Assembly (NCBI GenBank): GCA_000992345.1
Contig: LBUA01000003.1
Span: 1-47,369 of the forward strand
DNA length: 47,369 nucleotides
Source of the DNA: Parcubacteria group bacterium GW2011_GWD2_38_12
GTDB taxonomy: Bacteria > Patescibacteriota > Minisyncoccia > GWC2-36-17
Direction of reading: 5' to 3'
Shown: positions 1 through 47,369 of the stretch, piece after piece
Position numbering within the stretch: position 1 is the first letter of the stretch
How the letters are laid out: each line of letters opens with the position of its first letter
Translations under genes and position numbers: made by a program
The notes under the pieces: generated by a model
The model's database searches: none
Told to the model about the DNA's origin: nothing
Seen by the model: only the letters and a program-made list of their open reading frames with translations

Positions 1-136
1 CGATGAATTAAGAAAGGCAACCGAGGAAATTATTGGGATTAGGGAAGAGATAGAAAAATCGGACTTTAAATGCTCTGACCACATCTTTTGCCAGAATAAC
101 TGCGAATATTCACTTCTTTGCCGGGCGTCGGAGTAA
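1..136 (+). CDS. 3' end of a PD-(D/E)XK nuclease-domain protein (AddB/Cas4-like Cys-rich C-terminus; possibly a UvrD fusion), partial
   Basis: Frame from base 2 reads DELRKATEEIIGIREEIEKSDFKCSDHIFCQNNCEYSLLCRASE*; the terminal Cys cluster is typical of Fe-S RecB-family nucleases. Confidence 0.55.
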   Translation, partial: DELRKATEEIIGIREEIEKSDFKCSDHIFCQNNCEYSLLCRASE

Positions 137-140
137 CCGC

Positions 141-476
141 TTAAAGTTTTAAGTCGAATATCCCCAATTGTCCTTTGACCGGAACAATCGGATTTATCGG
201 TCGAATGTTTTTTAAAAACCAACTGTGAGCTCTGGGGTAAACCTTGATACAAGCTTTCCTTTCGTGTTCTTTTTTCATCGGTTCAATCCGGTAAAGTTCT
301 ACAATACAAAGAGCATATCCGGCAGGATGGATATCTGGTTTTTTAGAAGAACAAATAACCAAATCGCCCCGGTAATTTGTCGTCCATTTTCTTGTTTCAA
401 TAGTTTTCTTGCCGGTGGCAACCAAATTGGCCCAAGGTTGTTTAAGGGAGATTGCTTTATAAATCATAGAAACCAT
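141..476 (-). CDS. ASCH domain protein
   Basis: AISLKQPWA..GKKTIETRKW..YRG and VKGQLGIF motifs; the start may be the second Met (467). Confidence 0.9.
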   Translation of the reverse strand: MVSMIYKAISLKQPWANLVATGKKTIETRKWTTNYRGDLVICSSKKPDIHPAGYALCIVELYRIEPMKKEHERKACIKVYPRAHSWFLKNIRPINPIVPVKGQLGIFDLKL

Positions 477-730
477 TTTACGAAAGTTCCCGGAGATACT
501 GTTTTTGAAGGATGTTCCGGTGGTTCCGGTGGTTATCGCTATAATTTATATCCTGCTGGCAGTAATGGCTGCGATTTATCCAGGGGGAAATTTTATATTT
601 TAGGTGTTACTAATATGGAGTCTGTATCGGGCCAACATCTCCAAAGTCCGGGATTTAAAGAGTGCGGTTTTGATTGGTATTCAGCTGGTTTTGAGTGGTA
701 TGCCGGATCCTTTGAAAAATGATTATTGAT

Positions 731-765
731 AATTAGTAACTAGCGATTAGGAGTTAAGAATCAGT
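731..765 (+). repeat. Degenerate heptamer tandem array before gatA
   Basis: aattagt aactagc gattagg agttaag aatcagt. Confidence 0.6.
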
Positions 766-767
766 AA

Positions 768-2186
768 ATGGCGAATTTAGAAAGTTTTACAATCAAAAAA
801 GCCATAGATAGCTTAAAGAAAAAAGAATTTTCCGCAGTTGAATTGGCGAGAGAAGTATTGGCGAATATCAAAAAAACCGATGATAGAATCGGCGCTTATT
901 TATCGGCGCTGGAAGATTCTGCGTTAGCTCAAGCAAAAGAAGCCGATAGTCAAATTGCCAAGAGCGAGTATTTTGATTTATTGGGAATACCCCTTGCCAT
1001 AAAAGACAATATCTTAATCAAAGGGGAAAAATGCACGGCTGGTTCTAAAATTTTGGAAAATTATACGGCTTTATATGATGCGACCGTTATTAAAAAATTG
1101 CGAATGCAATACGCGGTTTTTTTAGGGAAAACCAATATGGACGAATTCGCCATGGGTTCTTCCACGGAAAACTCGGCTTTTCAAAAAACCAAAAATCCCC
1201 AAGATTTAGAACGTGTGCCGGGGGGTTCTTCTGGCGGTTCGGCCGCGGCTGTCGCCTCCAATCAATGTCTGGGAGCTTTAGGTTCGGATACGGGCGGGTC
1301 TATTCGCCAGCCGGCGGCATTTTGCGGAATAGTGGGATTCAAACCGACATATGGCGCTGTATCGCGTTACGGTCTTATGGCTATGGCTTCTTCCCTTGAT
1401 CAGATTGGTCCCTTGGCGAAAACCGTGGAGGACGCGGAAATTTTATTTAACGCGATTTGCGGAAAAGACAGAATGGATGCCACTTCGGTTCACTATGGAG
1501 AATTAAAATTGCCGATTAAAAAAATAAATCAAATGACGATTGGTGTGCCCAAAGAATATTTTGACAAAGGATTGGATGAGCGAATCGCGGATAAAGTGAT
1601 GGCGGCGATTAAAAAATTTGAACAAGCCGGAGCAAAAATAAAAGAGATTAGCTTGCCGTATTCAAAATATGCAATTGCCGTGTATTATATTATAATGCCG
1701 TCGGAAGTTTCTTCCAATTTGGCAAGGTATGACGGCATTAAGTACGGTTTTTCAAGGCAAGAAGGGGATTTAATAGATGTTTATCTGAATTCTCGCGATC
1801 AAGGTTTTGGACCAGAAGTAAAGAGGCGCATAATGCTCGGCACTTATGCGTTATCTGCCGGATATTATGATGCTTATTATTTGAAAGCGCAAAAAATTCG
1901 CGCAAAAATCAAGGGGGATTTTGATGAGGCATTTAAAGATGTTGATTTGATTATGGGACCGGTAACCCCAAATCTGCCGTTTAAGTTCGGAGAAAAAACA
2001 GAAAATCCTCTTTCAATGTATTTGGAAGATATTTATACTGTTCCGGTGAATTTGGCGGGGCTCCCGGCGATGTCACTGCCTTGCGGAAAGATTGGGGATT
2101 TGCCAGTGGGGCTCCAGATTATTGGGAAACATTTTGATGAAGGAACAATTTTTGAAGCAGGGAAATTCTATGAGCAGAGTTTATAA
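768..2186 (+). CDS. gatA: Asp-tRNA(Asn)/Glu-tRNA(Gln) amidotransferase subunit A
   Basis: Amidase signature GGSSGGSAAAVA, GSDTGGSIRQPA, GKTNMDEFAMGSSTE, RRIMLGTYALSAGYYDAYY. Confidence 0.97.
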   Translation: MANLESFTIKKAIDSLKKKEFSAVELAREVLANIKKTDDRIGAYLSALEDSALAQAKEADSQIAKSEYFDLLGIPLAIKDNILIKGEKCTAGSKILENYTALYDATVIKKLRMQYAVFLGKTNMDEFAMGSSTENSAFQKTKNPQDLERVPGGSSGGSAAAVASNQCLGALGSDTGGSIRQPAAFCGIVGFKPTYGAVSRYGLMAMASSLDQIGPLAKTVEDAEILFNAICGKDRMDATSVHYGELKLPIKKINQMTIGVPKEYFDKGLDERIADKVMAAIKKFEQAGAKIKEISLPYSKYAIAVYYIIMPSEVSSNLARYDGIKYGFSRQEGDLIDVYLNSRDQGFGPEVKRRIMLGTYALSAGYYDAYYLKAQKIRAKIKGDFDEAFKDVDLIMGPVTPNLPFKFGEKTENPLSMYLEDIYTVPVNLAGLPAMSLPCGKIGDLPVGLQIIGKHFDEGTIFEAGKFYEQSL

Positions 2187-2187
2187 A

Positions 2188-2268
2188 AACAATTGACGAT
2201 TGACAATTGACAATTGACTAAATTCAGTCAAATGTTAAATGTTTATAGTCAAATGTACGCGAAGCGTG
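2188..2268 (+). repeat. Dispersed ~80-bp heptamer fold-back element, copy 1
   Basis: (aattgac)x4-taaattca-(gtcaaat)-like x4-acgcgaagcgt; aligns ungapped with 9785-9863 (71/79 by hand count). Confidence 0.9.
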
Positions 2269-2793
2269 TATCCGTTTGATTACAATTTATTTCTAGATTT
2301 TTTTTATTCGGAAACTTGGGAACAAATAATTTTTTGGATTAAATTATTTTCCGGAGTTTTTTCAGCTGTTTTATTTATTGGCATAGTAATTTTAGGCATT
2401 AAAACCAAAAAGTTTTGGGAAAGAATAGGTAATTTAGTCCAAACAATTGAAGCTGTGCATGAAATAAAGGGCAAAGAAAAAATGACAAAAAAATGGCAGG
2501 AGATTGTGGCTAAATCCAAATCACATATAGAATCGGACCACAGATTATCCATTATTGAGGCCGATAAATTAATGGACGAGCTTTTAAAAAATATGGGTTT
2601 TAAGGGTCGCGATATGGGGGAAAGATTAAAGGGGGTGAATCAAAATCAAATTTCCAATATCAATGAAATCTGGCAGGCCCATAAAATCAGAAATAATTTG
2701 GTGCACGATGTTTATTTTAAACCAGCGCACAGCGATACGGAATTTGTCATTAAAACCTACGAGAACACCCTGAAAGAGGTGGGGGTGTTGTAA
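2239..2793 (+). CDS. Conserved hypothetical single-TM protein
   Basis: N-terminal TM, then IIEADKLMDELLK..G..GERLK and WQAHKIRNNLVH; the annotated ATG lies inside the repeat, so the true start may be GTG 2266. Confidence 0.75.
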   Translation: MFIVKCTRSVYPFDYNLFLDFFYSETWEQIIFWIKLFSGVFSAVLFIGIVILGIKTKKFWERIGNLVQTIEAVHEIKGKEKMTKKWQEIVAKSKSHIESDHRLSIIEADKLMDELLKNMGFKGRDMGERLKGVNQNQISNINEIWQAHKIRNNLVHDVYFKPAHSDTEFVIKTYENTLKEVGVL

Positions 2794-2815
2794 TGAAAAT
2801 TTAAGATATAAAAAT

Positions 2816-3664
2816 TTGCAGAAATTTTTACAATATTTCAAAACAGAATTATTTTTGCAGGAATTAGCGCTATTTTCCATTGCCCAGTTTTTGGGTATTT
2901 TTTTAGCAAGAAGAGTGGATTGGGTGATGGCGGGGGCGCAAATCACGGCAGAGCAAATATCGGTGTCTGATTTTGTAATTTATTTTTTGATTGGCACTGT
3001 TTTGATTTTCGCCTTATCTCAAAAATCAAGAATATCGGGATTTTTGATGAATATATTTTTTGTGTTTACTTTATTTTTGGGAGCTAGTTTTTTCTTTTCC
3101 TTCTTCATAAATCAAGCGTCGGCTTTTTATTTTTCTGTTGCTTTAATCATAGCTAGATTTGTCTTCCCGTCTATTTTTCTACATAATTTTTTATTTTTGC
3201 TTTCTATTTCTTCTTTTTCAAGTATTTTGGCCCTGCAAATGACGCCGACAGTCATAGTTATTTTGCTTGCCGCTTTGGCGGTTTACGATATTGTTTCCGT
3301 ATATTTGACCGGACATATGGTAAAAATGGCAAAAACCATGATAGAGAGGCATTTGATTTTTGGGTTTATTATACCTGAGAAAATTAAATATAATTTTTGG
3401 GGTGTTCAAAAAGCCAAACCCGGGCAAGGGGTTGTGTTTCTTGGCGGAGGAGATGTTGGTTTGCCTATTTTTCTTGTGGCCAATGTCGCGGCTTCTAATT
3501 TGACCGGTGGAATAATTGTTGCCTTGTTTGCCGTATTGGGGATGATTTTAAGTTATTATTTGTTTGTATCGCAAAAATTCAAGAAACCAATGCCGGCCTT
3601 GCCTCCGATATCAATGATGACTATCTTGGGTTATTTAATTATTCAGGTTTTGGGATGGTTATAA
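2816..3664 (+). CDS. Presenilin/SPP-family (A22-like) intramembrane aspartyl protease
   Basis: Multi-TM; YD motif (AVYDIVSV), GxGD motif (LGGGDV) and PALP motif in the canonical order. Confidence 0.88.
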   Translation: MQKFLQYFKTELFLQELALFSIAQFLGIFLARRVDWVMAGAQITAEQISVSDFVIYFLIGTVLIFALSQKSRISGFLMNIFFVFTLFLGASFFFSFFINQASAFYFSVALIIARFVFPSIFLHNFLFLLSISSFSSILALQMTPTVIVILLAALAVYDIVSVYLTGHMVKMAKTMIERHLIFGFIIPEKIKYNFWGVQKAKPGQGVVFLGGGDVGLPIFLVANVAASNLTGGIIVALFAVLGMILSYYLFVSQKFKKPMPALPPISMMTILGYLIIQVLGWL

Positions 3665-3751
3665 ATTAGCGAGCTGTTGCATTTTTAAGGGGTGAGAGTA
3701 AAATTAAAGTATAAAACAGGTTCAGTGTTAGCTTCTGTCTTTTAGAAATTT

Positions 3752-3786
3752 ACTAAAAACTAGAAACTAAAAACTAGAAACTAATT
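3752..3786 (+). repeat. Heptamer tandem array before the ferredoxin gene
   Basis: actaaaa actagaa actaaaa actagaa actaatt. Confidence 0.8.
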
Positions 3787-3789
3787 AAA

Positions 3790-4194
3790 ATGGCAGAAAA
3801 TATCGAAGAGAATGAATATATACCGGTCGCCAGCTTGGAAGATTTTACCGGTAAAATCAAAGTTGAAGTGCAAAACGAAGAGCTTCTTATCATTAATGTT
3901 AGAGGGGAAATTTATGCTATCTCCGACAGATGCGGTCATATGGGAGTCTCCCTTTTTTATGGAGAGCTTGATGGTTATAACATAGAATGCCCATTGCACG
4001 GAACGCAATTTAACGTGCAGACAGGTGAAGTTGCGAATCTTGAAAGCAGGAAACCAAAATTAAAATTTTTAAAAGATGATCTTGATGCCCTGTTAAAAGG
4101 ATTGGGTTTACCGCTTGTTAAAATAAAGCCGCTTAAAATTTATAAAGTGAAGGTTGAAAATGGAGTAATTAAAGTCAAGATGCCCAAGGTATAA
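3790..4194 (+). CDS. Rieske [2Fe-2S] ferredoxin
   Basis: CGH...CPLH ligand motifs. Confidence 0.92.
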   Translation: MAENIEENEYIPVASLEDFTGKIKVEVQNEELLIINVRGEIYAISDRCGHMGVSLFYGELDGYNIECPLHGTQFNVQTGEVANLESRKPKLKFLKDDLDALLKGLGLPLVKIKPLKIYKVKVENGVIKVKMPKV

Positions 4195-4220
4195 AATTTT
4201 TAAAAAATCACCAATTATTA

Positions 4221-4249
4221 GACACCTCCGATATAAAATCGGAGGTGTT
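4221..4249 (+). terminator. Stem-loop, probable intrinsic terminator
   Basis: gacacctccgat-ataaa-atcggaggtgtt; U-tract weak. Confidence 0.55.
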
Positions 4250-4283
4250 GAGTTTTACGCTAGACTTGGATAGTATTTGAATA

Positions 4284-5459
4284 ATGAAAAAAATAGTTAT
4301 TATTCATTATCACGAAATAGCCTTAAAGGGGCGTAATCGCGCCTTTTTTGAGAATGTTCTTTTGGAAAATATTAAATTATCATTAAGGTCCGAAAAAGTT
4401 GACGATATTTTCAGGGTCTACGGAAGAATTATTGTCAGATTAAACGCCGACTCACGCATTGATTCAATTATAATAAAACTGGAAAAAGTCTTTGGGATTG
4501 CTTATTTTGCTGTTGGGTTTAAGGGATCAAGGGATTTAGAGGCGTTAAAAGGAGATATATGGGAAACATTAAAAAATGAAGAATTTGAATCTTTTCGGAT
4601 AACGACAAAAAGAGGCGACAAATCTTTCAAATACAGTTCTCAAGAAACGGATAAAATAATCGGTTCCCATGTCTGGCAGAAAATTGAAGAAGCCGGCAGG
4701 AAACCGAAAGTTGATTTAGAAAATTTTGACATCAATATCGTGATAGAAATATCCAGCCAAGGAACATTTTTCTATTTTAAAAAAATAAAAGGTCTTTCTG
4801 GTTTTCCTCCGGGAACTTCCGGCAAGGTAGTTTCTTTAATATCCGGAGGATTTGATTCGCCTGTGGCTACCTGGAAAATAATGCGTCGCGGAGCGGAGGT
4901 TATTTTTGTTCATTTTCACAGTTATCCGTCAACATCATTGGCATCCAAAGAAAATGTTAGAGAAATTATAAAAATTCTTACGCAATATCAATTTTATTCT
5001 AAAGCATATTTTGTGCCGTTTCTGGATATACAAAAATCAATAATGTTGAATTGCGAGCAGTCTTTTGGCGTGATTTTATATCGTCGGTTTATGATGCGTA
5101 TCGCGGAAAAAATTGCGAAGAATGAAAACGCGAAAGCGCTTATAACTGGAGATTCTTTGGGTCAAGTTGCTTCGCAAACATTGGAAAATATTGCAGTTGT
5201 TTCCAGCGCTATTGATTTGCCTATTTTGAGACCATTAATAGGAGAAAATAAAGAGGATATAATAAAGTTATCTCAAGAAATCGGAACCTTTGATATTTCT
5301 TCAAGACCGGTTGAGGATTGCTGCAGTTTATTTGTGCCAAAACACCCAAAAACGAAAGCCAGAGTGGAGGATGTTATGGAGATGGAAAAGAAATTGGATA
5401 TTGATGAGCTTATCAGAAGCGCTTTAGATAAAACAGAAGCAGAGATTTTTGATATCTAG
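4284..5459 (+). CDS. thiI: tRNA 4-thiouridine(8) synthase, short form without rhodanese domain
   Basis: EIALKGRNR..FE, THUMP region, PP-loop SGGFDS, TGDSLGQVASQT, LRPL, DCC. Confidence 0.95.
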   Translation: MKKIVIIHYHEIALKGRNRAFFENVLLENIKLSLRSEKVDDIFRVYGRIIVRLNADSRIDSIIIKLEKVFGIAYFAVGFKGSRDLEALKGDIWETLKNEEFESFRITTKRGDKSFKYSSQETDKIIGSHVWQKIEEAGRKPKVDLENFDINIVIEISSQGTFFYFKKIKGLSGFPPGTSGKVVSLISGGFDSPVATWKIMRRGAEVIFVHFHSYPSTSLASKENVREIIKILTQYQFYSKAYFVPFLDIQKSIMLNCEQSFGVILYRRFMMRIAEKIAKNENAKALITGDSLGQVASQTLENIAVVSSAIDLPILRPLIGENKEDIIKLSQEIGTFDISSRPVEDCCSLFVPKHPKTKARVEDVMEMEKKLDIDELIRSALDKTEAEIFDI

Positions 5460-5499
5460 CAATATTTATAAGGTTTATACAATAAAAGGCGCGCGCATT

Positions 5500-7323
5500 T
5501 TATTGATTCTTAGGAAGTTTTACCATATAGGTATTTTTTAGCTTATATCCCAGTTTTCTGTAATAGTTTCTCGCGCCGATTCCGGAGATAACTGCAATTT
5601 TTGAAAAGCCGAATTCTTTCTTTGCGATTTTTTCCGCTTCTTTTATTAATTTTCTTCCAAGGCCCAGGTGCTGCGATTTACCCCCTTTTTTATTTATTTT
5701 TTCCATTTGTCCGTAGGTATGCGCCTCGCGGATGATAGCGGTGTTTTGCAAGATTGGGAAGATGAAAGATGGCAGAATTATCCCGTGAGCGGGTTTGCGG
5801 CCATTTTTGGCATGGTCTCCGCTTAGCAAAGCGGAGCAAAAATGAGACGCATCCTCGGAGCCCGCGGCTGGGCGGGAGAGAATGAGCGAATGGGATAATT
5901 CTGCCATCTTTTCTTCCGTATTATTTATTCTTAATCTCAAAAGCGCGACCAATTTGTCGCTTTTAGTATCCTCAAAAGATAAAAATATCTCCCTTCCGCC
6001 AGAAGCTGAATAGTCTTTTCTTATAAGTTTTAAATTATGAGCTTCGGGTTTCAAGTCTTTTATTTCTCGGCATCTGATGCATCGGCATTGTTTGCCTTCT
6101 TTTGCCATTTCTTTATGAATAATTTCTCGCAAATTGGAAATTTTCCCGCCAGCTTCAATGCTCGGAGTGGGAATATCGCGAATGACGCGGACAACGCGGC
6201 AATATTCCGGAATTTTCGTTTTGGCGTTTTTTAGGATATTTATAATTTGTTTATCGGAATAGGGTTTATATTTGCCATTTTTATATAATATGTAAAGTGG
6301 TGTTCCTTTCAAAACTACGCAAGGATAAATTTTTAGCATATCCGGCTGGAAATCGGGATTTATAAATAATTCTTCAATCATTTTTTCATCACGTTTGGAG
6401 TTTGATCCGGGTAAGCCCAACATAATATGATAATTAATTTTAAACCCGTAATTTTTTAGCAGTTTTGTCGCTAAAATTGTTTCTTTGACGGAGTGTCCGC
6501 GGCTACATTTTTTTAAAATATTGTCATAAATACTTTGGACGCCGAGTTCAACGCGCGTGCATCCGTACTCGCGCATTTTTTTTATTTCTTTTTCATTTAT
6601 CCAGTCCGGCCGCGTTTCTAGCGTTAATCCAATAATCCTGTTTTTCGCCGTTTCATTTTTCTTTTGCGCGGCATCTAATCTTTTTAGTAAGTTTTTAATT
6701 TTCGCGCTTCTATCAAACTTTTCCTTGTTTTTAGTTTTCAGTTTTATTCGCCACGACGGATTAGTTTGATTTACTGCCTCAAAGCAGCGAAGAATAAACC
6801 AAATCTGATATTTTTCGGGTATTGCTGACCATGTTCCTCCGGCTATAATTAATTCAATCTTATCGGTTTTATGTCCTTGGGCGCAAAGAGACTCCAGGCG
6901 GGATTTTACTTGCCTATAAGGATCAAATTTATTGGTAATCGCGCGCATCACGGCCGGTTCATTGGAAAGATAGCTTTTGGGCATGCCTTTTTCTGTTGGA
7001 CAGTAGATGCATTTTCCCGGACATCCGAAATCCGGAGTGATGACAGTGATTGAGGCGATGCCAGATAATGTTCTGACCCTTTTTTTCAGCAGGATATCTT
7101 CAAGAGCGGAATTGGCTGTAATTTTTCTAGATTGGATGAGTTTGTGATAAACTGAAATGAGATCGGTATTTTTGGGAATACGGCTGGCATCAGTTTGCTC
7201 GGAAACATTTTTTAGGGATTGGCGTTTAATCTGGGAAAACTTAAATCCATTTAGCTTTTTATGCGCTAAAGCGGTAAAAATAATATTTTTTAGAACCCGT
7301 TGATTAATTGATTTATTTGCCAT
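5500..7323 (-). CDS. elp3: Elp3 radical SAM/GNAT tRNA U34 carboxymethyltransferase
   Basis: RTLSG, CPGKCIYCP, MPKSY..EPA, ETRPD, RVELGVQS, KIYP, QHLGLG, VISGIGARNYY. Confidence 0.95.
   Translation of the reverse strand: MANKSINQRVLKNIIFTALAHKKLNGFKFSQIKRQSLKNVSEQTDASRIPKNTDLISVYHKLIQSRKITANSALEDILLKKRVRTLSGIASITVITPDFGCPGKCIYCPTEKGMPKSYLSNEPAVMRAITNKFDPYRQVKSRLESLCAQGHKTDKIELIIAGGTWSAIPEKYQIWFILRCFEAVNQTNPSWRIKLKTKNKEKFDRSAKIKNLLKRLDAAQKKNETAKNRIIGLTLETRPDWINEKEIKKMREYGCTRVELGVQSIYDNILKKCSRGHSVKETILATKLLKNYGFKINYHIMLGLPGSNSKRDEKMIEELFINPDFQPDMLKIYPCVVLKGTPLYILYKNGKYKPYSDKQIINILKNAKTKIPEYCRVVRVIRDIPTPSIEAGGKISNLREIIHKEMAKEGKQCRCIRCREIKDLKPEAHNLKLIRKDYSASGGREIFLSFEDTKSDKLVALLRLRINNTEEKMAELSHSLILSRPAAGSEDASHFCSALLSGDHAKNGRKPAHGIILPSFIFPILQNTAIIREAHTYGQMEKINKKGGKSQHLGLGRKLIKEAEKIAKKEFGFSKIAVISGIGARNYYRKLGYKLKNTYMVKLPKNQ
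5765..5911. mobile_element. MITE-like element with 20-bp terminal inverted repeats, in frame within elp3
   Basis: aaagatggcagaattatccc (5765-5784) / gggataattctgccatcttt (5892-5911); GC-rich interior; 147 bp = 49 codons. Confidence 0.75.
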
Positions 7324-8140
7324 GGAAAAAGAAACCGTTAAATATTTAATAAAAAAAACCCTTTCTAATTATTCAAGTATCGCCGCAGATTTTGACAGGA
7401 CCAGGGGATTTTCTTGGCGGATTATGCAAGAATTTGCCAAATTTGTAAAGCCGGGGGATGTGGTGCTGGATTTTGGTTGTGGCAACGGCCGATTGTTGGA
7501 TTCACTGGAAATAGAAAACATAGTTTATAAGGGCGTGGATCCCGTGCCGGAATTTATCAATATTGCTCGTCAAAAATATCAGGATGTTACTGCTTTTGAT
7601 CAATCGGCTCGAGGACTGGCGATAAAAACAAAAAGAAGCATGGAATTTAAAGTTATGGATTTTGATGTTGATGATTTCAAGATAGATTTTCCCGATAAAT
7701 ATTTTAATCATATTTTTGCAATTGCCGTTTTCCATCACTTGCCGTCACGCGAGTTGAGAAAAAATGTTTTGAAAGAATTTAAGAGAATCCTGAAAGACGA
7801 CGGGTGTATCTTTATTTCTGTCTGGAATTTGTGGCAAGGAAAACATCTTTTTGAGATTTTAAAGTTTTTTTTAATGAAAATTTCTGGTAAAATAATAGGA
7901 GGAAGATTTTTAAGGGGATGGTATGATGGCGTGTCTGTTGCAGATTTGGATTCCGGAGATTTGTTTATTGATTACACCACTACGGATAAAAATATTGTAG
8001 TTCGTCGTTATCATCACGCATTTTGCAAAAAGGGGATATCGGATATGGCCAAAGACGCAGGATTGCGACCCCAAAAAATCTTTTATGATCATAAGGGATT
8101 TAATATTTGCGCGATCATAAGGGCTTCGTCCAAAATTTGA
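7322..8140 (+). CDS. Class I SAM methyltransferase, Trm9/ALKBH8-like
   Basis: Y..IA..FD.TR...W, LDFGCGNG, IAVFHHL....R...LKE..R.LK..G...ISVW, RYHH.F. Confidence 0.8.
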   Translation: MEKETVKYLIKKTLSNYSSIAADFDRTRGFSWRIMQEFAKFVKPGDVVLDFGCGNGRLLDSLEIENIVYKGVDPVPEFINIARQKYQDVTAFDQSARGLAIKTKRSMEFKVMDFDVDDFKIDFPDKYFNHIFAIAVFHHLPSRELRKNVLKEFKRILKDDGCIFISVWNLWQGKHLFEILKFFLMKISGKIIGGRFLRGWYDGVSVADLDSGDLFIDYTTTDKNIVVRRYHHAFCKKGISDMAKDAGLRPQKIFYDHKGFNICAIIRASSKI

Positions 8141-8178
8141 AGTTTTTAGAGCGAGCAAATTTTGGCTACGAAACCTTA

Positions 8179-8255
8179 CCCTGTTAAATAACTTTGATTT
8201 TTTCAAAAATCAAAGTTAAAATTTGAAGGATATGTTCAAATTTTATTTAACAGGG
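8179..8255. repeat. Three-way-junction palindromic element with 13-bp terminal inverted repeats
   Basis: ccctgttaaataa / ttatttaacaggg enclosing two hairpins (8190-8217, 8218-8244). Confidence 0.8.
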
Positions 8256-8317
8256 CGCTCATTGTTGTAGCTAAATTTATTACGCTATACAATGTCCGCT
8301 CATAAATTTAGACAACA

Positions 8318-9706
8318 ATGGCAAAGCTAACATTTTACGGAGGAACAAAAATTGTTACAGGAGCCTGTTATCTTTTAGAGGCCAATAATAAGAAGGTTAT
8401 TGTTGATTGCGGGATGTTCCAGGGCTCTTGGTTTACGGAGGAAAAAAATTACGAACCCTTTCCCTTTGATCCCAAACAAATTGATGCGTTTTTTTTGACA
8501 CATGCTCATATTGATCATTGCGGTAGAGCGGCGAAACTTTATCGAGACGGGTTTCGCGGGAAATTTTACGCTACAGCGCCGACTTTGGATTTCTCCAGAA
8601 TTATGCTTGCCGATAGTCATCATGTGATGCTCGAGGATTCCGAAAAAAGGGGTTTGCAGCCATTTTACGGTTTAAATGATATAGCCGGACTTATGGATTT
8701 GGCTGTTCCCTTGAAATATGGAGAAAGAGTTGAGATTACCAAGGGTTTTTCTTGCCGCGTCAGGAATTCCGGCCATATTTTAGGATCGGCATTTTATGAA
8801 TTTTTTGTGGAAGAAAATAGTTTATCCGCCGATGGGCGAGCCAGAAAAAACAAAATTGTTTTCTCTGGAGACCTAGGCAATCCCCCCACCCCCCTTATAA
8901 AACCGATTGAATATATTGATGAAGCGGATTATTTGGTAATTGAATCGGCCTATGGCGATAGACTTCACGAACATCGCGACCAAAGGAAGGAATACCTTGA
9001 AGACGCGATAGAGGAAACAGTCAAATCCGGAGGGGTATTGATGATACCGGCGTTTGCCATGGAGCGCACCCAGGAACTGCTTTATGAATTGAATGATCTT
9101 GTAGAGCATGGTCGCGTGCCACAAATCCCCATTTTTATAGATAGTCCGCTTGCGATAAAAGCAACGGAAGTTTATCGCAGGTATGATGATTATTATAATA
9201 AAGAAGCGACATATGTTATAAGTTCCGGCGATGAGATTTTTAAATTTCCCGGCCTTAAATTTACGGAAACAGTTGAAGAATCAAAAAAAATAAATGAAGT
9301 TCCGGCGCCAAAAATAATTATCGCCGGATCAGGCATGTCTACGGCTGGCAGGATATTGCACCATGAAAAAAAATATTTATCAGATCCCAAGAATACTTTA
9401 TTGATATTTGGATATCAAGCAAAGGGGTCGCTGGGCAGAAGATTGCTTGAGGGTCAGACAGAAGTGAAGATACATGGCGAGACAATTTTCGTTAGGGCAA
9501 AAATAAAATCAATCGAAGGATACTCGGCTCATGCCGATCAAGACGGCCTGGTAAAATGGGTTAGGCCAATGAGACATACTCTAAAAAAAGTTTTTATAGT
9601 GCAGGGTGAAGACGAGGCTGCCCTTAAACTGGCGACGGTTTTTAAAGATAAATTAACCGTTGATGCTGTTGTTCCGGAATACGGTCAGGAGTTTATTTTA
9701 GAATAA
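8318..9706 (+). CDS. MBL-fold beta-CASP ribonuclease (CPSF73/Ysh1-like family)
   Basis: THAHIDH, GHILGSA, FSGDLG, ESAYG, PAFAMERTQE, GSGM, YSAHAD. Confidence 0.93.
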   Translation: MAKLTFYGGTKIVTGACYLLEANNKKVIVDCGMFQGSWFTEEKNYEPFPFDPKQIDAFFLTHAHIDHCGRAAKLYRDGFRGKFYATAPTLDFSRIMLADSHHVMLEDSEKRGLQPFYGLNDIAGLMDLAVPLKYGERVEITKGFSCRVRNSGHILGSAFYEFFVEENSLSADGRARKNKIVFSGDLGNPPTPLIKPIEYIDEADYLVIESAYGDRLHEHRDQRKEYLEDAIEETVKSGGVLMIPAFAMERTQELLYELNDLVEHGRVPQIPIFIDSPLAIKATEVYRRYDDYYNKEATYVISSGDEIFKFPGLKFTETVEESKKINEVPAPKIIIAGSGMSTAGRILHHEKKYLSDPKNTLLIFGYQAKGSLGRRLLEGQTEVKIHGETIFVRAKIKSIEGYSAHADQDGLVKWVRPMRHTLKKVFIVQGEDEAALKLATVFKDKLTVDAVVPEYGQEFILE

Positions 9707-9724
9707 TAATATATAATCACAGTA

Positions 9725-9753
9725 TTGACAGCCATATTTTATTTATTTAGTAT
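9725..9753 (+). promoter_or_regulatory. sigma70-type promoter of clpB
   Basis: TTGACA (9725-9730) - 17 nt - TAGTAT (9748-9753). Confidence 0.8.
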
Positions 9754-9754
9754 A

Positions 9755-9781
9755 TTGGCAGTCTTACGACGAGAGTGCTAA
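9755..9781 (+). promoter_or_regulatory. CIRCE element (HrcA operator)
   Basis: TTGGCAGTC-N9-GAGTGCTAA vs consensus TTAGCACTC-N9-GAGTGCTAA, directly downstream of the promoter of a heat-shock gene. Confidence 0.92.
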
Positions 9782-9784
9782 AAT

Positions 9785-9865
9785 AACAATTGATAATTAA
9801 CAATTGACAATTGACTAAATTCCGTCAAATGTCAAATGTTAACAGTCAAATGTTCGCGAAGCGAA
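9785..9865 (+). repeat. Dispersed ~80-bp heptamer fold-back element, copy 2
   Basis: Near-identical to 2188-2268; ends ttcgcgaagcgaa at the clpB ATG. Confidence 0.9.
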
Positions 9866-12534
9866 TGAAACCATTCAATCATTTCACAATCAAAGCTCAA
9901 GATGCGCTGATGAGAGCGCAGGAAATCGCTTTTATTAAATCGCAATATCCGATAGATCCCTTGCATCTTTTAAAATCGTTGGCCGAGCAGGATGAAAGCG
10001 TTATCCCGACAATTTTAGAAAAGATCGGGGTAGACCTTGATCTTATGGATTTGCAGATAGATACATCTCTAGAAAATGTCGTAGCCAATCAAAAAAAGCA
10101 GCAAGGCGGAGTTTTCGGTCAGATTCCAATAAGCCAGGAAATGGCTAATATCTTGGAAAAATCCAATCAGGTTTCAAAGCATATGAAAGATGACTTCATT
10201 TCCACGGAACATTTGCTTTTGTCTTTATTGGAGGTTCCATCAAGAGCAAGAGATATCTTGGAGAAATTTAAAGTTACCGGCGAACAGATTATGCAGATTT
10301 TGGCGTCTGTTAGGGGCTCGCAAAGGATTACTGATGCTGAGCCGGAGAGTAAATATCAGGTTTTGGAAAAATATGCAAAAAATCTTACGGAAATGGCGCG
10401 AAGCAAAAAATTAGATCCAGTAATTGGTCGCCAAAAAGAAATCCGCCGCGTGATGCAGGTTTTATCGCGCCGCACGAAAAATAATCCTGTTTTAATAGGC
10501 GAGCCGGGCACCGGAAAAACCGCGATAGCAGAAGGTCTTGCGCAAAGGATTATTGATGGCGACGTTCCGGAAAGCCTTAAAGACAAAGAAATAATTTCTC
10601 TTGATTTAGGAGCATTGGTGGCTGGTACAAAATATAGGGGAGAATTTGAGGAAAGATTAAAGACGGTGTTGAAAGAAATTGAAAACCAGGGCGGTAAAAT
10701 AATTTTATTTATTGACGAGTTGCATACCTTGGTGGGGGCGGGCGCGGCTGAAGGAGCGGTTGATGCTTCTAATATGTTAAAACCGGCATTGGCTAGGGGC
10801 GATTTGCACGCGATTGGCGCAACAACCATAAAAGAGTATCAAAAATATATAGAGAAAGATCAGGCGTTGGAGCGTCGTTTTCAGCCGGTTTTAGTGCAGG
10901 AGCCGTCTCAAGACGAGGCGATTGCCATACTGCGCGGCTTAAAAGAAAAATACGAGATGCATCACGGAGTGAAAATCACCGATTCCTCAATTATCGCAGC
11001 CGTTAAACTATCCTCTAGATATATTGCGGATAGGTTTTTACCCGATAAAGCCGTTGACTTGATAGATGAAGCGGCTTCATCCCTAAGGATGGAAATTGAT
11101 TCCATGCCTCAGGAGTTGGATCAAGCTCATCGGGAATTGATGCGTTTAAGGATAGAGGAGGAAGTGCTTAAAAAGGAAACTGATCCCTCCGTAAAGGAAA
11201 CAATAAAAAATATTCGAAAACAGATTGCTGATTTTAAAGAAAAAACAAAAGATTTGGAAATGCAGTGGCAAGCTGAAAAAGATAAAATTTCCAAAATCAC
11301 TGACGCAAAAAAGAAAATTGAGGGATTAAAACAGGAAGCTGAAATCGCAGAACGCAATGCCGATTTACACAAAATTGCGGAAATTAGATACTCCAAAATT
11401 CCTAGTTTTGAAAGAAATATAAAAGATTTTGAATCTTCGCTGGCGCGTTTGCAAAAAAAGCGCAGGATTCTCAAAGAAGAAATAACCGAAGAAGATATTG
11501 CTCGCGTTGTTTCCAATTGGACCAATATTCCGATTTTAAAAATGCTGGAGGAGGAAGCGCAAAAATTATCAGGCATAGAAGAAACTTTAAAATCTCGAGT
11601 TGTTGGGCAAAGCGATGCGATAAAAGCGGTGGCTAATGCCATTCGTAGATCTCGCGCCGGCATTTCCGAAGAACAAAAGCCGATTGGCAGTTTTATATTT
11701 TTGGGACCAACGGGAGTTGGCAAGACCGAGCTTGCAAAGGCGCTTGCTGAATTTATGTTTTCCACCGAGCAGGCGATCGTGAGGGTTGATATGTCAGAAT
11801 ATATGGAAAGCCACGCGATTTCCAAAATGATTGGATCTCCGCCCGGTTATGTTGGTCACGAAGAAGGAGGGCAATTAACCGAGATCATTAGGCGAAAGCC
11901 GTATAGTGTGGTGCTTTTTGACGAAATAGAAAAAGCGCATCCGGAAATATTTAATATCTTACTTCAGATATTGGATGACGGCCATTTGACCGACTCCAAG
12001 GGAAGAAAAGTTAATTTTAAAAATACTATTATTATTATGACTTCCAATGCCGGATCTGATATAGTCCAGAAGATTAATAAGTTTGGCTTTGATCTTTCAG
12101 ATGACAAGCAATTGGTCAGGGCGGAGAAAGAAAGCGAAGCCAAAGAAAAAATTAAAGCAGCTCTTAAGGATTATTTTAAGCCGGAATTTTTGAATAGAAT
12201 TGACGAGATGATTGTGTTTAACGGCCTTACCCCAGGGGATTTGGAAGAAATTATTGAGATTCAGCTGGAGAAAGTTTTTGCGCGTTTAGCCAAAAGGGGC
12301 ATTAAGATAAAAGCTACAAAAAAAGCCAGGGATTTATTGGTGGAAAAGGGATATGATTTGCAATACGGAGCGCGTCCTTTAAAGCGCGTTATTCAACGCT
12401 TGATTTTGGATCCAGTAGCAAAATTCATTATTACTGGCCAGATTAAAGAAGGCGAAGAGATAGCAGTTGATCAAGAAAATGGTGAAATAATCATCAAAAA
12501 ATCCAGCACTAAAGGCGCCCTGGCGCTCGTATAG
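9865..12534 (+). CDS. clpB: Chaperone/disaggregase ClpB
   Basis: Two AAA+ modules ([16 protein letters not shown]) and a long coiled-coil M domain. Start moved from TTG 9811 (inside the repeat) to ATG 9865 (MKPFNHFT). Confidence 0.93.
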
Positions 12535-12537
12535 TGG

Positions 12538-12615
12538 TTATAAAATTATAATGTTATAAAATAAAAAGCTTTGATTGAATTTGACTTTATGATTTATAAC
12601 TTTTAACTTTATAAT
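12538..12615. repeat. AT-rich ~8-mer inverted periodic array between convergent genes
   Basis: ttataaaa ttataatg ttataaaa ... tttatgat ttataact tttaact ttataat. Confidence 0.55.
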
Positions 12616-13659
12616 CTACTTATACCATCTCTTAATTTCTTTCGTTGAAACTTTTTTGCGGCGCATGATTTCTTTTCTTTTTTTCAGGGCGCGTGGCAGA
12701 TATCTGATGAATCTCGGCAATCCGACAAAAATCGTATAAGGCTCAAAGATTAGGGAATAAACAAAAAGCTGTATTTCCCTGTTTAAGAATTTATAAATAT
12801 CAAGCCATCTAAAAATTCCTAAATCATTTTTAACGAATGTAAGCCGCAGATTCACCCAATCCAACATTTTTTTATTTTTGGGCAGTGATTTTCGTTGTCC
12901 GATAAAATCCCATCTGCTTTTACTTGTGCGTTTGGTGGTTTGGCGTTCGTGCCAGGCGATGACTTGCGGCGTGAAATAATTTTTCCATCCCAGAAGATGC
13001 ATCCTCCAGCCAAGGTCAATATCGTCTCCATACCAAAAATAATCTTCATCATGATACTCTCCCCAAACGGCGGAATCTTCCAGCGCCCCGCGACGCCAAA
13101 ACGGACAAGCGCCCTCATAGGAAAAAATTTCTTCTTCTTTCGAAAATTGTCCGGTATCTTTTATGCCGTGTCCGCGATTGACTATGCGGCGTGATTTATA
13201 GATTTCAAATCCCGCAGTATCTATAATATTTGTTTTTATTTTTAGTTCTGCGTTGTTCTGTGTTTGTTCTGTGTTGTTCTGTGTTGCGAATGGAGCGAGC
13301 TGATAAATTTTTGCTTGAAGCGCGCCGATTTTCGGGTTTTGCTCCATTATTTCCACCGCTTTTTCAAGAAAATCTTCTTTAATCCAAACATCAGCACAAA
13401 GCCCCAAAATATATTTTCCGGAGGTCATCTTAGCAGCGCGGTTCTGCCCGGGTCCAAAACTGTAATTTTTATCAGCTTTGAAAAACTTCGCTCTCGGAAA
13501 ATCATTTCTTACGATTTCCAGGGTTTTATCGCTGGAATTATTGTCAAAAACCAAAACCTCATAGTTTTTATAAGTCTGGTTGAAAACCGCTTTCAAACAA
13601 TCGCGAATGCGCTTTTCTTCATTATAGACAACAAGATTTATGGAAACGAGAGGATTCAT
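12616..13659 (-). CDS. Glycosyltransferase family 2
   Basis: PLVSINLVVYN, DNNSSD, YFWYGDDIDLGWR. Confidence 0.92.
   Translation of the reverse strand: MNPLVSINLVVYNEEKRIRDCLKAVFNQTYKNYEVLVFDNNSSDKTLEIVRNDFPRAKFFKADKNYSFGPGQNRAAKMTSGKYILGLCADVWIKEDFLEKAVEIMEQNPKIGALQAKIYQLAPFATQNNTEQTQNNAELKIKTNIIDTAGFEIYKSRRIVNRGHGIKDTGQFSKEEEIFSYEGACPFWRRGALEDSAVWGEYHDEDYFWYGDDIDLGWRMHLLGWKNYFTPQVIAWHERQTTKRTSKSRWDFIGQRKSLPKNKKMLDWVNLRLTFVKNDLGIFRWLDIYKFLNREIQLFVYSLIFEPYTIFVGLPRFIRYLPRALKKRKEIMRRKKVSTKEIKRWYK
13245..13285. repeat. 10-bp tandem repeat x4 inside the GT2 coding sequence
   Basis: gttctgcgtt gttctgtgtt t gttctgtgtt gttctgtgtt, encoding TQNNTEQTQNNAE. Confidence 0.85.
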
Positions 13660-13666
13660 AAATAAT

Positions 13667-13746
13667 AATTTTAAATTTTAAAATCTAAATTTTTAAATAA
13701 TTTCAAATGTTTTAATGTTTAAAAATTAAAAATTGGAAATTAAAAA
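13667..13746. repeat. AT-rich heptamer periodic array
   Basis: aatttta aatttta aaatcta aattttt ... aaattaa aaattgg aaattaa. Confidence 0.55.
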
Positions 13747-15263
13747 ATTTTGCGTTCCCTTGATATCCCATATATTGCCCCAACCAATATCATCAGTCCT
13801 AAAAATACTCTTTCATCAAAAATTGCCGGATCAGTCATTGAATAAGCGATAATCCATGCGATATATAGAATTGAAAAAAGTCCGAAAAATTTTATTAAGA
13901 CATTTTCGTCTTGCGACAGATTTTTAATTTTCTTGTAAATTTCATAGATAATTGCTAGAAATACGGCAAAAGCAAAAATGCCTATTTCCGCCAGAATTTG
14001 CAAAAATAAATTATGCGCGGATGATCCCGCTTTGGCTAATGCGATATTTTGCTTCAAGACAGCGGGGAAATTTCCGATACCAACGCCAAGCGCAGGATTT
14101 TTAATTATTGATTTTGCGCTTTCTTTCCATATCCAAATGCGTCCCTGATTTGATGTCTCTCCTGCGTCAAAAATGGATGCTAGCCGGTTTATCAGAACTC
14201 GGCTTTCTTCGGTTTCATTTTCAATTAATTGGAATTGCTTGGAATTAAATATTGGCTGGGAAATAATGAGCGCTACGATGAAAAAAATCAGCGGTAAGGT
14301 CAATTTTAAAATAATTTCTTTTGGCGCGATTTTTTTGAAATAATAAAATCCAATTATTAAAATTGGCAGAGCGGTGGCCGCCCAGATGCCACGTGTGCCG
14401 GAAAGCACGATGCCTAAAGAAAAAATGCCGAGTAAAAAATAAGCCGGTAAACAAGATTGGGAAACAGTTTTTCTAAAGATAATAAAAGTTGAAACAAATA
14501 CCGAAACGATTAAAAGATAGAGCGGAAAACTGTGGCTGTCAGGGAAAGAAGAGAACATTCTCAAATGGATTGTGCCGTTAAAATATGCAAACCAAGTGTT
14601 GGCTGATATGGCGATATTGGCCCAGGCGTTGCCATATAGATTTTTTTCAATCGTTAATGCCCAGAATTCAATAAAATTATTTATGGGCATCAGATAAGCC
14701 AAGATAAGTTGCAAGACTCCGATTGAGGCGATGAATATTCCGGAAAAAATAAAATTACGGCCAAGGCGCATGAAATTTTCGCGATTGATGACATGTCTTA
14801 CGACAAAAAACAGCATCCCCAAATTCAAGAAGTATATAATTCTTTTGATTCCGGCGATGGGGTCTTCGGCTTTCAGTAAGGATAAAATGGCGATGAAGGT
14901 TAATAGACTAATCAATATTTCTAAGCGGAATTGTTTTAAGGAGGCGCGCGCAATTCCTTTTGAAAACATTGCGAAAGAAATTACGCGCGCTTCTAAAATG
15001 AATTTTACAAATAAAATCAAAACCAGAATCCGCCAGATGTTGAAGTTGTCAAAACTTTCCGTGATGGGAAGCGCTAAAAATAAGGGGATTGATCTGGCTG
15101 TGAACATTACGGAATCTTCAAGGGAAGAAATGATGAGTATGGTTGGTAAAAAAATAGCCAAAAACAAAGCGCTTTCGCGCGGTAAAATTCCGATAGCTAT
15201 TAAAATAACAAACAGCAATTCTATGAAGAAAGCGATGTTTATGATGGATAATATTTTTCCCAT
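13740..15263 (-). CDS. O-antigen ligase / O-oligosaccharyltransferase family membrane protein (Wzy_C)
   Basis: Multi-TM; SGTRG, GRIWIW, GVGIGNF, AHNLFLQILAEIG. Confidence 0.88.
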   Translation of the reverse strand: MGKILSIINIAFFIELLFVILIAIGILPRESALFLAIFLPTILIISSLEDSVMFTARSIPLFLALPITESFDNFNIWRILVLILFVKFILEARVISFAMFSKGIARASLKQFRLEILISLLTFIAILSLLKAEDPIAGIKRIIYFLNLGMLFFVVRHVINRENFMRLGRNFIFSGIFIASIGVLQLILAYLMPINNFIEFWALTIEKNLYGNAWANIAISANTWFAYFNGTIHLRMFSSFPDSHSFPLYLLIVSVFVSTFIIFRKTVSQSCLPAYFLLGIFSLGIVLSGTRGIWAATALPILIIGFYYFKKIAPKEIILKLTLPLIFFIVALIISQPIFNSKQFQLIENETEESRVLINRLASIFDAGETSNQGRIWIWKESAKSIIKNPALGVGIGNFPAVLKQNIALAKAGSSAHNLFLQILAEIGIFAFAVFLAIIYEIYKKIKNLSQDENVLIKFFGLFSILYIAWIIAYSMTDPAIFDERVFLGLMILVGAIYGISRERKIF

Positions 15264-17437
15264 GCAAGTTTTAATTTTTTCTCAAAAATAGCAAAAATTA
15301 TTGCTGTTAAAATGATAATCAACCCGATTATAGTCAAAATTGCTCCCGATTTCAATGGTTTGGAATCAAATTGCAATATTATTTTATGGTCTCCAGCTGG
15401 AACGAAAATGGCCTGGAAAAGATAGTCAGCCTGATAAATTTTTGTATCTTGGCTATCAATCTTAGCCTGCCAGCCGGGATAATGAGTTTGGTTAAAGACT
15501 AAAAAGCCGTTATTTTCATTTTTGACGGACAGCTTCCATATACCTGGCGTTGCATCTTCAATTATTATTTCTTGTTTTTCGGTTTCCTGGATTGCGACGG
15601 TGATAATCTCTGGATTTTCTTCTAGGATTACAGTCTTTCGGGGATATATTTCTTTTAATTTCATTAGCGCGTCATCTGCATTACTTGCAACTGTATAATC
15701 AGTTACAAAAAAAGCTCGGGGAAAATAATCTGTATTGATGCATAAATTTCCGACCTTCTCCAATGTGTTTGCGCGTTCCGGAATGAATTGGCAGGGGAGA
15801 TATTTTATGCCGGCAAGATCAATTAAGTTAGCATTTTTTACCATAATATCAACAAAATTGCCGTATCGCGCAAGCGCCAGGGGATTATAGCCGTCAAAAG
15901 CGTAAATCTTCCGCATTTGCGTTGAGTTATCGGAAAATTCTGGGATTTTAAATACCTTAAATTTATCTATTTCGTCCAGCGCCTCGTATTCTTGCAGGAT
16001 ATTCTGAGCAATCCATGGTTCTCGCAATATATCGGAAGATTTTTTTCTAGCGTAAAGCAATTCATTCGGCAAAACAGCGTTAAAAATCTCGGCGGCGCTT
16101 ATAATTAAAATCATTATCCAAAATAATTTGGCGATGATATTTCGAGGATTTAGCAAGAAGGCGGATGTCTTGCTTGCCGTTGCCGCCAATCCAACAACAG
16201 CCAAATTAAATAAAAGCATCATATTGGATGGCGCGCGGATTTTATCAAAAAACGGAACGAATTGATAAAAATATTTCTGTAGAAATCCATATTGGCCGAA
16301 ACTATAAATTACGGAGATTATAGAAAGAATTAAAAAGAAAATCGCCGTTTTTCTTGATTCTTTTTTAAAAATTCCCAAAATCGCTCCGCATATTGCGAGA
16401 AAAATTGCGGTTACGGTGATATAAAGATAATTTTGAGTTCTATCCCACGGGCCCGTATATTGACCGCCATACGCTACATTATTGTAATTATAATTGAAAA
16501 GCGATTTTAAGCTGTCGGGATTCAAACTCTCGGTTTGGGACATTTCGAGCGATATTTTTGCTCGCAGGGATTGTTTTGTCAGCTCAAAAGTCGGAAAGAA
16601 CTGAATAGAGGAAATCAAAATAGCCATTATATACACGATTGCTATGATTGCGATTTTCTTGCGGAGAGAATTCGGTTTTTGAGGCAATATCTTGGGAAGG
16701 AAATATTGCTTGGCCCTGTCTAATTCCAGGGGTTCTATTTTTCCTCGTTCTTGTTGTTTTATTTTTAATACAAGAGTCCATATGAAATCAAAAGCGAAAT
16801 AAAATCCTATGGCAAAGGCAGTGTATAATGCCATCTGAAAATGGCCTGCAAGAATCGCAATGCCAAGAAAAAATCCGCAAAAAATAGCATCCCTAATTTT
16901 TTTATAAAATGGAGAATAACCTTTATCTTCTAGGGCTCGCAACAAAAATAAAAATATTAAGGGTAGCCAAACGGCGGTATTTTGCATGCCTACATGAGAA
17001 CCATGTCCCACCATAAAACCGGAAAAAGCGTATATAAGTCCGCCTCCCAAAGCAAAAATAAAATTACCGCTCAAGTAGCGCGTAAATAAAAATGCGAAAA
17101 ATCCCGCCAGAAGATAATGGAAAATCAATTGATATTGCATTGATTCTGGCGTAAAGACGCTGAAAAAACTGATGATTAAATTAACCGGATAAAACAAGGC
17201 GACTTGCAGATCAGCGATTTGGGGAAAACCGTTGAAAATATAAGGTGTCCAAAGGGGGAGTTGTCCGGCTTGCCATGTTTGTGAAGAAAAAAATAGATTA
17301 AAAAAATGTACGCTAATCGCGTCCCATTGAATCGCCCCGAATTTATTTACAATCGGATTCCAGAAAATCACCAATGTGAATGTGGCATAAAAGAATAATG
17401 CAAAGATGATTTGAAAATTTTTTCTAATGAACGACAT
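15239..17437 (-). CDS. YfhO-family (GT-C) membrane glycosyltransferase
   Basis: PLWTPYIFNGFP..D...ALFYP, LAGHFQ, RAP, C-terminal YPGW.A.ID and VPAGDH. Confidence 0.88.
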   Translation of the reverse strand: MSFIRKNFQIIFALFFYATFTLVIFWNPIVNKFGAIQWDAISVHFFNLFFSSQTWQAGQLPLWTPYIFNGFPQIADLQVALFYPVNLIISFFSVFTPESMQYQLIFHYLLAGFFAFLFTRYLSGNFIFALGGGLIYAFSGFMVGHGSHVGMQNTAVWLPLIFLFLLRALEDKGYSPFYKKIRDAIFCGFFLGIAILAGHFQMALYTAFAIGFYFAFDFIWTLVLKIKQQERGKIEPLELDRAKQYFLPKILPQKPNSLRKKIAIIAIVYIMAILISSIQFFPTFELTKQSLRAKISLEMSQTESLNPDSLKSLFNYNYNNVAYGGQYTGPWDRTQNYLYITVTAIFLAICGAILGIFKKESRKTAIFFLILSIISVIYSFGQYGFLQKYFYQFVPFFDKIRAPSNMMLLFNLAVVGLAATASKTSAFLLNPRNIIAKLFWIMILIISAAEIFNAVLPNELLYARKKSSDILREPWIAQNILQEYEALDEIDKFKVFKIPEFSDNSTQMRKIYAFDGYNPLALARYGNFVDIMVKNANLIDLAGIKYLPCQFIPERANTLEKVGNLCINTDYFPRAFFVTDYTVASNADDALMKLKEIYPRKTVILEENPEIITVAIQETEKQEIIIEDATPGIWKLSVKNENNGFLVFNQTHYPGWQAKIDSQDTKIYQADYLFQAIFVPAGDHKIILQFDSKPLKSGAILTIIGLIIILTAIIFAIFEKKLKLAWEKYYPS

Positions 17438-17497
17438 TATTTATCTTAAATTAGAAATGTGTTGAGGTATGCTGAATAAAGCATTTCTAATTCATAG

Positions 17498-18697
17498 TTA
17501 TTTAAAAGTCTCTTTAAACAATTCTAATAATTTTTTGCCGTGTTCCTGCCAAGAAAATTTTTGCATGGCTATTTGCCCCTCTTTTATTATCTTTTCTCTT
17601 CTTGGCGCGTTGGTAAGGGCATTTTCCATCTCTTTTGCTATGGAATTTGGATCATCAATATCTTTTACGAAAAATGCGTTATCACCAAGCATTTCATGAG
17701 TTAAGTTGTTGTCATTTACGAGGGGGACTAATCCGCATTTGAGCGCTTCCATAGGGGGCAGACCCATCGCTTCGTGGGAGGATATATATAAGAGAAGCTC
17801 AGCGTTATTGAAGAGATATAAAACTTCATCTTGAGGCAGATAATCGGTTCTGATTATTGCTTGTCTGCCCAACCCTTTATTTATTTTATCCGTGAGTTCA
17901 TTAAGAATCGGAGGATTATACTTATCAATGCAGGCGACAAGATATTGAAAATCGGGAAATCTATTGGCGATTTTCTCAAACGCCAGCATGGATTCTTTGA
18001 TTTTTCTTCGTGGGAAAGCTTGGCCGACGGATAAAATGTATTTATTTTCAATGCCAATCCTTTGTTTTATTTCTTTTATTTTTTGGATGTTTTCAGCGGT
18101 TTTTGCGAGTTGTCTCATTTTTTCATTCAATCCCCATGTGATTACGGAAATTTTATCGGCTGGAATTTTGTATAATTTTGCCAATTCTTTTTGGGAAAAT
18201 TCCGATATGGTCAACACTTTATTGGCTCGTTTTGCCGCAAGCCAGCTGAAAATGCGATAAGCAATTTTATATTTGAATGGAAGATTTCCATAATGCGATT
18301 CATAATAGACATCATTGGTGAGTACAACTATACTTTTGCCGACAAAAAAAGCCGGTATCATATAAGACGGCAAGAAAAATCCGTCTAGTCCGTCTCTAAA
18401 ATATGCGATGGGTATTAAAATGTGATAAAAGATATTGAAGCTCGGAGGCAAAAGAGGTGCTCTCAGAATTTTTTTTTCAAAAATCTTGTTATTTAAAACA
18501 GCGTCTTTCGGTATTTCTTTTTTGAAATATAAAACAAAACGAAACTTATTTTTCGCCTCTTGAGGTTCAACCTCGGGGGTCATGAGGTCAAACCTCGCGG
18601 AGTTCTTCGCGAGAGATTCCAGTAATTGAATCAATGTTTGACCAACTCCGAATCTCTCTCCTTCTAAATTGTGGCATTCAATGCCGATTTTTAGCAT
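17498..18697 (-). CDS. Glycosyltransferase family 4
   Basis: EAMGLPPMEALKCG (E-x7-E), TISEFS, FSW. Confidence 0.92.
   Translation of the reverse strand: MLKIGIECHNLEGERFGVGQTLIQLLESLAKNSARFDLMTPEVEPQEAKNKFRFVLYFKKEIPKDAVLNNKIFEKKILRAPLLPPSFNIFYHILIPIAYFRDGLDGFFLPSYMIPAFFVGKSIVVLTNDVYYESHYGNLPFKYKIAYRIFSWLAAKRANKVLTISEFSQKELAKLYKIPADKISVITWGLNEKMRQLAKTAENIQKIKEIKQRIGIENKYILSVGQAFPRRKIKESMLAFEKIANRFPDFQYLVACIDKYNPPILNELTDKINKGLGRQAIIRTDYLPQDEVLYLFNNAELLLYISSHEAMGLPPMEALKCGLVPLVNDNNLTHEMLGDNAFFVKDIDDPNSIAKEMENALTNAPRREKIIKEGQIAMQKFSWQEHGKKLLELFKETFK
18562..18596. repeat. Two REP-like GAGGT(T/C)NAACCTC palindromes in frame in GT4
   Basis: gaggttcaacctc 18562-18574; gaggtcaaacctc 18584-18596. 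Confidence 0.7.
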
Positions 18698-18777
18698 ACC
18701 CGGTATAATTTAATTGCGATTAGTTAATTTATATTATACATTATATTAGTTAACTGTTAACTATTAGCCGATATTTT

Positions 18778-19665
18778 ATGCCTGAAAATATAAAAATAAA
18801 AAAAGCCATTATAGCGGTTGCTGGATTTGGAACCAGATTTCTGCCGGCTACCAAAGCTCAGCCCAAAGAAATGTTGCCGATAGTGGACAAGCCGGTTGTG
18901 CAGTTTATCGTTGAGGAGGTAGTTCGTTCCGGAATTGAAAATATAATTTTTGTAACCGGCAGAGGGAAGCATGCCATAGAAAATCATTTTGATTATTCTA
19001 TTGAGCTTGAAAATGCTCTTAAAAAAAGTGGCAAACGGCATATTTACGAAGAGATAAAGAAAATATCTGATATGGCGAATTTTGTTTATACGAGGCAAAA
19101 AGAAGCCCGTGGAAACGGCGATGCTCTGCTTGTGGCAAGCCACATGGTGGCCGGTGAGCCGTGCGCCGTGCTGTTTGGTGATGATTTGGTTGATTCCAAA
19201 AAACCAGTGATAAAACAATTGATGGATGTTTATCAAAAATATGGCGCATCGGTAGTTGCTTTGGAGAAAGTTTCGAAAAAAGATGTCCATAAATATGGCA
19301 TAGTGAAAGCCAAAAAAATAGGAGGCAGATTATATAAAATAGAGGGAATAGTGGAAAAGCCAGAAATTGGCAGGGCGCCATCCAACTTGGCGGTAGTGGG
19401 CAAATATATTATCACTCCCGATGTATTTGAGATATTGGAGAAATTAAAAAAAATGCCGTCAAAGTGGGGTGGCAAAGAGCTCGGTATTACCGATGCTTTG
19501 AGAGAGTTATTGAAAACTCGCCCAATATACGGTTTGGAATTTGAGGGAACGCGATATGATTGCGGGTCAAAAATTGGATTTTTGAAGGCGATAGTGGACC
19601 ATGCCTTAAAACATTCAGAGGTAAAAGATGAGTTTAAAAATTACTTGAAAAATAAGAAAATCTAA
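18778..19665 (+). CDS. galU: UTP--glucose-1-phosphate uridylyltransferase
   Basis: AGFGTRFLPATKAQPKEMLPIVDKP, VEKP, RYDCGSK.G. Confidence 0.95.
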   Translation: MPENIKIKKAIIAVAGFGTRFLPATKAQPKEMLPIVDKPVVQFIVEEVVRSGIENIIFVTGRGKHAIENHFDYSIELENALKKSGKRHIYEEIKKISDMANFVYTRQKEARGNGDALLVASHMVAGEPCAVLFGDDLVDSKKPVIKQLMDVYQKYGASVVALEKVSKKDVHKYGIVKAKKIGGRLYKIEGIVEKPEIGRAPSNLAVVGKYIITPDVFEILEKLKKMPSKWGGKELGITDALRELLKTRPIYGLEFEGTRYDCGSKIGFLKAIVDHALKHSEVKDEFKNYLKNKKI

Positions 19666-19676
19666 ATAAATATTTT

Positions 19677-19730
19677 AAGCAATACCCGCCCGAATTTTTA
19701 AAAATTCGGGCGGGTATTGCTTTTTCTCTT
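19677..19730 (+). terminator. Perfect 46-bp palindrome followed by a T-rich tract; intrinsic terminator of galU
   Basis: aagcaatacccgcccgaattttt|aaaaattcgggcgggtattgctt then tttctctt. Confidence 0.8.
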
Positions 19731-19799
19731 TAATTTTTGTATTTTCCCAGTAAGTATTTTCATGGGCAAATGTCAATTATTAATCGTCAATTGTTTATT

Positions 19800-20555
19800 A
19801 TGGACAATCGCCAACTTTGGGAAAATATTTTTCAACTCTCGCAGGCGGTTTTTCGCGTCACTCATTTATTCCCCAAAGAGGAGATTTTACGTAGGCACCT
19901 GCGTGAAAGAATCACCGAGATTTTATATCAAAGCTCTCGGGGGTTTAGTTTAGAGTCCGCCGACTGGAGGATTCAACCTCGCGATATTTTTATGGAGAGA
20001 AACAGACTATTAATAAATGATATTCATAATTTTCGCTTCCTTCTCTTTACAGCCAAGAATTTTAATTTTGTGGAAGAAAAAAACCTGGCAGTACTGATAA
20101 AAGAGTCCGAAAATCTGCTAGAATTTTTGGATAAAAAAAATAAAGAAAATCTCAACTTGTTAATTAATCAAAATACGACAATCCACGAACGAAATGATCA
20201 GAATTTCCAGTCGCCCTTGTCATCGAGCGGAATCACCTTGCCAAATAGCGATGTTCCAAAATTGATAAGAAAATCTCCCACATCTAACAGAAGAATTCTT
20301 CAGCGTTCAATGGCAGAGAACCTTACAGACAAAGATATGATAGGGTTTGCTGTTTTAAATATCAGACAGCAAAAAATAATAGATTATTTTCATAAATTCA
20401 GTGAAGAAAAAGTACGTCTAAAAAATATCGCTGACGAGTTTAAAAATATCCCGCCAAGAACCCTAAGACAAGATTTAAAATGCTTATGCGACAATGGTTA
20501 TTTGGCGCGCGATGGATTTGGCCCGGGTAGTTTCTACCTCTTCGTTAAAAAATAG
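19800..20555 (+). CDS. Putative regulator: N-terminal four-helix-bundle-like domain + C-terminal DeoR-like winged HTH
   Basis: N-term AVFRVTHLFPKEEILRRHLR; C-term RQQKII...RTLRQDL..L...GYL.R.G.G..SFY; start moved to ATG 19800. Confidence 0.75.
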   Translation: MDNRQLWENIFQLSQAVFRVTHLFPKEEILRRHLRERITEILYQSSRGFSLESADWRIQPRDIFMERNRLLINDIHNFRFLLFTAKNFNFVEEKNLAVLIKESENLLEFLDKKNKENLNLLINQNTTIHERNDQNFQSPLSSSGITLPNSDVPKLIRKSPTSNRRILQRSMAENLTDKDMIGFAVLNIRQQKIIDYFHKFSEEKVRLKNIADEFKNIPPRTLRQDLKCLCDNGYLARDGFGPGSFYLFVKK

Positions 20556-20611
20556 GGCAAGAATGCGTCATTGCCTTATTATTTTGTTTTATGACGCATT
20601 CTTGCCCTATT
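20551..20611. repeat. Perfect 21-bp inverted repeat built of AATnnGnCAW motifs
   Basis: aatagggcaagaatgcgtcat / atgacgcattcttgccctatt, 19-nt loop. Confidence 0.85.
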
Positions 20612-20797
20612 ATTTCCGATTATAACGCATTAAAAATTCAATGTTGGGATTCAAGAGATTGAGATTTGAAGATTATTGGTTATCGTAATTCAGAAACATT
20701 CAACCTCGCGGCATTTTTTCGTTTGAGGTTTAATTTAAGGTATTTATAGGGGTTAAATTTCGGAGATTTTAGGAATATTTAACAGCTCCTGGATTAC

Positions 20798-20826
20798 TTG
20801 AAATTTTTTGGATAATTTGATAAAAT
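20798..20826 (+). promoter_or_regulatory. Candidate sigma70 promoter (extended -10)
   Basis: TTGAAA-17-TAAAAT with TGn. Confidence 0.5.
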
Positions 20827-21054
20827 ATATGCAGATTTCGAACTATTTTATATTTCAAAAATTCCATAAAAATTTATGCTAATTTCGTCAAGATTTTAAG
20901 TGGGTCTATTGATCCGAGCCTGATCTGAAATTGAATTAAAATTGGGAGAGGGATAAACGAGAAAAGGCCGTCATTTGCAGTTTAAGAATATTGATTCAGA
21001 GTTATCTTGCATTTGTTTAATTGTCTAAAAATTGCAAAAATATAGCATAAAAAG

Positions 21055-21063
21055 TTATCCACA
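21055..21063 (+). promoter_or_regulatory. DnaA box
   Basis: Perfect TTATCCACA. Confidence 0.65.
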
Positions 21064-21072
21064 AGTTTACAT

Positions 21073-21101
21073 TTGTTATTCTATTTGAAAAAATTTATAA
21101 T
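21073..21101 (+). promoter_or_regulatory. Candidate sigma70 promoter
   Basis: TTGTTA-17-TATAAT. Confidence 0.55.
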
Positions 21102-21685
21102 ATATCCATGGCATTGGATTAATTCCAATAAGCGGATGCTGGCTAGTTGTTTAGCCACATTTCGCTTATAAGTGTTGAATCAAGGATTAATCGCGCTTGC
21201 CCTTGAAGTAATTAAGTAAAAATGATATTATTTTCAAATACTAAAACAGCAAATAACCTATTGTCATTTTTTTGCTTTTTTGGTAAACTTGAATCATATA
21301 AAATTTGGTTTGCAAATTTAATGTTTTGATGCGTCGCGGCGAATCGAAATATCAGATTTGGAAGCCAAGAAAAAATGATAGTACGGAGGGTACTTTGAAA
21401 ATTTAAAATCATTAAGAGAGATTTGAAAAAAAGATTTGAGAAATGATAGAAAATGAGTTTTGTTTTGAGACGCGATTCAGTATGTTGTGTCATTCGTATT
21501 ATTTAATATAATTCGTGTGGCATTCGTATATTGGTATCGCATTATTTAATTTGAATTTTTTCCGGAGACAAAAGTCAGGTCGGTTGGGTCCGCTACGGCG
21601 GATTCCCGTGACTAGACTCCAACGATTGTATCGTAAATTTTTAATCAGTAATTAATAGCTCTTGATTGATTTTTATTGTTGAAAG

Positions 21686-21809
21686 TTTTGCCCTATTCTT
21701 GCCTTATTATAATGGGACATTCGCTGTGGCGAATAAGACATAAAATAATAAGACATGAAATTCTAGCGCCGAGCACCCAAGAACCTAGTGAGACAAGAAC
21801 AGGGCAAAA
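21686..21809. promoter_or_regulatory. Array of seven AATRRGRCAW-like motifs upstream of the S-layer-like gene
   Basis: 21688, 21699 (minus); 21711, 21732, 21747, 21787, 21798 (plus). Confidence 0.7.
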
Positions 21810-21855
21810 TAAGTAAACCAATAAAAATTAGTTAAGTTTAAAAAGGAGAAAAAAT

Positions 21856-24800
21856 ATGAGTACTTTATTCGGGAAACGCACAAAGAAAGTTCTCTCTGTC
21901 GCGTTGTCCTTATCTGTTATCGTATGGTCTCTCGGATTGTTTGCTCTCACCTTCAACGTTGCGTTCGGCGCGACATTGAATGAAGGCGACATCATTCGTG
22001 GTCCAGACGGTATCAAAGTTTACATCATTAACAACAACGGATATAAGAGACACATCTTCAATCCGGAAGTGTTTAATATGTACGGCCATTTGAAATGGTC
22101 AAACATTAAAGCTGTTGATCAAGCAACTTTGGATTCATACACAACATCAGATCTTTACAGAGCTGATGGCGACCAAAAAGTTTATCAGACAGCTGATGAT
22201 GGCGTAAAAAGATGGTTCAATATGACTGGCGAGCAATTCGTTGCTTCTGGTTATACTTTCAACCAAGTTTTTGTAGTAAATCCTAAAGAAAGAGATTTCT
22301 ACTCAACTGGCGCTGAGATTACTTCTAGCCAACAGCAACCAGTAGCGGGCGCGTTGAATGTTTCTGTTGATTCTAGCTTAGCTTCTGCAACATTAGTTGC
22401 TGACAGCACTGCTAGTTCGGTTGAAGGCGCTCAAGCTTTAGCCCCTGTGTTGAAGCTTAAATTTGACGGTTCAGCTACAGTCACTTCACTTAAGATTCAC
22501 AGACAAGGAATTTCTGCTGACGCGGACGTTTCTAATATGTATCTTTATGAAGGTGACAATTATTTGGCTGACAGTCCGATTGTTTCCAACACTTACTACA
22601 CATTTACCAATTCTGCCGGTCTATTTTCTGTATCCGGTTCTAAGACCATTACAGTTAAAATGGATGTTGCTGAAGACACATCTTCAGGCAAAACATTGCA
22701 ATTTGGCGTAGTTGCTTCAGCTGATGTTGCTTCAAACGCAACTTCAACTGCTGGCAGTTTCCCAATGCACGGCAATGTAATGACAACTGCTACCGTCACT
22801 GATCTTGGTAAATTGACTCTTGCTCATATATCCGATCCAGGCACTGCTATGGATGCCGGTATTACCGAACAAGAAGTATGGAAATTCAGTTTGGCTGCCG
22901 CAGATCAGAAGGTTAAAGTTTATTCAATCAAGGTGACTGCTATCGGCAGTATCACCGCTTCTGATCTTACAAATTTCAAACTTCATGACGGAACAAGTCA
23001 GGTTGGTTCTACTGTTGCTGCTATGAATAGCGACAAGACCGTTACCTTTGCCTTGGCTCCTTATGAAATCACATCCGGTCAGACAAAGAATATTTCTTTG
23101 AGGGCCGATGTTGTTGCCGGATCAAGCCGCAATTTCTACTTCCAGATTGCTGGAGCTAGAGATATAGTTGCTCAAGATGCAAATTATGGCGTATATTTGA
23201 AGCTTAACAAGGCTGATACATACACCATCATCAAGGCAACCAACACTACAACTATCAATCCTGGTACGTTGTCAATCACCAAAGCTTCGGATTCCCCATC
23301 AGGAAACGTTGCTAAGGACGCTTTGGCTGTGACATTGGCTAAATACAATGTTAAGGCATCTGGCGAAGCTATGAAAGTTAGCAGCTTGGTTGTAAGAACA
23401 ATCTTGTCCACTGCTGACGATGCTAACCTTGATAACGGCAAACTTTTGTTGGATGGCGTTCAAATCGGCACCACAAAAGACTTGGATTCAGAAACTTCTG
23501 TTGATAGTAATGTTACCGATGATGACGCATCAGCTGATGATGACACTACCTTTACATTTGGCAGTTCTTTCATCGTCAACGCTGGTCAAACTAGAGTTTT
23601 GACTGTAGTTGCTGATGTCAAAAAAGGTGATGGTACTGCATTGACCGATACCAACACCATGACCATTACGCTTGAAGCTCTTACCGGAAACTTAATCAGA
23701 CAATCTTCAGGCACTAGCACTGATACTGCTGAAGTTGGCGCTAACCAACTCACAGTATCCGCAGCTGCTTTGACTGCTTCTAAGAATGCGACATTGGCTA
23801 ATATGAGCGTTGTTGCTGGCCAGACTGGTGTTACCATCGGTTCTTGGCTCTTTACAGCTGGCGCAGCTGAAGCTGTTGATGTCAACACAATTGTATTGAA
23901 AGATGCTGCCACTGGTTCTGAAACTTGGGGCGATGCTTTCAATAACTTGAAGCTTTACAGCGGTTCCACTCAACTTGGCTCAACCATTACTTCGCCTACA
24001 GCGACTGGTGATGCCGTAACCCAGACATTTAATCTTTCAACTGCGTTGAGGATTAATGCTGGTCAATCAATTCAGGTTGATTTGGTTGCCGATGTTCTCA
24101 CTGGCGCAACTTGGACAACTGATGAAGTGGCGGTTGATTCAGCTTCTGCTACTGGCGTAAGCACAAACGCCACTGTTTCTTATGCAGGTGATTCCGCTGG
24201 TCAAGATATTGCTGTAGCTACTGCCGGCACCTTAACTGTTGCCACAGCCGCTACTCCGACCAATCCGAATACCAGTTATATGGTTGCTGGAGATCTTGAA
24301 CAGACAGTTGCCGCTTGGAAATTCACAGCGGATAACATTGAAGACTTGAAAGTTACTCGCATCAAATTGAAACAAGCTCAAACAGATGTTAATGCTCCAA
24401 GCAATGTTAAGAACCTCAAGCTTTTCGTTGGTTCTTCGCAAATTGGTTCAACAGCTCCTGCTTTGACTGATCCAGATTCAGCGGTTTCTGTTGATGAGTA
24501 TGCAATCTTTGAAAATTCAGCTGGTCTGTTCACTGTTCCAAAGAACAGCACAGTAACCCTTGTTTTAAAGACCGACATCACTCCTTCAACGAACGCGGTA
24601 TTTGGCGCAAATGGCGAGCAGTTTAAATTCAGAGTTGCCAATATAACAACTCACACTGCATCTACCGACATTTCTGCTAAGGGTTCATTATCTGGCGCAT
24701 TCGCATTAGGTTCTGCCTCAGCAAATTATGACGGTAATAGTCAGATTGTTGTGAAGACCAAACCGACATTCGCCATAAATAGTGCTTCACCTACAGGAAG

Positions 24801-25248
24801 TTTGGTTCCCGGTAATGTTGAAATCATTAGATTCAATATTACGGCTCACACAGCAAATGATGTGACATTTGATGGCACAAACCACAATATCCTGTTCACG
24901 ATAGTTGAAGCTGGTGTTGACGTTGCGGATAGTACAGCTGATTTGTATGATGCTTCTACTAACACCACAGTCGCCACCCAGTTGACTAGTCAAGACTTTG
25001 ATGATGGTTCTGTCACTTTCACGACAGTTAATACTACAATCCCTGCAGGTCAAACCAAGACATATTATGTCAAGGCAAACCTAACGGATTACACAGCTAC
25101 TGGTAACTCATTCCAGATGACTATTGGCAATGCGGCTGCTGATCTTTCATGGTCAGACGGCACGACTTCTGCTGATATCAACAATGCCAATGTTTCTAAT
25201 ATTGGCTTGCCTATCTCTGGCAATATCTTAGTTAAACCAGGCGCATAA
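21856..25248 (+). CDS. Large secreted surface protein, S-layer-like, with repeated beta-sandwich domains
   Basis: Signal peptide; T/A/S/V/D/G-rich with no Cys; repeated G.L....P...F/W.F.A...E...V..I modules; AAGGAG RBS; strongly biased codons (GCT, ACT, GTT, TCT, AAC); own terminator. Confidence 0.75.
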   Translation: MSTLFGKRTKKVLSVALSLSVIVWSLGLFALTFNVAFGATLNEGDIIRGPDGIKVYIINNNGYKRHIFNPEVFNMYGHLKWSNIKAVDQATLDSYTTSDLYRADGDQKVYQTADDGVKRWFNMTGEQFVASGYTFNQVFVVNPKERDFYSTGAEITSSQQQPVAGALNVSVDSSLASATLVADSTASSVEGAQALAPVLKLKFDGSATVTSLKIHRQGISADADVSNMYLYEGDNYLADSPIVSNTYYTFTNSAGLFSVSGSKTITVKMDVAEDTSSGKTLQFGVVASADVASNATSTAGSFPMHGNVMTTATVTDLGKLTLAHISDPGTAMDAGITEQEVWKFSLAAADQKVKVYSIKVTAIGSITASDLTNFKLHDGTSQVGSTVAAMNSDKTVTFALAPYEITSGQTKNISLRADVVAGSSRNFYFQIAGARDIVAQDANYGVYLKLNKADTYTIIKATNTTTINPGTLSITKASDSPSGNVAKDALAVTLAKYNVKASGEAMKVSSLVVRTILSTADDANLDNGKLLLDGVQIGTTKDLDSETSVDSNVTDDDASADDDTTFTFGSSFIVNAGQTRVLTVVADVKKGDGTALTDTNTMTITLEALTGNLIRQSSGTSTDTAEVGANQLTVSAAALTASKNATLANMSVVAGQTGVTIGSWLFTAGAAEAVDVNTIVLKDAATGSETWGDAFNNLKLYSGSTQLGSTITSPTATGDAVTQTFNLSTALRINAGQSIQVDLVADVLTGATWTTDEVAVDSASATGVSTNATVSYAGDSAGQDIAVATAGTLTVATAATPTNPNTSYMVAGDLEQTVAAWKFTADNIEDLKVTRIKLKQAQTDVNAPSNVKNLKLFVGSSQIGSTAPALTDPDSAVSVDEYAIFENSAGLFTVPKNSTVTLVLKTDITPSTNAVFGANGEQFKFRVANITTHTASTDISAKGSLSGAFALGSASANYDGNSQIVVKTKPTFAINSASPTGSLVPGNVEIIRFNITAHTANDVTFDGTNHNILFTIVEAGVDVADSTADLYDASTNTTVATQLTSQDFDDGSVTFTTVNTTIPAGQTKTYYVKANLTDYTATGNSFQMTIGNAAADLSWSDGTTSADINNANVSNIGLPISGNILVKPGA

Positions 25249-25307
25249 GCTGTCTCTGAATGATTGAATGAATCCGTTGGTCTGCCTTAGGTGGATTGCA
25301 ACGAACC

Positions 25308-25345
25308 CAAAACACCCCCGATTTATTCGGGGGTGTTTTGTTTTG
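25308..25345 (+). terminator. Intrinsic terminator
   Basis: caaaacacccccga-tttat-tcgggggtgttttg then ttttg. Confidence 0.88.
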
Positions 25346-25379
25346 TCTAATTTTATTTTGTCTAAAAAAGCCTTTTTCT

Positions 25380-25412
25380 CCCCACTATCGAAGTTGAACT
25401 TCGATAGTGGGG
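25380..25412. repeat. REP-like palindrome
   Basis: ccccactatcgaagtt-g-aacttcgatagtgggg. Confidence 0.9.
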
Positions 25413-25453
25413 GAATGGTGGGACGGGTGGTGATGTCATTTGCTGTGATTACA

Positions 25454-25482
25454 TTGTGGATAAATTTTTGGTGTGATAAAAT
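25454..25482 (+). promoter_or_regulatory. Candidate extended -10 promoter with a DnaA box (TGTGGATAA, 25455-25463) over the -35
   Basis: TTGTGG-17-TAAAAT with TGn. Confidence 0.5.
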
Positions 25483-25565
25483 AAATGAATAAATACATTA
25501 ATAAAAAAGTGATAAAGAAAAAACAATAAAGACCTCTTCGCGAGAGGCCTTTTTGTAAATAATTT

Positions 25566-25592
25566 CAATATCGAAGTTCAACTTCGATATTG
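25566..25592. repeat. REP-like palindrome
   Basis: caatatcgaagtt-c-aacttcgatattg. Confidence 0.9.
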
Positions 25593-25605
25593 GGGAAATA
25601 AAAAT

Positions 25606-26106
25606 ATGGAGGATAAAATCGAGAACGCTACCAATATAAAACCGGTTAAAAAATATTTAAAAATAGGGGGCGTGGTTTTGGGGATTATTTTAATATCCGC
25701 ATTTTTTGCTTTTTATGCATACCCAAAATATCAGGATTGGAAATTTAACAAAGAACTTAAAGAATTAACAGAAGAAACAAATAGACCATATTTGGAAGAT
25801 ACTTATGGCGGTAAAACTCCCAAAGAGACACTGGAATTATTTATTGCCGCAGTGGAAAAAGAAGATTTTGATTTGGCGAGTAAATATTTTGTCTTGAGCA
25901 AACAGGAGGAATGGAAAAAAGAGCTGATTGAAATAAATAATTTAAATAAAACAAAAGATTTTTTAAAACCAGTAGCAGAAGAAATAATAAAATTAGAAAA
26001 TAATGACACGGGATTGGTTAATGGTGACAAATATATATCGAAGGGGACAATTTTATTTAATTTAATTAAATATCCTCAAGGAATTTGGAAGATTAAAGAA
26101 ATTTAA
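25606..26106 (+). CDS. Membrane-anchored hypothetical protein
   Basis: One N-terminal TM; DTYGGKTPKETLELFI.A....DFDLASKYF; ends WKIKEI; its stop overlaps the next start (TAATG). Confidence 0.8.
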   Translation: MEDKIENATNIKPVKKYLKIGGVVLGIILISAFFAFYAYPKYQDWKFNKELKELTEETNRPYLEDTYGGKTPKETLELFIAAVEKEDFDLASKYFVLSKQEEWKKELIEINNLNKTKDFLKPVAEEIIKLENNDTGLVNGDKYISKGTILFNLIKYPQGIWKIKEI

Positions 26107-29100
26107 TGGTTATTATATTAAGGAAAATATTTTTTATTGTAACGATTGCGATTTTAACAATCGGAGGTTTATTTTTATTTTCTCAAAATAGCAAATCTTA
26201 TGATGACCAAACAACTCACCCAGGTATAACCGATGAAATTGTAGATTTTTATAATCTTTATTTCGATGATAGATTAACCAATGAAGAAAAAGAATTGATA
26301 GTGCAGGGGTCAATTGATGAAGACACGCCCCCAAGATGGATAAACCATTTTTATGATCCGACAAACGGCGACGGGTGGAAATCTGAGAATTTGGGCAATG
26401 TGTCATCTGGAACATTAAAATTGTTTTCAAAAATATTTTTCAATGTAAATACGGAAATTGTATCTTCAAAAAACTGGGCTCACAATGAAGTTTTGCAATT
26501 AAAATATCAAGATTATGGCGGTAATCGCACCTGGGAAAACGCCATAAGAAGATATGTAAATGGCGATAAGGAGTATGCTTATAAAACTCTTGGACACATC
26601 CTACATCTATTAGAAGATAAAACTGTGCCAGATCATACCAGAAATGATACTCACGCGCACGAAGGAGACGGTTTAACTAAAGATGGTGGCAGTCCCTATG
26701 AGGATTATAGTAGTGGCTGGAATAGATGGAATTTAACTATTGCGCAAACTTTAGGCAAAGAAAATAAATCGCCGGTAATTTTAAATTCTATTGATGAATA
26801 TTTTGATTATTTGGCCAATTACTCTAATCAATATTTTTTTAGCGAGCATACGATAAATTCTGAAAAATATGGCAATCCAAAGATTTTAAGAGAAGATAAG
26901 AATTATGGATATGGGAAAGATAAAAATGATCAGGAGTTTGTGTTGGTTAAAAAATATGAAGCTTGGAATAAAGATAAAAAACTATATGAGAAAATATATA
27001 CATTGGAAGATAACGATAATTTAGTTTTATCTTCCTATTTCTCTCGTCTCTCCAGCGAAGCGGTATTAAACGGTGCTGGAGTAATAAAACTTTTTAAAGA
27101 AGAAGTTGCCAAAGCGGAAAAAGACAAAAACTTAATAAAAGATGAGCCAAAAATAAGTTGGTGGCAAAAAATGAGATCGCCATATTATGGATTTATTTTA
27201 CCGGTATATGATTCAGTAATATCAGTTTCAGATACTATTGGAAACATCTTCTCCCAACCCCAACAAATCAGCCCAATGGCTTTCGTCGCTAATATCGGGC
27301 AAGTTGCGGAAAACTTGACTCAAAATACTGTTGATGAGCAGGGGCAAGAATCAAGAATTGGGAATCAAGAATTGGGAATGGAATCAGGAATTATCGGATC
27401 AAAAACAGGGATAGAAACAGAAGGAGTAAGTATAGAATCAGAGCCAGTAGAATCAGAGTCAATAAGCGCGAATCAAGAATTGAGCAATAATGACAAGATT
27501 GAAATAATCCATGCGCCATATCAACGGCCAATTTCTGGGGAGATTATTCATGCTCCATATCAAGGTAATAATAGCGGCAGTATTGGCAACTCCGTAAGCA
27601 ATGAGAGCGGTGTTTTTATGCCAACTGGCCAATATCAAAATATATATATTCATTCTCAACCGCCAGATGAAAATAATGTTGATGATCAAGCGCCATTAGA
27701 TCAATTAAGCGACACTGTTCCCATAATAGTTGGTAATGATGCGCCGGATATTAATACCGAGCAATCACAAAATGATACAGAGGTGGCGGCGCCAGATGTT
27801 TTAGAACAGAATCAAGAATCGGGGATAACAAATCAAGAAGAAGAAAATCCAGGGCCAGTCGAAGAAGAATCAGCGCCCCCAACCCCAACTTTGCCGGATA
27901 TCGATTTTTATCTCACCGATTACAATGTCCGCAACTTTAGCTTTACTTTGAATTGGGAGGATAAAAACAGCGTTATTAAAAATTGGGAATTGCAATATAA
28001 ACTTGCGCCGAATTTTGATTGGCAAGATTTAAATTTTCAAAATAATGTTGCTTCTCCTGATGAAGGAAGCGCGGATTTTGTTGCTTTGTATGACGACCTG
28101 ACTTATTATTTTCGTTTGCATGGCAGTAGCGCAGATACAAATAGCGCTCAAACCGATTGGCAATATTTACAAGCTGATATTTCCTCAAAACCGGTGGTGA
28201 TAAATGAAATTGCCTGGATGGGGACAAAGGCGGATTCCAGTGACGAGTGGATTGAACTTGCCAATAAGACTAATCAAGAAATAGATTTGACTGGTTTAGT
28301 TTTGAAAACAACAGACGGAATTATTGATGTAAATTTAACTGGAAAAATTGCTCCCCGCGGTTTTTATTTGCTTGAACGAACAAATGATGATCCTGTTGTG
28401 AATATTTTAGCCGATCAAATTTATAAAGGAGCGTTAACAAATAGGCAATATTCAAATGAGCCGGGGCAGAATTTAATATTGATTGATGCAGAAAATAATA
28501 TGGTAGACAGTGTTTGGACATTATATGTCGGAGACAATGACAGCAAAAGAACTTCCGAGAGGGTTAATATTTGGTCCAGTAGTATATTTAAAAACAATTG
28601 GCAAAATTATAAGGGCGAAGGGGGCGAAGCGCAAGACGCGGATGGCAATAAAATTCTCGGCACTCCTCGCGCGGCTAATTCCGCTATTGGGATTTATCCT
28701 TTAAATAGCGGTGTTTTTGAAGCCCCGCCGCAAATAACAAAAGATACCATTTTACTGGCTTTAAGAGGCAAATATATAGCTAATGGCCCTATTGGAATTA
28801 ATAATTCCCAAGTCACAATAGAACCAGGCGCCGAATTTGAATTCACAAGTTTTAGCCAATTGCAATTTAGTGATGGCGCAAAATTGATTGCCAAGGGGAC
28901 AGAAAATAGTAAAATAATAATTAACGGGAATGAGGAATATACAAAATTGTATTTTTCCGGCGCCAAGGGAGAGATAGAAAATGTAGAGATTAACAAAGGG
29001 AAAATATCGGCTAATAATTCAATCATAAAAATCAACAAATCAGTAATCAAAAACGCAAAATACGGCCTTTTGATGTTGCAAAATAATTCGGAATTTGATA

Positions 29101-29807
29101 TTTCAAACAGCGAATTTAGCGGTGATAACGGCAGTAATTTTGCAGGAAATCCATATTATGGCCAAGCTATTTTTATTCAACAAAGCCATGGAACCATTCA
29201 AAACAGTGAAATTAAAAACAATCAAAATCATGGAATTTATGTGGATTCATTAGATTCATCAAATAGTCCGGTTGATATTTTAAACAATATTTTCACCAGC
29301 AACTCAACGCCCATCGCCACAAACGGATTTATTAATTTGAATTTAGAGGATAATACAATTGGTGCCGGAAAAGGACTTGCGGTTTATAATCCATTTGTAA
29401 GAGATGGTGAAATTGCGACAATTTCCAATAAAATTCCTTATCTGCTTTATGACAAAGCAAAAGATAATTATTGGTATAAAGTCGGCGATCCGAAAGTGGA
29501 AGCGGGCGGGGTATTGAAAATTGAGCCTGGGGCTGTTATACAGTTTGGTAGCGACAGTTTTCTGAAAGTTTATGGACGTTTGGAGGCGATAGGTACATTG
29601 GATAAGCCAGTAGTTTTTATGGGGCAATGGGATAGCGCTTCCTACGATAATATGATCAGTGATATAAAAGGCGTGGTAAGTGAATCCAGTTATGTTCAAT
29701 TTTATGACGGTTCGGAGGCGGTACTGGAAAATATCATCAGTCGGCAGAAGATTATTGATCAATATAAAAACATATCTTATCAATCATTTTGGCTTGTGAG
29801 AGAGTAG
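26106..29807 (+). CDS. Secreted multidomain protein: Zn-dependent PLC/P1-nuclease-like domain, acidic linker, lamin-tail domain, right-handed beta-helix
   Basis: YDDQTTH, SIDED, INHF, LGHILHLLED, H..ND.H, YE; VVINEIAWMGT...DEWIELAN; IEPGA and I.NS.I.NN..HGI repeats. Confidence 0.75.
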   Translation: MVIILRKIFFIVTIAILTIGGLFLFSQNSKSYDDQTTHPGITDEIVDFYNLYFDDRLTNEEKELIVQGSIDEDTPPRWINHFYDPTNGDGWKSENLGNVSSGTLKLFSKIFFNVNTEIVSSKNWAHNEVLQLKYQDYGGNRTWENAIRRYVNGDKEYAYKTLGHILHLLEDKTVPDHTRNDTHAHEGDGLTKDGGSPYEDYSSGWNRWNLTIAQTLGKENKSPVILNSIDEYFDYLANYSNQYFFSEHTINSEKYGNPKILREDKNYGYGKDKNDQEFVLVKKYEAWNKDKKLYEKIYTLEDNDNLVLSSYFSRLSSEAVLNGAGVIKLFKEEVAKAEKDKNLIKDEPKISWWQKMRSPYYGFILPVYDSVISVSDTIGNIFSQPQQISPMAFVANIGQVAENLTQNTVDEQGQESRIGNQELGMESGIIGSKTGIETEGVSIESEPVESESISANQELSNNDKIEIIHAPYQRPISGEIIHAPYQGNNSGSIGNSVSNESGVFMPTGQYQNIYIHSQPPDENNVDDQAPLDQLSDTVPIIVGNDAPDINTEQSQNDTEVAAPDVLEQNQESGITNQEEENPGPVEEESAPPTPTLPDIDFYLTDYNVRNFSFTLNWEDKNSVIKNWELQYKLAPNFDWQDLNFQNNVASPDEGSADFVALYDDLTYYFRLHGSSADTNSAQTDWQYLQADISSKPVVINEIAWMGTKADSSDEWIELANKTNQEIDLTGLVLKTTDGIIDVNLTGKIAPRGFYLLERTNDDPVVNILADQIYKGALTNRQYSNEPGQNLILIDAENNMVDSVWTLYVGDNDSKRTSERVNIWSSSIFKNNWQNYKGEGGEAQDADGNKILGTPRAANSAIGIYPLNSGVFEAPPQITKDTILLALRGKYIANGPIGINNSQVTIEPGAEFEFTSFSQLQFSDGAKLIAKGTENSKIIINGNEEYTKLYFSGAKGEIENVEINKGKISANNSIIKINKSVIKNAKYGLLMLQNNSEFDISNSEFSGDNGSNFAGNPYYGQAIFIQQSHGTIQNSEIKNNQNHGIYVDSLDSSNSPVDILNNIFTSNSTPIATNGFINLNLEDNTIGAGKGLAVYNPFVRDGEIATISNKIPYLLYDKAKDNYWYKVGDPKVEAGGVLKIEPGAVIQFGSDSFLKVYGRLEAIGTLDKPVVFMGQWDSASYDNMISDIKGVVSESSYVQFYDGSEAVLENIISRQKIIDQYKNISYQSFWLVRE

Positions 29808-29822
29808 GGTATTATGTATAAT
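29794..29822 (+). promoter_or_regulatory. Candidate sigma70 promoter
   Basis: TTGTGA-17-TATAAT. Confidence 0.45.
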
Positions 29823-29882
29823 TCCAAATATCGATGTTCAACCTCGATATTTGGACTATCGAAGTTGAACTTCGATAGTGGG
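29823..29882. repeat. Tandem pair of REP-like palindromes
   Basis: tccaaatatcga-tgttcaacc-tcgatatttgga; actatcgaagtt-g-aacttcgatagt. Confidence 0.9.
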
Positions 29883-29901
29883 ACGCCCCCCCATTTTACC
29901 T

Positions 29902-30615
29902 ATGAATAAAAAGCCATCTTTAATTTTATATGTGGTTTTATTGGTAATTTTAATAGTCGCGAGCGCTGTTTTGTATTGGAAATGGCCGATTTTTGCTGAT
30001 TTTTTTGTTAATCAGCAAAATAATTCAAATATCGAGGTTCAACCTCGATATTTGAGCGAATTGCCGCAAGAGTTAAAAAATATCAAATTCACGGATAAAT
30101 ACCAAAAAGAAGATTATGAAAATGCCATAAAAGCCGAGGAGGATATTAGGAAAAATCCCGATGATTATTATAATTATAATTCTGCTGGGTTTTGGTGGAA
30201 GGGGCTTGGCGATATAACAACTGTCAATAAAAAATTATATTTTAATCGCGTTATTGAGATTTATTCTTTCGCCGGCAAAAAATTTGAAGACAAAAAAATA
30301 TATCAGCCCTATCAGAATTTATCTAATATTTATATTATTTTAAAAGAATATGATAATGCGGAAAAAGCGCTAAAAGATGCCATTATTTTGGCTCCCGAGG
30401 TCGGCGATTTATATATCCGGCTTGCCGATTTATACCAAAATTTAATGAACGCGCCATCGCAAAAAATTATTGATTTGTATGAGTCGGCCTTACATCAAGA
30501 GTCTTATCAGCCGGATGTTATTTATCCCGCTTATGCTCGGTATCTTTGTGGTATCAGCAAGGACAAGGAAGCCACCGAGAAGACAAAACTAAGTTGCGAT
30601 ATATTTAAAGATTAG
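29902..30615 (+). CDS. Membrane-anchored TPR-like protein
   Basis: N-terminal TM; YQNLSNIY....YDNAE.....AI..AP helical repeats; start moved to ATG 29902. Confidence 0.78.
   Translation: MNKKPSLILYVVLLVILIVASAVLYWKWPIFADFFVNQQNNSNIEVQPRYLSELPQELKNIKFTDKYQKEDYENAIKAEEDIRKNPDDYYNYNSAGFWWKGLGDITTVNKKLYFNRVIEIYSFAGKKFEDKKIYQPYQNLSNIYIILKEYDNAEKALKDAIILAPEVGDLYIRLADLYQNLMNAPSQKIIDLYESALHQESYQPDVIYPAYARYLCGISKDKEATEKTKLSCDIFKD
30025..30055. repeat. REP-like palindrome in frame in the TPR gene
   Basis: tcaaatatcgaggtt-c-aacctcgatatttga, encoding SNIEVQPRYL. Confidence 0.88.
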
Positions 30616-30631
30616 CAAAGGCCATCAATTA

Positions 30632-32815
30632 ATGAATTATTTCTTAAGATTTCTTATATTTGCGTCTTTGTTGGTGTTTTTGATACCAGCCCATCTTTAT
30701 CGCGCGGTTTATTTTAATGTCGTCGTAGAAATCTCCCTTTTTATTTATCTGTGGCTTTTGATAAAAAATAAAATAAAGCCGCCAAAATTGTCTTTGATTG
30801 GAGTGGCTTTTTTTGTCTTTATTTTAGTGTCCGCTTTGGCGACTATATTTAGCGTTGAACCAGCAAAAAGTTTTTGGGGCACTCCGGTGCGTTCTTTGAC
30901 CGGGGGCCTATTTATGCAGTTGCATTATTTTGCATTTTTTGTTGTTTTATCCGGAGTTTTTGGCAAAAAAGAAGATTATTTGAAATTATTTAAATATTTT
31001 CTTGGCATAGGCGCCATTATAGAATTTTATGGATTATTTGAAAGGATTTATTTGGAGCAACAGAGAATCGACTCATTGTTTGGCAATCCGATTTATTATG
31101 GAATTTTTTCCATTTTTATTTTATTTATTAGTATTTATTTTTTTGTAATAGAAAATAAAAAAATATATAAGGCTATTTATTTTGTCGTTGTATTGCTTGC
31201 AATCGCAGGTGTTTATTTGTCATCGTCTCGTGGGCCGATTTTGGGATTGGCGGTTTCTTTAATTTTGTGTTTACCATTTTTAATATATTTAGGATTTCAA
31301 AAAATAAAAATTTTTTATCCGAAATTCAATGTTAAAATTGCCATCTTGGGCGCCGCTATTTTTTTGGTTGTCTTTTTGGCAGGAACATATTCCCTATTAA
31401 AGGATAACTATATGATTAAGCGTTTTACTAATCTTGCGCAGGATCAATCAACCATCAATCGCTTGGCGTCTTGGGAAATCGCGCTTAAAGCGATTGGCGA
31501 CAAACCGATATTTGGCTGGGGGCAAGAGAATTTTGAATTGGCTTTTAGCAAACATTTTAATCCAAAATTGATAACAGACAATGTCAGCGAGCTGTGGTTT
31601 GATCGCGCGCATAACAATATCTTGGACATAGCGGTAACGACGGGGTTGGCAGGGCTGTCTGCTTATCTGGCAATATGGTTTGCCTCCGCGATTGCGCTAA
31701 TTCGTTTATATAAACAAGACCGCAAGGCAGAATCGGTGATTTTTTCCATGCTTTTTGCGGCTTATTTTATAAGTAGCTTGACTTTTTTTGATACGCTAAT
31801 TACTTTTTTGCCGCTCATTTTGATTTTAGGATTTTTGCCGTATTTATCAATTAGCGCAAAAGAATTAGAATTAAATGAAAAATTTGGAAAATTATTGCAA
31901 AAAATATTGTTGAAAAATGAAAATCAGCATGTTTTACGGGGGATTGCGATGATTTTGACGATATCTGCCGTGTTTATAAATTTTAAAATCGCAAAAGCAT
32001 CGTCTTATTACTACGAAATTAAGTTTGATAAAAATAAAACATTTAGCAATTTAACGGATTATTATGATAAAATACTATCAATAAATCCAGCGATTTTTGA
32101 AGCAGAAGCGACATATTCTTTTGCCAGAATTATCACTGGTGCAAAAATTGACGACGAAAAGTTGATAGACTATATCCGTCAAACAAAAGAAAAGTTGGAA
32201 AAATTATCTTTAAAAAATAAATATGATATCAAACCACTTTATTACGGAGCGCAAGTTGACTTATTAGATTTTAATTTGAATGGTAATAATAATTCTTTAA
32301 ATAATGCTAAAAATTTATTGGAAAAATCAATAAAAATAGCACCCAATCGCCAGGATCTTTATATGGATCTGGCCCAAATTCATATGAACTTGGGCGATTA
32401 TACCGAAGCAATAGTTTCTATGAGAGCGGCCAAAGATTTAAATATCAAATATTTAAGGCCACAACTTTATTTGAGCGTTCTTCACGCGCTAGATGGTCAA
32501 AATGATTTAGCGGAAACGGAGTTTAAAGCAATATTGGAATCCGGATTCAAATTTGAGTATAAGGATTACAATAATATGATTTTCTTAGCAGATTGGTTTG
32601 CGGAAAGAGAAGATCATTTAATGGCGATAAATTTATTAAAAGATGTGTTAAGATTATATCCAAAAGATATTAAGATAAAAAAGAAGATAGCTTCTCTTTA
32701 TGCTGAGATTAATGATAAAGAAAATGCGATAAAGCAAACGGAAGAAATAATACTTATTGATCCCGCAAGTCGCGAAGAAGCGGAGAAATTTATTAATTTG
32801 ATAAACACTTTATAA
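30632..32815 (+). CDS. O-antigen ligase / O-oligosaccharyltransferase family protein with C-terminal TPRs
   Basis: FGNPIY, SSSRG, R...W, FGWGQENF, DRAHN..LD....G..G; TPR-like tail. Confidence 0.88.
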   Translation: MNYFLRFLIFASLLVFLIPAHLYRAVYFNVVVEISLFIYLWLLIKNKIKPPKLSLIGVAFFVFILVSALATIFSVEPAKSFWGTPVRSLTGGLFMQLHYFAFFVVLSGVFGKKEDYLKLFKYFLGIGAIIEFYGLFERIYLEQQRIDSLFGNPIYYGIFSIFILFISIYFFVIENKKIYKAIYFVVVLLAIAGVYLSSSRGPILGLAVSLILCLPFLIYLGFQKIKIFYPKFNVKIAILGAAIFLVVFLAGTYSLLKDNYMIKRFTNLAQDQSTINRLASWEIALKAIGDKPIFGWGQENFELAFSKHFNPKLITDNVSELWFDRAHNNILDIAVTTGLAGLSAYLAIWFASAIALIRLYKQDRKAESVIFSMLFAAYFISSLTFFDTLITFLPLILILGFLPYLSISAKELELNEKFGKLLQKILLKNENQHVLRGIAMILTISAVFINFKIAKASSYYYEIKFDKNKTFSNLTDYYDKILSINPAIFEAEATYSFARIITGAKIDDEKLIDYIRQTKEKLEKLSLKNKYDIKPLYYGAQVDLLDFNLNGNNNSLNNAKNLLEKSIKIAPNRQDLYMDLAQIHMNLGDYTEAIVSMRAAKDLNIKYLRPQLYLSVLHALDGQNDLAETEFKAILESGFKFEYKDYNNMIFLADWFAEREDHLMAINLLKDVLRLYPKDIKIKKKIASLYAEINDKENAIKQTEEIILIDPASREEAEKFINLINTL

Positions 32816-32870
32816 ATTAAATTTGTTTGATGTTTTGATGCAATATAAGTATACGCATTACTAATATATG

Positions 32871-32899
32871 TTGACTAAATGCGATATTTTTTGTAATTT
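32871..32899 (+). promoter_or_regulatory. Candidate promoter of the glycan operon
   Basis: TTGACT-17-TAATTT. Confidence 0.4.
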
Positions 32900-32935
32900 A
32901 TATTGCATAAAAAACAAATAAACAAAATAAATGAT

Positions 32936-33898
32936 ATGAAAAAAGCATTAGTTGCCGGAGCGGGCGGTTTTATAGGTAGTCATTTAGTCAGAAGATTAAA
33001 AAAAGAAGGTTATTGGGTAAGGGGTGTAGATTTAAAAAAACCGGAATTTAGTATAACAGAAGCCGATGAATTTATCGTTGGCGATCTGCGGGATTTTGGA
33101 GTTTGCAGAAGTGTTTTAGACCAGCCATTTAATGAAGTTTATCAATTGGCTGCCGATATGGGTGGCGCAGGATATATTTTTACCGGAGAGCATGATGCCG
33201 ATGTGATGCATAATTCTGCTACGATTAATTTAAATATGGTTGACCTTGCAAACAAGCATAAAGTTGGCAAGATTTTTTATTCATCTTCGGCTTGTATGTA
33301 CCCTGCATACAATCAAGAGGATCCAGATAATCCGAATTGTTCGGAAGACTCTGCTTATCCCGCGGCACCCGATAGCGAATATGGCTGGGAAAAACTTTTC
33401 AGCGAGCGTCTTTATTTAAGTTATAGCAGAAATTACGGTTTAAATGTTCGCATTGCCAGATTTCATAATATTTTTGGACCGGAAGGAACTTATGTTGGCG
33501 GAAAAGAAAAGGCGCCGGCTGCGATTTGCAGGAAAGTGGCAGAAGCCAAAGATAAAGGATTTATAGAAATATGGGGGGACGGCAATCAAACCAGGTCATT
33601 TTTATATATTGATGAATGCCTAGAAGGAGTAAGAAGACTTATGGAATCAGATTTTATCGGGCCGGTCAATATCGGGTCAGATGAGATGGTGAGTATAAAT
33701 AAACTGGCGCAAATTACCATGGAGGTAGCTGGTAAAAATTTAGAGATAAATCATATTCCTGGACCATTGGGAGTCAGGGGGAGAAATTCAGACAATACTT
33801 TGATTAAAGAAAAATTAGATTGGTCTCCGTCACTGCCATTAAAAGAAGGAATTAAAAAAACTTATGAGTGGATTTCTTTACGCGTAAATAATACTTAG
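32936..33898 (+). CDS. NAD-dependent epimerase, GDP-mannose 3,5-epimerase-like
   Basis: GAGGFIG, LAADMGGAGYI, SSSACMYP, YGWEK, REK-like KEKAPAAICRK, GVRGRNSDN; start moved to ATG 32936. Confidence 0.9.
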   Translation: MKKALVAGAGGFIGSHLVRRLKKEGYWVRGVDLKKPEFSITEADEFIVGDLRDFGVCRSVLDQPFNEVYQLAADMGGAGYIFTGEHDADVMHNSATINLNMVDLANKHKVGKIFYSSSACMYPAYNQEDPDNPNCSEDSAYPAAPDSEYGWEKLFSERLYLSYSRNYGLNVRIARFHNIFGPEGTYVGGKEKAPAAICRKVAEAKDKGFIEIWGDGNQTRSFLYIDECLEGVRRLMESDFIGPVNIGSDEMVSINKLAQITMEVAGKNLEINHIPGPLGVRGRNSDNTLIKEKLDWSPSLPLKEGIKKTYEWISLRVNNT

Positions 33899-33900
33899 TT

Positions 33901-35241
33901 ATGAATAAGATTAAAAAAATATCTGTCGTCGGACTTGGAAAACTCGGATCTTGTTTGGCCGCATCTCTAGCCTATAGAGGATTTGATGTAATAGGATTTG
34001 ATATTAATAATAATTTTGTCAATTCAATAAATAATGGCATAACTCCCGTTGACGAGCCACGATTGCAAGAATTGATTAATAAATCAAAAAAAAGATTAAA
34101 AGCCACGATGAATCCGGAAGATATAATAAATAACTCTCAAGCCACATTTATTATAGTGCCCACTCCTTCTACGAAACGAGGTGATTTTTCTGATAAATAT
34201 ATTCAAGATTCTTTAATATCGTTGGCGCCATTTTTAAAAAATAAAAAAGAACATCATATCTTTGTAATAACATCTACTGTTTCTCCCGGTACGACGGAAA
34301 AAAATCTTATACCCTTAATAGAGAAGTTGTCAGGCAAAAAATTAAATAAAGATTTCAGTGTTTGTTATAACCCCGAATTTATTGCGCTTGGCGATGTTGT
34401 AAACGGTCTTTTGAGACCAGATTTAGTATTAATAGGAGAAAGCAGTAAGAATGTCGGCGATATATTAGAAAAAGTTTATAAAAAGTTTTGTGAAAATAAT
34501 CCTGTTATAGCAAAAATGTCTCTTGTGAGCGCGGAAATCTCTAAAATAGCGTTAAACTCATATGTTACTATGAAAATCAGTTTTACCAACACTCTCGGCA
34601 ATATTTGTGAGAAGATACCCGGAGCGAATGTTGATGATGTGACACGAGCGCTTGGCGCGGACAAAAGGATTTCCCCGTATTATTTGAAAGCAGGCCTTGC
34701 TTATGGTGGCCCATGTTTTCCGAGAGATAATAGAGCTTTTGATTTTTTCGCGAAAAATCACGGCATAGACGCTAAATTGGCAAAAGCCACAGATCGCGTA
34801 AATGAATTTCAGATAGAAAACAAATTTAAAAAAATAAAGAATATTTTAAAAATTCATAAATTTAATTCTATTTCCATTTTGGGTCTTGCTTATAAAATAA
34901 AAACTCCGGTGATTGAAGAATCTCCAGCCGTGAAATTGATAAATTATATTTTGACCAATCACAAAAAAACGAAAATTTGCATTTATGATCCCTTGGCGAT
35001 TAAAAGTGCAAAATCTGTTTTCTCCAGAAAAATATACTACGCCTCATCAATGGAAAAATGTCTTAACTTTTCCCCATTATGGGTTATAGCGACGCCGGAA
35101 CCGGAATTTAAAAATATAAGCGACAAGCATATTAAACACAATCCTACTGTTATCGTCGATTCTTGGGGTATAATAGACGAATCTAATTTCAAAAAGGACA
35201 TAAAATATATCAGGATCGGGAAACACAATGAATACAATTGA
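33901..35241 (+). CDS. UDP-glucose/GDP-mannose dehydrogenase family
   Basis: GLGKLG, VPTP, STVSPG, NPEF, YGGPCFPRD, GLAYK. Confidence 0.93.
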   Translation: MNKIKKISVVGLGKLGSCLAASLAYRGFDVIGFDINNNFVNSINNGITPVDEPRLQELINKSKKRLKATMNPEDIINNSQATFIIVPTPSTKRGDFSDKYIQDSLISLAPFLKNKKEHHIFVITSTVSPGTTEKNLIPLIEKLSGKKLNKDFSVCYNPEFIALGDVVNGLLRPDLVLIGESSKNVGDILEKVYKKFCENNPVIAKMSLVSAEISKIALNSYVTMKISFTNTLGNICEKIPGANVDDVTRALGADKRISPYYLKAGLAYGGPCFPRDNRAFDFFAKNHGIDAKLAKATDRVNEFQIENKFKKIKNILKIHKFNSISILGLAYKIKTPVIEESPAVKLINYILTNHKKTKICIYDPLAIKSAKSVFSRKIYYASSMEKCLNFSPLWVIATPEPEFKNISDKHIKHNPTVIVDSWGIIDESNFKKDIKYIRIGKHNEYN

Positions 35242-36040
35242 AAATGTTAAAAATTATTGGAATGGGAGGCCATGCAATATCAGACATTCCACAAAAGAAA
35301 TAGGTACTAAAGAATATTTTAATGAAGTGGAAGCGAGAAAGTATTTTGTTGAGCCGCATATACTTGATTTTGCACAATTTGACAGATGGAAAGATAAAAA
35401 TGTTTTAGAAATTGGCTGTGGTATCGGCACGGCTACAATCGGTTTTGCCCGCGCTGGCGCGGATGTAACGGCGGTTGATTTGTCTGAAAAGTCATTAAAA
35501 ATGGCTAAAAAAAGAGCGAATATATACGGGTTTAAAAATATAAAATTTTATACTGCTAATGCGGAAGAACTTTCAAAAACAGTGCCGGTGGAGAAATACG
35601 ATTTAATTTATTCTTTTGGCGTAATTCATCACACTCCTCATCCGGAAAAAGTATTTGAGGAAATTAAAAAATATTGCAAACCGGAAACGGAAATAAGAAT
35701 AATGCTTTATTCCAAATGGTGCTGGAAAGTATTCTGGATAATTTTTACCTACGGCAAAGGCAGATTTTGGCAAATAAATAAATTGGTTCCGAGATATTCC
35801 GAGGCGCAAACCGGCAGTCCGATTACATATATTTATTCATTTTGGGATATTCGTAAGTTGATGAAAGATTTTAATATTATGAATATATACAAAGATCATA
35901 TTTTCCCGTATGTTATAGGAAAATACGTAAAATACGAATATCAATATGTTTGGTATTTCAGGTGGATGCCAAAGTTTTTATTTAGATGGTTGGAAAGACA
36001 TTTTGGTTGGCACACCATGATTATTGCAAAATTAAAATAA
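35228..36040 (+). CDS. Class I SAM methyltransferase
   Basis: VLEIGCGIG, YSFGVIHHTP. Confidence 0.9.
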   Translation: MNTIENVKNYWNGRPCNIRHSTKEIGTKEYFNEVEARKYFVEPHILDFAQFDRWKDKNVLEIGCGIGTATIGFARAGADVTAVDLSEKSLKMAKKRANIYGFKNIKFYTANAEELSKTVPVEKYDLIYSFGVIHHTPHPEKVFEEIKKYCKPETEIRIMLYSKWCWKVFWIIFTYGKGRFWQINKLVPRYSEAQTGSPITYIYSFWDIRKLMKDFNIMNIYKDHIFPYVIGKYVKYEYQYVWYFRWMPKFLFRWLERHFGWHTMIIAKLK

Positions 36041-36043
36041 CCT

Positions 36044-36406
36044 ATGAATCCGTATATTCTTGTTTTAATATCTATAATATTATCATCTCTGGGCCAAATT
36101 CTTCTCAAGATAGGGGCTAATTCATTCACGGAAATACGTCTTTCCGCCGACAATTTTACCGTTATTATTTATAAAATGATAAAAAATCCTTCAATGATAC
36201 TTGGGGTTATTGTTTTTGCTACAAGTTTTTTTATTTGGATACTTTCTTTGTCAAAATTAAAACTCAATATTGCGTATCCGCTTACAAGCGCAACATTTGT
36301 TTTGGTTAGTTTTATGTCTGTTTTTATTTTGCATGAGCCATTTTCTTTTTATCAAATTATTGGTATTTGTTTTATTATTATCGGAATTGTTATTTTATTT
36401 CAATAA
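36044..36406 (+). CDS. SMR/EamA-family 4-TM protein (ArnE/ArnF-like flippase candidate)
   Basis: GQILLK, W...LS...L.IAYP; 120 aa. Confidence 0.82.
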   Translation: MNPYILVLISIILSSLGQILLKIGANSFTEIRLSADNFTVIIYKMIKNPSMILGVIVFATSFFIWILSLSKLKLNIAYPLTSATFVLVSFMSVFILHEPFSFYQIIGICFIIIGIVILFQ

Positions 36407-36412
36407 CTTTAA

Positions 36413-36913
36413 ATGAACGAACGAGATTTTCCCAAAATAAATCTTATTTCTCCCGTTTTATGGTTTCGCTATTTTGTGCGTTTTTTTGCAAGTTTTATTC
36501 CACCATCTTTTTTAAAGAATTTTTTTTATAGAATAACAGGAATAAAAATTGGTCGAAATGTATTTATTGGAGAGAGTGTTTATTTTATAGATGGTTTCAA
36601 AGGTGGTCTTATTGATTTAAAAGATGGAGCGGTATTGTCTCCCAAGGTTGTCGTAGTGGCAATGGCGGTTCCGGCAGAATCATTTATTGGTAAAAAATAT
36701 TATGTTACAAAAACTGCTAAAGTTACCATAGGAGAGGGGTCTTGGATTGGGGTTGGCGCGGTAGTTTTACCATCTGTTGTAATTGGTGACGGGTCTATTA
36801 TTGGAGCAAATGCCGTTGTTAATGGTCCGGTCAGATCACTTGAAATGTGGGCAGGAGTGCCGGCGAAATATATTAAAAAGGTAGAAGATTATGGATTAAG
36901 AGATAAAAACTAA
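36413..36913 (+). CDS. Hexapeptide-repeat acyltransferase
   Basis: IGEGSWIGVGAVVLPSVVIGDGSIIGANAVV, GVPAK. Confidence 0.9.
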   Translation: MNERDFPKINLISPVLWFRYFVRFFASFIPPSFLKNFFYRITGIKIGRNVFIGESVYFIDGFKGGLIDLKDGAVLSPKVVVVAMAVPAESFIGKKYYVTKTAKVTIGEGSWIGVGAVVLPSVVIGDGSIIGANAVVNGPVRSLEMWAGVPAKYIKKVEDYGLRDKN

Positions 36914-36916
36914 AAT

Positions 36917-37870
36917 ATGAAAAATAAATTAATTTCAATTGTTTTACCTCTTCATAATGAGGAAGGAAATATTAATGAGCTGTATCAGCGCCTTATTAGA
37001 ACGCTTAATACAGAAAAAAAATATGACTTTGAAATAATTTTTGTAAATGATGGCAGTATTGATTCCTCTCTTAAATTGGTGAAAGATTTGTCGTTGCGTG
37101 ATAATCGAGTTAAATATATTTCATTATCTAGGAATTTTGGGCATCAAGCGGCGTTAACTGCTGGCTTAACATATGCAAAAGGCGATGCAATTATTATGAT
37201 AGATGCTGATCTTCAACATCCTCCGGAATTAATTACTGAATTAATCACCTGTTGGGAGGATGGTTATCAAGTAGTTTACACAGTTAGAGATGAAACAAAA
37301 GATATTTCATTTTTTAAGAAGATCACGGCAAATATTTTTTATAGATTAATAAATTTAGTATCGCAAGTAAAAATAGATCCGAATAGTTCTGATTTTAGGC
37401 TTATCGATTCCAAAATCTGCGATATAATTAGGCAAAATCCCGAAAGAGAACGATTTTATCGAGGCTTGATCCCATGGATTGGTTTTCGTCAAAAATCCAT
37501 AAGATTCTGTGCTGATTCTCGATTCTCCGGTAAAACCTCATATACATTATCTAAGATGTTAAGATTTGCAATTAGTGGCATCCTTTCCTTTTCTTTCGTC
37601 CCTCTCTTGGTAATTATTGGATTGTCTATTTTTTTGGCGATTGCTTCAATAATTTATATCCTATTTGTTTTTTATCAGAAATTTATTTCTGGTCAGGCTA
37701 TTCCCGGTCAGGCATCTGTACTTATTGCGATATTAATTATAGGTAGTGTTCAGCTTCTTGCTATTTCAATTACTGCTATATATTCATATAAAACGTATCA
37801 TGAAGCTAAGAGGCGGCCGATTTATATAGTCGACGAAACCAAGGGATTTAACGATGAGCCAAAATCATAA
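36917..37870 (+). CDS. Polyprenyl-phosphate glycosyltransferase (GtrB/ArnC-like GT2)
   Basis: NDGS.D, LSRNFGHQAA, DADLQHPP, DFRL, two C-terminal TMs, RPIYIV. Confidence 0.93.
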   Translation: MKNKLISIVLPLHNEEGNINELYQRLIRTLNTEKKYDFEIIFVNDGSIDSSLKLVKDLSLRDNRVKYISLSRNFGHQAALTAGLTYAKGDAIIMIDADLQHPPELITELITCWEDGYQVVYTVRDETKDISFFKKITANIFYRLINLVSQVKIDPNSSDFRLIDSKICDIIRQNPERERFYRGLIPWIGFRQKSIRFCADSRFSGKTSYTLSKMLRFAISGILSFSFVPLLVIIGLSIFLAIASIIYILFVFYQKFISGQAIPGQASVLIAILIIGSVQLLAISITAIYSYKTYHEAKRRPIYIVDETKGFNDEPKS

Positions 37871-38694
37871 TGAATCATATAATTATTAATGCCGATGATC
37901 TCGGGCTAACTAATAGTGTCAATAAAGGAATATTTGAAGCAATTGATGCAGGCGTGGTCAGTGATGTATCCCTTTTGGCTGTAGGCGATGGATATGACGA
38001 CGCAGTAAAAGGTCTTCTAGAGAGAAATATCAAAACAATAGGATTGCATTTTTGTATAGTTGATAAAGAAAAGCCATTAAGTTTACCAAGCGAAGCATCA
38101 TTGATCTGTGAGAACGACGGGAGTTTTTTTACTAATCGAAATAGGATATTTGCGAAAATTCTTTTCAAGAAAGATGAAACATTGAAATTTATTAAAAGAG
38201 AACTTGAGTTACAAATAAAAAAAATAAAAAATTCAGGATTTAAAATAACCCATTTTGATTCTCACCAGCACGTTCATCTTTTTCCCGGGATTGCCGACAT
38301 TTTTGTTGAAACATGTTATCGTCATAATATCCCATTTATGAGACTTCCGAAAACACTCTCCCTAAGGAGTCCGTTGACGGGGTTTGCGGTGGGAATTTTT
38401 GCATGGCGACTTGAAAGGTTGCTTAAAAAATATAATATTAAGTTTGTGCCTTTTTGCGGTTTTGAATATAGCGGTTGTCTTACGGAAGAAAAATTAAGAA
38501 AAATTTTAATCCAAGCAAAACAAAAATTTGCGTCAGAGTTTATGGTGCATCCCGGAAAAAATGATAATTATACTCAAGAGAAATACGCGCACTGGAATTA
38601 TGATTGGAGCTCGGAATTGTCCTTATTATTAAATAACAAACATTTAATTAATGATTTAAGTCTTAAGTTAATAAATTTTGAATACTTGCTCTAG
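37870..38694 (+). CDS. YdjC/ChbG/HpnK-family carbohydrate deacetylase
   Basis: NADDLG, GLH, HFDSHQHVH, MVHPG. Confidence 0.93.
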   Translation: MNHIIINADDLGLTNSVNKGIFEAIDAGVVSDVSLLAVGDGYDDAVKGLLERNIKTIGLHFCIVDKEKPLSLPSEASLICENDGSFFTNRNRIFAKILFKKDETLKFIKRELELQIKKIKNSGFKITHFDSHQHVHLFPGIADIFVETCYRHNIPFMRLPKTLSLRSPLTGFAVGIFAWRLERLLKKYNIKFVPFCGFEYSGCLTEEKLRKILIQAKQKFASEFMVHPGKNDNYTQEKYAHWNYDWSSELSLLLNNKHLINDLSLKLINFEYLL

Positions 38695-38704
38695 AAAATA
38701 AATC

Positions 38705-39556
38705 ATGAATTGCCCTAATTGCAACAGTCAAAAAAATAAAATTCGTTTTTCTTTAGATACATACAAAATTGTCAAATGCTTAAATTGCGGAGTGTTTTAT
38801 AATCGCGATTTCCCAGAAAAAGAAGATTTAAAAGAAACATTTTCAGAAAAATATTATTCAGATATTCAAAAAGAAGCGTTTTCTTATATAAAAGAACAAA
38901 GGAATGAAGATGTCAGCTGGGATATTTACAGGCTTGGACTTGATTATATAGAGAAAAATAGCGGGAAGGGATATTTGCTTGATGTCGGCTGCGCTTTTGG
39001 TTCTTTTTTGAAATTTGCCTCTAATAGAGGTTGGCGCGTTGGAGGCGTAGAAATCTCCGAATATTCCTCTTCTTATGCAAGAGATGTCCGCGGTTTTAAT
39101 GTGCTTACGGGAAATTTATTAAATTTACCAGCCCAAAATGAGCAATTTGATGTGGTTACTTTTTGGGATTCGATTGAGCATATGAGGGAAGTAAGACAAA
39201 ATATTGAAAAAGCTTCTGCCATTTTAAAGCCGAAGGGGTATATTGTTATCACAACAGATAATTTTAATGGATTTCTTTCATTTGTGGCCTCGTTGTTTTA
39301 TTATGCTTCTTTTACATTTCTCAAATACCCAATAAGAAAATTTTTTATTCCATATAATAGTTGTTATTTGACGCATAGCAAACTTAAAACTATATTGAGC
39401 CAAGTGGGGCTGAAAGAGGTGTACTATAGGGGGATAGATTATCCATTAAGTAAAATTAAACTTAATTTTTTTGAGCGAGTAATTCTTGGTATTTTATATA
39501 AAATTGGCGACTTATTGAATATGAACAGCCAGTTTATTATAATTGCGCAGAAATAA
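38705..39556 (+). CDS. Class I SAM methyltransferase with N-terminal Zn ribbon
   Basis: CPNC...CLNCG; LLDVGCAFG; DSIEH. Confidence 0.9.
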   Translation: MNCPNCNSQKNKIRFSLDTYKIVKCLNCGVFYNRDFPEKEDLKETFSEKYYSDIQKEAFSYIKEQRNEDVSWDIYRLGLDYIEKNSGKGYLLDVGCAFGSFLKFASNRGWRVGGVEISEYSSSYARDVRGFNVLTGNLLNLPAQNEQFDVVTFWDSIEHMREVRQNIEKASAILKPKGYIVITTDNFNGFLSFVASLFYYASFTFLKYPIRKFFIPYNSCYLTHSKLKTILSQVGLKEVYYRGIDYPLSKIKLNFFERVILGILYKIGDLLNMNSQFIIIAQK

Positions 39557-39558
39557 AT

Positions 39559-41808
39559 ATGTTTTCTTTAAGAACAAAATTAAATATTGCTCTGGCGTTT
39601 TTGACAAAAAACAGGCCTTTTTATATCCAGTATTATATTACCCCTTCTTGTAATCTAAATTGTCGTATGTGTAATATTGTTGAATCCAACTTTGATCTTC
39701 GGGCAGTTGATTTGAAAACTGTTGAAAAAATTGCCGCTAATCTCAGTAAAATTGGTGCTGGAGTTGTTCTCCTCACTGGCGGCGAACCGTTTCTTAGAAA
39801 AGATTTGCCGGAAATGATAGATATTTTTACTAAATACGGTTTGAACCCCAGACTTCAGACCGCAGGCCTGCTAACTAAGCGAGAACAGTTGGAAGCATGT
39901 GCCAGAGCAGGGGCAAAAGATATAAACATTAGTCTAGATTCTCTTATTCCTGAAAAACAAGAATATATTAATGGCAGTATTCCTAATTCTTGGCATCGCG
40001 CGATAGAAACGATTGTAAACGCAAATGACGTTTTCCAAAATCCCGATAGAATATGCGCTTTTGGGACTGTGCTTTCAAAATATAATTATATGGAGATTCC
40101 GGCTATCATTGAGCTTGCGACATTTCTTGGTTGGTATGAATCTTTGGTCCCCGTACATATTACATCCCTTGAATCTCCGATGAATTTTCGCGGCACAGAT
40201 AAAGATTTTAAATTTTATTTTCCTGACGATAAAGCCGCACTTGTTGAATTGAAAGAAAAAATAATTAAAATGAAACAGGGAGGATATAATATTTTTGATA
40301 GTGATGCTTATCTTAAATCTGTTTTTTATTTTCTTGAAAATAATCATCCGACATGGAGAAAAAATAATGTTTGTGATAGTCCCAATTTATATTTTGCCAT
40401 TTTACCGAATGGTGATTTTGCCCCTTGTTGCGATCATAGATTTCAAGGAAAATTATCTGTAGCTGATAAAGATTTTCCAGCACTCTATAATTCTCCAGAG
40501 TTTAGATCGTCGGTATATAAAACCACTTCTTCGTGTGGAGGATGTAATTTTGGAAGCTATCCGGAAGTTACTTTAAGCGTTCGCGATCCAAGAGCATTTT
40601 TAAGTCGCGTAAAGATGGTTTTATTTTCTAAAAATAAAAAGATTCCAAAAAGAACATTGCCCGAAGTTTATGAATTTATAGAACATCTCCGCAAAAAGTA
40701 TAGGATTGCTCCTTTTGAGCCGCCATCAAAATCAAAAGAAGTCGCATGCAGTCAACGTTATGGATATTCTGAAAAATCTTCTCGTAAAATATCTCCTAAA
40801 ATTTTGCAAGAAAATAATCAAGATAAGCCCGAATTCAAAGTATTAGTTACCGGTGCAAATGGTTTTGTTGGCGGGGCAATTGTTGAGGCGTTGCTTAAAA
40901 TGCCCGAAATATCCGTAATCGCGACTGTCAAAAAGTCTAATGCAGAATTAATGTCTTTAGCAAATAAAAATAACAGTCTTTTAATTATAGAAGGCGTTGA
41001 TTTGACTGATAAAAAAATGCTTTCAAGAATTCCATCAGGTATTACTCATGTGGTGCATGCCGCCGCGCTTGCGCGCTTTAAAGGGGCGCAAAAAGAAGAA
41101 CTTTATCGGAATAATGTTGACTCTACGGAAAATCTATTAAATTATTTCAAGGAAACTTCACGAAATACTTTCAAAAGATTTATTTTTATTAGCACTATTG
41201 GCGTTCATGACAGACCATTAATTTATGATAAAAAAATATTAATTAAGGAAGATTCCCCATTTAAGCCAAAAAGTGACTATGGAAAATCAAAATTAAAAGG
41301 GGAGAGAATGGTGCGTCTTAGCGGATTGCCGCATATAACTATCAGACTTGGCTGGGTATATGGTCCAAAAATGAGGGAAAATTCTCACATAAGAGCGTTT
41401 TTTGCAATATGCAAGAAAAAAAGTATTATATCGCGATTTGATTTTCCTGGCAGAATTAGTCTGGCTTATATTGACGATGTCGCAGAAGCTATTAAAGATT
41501 TGATTTTTAGGGAAAATCTTTCGCATAACACATATCTTATGGCAAGCGATGAGACCATTTCAATAGGGGATATTTTTAGAATATTTCGTCAAAAACTTGG
41601 ATATAGTGGAAAAATGATCTCTTTTCCCAACACCGCGCGACGCATACTTAATGTAGTGACTCCAATTTTTCCTATGGAAATAAGATCGCTTTTTGAAAAT
41701 TATCTTGTATGTAATGTAGATAATCTTAAATCTGAAGAAATTCAACTTAAGACCCTGTTCTCAAGGGGAATTGATCAATGTTTTGAAAGTTGGTTTAAAA
41801 AAATATGA
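39559..41808 (+). CDS. Fusion: radical SAM (SPASM/twitch-like) + NAD-dependent epimerase/dehydratase
   Basis: CNLNCRMC, TGGEP, auxiliary Cys (C, CC, CGGC); then TGANGFVG, HAAA, IST, YGKSK. Confidence 0.88.
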   Translation: MFSLRTKLNIALAFLTKNRPFYIQYYITPSCNLNCRMCNIVESNFDLRAVDLKTVEKIAANLSKIGAGVVLLTGGEPFLRKDLPEMIDIFTKYGLNPRLQTAGLLTKREQLEACARAGAKDINISLDSLIPEKQEYINGSIPNSWHRAIETIVNANDVFQNPDRICAFGTVLSKYNYMEIPAIIELATFLGWYESLVPVHITSLESPMNFRGTDKDFKFYFPDDKAALVELKEKIIKMKQGGYNIFDSDAYLKSVFYFLENNHPTWRKNNVCDSPNLYFAILPNGDFAPCCDHRFQGKLSVADKDFPALYNSPEFRSSVYKTTSSCGGCNFGSYPEVTLSVRDPRAFLSRVKMVLFSKNKKIPKRTLPEVYEFIEHLRKKYRIAPFEPPSKSKEVACSQRYGYSEKSSRKISPKILQENNQDKPEFKVLVTGANGFVGGAIVEALLKMPEISVIATVKKSNAELMSLANKNNSLLIIEGVDLTDKKMLSRIPSGITHVVHAAALARFKGAQKEELYRNNVDSTENLLNYFKETSRNTFKRFIFISTIGVHDRPLIYDKKILIKEDSPFKPKSDYGKSKLKGERMVRLSGLPHITIRLGWVYGPKMRENSHIRAFFAICKKKSIISRFDFPGRISLAYIDDVAEAIKDLIFRENLSHNTYLMASDETISIGDIFRIFRQKLGYSGKMISFPNTARRILNVVTPIFPMEIRSLFENYLVCNVDNLKSEEIQLKTLFSRGIDQCFESWFKKI

Positions 41809-42554
41809 GAAATAAATCTATTCTTATAACGGGAGCCGCTTCGGGACTTGGTGAGCAACTCGCTCTAGAAGCGCGCGCAAGAGGCTACGATCTTTATCTT
41901 GTTGATAATTCACCAAAAATTACTGATGTTGCCGCTAAAATTAATGCTAAATATTTAATTGCTGACCTTTCTGACCGAAGATCGTTAGACGAGATCGCTG
42001 AATGGGCGCGTAATGCGGAGATTATAATAAATAATGCCGGTATAGCAAAAAAGGAGGTGTTTCATAAAATGTCCACTCTAGACGCGGAAAGGGTAGTAGC
42101 GGTTAATATTTTGGCGCCGATGATTTTGAGCCGAATTTATCTTGAGCGTTTTTATAAGAGCGGTTCGGGCGCAATTATCAATATCTCCAGTTCGGCAAGC
42201 TATTTTCCGACTCCGCAAATGGCTCCATATGGTGCGTCAAAAGCGTGGTTGAACGCATTTACTGAATCTCTATTTATTGAAGTTAAAAGTTTTCCAAAAA
42301 TAAAAATTTTAGCTATTTGCCCCAGCGGGATGAATACGGATTTTCAGCAATCTAGCGGAGTTAAAAGGGATTATTCAGAGCTTCTTCTTAATCCCGTAAT
42401 TGTAGCTAAAAGAATATTTAATGATATAGAAAAAGGAAGGAGTGGAATAAGAAATTATGGAACAATGACACATTTATTCAAAATTCTAAGATCATTTTTG
42501 CCAGCAAAAATTTATTTGCGTTTGATTGGATATTTAATAAATCGCTATCGTTAA
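41805..42554 (+). CDS. Short-chain dehydrogenase/reductase
   Basis: TGAASGLG, NNAG, ISS, YGASK. Confidence 0.93.
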   Translation: MRNKSILITGAASGLGEQLALEARARGYDLYLVDNSPKITDVAAKINAKYLIADLSDRRSLDEIAEWARNAEIIINNAGIAKKEVFHKMSTLDAERVVAVNILAPMILSRIYLERFYKSGSGAIINISSSASYFPTPQMAPYGASKAWLNAFTESLFIEVKSFPKIKILAICPSGMNTDFQQSSGVKRDYSELLLNPVIVAKRIFNDIEKGRSGIRNYGTMTHLFKILRSFLPAKIYLRLIGYLINRYR

Positions 42555-42562
42555 TTTAATAA

Positions 42563-44821
42563 ATGAAAATAATTGATTTTATGAAAATAAATATTGTTAA
42601 GTTATTCAAACCAATAATTTTGGTAGCAATATGTTACACATTGCTCACTATTGTTTTTTGGGGAGCCTTTGTCCTTGATAGGGGCTTACATGCTGAAACA
42701 AAATGGATTGAGCTTAGCCAGGAACGACCGAGTTTAGAAGGATTTATTTATCCCGATAAAGACAGGCTATTTATGTCTTTGCCTTTTCATATAGCGTATA
42801 TTTTCTCTGACGGCTCTTATTTAAGTCTTCACATTTTATTCGGAATTTTTGTTTTCCTTACAGGATTTTTGAGTTATTTGATAATGCGCCATTTTTTTCC
42901 TGGTAATATTTTTTTAAATTTTTTGATAGGGGCGGTCACTCTTGTGTTTGGAGCTGACATGGCTGTTGTGTTATTGCCCATGATTGTAGTTCGCCAAGCC
43001 ATAGTTTTTATGCTTGCGGCTTTTCTTATATTTTTAATTGCCTGGAAGAAGCAAAAACCGGCGCTACTATTGGTAGTAGCGACGGCTCAACTTATATCGC
43101 TTTGGACTTATGAGGTTGGTCTTTTAATGATGCTTTGCGCGCCCTTACTTATTTGGGAAAAAGGAATTAACTGGCGAAAATGGTGGATGTGGGCGTTCGC
43201 ATGGAATATAGTGCCCGCATTAAAGGTGGCTTATATGGGGTATCGTTATTTGATTCAGCAAGAGGTTTCATATCAATCAGCGCAATTATTTTCAGCCGAC
43301 TGGTCTATTATTAATATTCCCATAAGAATGTTTCGATTTGTTTATGATGGCCTATTATTTTGGAATTGGTCGGAAGATTGGCTCGGGCCTTTCAGCGAGG
43401 GATGCACTTCCACGATGGTAAATAAAATTTCTATACCGTTAATAATTGGCGTAGTCGGATTTGCGGTTGCTATTTTTTTGATAAATAAATTTCAATCTTC
43501 GGAAGGAAAGATCCCTGTTAACAAGATTTTGTTATTTGCCACTATTTTTTCAATTTTAGCGTATTTGCCGTTTTTGCCGCTTGGGCAAATTCATCCATTT
43601 TTTAAAATGAATTGGCGGACGCATTTTTATCCAGCTTTTCCTATGGCGGTTATTTTAATAATAGCACTTTACCAAATAGGACTAATGTTGCGCACAAGGT
43701 GGATCTTATTTATCGGAAGTATTCTTATAATCGTATCCGGGCTTTTTAGCGGTATGGCCAATCAATTAGAGCAGGATAATTTTTGGGCAAGGCATCAAAA
43801 TGTTATGTCGGCGATTGTTCGTCAAGCGCCGAATATCAAAGATGATACACTTGTTGTTTTGACCAATATTCCAGATAAGCTTTTGTATTCTGTTTGTGAA
43901 AATTATCCGCCGACAAATCCGTTCGGGTCTCCGATGTGGTTTAATTCCGCTCTTCAAGTATATTATCCGAACACCCGGCTTATAGGTCTTTATACTTATG
44001 AAGGCGCCATAATGCCCGAAGCGGACTTTAAATTTAATTTTAATAAAAATGGAGTGGAGTTAGAACGTACTAGTATTAGATTGGAAGGGAAAGATTTTGG
44101 ATATGACCAGATGATTGCTTTTGAATTTGATTCGCAAAAAGGAGCAACGCTTTTAGCGAGTGACTTCCCTTCGGCTGATGTTTTGGGATCAATTAATCAT
44201 TCGGATTATAATCCCATTAAGAGAATTGATTTTAATCCTCCGCCAATAGAAACAATTAGAAAATTAGATATTGATAAAGAAATATTCATTGGCGTTTCGG
44301 AAGAGTGTTATGACGAAACTAATATGGAGAAGCGTATTAATATGCTAGATTGGGGTGGAGATAATGTTCTGCGGGAGAGCTTGGGAGTTAATTTTTACGG
44401 CATTTTGCCACTTAATCGGGAGGGTTCACTGACCATGAAAGAAAATCATTTATATTTTTTGACAAAGGACGATAAGGATCATTTGACTACTCCATTTTTA
44501 CCGCTTCAAAATTTAGAGAGCGGAGAAAAATATATTACGCTTGTTAGCGCTTGGTATGGAGATTGGTCAATTAAAGAAATTATGTCTACTAAGGGCAAAT
44601 CCGCGGCTTTAATGATGTTGCAAGATAAAAATTTTAATACGCTTGTAGAAGCCCAGCCATCAGGACAATCTTTAACGCGATTGCCTGAAGGCAAATATAC
44701 TTTATGCGCGCCGGTAAGCGCTAAAACGGAAGATGTGCGAGTTGTTTTTAAGGGTAAGTCCGGAAAGGAAGTCATAATGCCGGATAGAATTATGATTGAG
44801 CACGTTCGACTTAAGAAATAA
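42563..44821 (+). CDS. Polytopic membrane protein with large extracellular C-terminus, probable GT-C glycosyltransferase
   Basis: About 11 TMs, N-terminal loop with E and R, YE motif; operon context. Confidence 0.55.
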   Translation: MKIIDFMKINIVKLFKPIILVAICYTLLTIVFWGAFVLDRGLHAETKWIELSQERPSLEGFIYPDKDRLFMSLPFHIAYIFSDGSYLSLHILFGIFVFLTGFLSYLIMRHFFPGNIFLNFLIGAVTLVFGADMAVVLLPMIVVRQAIVFMLAAFLIFLIAWKKQKPALLLVVATAQLISLWTYEVGLLMMLCAPLLIWEKGINWRKWWMWAFAWNIVPALKVAYMGYRYLIQQEVSYQSAQLFSADWSIINIPIRMFRFVYDGLLFWNWSEDWLGPFSEGCTSTMVNKISIPLIIGVVGFAVAIFLINKFQSSEGKIPVNKILLFATIFSILAYLPFLPLGQIHPFFKMNWRTHFYPAFPMAVILIIALYQIGLMLRTRWILFIGSILIIVSGLFSGMANQLEQDNFWARHQNVMSAIVRQAPNIKDDTLVVLTNIPDKLLYSVCENYPPTNPFGSPMWFNSALQVYYPNTRLIGLYTYEGAIMPEADFKFNFNKNGVELERTSIRLEGKDFGYDQMIAFEFDSQKGATLLASDFPSADVLGSINHSDYNPIKRIDFNPPPIETIRKLDIDKEIFIGVSEECYDETNMEKRINMLDWGGDNVLRESLGVNFYGILPLNREGSLTMKENHLYFLTKDDKDHLTTPFLPLQNLESGEKYITLVSAWYGDWSIKEIMSTKGKSAALMMLQDKNFNTLVEAQPSGQSLTRLPEGKYTLCAPVSAKTEDVRVVFKGKSGKEVIMPDRIMIEHVRLKK

Positions 44822-44836
44822 TTTAATATTTATAAA

Positions 44837-45619
44837 ATGACAAAAAAAATAAAATACTACAAAGAATTAATTTGGGAATTAACTAAAAATGAATTGAAGC
44901 TCCGCTATAGCGGATCTGTTTTGGGTTTTATTTGGGTTTTTTTAAAACCATTTATGACATTTGCTATTTTGTTTATGGTATTTTCTGTTTTTTTTGGTCA
45001 ACATGACCCTTATTATAAATTCAATCTTTTAATTGGATTAGTGTTATTCTATTATTTTTCTGAAGGAACAATACAGCTCACCGATACTCTTCTCAAGAGA
45101 GCGGATATAATATTAAAGCTTAATTTTCCAAGATTTGTTGTTATTGTTTCATCGCTTCTTAGCACTTTTATTAATTTTTTAGCGTCACTCTCATTCTTTT
45201 TTGTTTTGGTTTTTCTATTTTCTAAAACAGACCACATATTTAGTATGTATGGTTTATTAATGTTTGTAATAGCAGTTATTTTCTTATCTTTGCTGATATT
45301 GGGCTTTGGTCTTTTTTCGAGCATAATTCAAGTTAAACTTCGGGATTTTCAACAAATCTGGTCTCTTTTTATTCAGCTTCTAATGTATTCCACTCCGATT
45401 ATTTATCCATTGACGATCTTGCCTGATAAATTACAGAAAATCATCCTATTAAATCCGCTTACAATTATTATTGATTTTTCAAGAAGTCAACTGTTAAATA
45501 TGCCACTTGCAGTTTCGCTAAATTCAGTGATTATTCTCGCAGTTTTTATTATTTTATTAAATGTTGCGGGATATTATTATTTTAATAATAGAATCAAAAT
45601 AATAGCGGAGAATATATAA
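44837..45619 (+). CDS. wzm: ABC-2 polysaccharide exporter permease
   Basis: LKLRYSGSVLGFIW..L.P, RDF, TPIIYP, NPL. Confidence 0.93.
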   Translation: MTKKIKYYKELIWELTKNELKLRYSGSVLGFIWVFLKPFMTFAILFMVFSVFFGQHDPYYKFNLLIGLVLFYYFSEGTIQLTDTLLKRADIILKLNFPRFVVIVSSLLSTFINFLASLSFFFVLVFLFSKTDHIFSMYGLLMFVIAVIFLSLLILGFGLFSSIIQVKLRDFQQIWSLFIQLLMYSTPIIYPLTILPDKLQKIILLNPLTIIIDFSRSQLLNMPLAVSLNSVIILAVFIILLNVAGYYYFNNRIKIIAENI

Positions 45620-45625
45620 ATTATT

Positions 45626-46351
45626 ATGATTAAAATAGAAAATTTATCAAAAACATTTTTAGTTCCGCACGAAAAGAGATTTAATATTAAAGATTATTTT
45701 ATTCATTTTTTTTCAAAAATGAATTATGAAAAATTCAATGCTTTGAACGATATTTCTTTCAACATGGAAAAAGGAGAGTGGCTAGGTATTATAGGTAGCA
45801 ATGGAGCTGGCAAGTCCACACTTCTTAAAATACTAGCCGGTATTTATTCGCCTGATTCCGGGAAAATAGTTATTAAAGGAAATGTTGTTCCGTTTTTGGA
45901 ATTGGGGGTTGGCTTTCATTCCGAACTTTCAGCGAGGGATAATATATACTTAAACGGTTTACTGCTTGGTATTCCCAGAAAAAAAATTCAGGAAAAATTT
46001 GATGAGATAATAGATTTTGCGGAAATAAGGCCCTTCGTAGACCAGAAATTAAAAAATTTTTCGTCAGGTATGCAGGCGCGGCTAGGTTTTGCTATTGCGA
46101 TGCATGCGCCGGCAGATGTATTTTTAATTGATGAAATTTTGGCGGTGGGGGATTATGCTTTTCAACAAAAAAGTTTAAATACTTTCAAGAATAAATTAAA
46201 GGATAAAACTATTGTTTTTGTTAGTCATGATATGAATAAAATAAAAGAAAATTGTAATAGGGTAATGTGGATCGCAGATGGCCGAATTAAGGAAATTGGC
46301 AATCCAGAAAAGGTAATTGCTAATTATATAATATCGGAACAAAGGGTATAA
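45626..46351 (+). CDS. wzt: ABC polysaccharide exporter ATPase without C-terminal CBD
   Basis: GSNGAGKST, FSSGMQARL, IDEILAVGD, VSH. Confidence 0.94.
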   Translation: MIKIENLSKTFLVPHEKRFNIKDYFIHFFSKMNYEKFNALNDISFNMEKGEWLGIIGSNGAGKSTLLKILAGIYSPDSGKIVIKGNVVPFLELGVGFHSELSARDNIYLNGLLLGIPRKKIQEKFDEIIDFAEIRPFVDQKLKNFSSGMQARLGFAIAMHAPADVFLIDEILAVGDYAFQQKSLNTFKNKLKDKTIVFVSHDMNKIKENCNRVMWIADGRIKEIGNPEKVIANYIISEQRV

Positions 46352-46354
46352 TTT

Positions 46355-47233
46355 ATGATAGACCTTATTTTTAATTTGATAAATAAATATAAACAAAAAT
46401 CCATAATTGAAAAAATGGATTTAGCTAATGAATTGGACAAGGTTGTCCGCTATTTTATTATTCTAACTCCCGGACATTCGGGGAGTTTGTGGCTTAGCAA
46501 GATTCTAAGCGCTCATCCGGATGTTTTATGTTTTCATGAGGGTCCGGTGCAGAAAATTTTCCCTAAAAGATATTACAATTTGACCGATGAAGATATAATG
46601 ATTTGGCTATATTCCCTAAAAAGTACTTCCGCAAACCATTACGGGAAAATTTATAAGGCAATTGGGGGTATTGGTAAGATAACTCCCTCTGCTGCATTAT
46701 CTGAAAAAATAAGACCATATTTTTTGGTTTTTAATTTGACGCGCAATCCAATTAATTTTATTAATTCACAACTTCAATCTACCGACGAAAGAGTTATTCC
46801 AAAGAGAAAAAGAGAAGTTTTAAAAATATCGGAGAACGCGGTTAGTCATTCCCCTCAAATTAAGGAAATATATTCAAAAAGCCTAGATAATAAGTTGTTT
46901 GTTTGGGCGTGTTGGGAATGGTCTTATTATGCCGAGAGTTCGAGTGATGCATTATATAGAATGGAAGATTTGACAAGTGATTTAGAAATTCTCATAAGAT
47001 CTTTAGAGGAAATAACCGGCATCAATATTAGTGAGAATAAATATTTTATGGATAGCATTAAAAATCTCATGGAGAATCGAGTCAATTCTCATTTAAAAGA
47101 AAAACGGCGCGATCTGAATGATATTTATTTAAACCAATGGAACAATGACCAAAGATTTTTATTCAATAAAATTTGTGGCTTAAAAGCCAAAGAACTTTAT
47201 CCTGAGTTATCCAATATTTTGAATCATGAATGA
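46355..47233 (+). CDS. Sulfotransferase-fold (P-loop-like) protein
   Basis: PGHSGSLWL...L..HP.V.C.HE, TRNP.....S, YRMEDL. Confidence 0.6.
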   Translation: MIDLIFNLINKYKQKSIIEKMDLANELDKVVRYFIILTPGHSGSLWLSKILSAHPDVLCFHEGPVQKIFPKRYYNLTDEDIMIWLYSLKSTSANHYGKIYKAIGGIGKITPSAALSEKIRPYFLVFNLTRNPINFINSQLQSTDERVIPKRKREVLKISENAVSHSPQIKEIYSKSLDNKLFVWACWEWSYYAESSSDALYRMEDLTSDLEILIRSLEEITGINISENKYFMDSIKNLMENRVNSHLKEKRRDLNDIYLNQWNNDQRFLFNKICGLKAKELYPELSNILNHE

Positions 47234-47369
47234 TATTATCAAACCTACTATCTCCATCATCACCCCTTGCTTCAATAGTTCCAAATTTATTCGGGAATGC
47301 ATTGAAAGCATTTTAGGGCAAGATTATCCCCATATTGAACATATTATTCAAGATGGCGCCTCAACTGAC
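47226..47369 (+). CDS. Glycosyltransferase family 2, 5' part (runs off the window)
   Basis: MNDIIKPTISIITPCFNSSKFIRECIESILGQDYPHIEHIIQDGASTD. Confidence 0.9.
   Translation, partial: MNDIIKPTISIITPCFNSSKFIRECIESILGQDYPHIEHIIQDGASTD

Follow-up and report, generated by a model that had tools for sequence, protein, structure and literature searches.

A 147-nt segment of the Elp3 gene in the 674-kb CPR (Patescibacteria) genome of an ultra-small bacterium from groundwater, Parcubacteria group bacterium GW2011_GWD2_38_12, is probably a small, non-autonomous mobile element that was inserted recently. It belongs to a CPR family that is defined by its fold, and it appears to have settled in a permissive loop of the Elp3 GNAT domain, where it would be read through. 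The analysis covered a single stretch of 47,369 nucleotides (the window), together with related genomes and metagenome contigs.

The insert in Elp3

The 607-aa ORF carries the Pfam domains Radical_SAM, Radical_SAM_C, and GNAT (Acetyltransf_1). The features at the insertion are as follows (window coordinates):

5500–7323, minus strand: Elp3 gene (radical-SAM and GNAT tRNA-modification enzyme), an intact 607-aa ORF carrying the insert
5765–5911, plus strand: inserted element, 147 nt, Elp3 residues about 471–519; covariance-model match at 5766–5910, 163 bits
5765–5784, plus strand: 5′ arm of the closing stem P1, 20 nt
5892–5911, plus strand: 3′ arm of the closing stem P1, 20 nt
5757–5762, no strand assigned: host-side GGAAGA, partner of TCTTCC at 5912–5917
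5912–5917, no strand assigned: host-side TCTTCC, partner of GGAAGA at 5757–5762

The original prediction for 5757–5917, an element bounded by inverted repeats and kept in frame within the acetyltransferase domain, is confirmed as an observation. Its perfect 20-nt repeat (5765–5784 and 5892–5911) has arms that are 100% complementary, the stem extends as described across a 2-nt bulge into the host-side hexamers, and the inner hairpin lies at 5817–5824 and 5829–5836. The interior is indeed GC-rich, with a GC content of 0.49–0.56 in the insert vs 0.26–0.46 elsewhere in the gene, and the length is a multiple of three, giving 49 stop-free codons. The host Elp3 frame is the sole frame running through the insert, and there is no transposase gene inside it. 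The region folds far better than shuffled sequences (z = −8.2 for the Elp3-sense strand, −6.2 for the plus strand of the window). The arm 20-mer has no third site in the window, and none of 100 shuffles gave any match.

Elp3 orthologues were found in 20 of 60 relatives, and all 20 align in two pieces, skipping query residues about 472–517. The alignment that had been proposed as a check defines an empty site, the segment being present in 0 of 19 and 0 of 18 aligned orthologues. It had also been considered that orthologues might share the peptide without the palindrome; all 18 aligned orthologues lack the segment. Elp3 of the same-genus genome G001 is empty at this position and reads LRLRILKPDSDLSDNIFPVLKN. 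Deleting 5765–5911 gives INNTEDIFPILQNTA, 15 residues where orthologues span 13–20, and restores ...TEDIFPILQN... with the orthologous spacing. Judged from this restored reading frame, the empty site would have been a near-palindrome, GGAAGA CA TCTTCC, on the sense strand.

An AF2 model of Elp3 (mean pLDDT 80) assigns residues 475–519 a pLDDT <50, flanked by confident strands at 458–466 and 528–536. The element probably landed in a permissive surface loop of the GNAT domain, between the LRLR and IIRE strands. Transcription and translation most likely run straight across it and give Elp3 about 49 extra, disordered residues; such translation would parallel that of Rickettsia palindromic elements (RPEs). 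As for an intein, Pfam gives radical-SAM and GNAT domains only, with no Intein/Hint match, and a Hint domain needs more than 49 residues.

A fold-defined family

The conserved part of the family is a five-helix interior with invariant unpaired motifs. In the Elp3 copy it comprises:

5786–5791, plus strand: TGAGCG word adjoining P1, conserved in alignments A4 and A6
5802–5809, plus strand: 5′ strand of P3, partner 5837–5844; helix 8, 97.4% paired, 8 of 8 pairs covarying
5809–5816, plus strand: unpaired GGCATGGT motif between P3 and P4, nearly invariant in the alignments
5817–5836, plus strand: P4 hairpin, whose sequence and length vary from copy to copy; helix 9, 8 of 8 pairs covarying
5837–5844, plus strand: 3′ strand of P3, partner 5802–5809
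5860–5877, plus strand: P5 hairpin with a conserved (C/G)GCTGG loop; helix 10
5878–5891, plus strand: GAGAATGAGCGA junction strand leading back into P1, invariant in the alignments and part of the 58-locus search pattern

The family fold consists of a P1 of ∼20 bp of free sequence, a tandem-G·A/GC box, and a three-way junction, of which one arm runs P2–P3–(GGCAUGGU bulge)–P4 and the other is the P5 hairpin with its CGCUGG loop, followed by the invariant GAGAAUGAGCGA strand. The TGAGCG word can form a GC/GC helix with 5883–5888, probably flanked by tandem G·A pairs, and pairs 29–30/248–249 of this helix are paired in 99.3% of cells. Position 5877 is A here and C in other strains (runs X5–X7 and L154), where it closes one more P5 pair.

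Covariation is seen in all helices of the family. Both sides change in 51 of 52 pairs, a level reached in 0 of 500 shuffles, and 92.6% of cells are paired vs 37–49% with slid partners. Once an element has inserted, compensatory changes maintain its fold, even inside coding sequence: orthologous copies in miaA carry 10–11 compensated pairs vs 1–3 broken ones, in MiaA proteins that are 57–71% identical.

This fold is favoured on the window plus strand, so the element is antisense to Elp3. In a strand-symmetric count, transition mismatches in P1 give 47 G·U on the window plus orientation vs 20 on the other; helices P3–P5 show 37 G·U vs 6 A·C in an alignment that is model-fitted, and minimum free energy is lower on the plus orientation in 62 of 68 copies. 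Compensatory retention of the fold after insertion, with no target duplication at this site and no transposase found, points to a single-stranded functional form (RNA or ssDNA). The fold is presumably what the mobilising or host machinery recognises, and, whether as RNA or as ssDNA, it would act in the strand antisense to Elp3.

The genome holds four copies, the Elp3 copy included, whose arms differ and whose interior is common to them. From Parcubacteria-type genomes we collected 76 matches, representing 69 distinct copies; the exact core pattern alone finds 58 loci. All 69 copies have a closing stem of about 20 bp. The family is present in 8 of 61 relatives and, in a phylum-wide sample, in 3 of 151 genomes (own genome counted in both), with 13 copies in a genome of another class. 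Its spread across CPR/Patescibacteria is patchy, at 1–13 copies per genome. In viral contigs, searched as a sign of phage carriage, the core pattern had no match. The literature outside subscription journals and bioRxiv supplements yielded no description of CPR elements of this kind; the family is apparently both large and undescribed.

The original prediction proposed finding copies through the terminal repeat. No other copy shares the arms of the Elp3 copy, which were absent elsewhere in the window, the genome, and the metagenome collection; the family signature is instead the structured interior. Scanning metagenome contigs for arm plus core start, as a trace of a donor copy, recovered the same Elp3 locus only. 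Derivation of the arms from pre-existing hairpins at the target was rejected, one subfamily sharing ∼20-bp arms at eight loci in two genomes. Core identity among copies of one genome is 72–85%, and copies that have diverged this far yet still fold are as compatible with a functional RNA family as with a transposon.

Long ORFs contain 11 of the 69 copies; the reading frame is preserved in each, and both orientations occur. No gene is broken by any of the 69. Hosts are Elp3, miaA (twice independently), glycosyltransferases, and others. Stop codons are underrepresented in each of the three reverse-strand frames (33–36 of 68 copies open vs 11% in shuffles), which fits translation.

Mobility and competing explanations

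Three sites that are filled here (Elp3, the pgk–recJ spacer, and the site upstream of murJ) are empty in G001, whose single copy sits at another place. No Obg orthologue was found in G001, and the Obg site was left out of this comparison. Among 10 aligned genomes, five carry a copy in miaA, one of which (L074) has the opposite orientation and unrelated arms; because of those arms, L074 was rejected as an inversion of the miaA copy.

Transposition is evident in genome G156, where near-identical long-form copies have conserved ends, GTAACTNCTCAC, and 8-bp target duplications (8/8 in L122 and L126, 7/8 in L124). Elsewhere, L080 matches at 8 of 9 positions, and visible duplications vary slightly in length, from 7 to 10 bp. 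Across all short-form copies, six reach 7 or more of 9 flank matches vs 2.3 expected, a weak signal. The Elp3 copy has no target-site duplication, its best flank match being 5/9, and no repeat at a 147-nt period.

The search for a cognate transposase, another proposed check, found none. All-against-all BLAST of ORFs around the 69 copies returned housekeeping genes only, with no recurrent neighbour. Five element-bearing genomes were searched: reverse transcriptase, TnpB, and IS66 DDE were each found in 0/5, and the Y1 transposase PF01797 in two (G027 and G022), with none in the present genome (G000), G001, and G057. No parent IS with ends matching the family was found. One candidate for a parent IS, L151, has another interior behind a G156 end; it stops at a contig start, occurs nowhere else, and was rejected. 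The idea of a protein-invading, RPE-like MITE holds in substance: insertion, multiple copies, presence/absence between congeners, and in-frame relatives are all observed, while a shared terminal repeat, a target duplication here, and a transposase are not.

A bolder version of the insertion scenario, which we consider rather improbable, is a new mobile module of structured nucleic acid in which the one-strand three-way-junction fold, and no terminal DNA sequence, is the active entity, kept by selection at each site, also within the coding parts of essential genes. The fold could then be the ligand of a structure-specific integrase, an RNA that undergoes processing at its ∼20-bp stem, or an RNA with a catalytic or guide role, and the G156 long form would be such a module riding inside a conventional transposon. 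If true, an RNA-shaped parasite or symbiont would be remodelling CPR proteins.

Among the rivals to a mobile element, the best surviving, though still unlikely, is a family that exists chiefly as a functional structured RNA, such as a small RNA that RNase III releases at the long P1, a 3′-end or operon-spacer module, or an antisense RNA. The fold would then serve the host or the RNA and not transposition, new copies would be occasional, and the landing in Elp3 would be a tolerated accident. Covariation in all helices, unpaired motifs that are invariant across classes, compensated orthologous copies even in coding sequence, and the strand singled out by G·U asymmetry and lower free energy all agree with this. 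So does the placement of 33 of the 58 non-genic copies, which in one orientation lie −15 to +50 nt from a stop codon, as does the age of within-genome copies, which are old and diverged with no recent burst. The genome also encodes RNase III, whose usual substrate is a perfect stem of 20–26 bp.

However, a family that is present in just 8 of 61 relatives and, phylum-wide, in 3 of 151 genomes is no housekeeping RNA. Rfam 15 offers no family: chance-level matches only (E of 0.7 or more) were returned for 5600–6100 at E up to 10, and 20 related loci gave no match on the element at E up to 0.1. Both orientations occur inside genes, and relative to the flanking gene the favoured strand is in most cases the antisense one; for 33 of the 58 non-genic copies, a transcript of the host gene would carry the less favoured strand, which weighs against the insertion reading too. 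A simple scan found no promoter-like site for the plus strand upstream of the Elp3 copy, and the conserved ends and target duplications of G156 show true transposition. The functional-RNA and mobile-element explanations overlap, and the former does not exclude the latter.

The original prediction also allowed for a structured RNA insert, either excised or bypassed. In that case the protein would lack the 49 residues. Such intron-like removal from the Elp3 message, or a ribosomal hop, would have the long P1 bring two exon ends together; P1 does juxtapose the exact boundaries of the insertion, and a 147-nt deletion restores orthologue-like sequence. Unusual insertions are known in CPR rRNA genes, which lends the idea some precedent. 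We nevertheless consider it very improbable. Neither the region nor the 20 related loci contain a group I/II intron, ribozyme, or other Rfam match, and a frame that is open in 11 of 11 in-gene copies, with no gene interrupted by any of the 69, would be needless if the insert were spliced. The occurrence of both orientations in genes is not explained by one splicing-competent RNA fold, and the stop depletion of the reverse strand fits translation. Four apparent cases of interrupted genes, taken as a possible sign of splicing, proved to be adjacent genes.

We can practically dismiss an assembly or chimera artefact, or an old lineage-specific Elp3 loop without insertion: inverted repeats can cause misassembly, and Logan contigs break inside the element, but both junctions are covered by independent contigs from four runs of four other studies (one of them, X7 record 18, crossing the whole element over 5316–6400 with one difference), a further metagenome contig agrees with 99.9% identity across 2453 nt at the Elp3 locus, the same-genus Elp3 orthologue lacks the segment, and the interior recurs at three further loci of this genome and at dozens outside it. 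As for an empty allele, the contigs of the four runs, which drop rare variants, contain no joint that skips the insert.

Significance and comparison with known systems

CPR genomes rank among the smallest and most gene-dense on record, and little work has been done on the mobile DNA in them. On the preferred reading, a mobile element inserted into Elp3 and read through, structured repeats of a selfish or semi-selfish kind enter the reading frames of essential CPR enzymes (Elp3, MiaA, and glycosyltransferases), as RPEs do in Rickettsia. What is unusual is that evolution keeps the nucleic-acid fold and neither the terminal sequence nor the encoded peptide; paired substitutions that maintain the fold alter residues on both sides of the insert. 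The family offers a tractable case for recognition of a repeat by shape and for the question of whether a repeat acts as RNA. A practical consequence is that protein alignments containing such inserts are inflated and distorted, and that short-read assemblies of CPR genomes break at them.

SINE- and retron-like RNAs are comparable by analogy only: they share a conserved RNA-like fold, free-sequence stems, strand preference, and 7–10 bp duplications, whereas our family lacks a poly-A or other 3′ tail and its genomes a reverse transcriptase (0/5). We know of no SINE-like element of this kind in bacteria. REP/BIME and REPIN sequences, mobilised by RAYT (Y1 HUH) enzymes, are likewise single-strand hairpins recognised by shape, intergenic, often located just after stops, and without target duplication. 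REPs are 20–40 nt long with a conserved GTAG-type head and, to our knowledge, do not reside in frame in proteins; the CPR element, unlike them, is a 140-nt three-way junction, and G000, G001, and G057 encode no Y1 transposase.

The Elp3 copy resembles MITEs in its length (under about 300 bp), terminal inverted repeats, dispersed copies, and filled and empty sites. It departs from them in lacking terminal repeats shared by the family and a parent IS, conserved outer ends being confined to G156, and a fixed-length target-site duplication, which is seen in relatives (G156 and L080). The G156 long form, with conserved terminal repeats and a fixed 8-bp duplication, looks like a MITE mobilised by a DDE enzyme. 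Classical MITEs (Correia/CREE of Neisseria, ERIC, BOX, and RUP), as described in part in PMC10969869, are similarly short non-coding repeats with terminal inverted repeats, found in spacers and sometimes in ORFs, co-transcribed with their neighbours, and with a long stem that is a likely RNase III target. In the short form, unlike in classical MITEs, terminal repeats are not conserved between copies and internal helices covary; the latter sets the family apart, since a dsDNA transposase substrate does not need covariation.

The closest functional likeness is to the RPE families (Ogata et al. 2000, as summarised in PMC10969869), palindromic elements lying in frame in Rickettsia proteins. According to that summary, RPEs are also about 100–150 bp long, palindromic, and hairpin-forming, have no transposase of their own, and occupy a tiny, gene-dense genome. 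Many RPE copies, as there summarised, lie in frame in unrelated housekeeping genes at spots predicted to tolerate loops; correspondingly, 11 of our 69 copies are in frame in unrelated genes, and the Elp3 insert forms a low-confidence loop between confident strands. The host phylum differs, and the likeness is functional, by description and not by sequence. Unlike RPEs, the CPR family has a copy-specific closing stem, a conserved multi-helix interior, invariant unpaired motifs, a clear strand preference, compensatory retention of the fold, and one lineage with conserved ends and 8-bp duplications. Through the two kinds of element, reduced genomes would have gained new protein loops convergently.

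The insert in Elp3

Radical_SAM, Radical_SAM_C and GNAT domains identify the 607-aa open reading frame at 5500..7323 (minus strand) as Elp3. Its GNAT part contains an insert of 147 nt, a multiple of three (49 codons), as originally predicted.

Features of the Elp3 locus
5500..7323, minus strand: Elp3 gene
5765-5784 and 5892-5911: inverted-repeat arms of 20 nt each, fully complementary
5817-5836: inner 8-bp hairpin in the interior of the insert

The other predicted sequence features, namely the perfect arms, their lengthening by GGAAGA/TCTTCC past a 2-nt bulge and the GC-rich interior with its hairpin, were also recovered. GC content is 0.49-0.56 in the insert vs 0.26-0.46 in its surroundings, the arm 20-mer is confined to its two positions (shuffles with any match: 0/100), and the insert region folds far better than shuffles on both strands (z = -8.2 and -6.2). 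An assembly artefact, one of the refuting cases named in the original prediction, was ruled out by contigs from four runs of four other studies covering both junctions, one outside contig running through 5316-6400 with a single difference from the window, and by a metagenome contig 99.9% identical to the window over 2453 nt.

Elp3 was detected in 20 of 60 relatives, and all 20 matches were split into query residues about 5-471 and 518-602, contiguous in the subject. Ortholog alignment, proposed earlier as a check for the empty site, showed the segment in 0/19 orthologues in one alignment and 0/18 in another, including the same-genus genome G001 (70% identical). Deleting exactly 5765-5911 gives ...LRLRINNTEDIFPILQNTAIIRE, with an orthologue-like linker of 15 residues (13-20 in orthologues). 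In an AlphaFold2 model built with the orthologue alignment as input (mean pLDDT 80, pTM 0.78), residues 475-519 have pLDDT below 50 and lie between confident strands 458-466 and 528-536, which places the insertion site in an inter-strand loop of the acetyltransferase domain. Both the cysteines of the radical-SAM domain and the acetyl-CoA motif are preserved, and the model suggests that the copy landed in a permissive loop.

A structured repeat family

Three further sites in the genome (674 kb, 96% complete) match the interior of the insert, without its arms, at 72-85% identity.

Further genomic copies
Contig C14: between a peptidase-like gene and obg
Contig C8: upstream of murJ
Contig C22: between pgk and recJ

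All four copies have a conserved core in common, with the closing stem and inner hairpins particular to each. A covariance model derived from them matched exactly these four in their own genome and detected the family in 8 of 61 relatives (own genome counted). Copies occur in 3 of 151 genomes of a phylum-wide sample (own counted), one genome of another class having 13. Loci matching the exact core pattern numbered 58, the titles of their records naming Giovannoni-, Terry-, Jorgensen- and Harrisonbacteria, Parcubacteria, Patescibacteria and "uncultured Candidatus Saccharibacteria"; viral contigs had no matches. Many element-bearing records bear the last title; because one or more of them reproduce exactly the copy of G001, a member of the window's own genus in a Parcubacteria class, such titles are doubtful and probably generic labels. 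In total, 76 hits (69 distinct) were collected.

Components of the family fold
P1: closing stem of about 20 bp, free sequence
TGAGCG/TGAGCG box: conserved
Three-way junction
Junction arm: P2, P3, a nearly invariant GGCAUGGU bulge and a variable P4 hairpin
P5: hairpin with a CGCUGG loop
Invariant strand: GAGAAUGAGCGA

The TGAGCG/TGAGCG box would form two G-C pairs flanked by tandem G.A. Across 69 copies, standard pairs fill 92.6% of pair cells vs 37-49% with slid partners, and 51 of 52 pairs show both-sided change, values reached by 0/500 shuffles; the alignment is model-fitted, which favours the fold, and the margin is very large. Rfam 15 has no similar entry for the window region (E up to 10) or for 20 diverse loci (E up to 0.1), and a literature search returned no family-like description for Patescibacteria (CPR), only papers on Rickettsia palindromic elements (RPEs) and on MITEs in general.

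Individual copies show further variation. Position 5877 is A in the window and C in contigs of three other runs and in the metagenome contig; C adds one P5 pair, so the fold of the window strain is slightly weakened. In G001, the P2 region of L042:1501-1665 contains a further perfect palindrome of 22 nt, so that one palindrome sits inside another. At about 1500-1650 of L072 / L052, two model hits, one partial, overlap on opposite strands, an arrangement suggestive of two head-to-head copies or of one copy inserted into another.

Copies within genes and signs of mobility

Long ORFs host 11 of the 69 copies, all with the reading frame kept.

In-gene copies
Elp3
miaA, four related genomes: sense orientation
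miaA, fifth genome: same loop, opposite orientation, unrelated arms
Glycosyltransferase
O-antigen-ligase-like membrane protein
770-aa membrane protein
holB-like protein
One protein without assigned kind

Its orientation and unrelated arms mark the fifth-genome miaA copy as an independent event; miaA lacks the element in the window's own genome (G000), in G001 and in relatives G002, G006 and G057. The other four miaA copies occupy one common site in host proteins 57-83% identical. Compared two by two, the copies show 10-11 base pairs in which both sides are replaced and pairing is retained, 0-1 wobble changes and 1-3 disrupted pairs, except for the closest two (L057/L066), which have zero compensated pairs. 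An alternative to fold upkeep here is that the element re-inserted repeatedly at this site. Since the compensatory substitutions alter residues on either flank of the insert, they argue for upkeep of a nucleic-acid structure rather than of the peptide. MiaA of L057 and L066 also has about 25 added residues just upstream of the element, missing in the other eight, which may be a second insertion in the same loop.

Depending on which of its three frames is read, the Elp3-sense (reverse) strand is open in 33-36 of 68 copies, against 11% in shuffles and ~19% estimated for reverse-strand composition; the corresponding + strand counts are 19, 11 and 2 of 68. Per reverse frame, about half of all copies are open, non-genic ones included. 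Within the conserved core, stop triplets are absent from all three frames of the Elp3-sense strand, and the opposite strand has three conserved TGAs. Four candidates for element-broken genes, obtained by in silico deletion, were all simply adjacent genes. The excised insert of the original prediction is disfavoured by the in-frame position of 11/11 in-gene copies and the lack of broken genes among those candidates. Judged from sequence, these patterns agree with ribosomes reading through the element and with only frame-keeping insertions having survived, and do not fit splicing; the Elp3 insert is probably translated.

The Elp3, pgk-recJ spacer and murJ-upstream sites are filled in G000 and empty in G001, whose sole copy sits downstream of recJ. 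In G156, another element-bearing genome, several copies are near-identical over about 205 nt with common outer ends starting GTAACTNCTCAC, a word occurring 17 times there vs 0 in a control. These long forms (L122-L134; about 205-240 nt) show 8-bp target duplications, with flanking repeats matching at 8/8 in L122, 8/8 in L126 and 7/8 in L124; G156 also has short copies without GTAACTNCTCAC ends. L132 combines the 5' arm of one subtype with the 3' arm of another, suggesting recombination between copies. At the start of G156 contig C38 (L151:1-106), an outer end is followed by a non-repeat interior that the contig start cuts off after 87 nt. It could be the end of a parent insertion sequence; the rest of G156 and the metagenome collection gave no second occurrence.

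Short copies outside G156 give a weak duplication signal (six with 7 or more of 9 matches vs 2.3 expected; L080 8/9, L061 9/10 by eye). The Elp3 copy has no target duplication (best 5/9). Host GAAGATG there runs straight into AAAGATG of the arm (5757-5771; 6/7 alike), a microhomology that might bear on duplication-free integration. The arm copies and cognate transposase sought on the original prediction's advice did not emerge, and the family was recognised by its interior instead: the window, genome and metagenome collection yielded no possible donor sharing these arms, and no recurrent neighbour gene surrounds the copies. Among five element-bearing genomes, RT, TnpB and IS66 DDE were each found in 0/5 and a Y1 transposase in 2/5, G000 not among them. 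The Elp3 stretch appears to be a copy of a non-autonomous mobile element, and a young one, since 26/26 stem pairs are intact.

The favoured strand and comparison with known elements

In a strand-symmetric count of P1 transition mismatches, 47 are G.U on the window + orientation and 20 on the other; P3-P5 gave 37 vs 6 in the same direction (model-fitted). For 62 of 68 copies folding is more favourable in the + orientation, the mean difference being 8 kcal/mol. Going by established mutational skews, deamination acting on the coding or leading strand would give the opposite bias, and the antisense strand of Elp3 is thus the one on which the fold is favoured.

For 33 of 58 non-genic copies, the 3' end of the favoured strand lies within -15..+50 nt of a convergent gene's stop codon, so the host message carries the opposite strand; only 10 of 58 follow a co-directional stop, and certain upstream genes terminate 2-4 codons into P1. 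No promoter-like site was found on the + strand upstream of the Elp3 copy. With the favoured strand antisense to Elp3 and mostly opposite to the host message, the arrangement is awkward for an RNA reading of the element. Long stems such as P1 are typical RNase III substrates, and RNase III is encoded in the genome. What marks the family is a shape on one strand, which may act as RNA or as single-stranded DNA.

The protein-invading MITE originally proposed holds as regards insertion, multiple copies, frame-keeping and RPE-like behaviour; no cognate transposase was found among the enzymes sought. Unlike a textbook MITE, the family does not have its ends as its signature, its Elp3 copy lacks a target duplication, and its whole interior covaries. 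Rickettsia palindromic elements, as reviewed in PMC10969869, are nearest in behaviour to this family.
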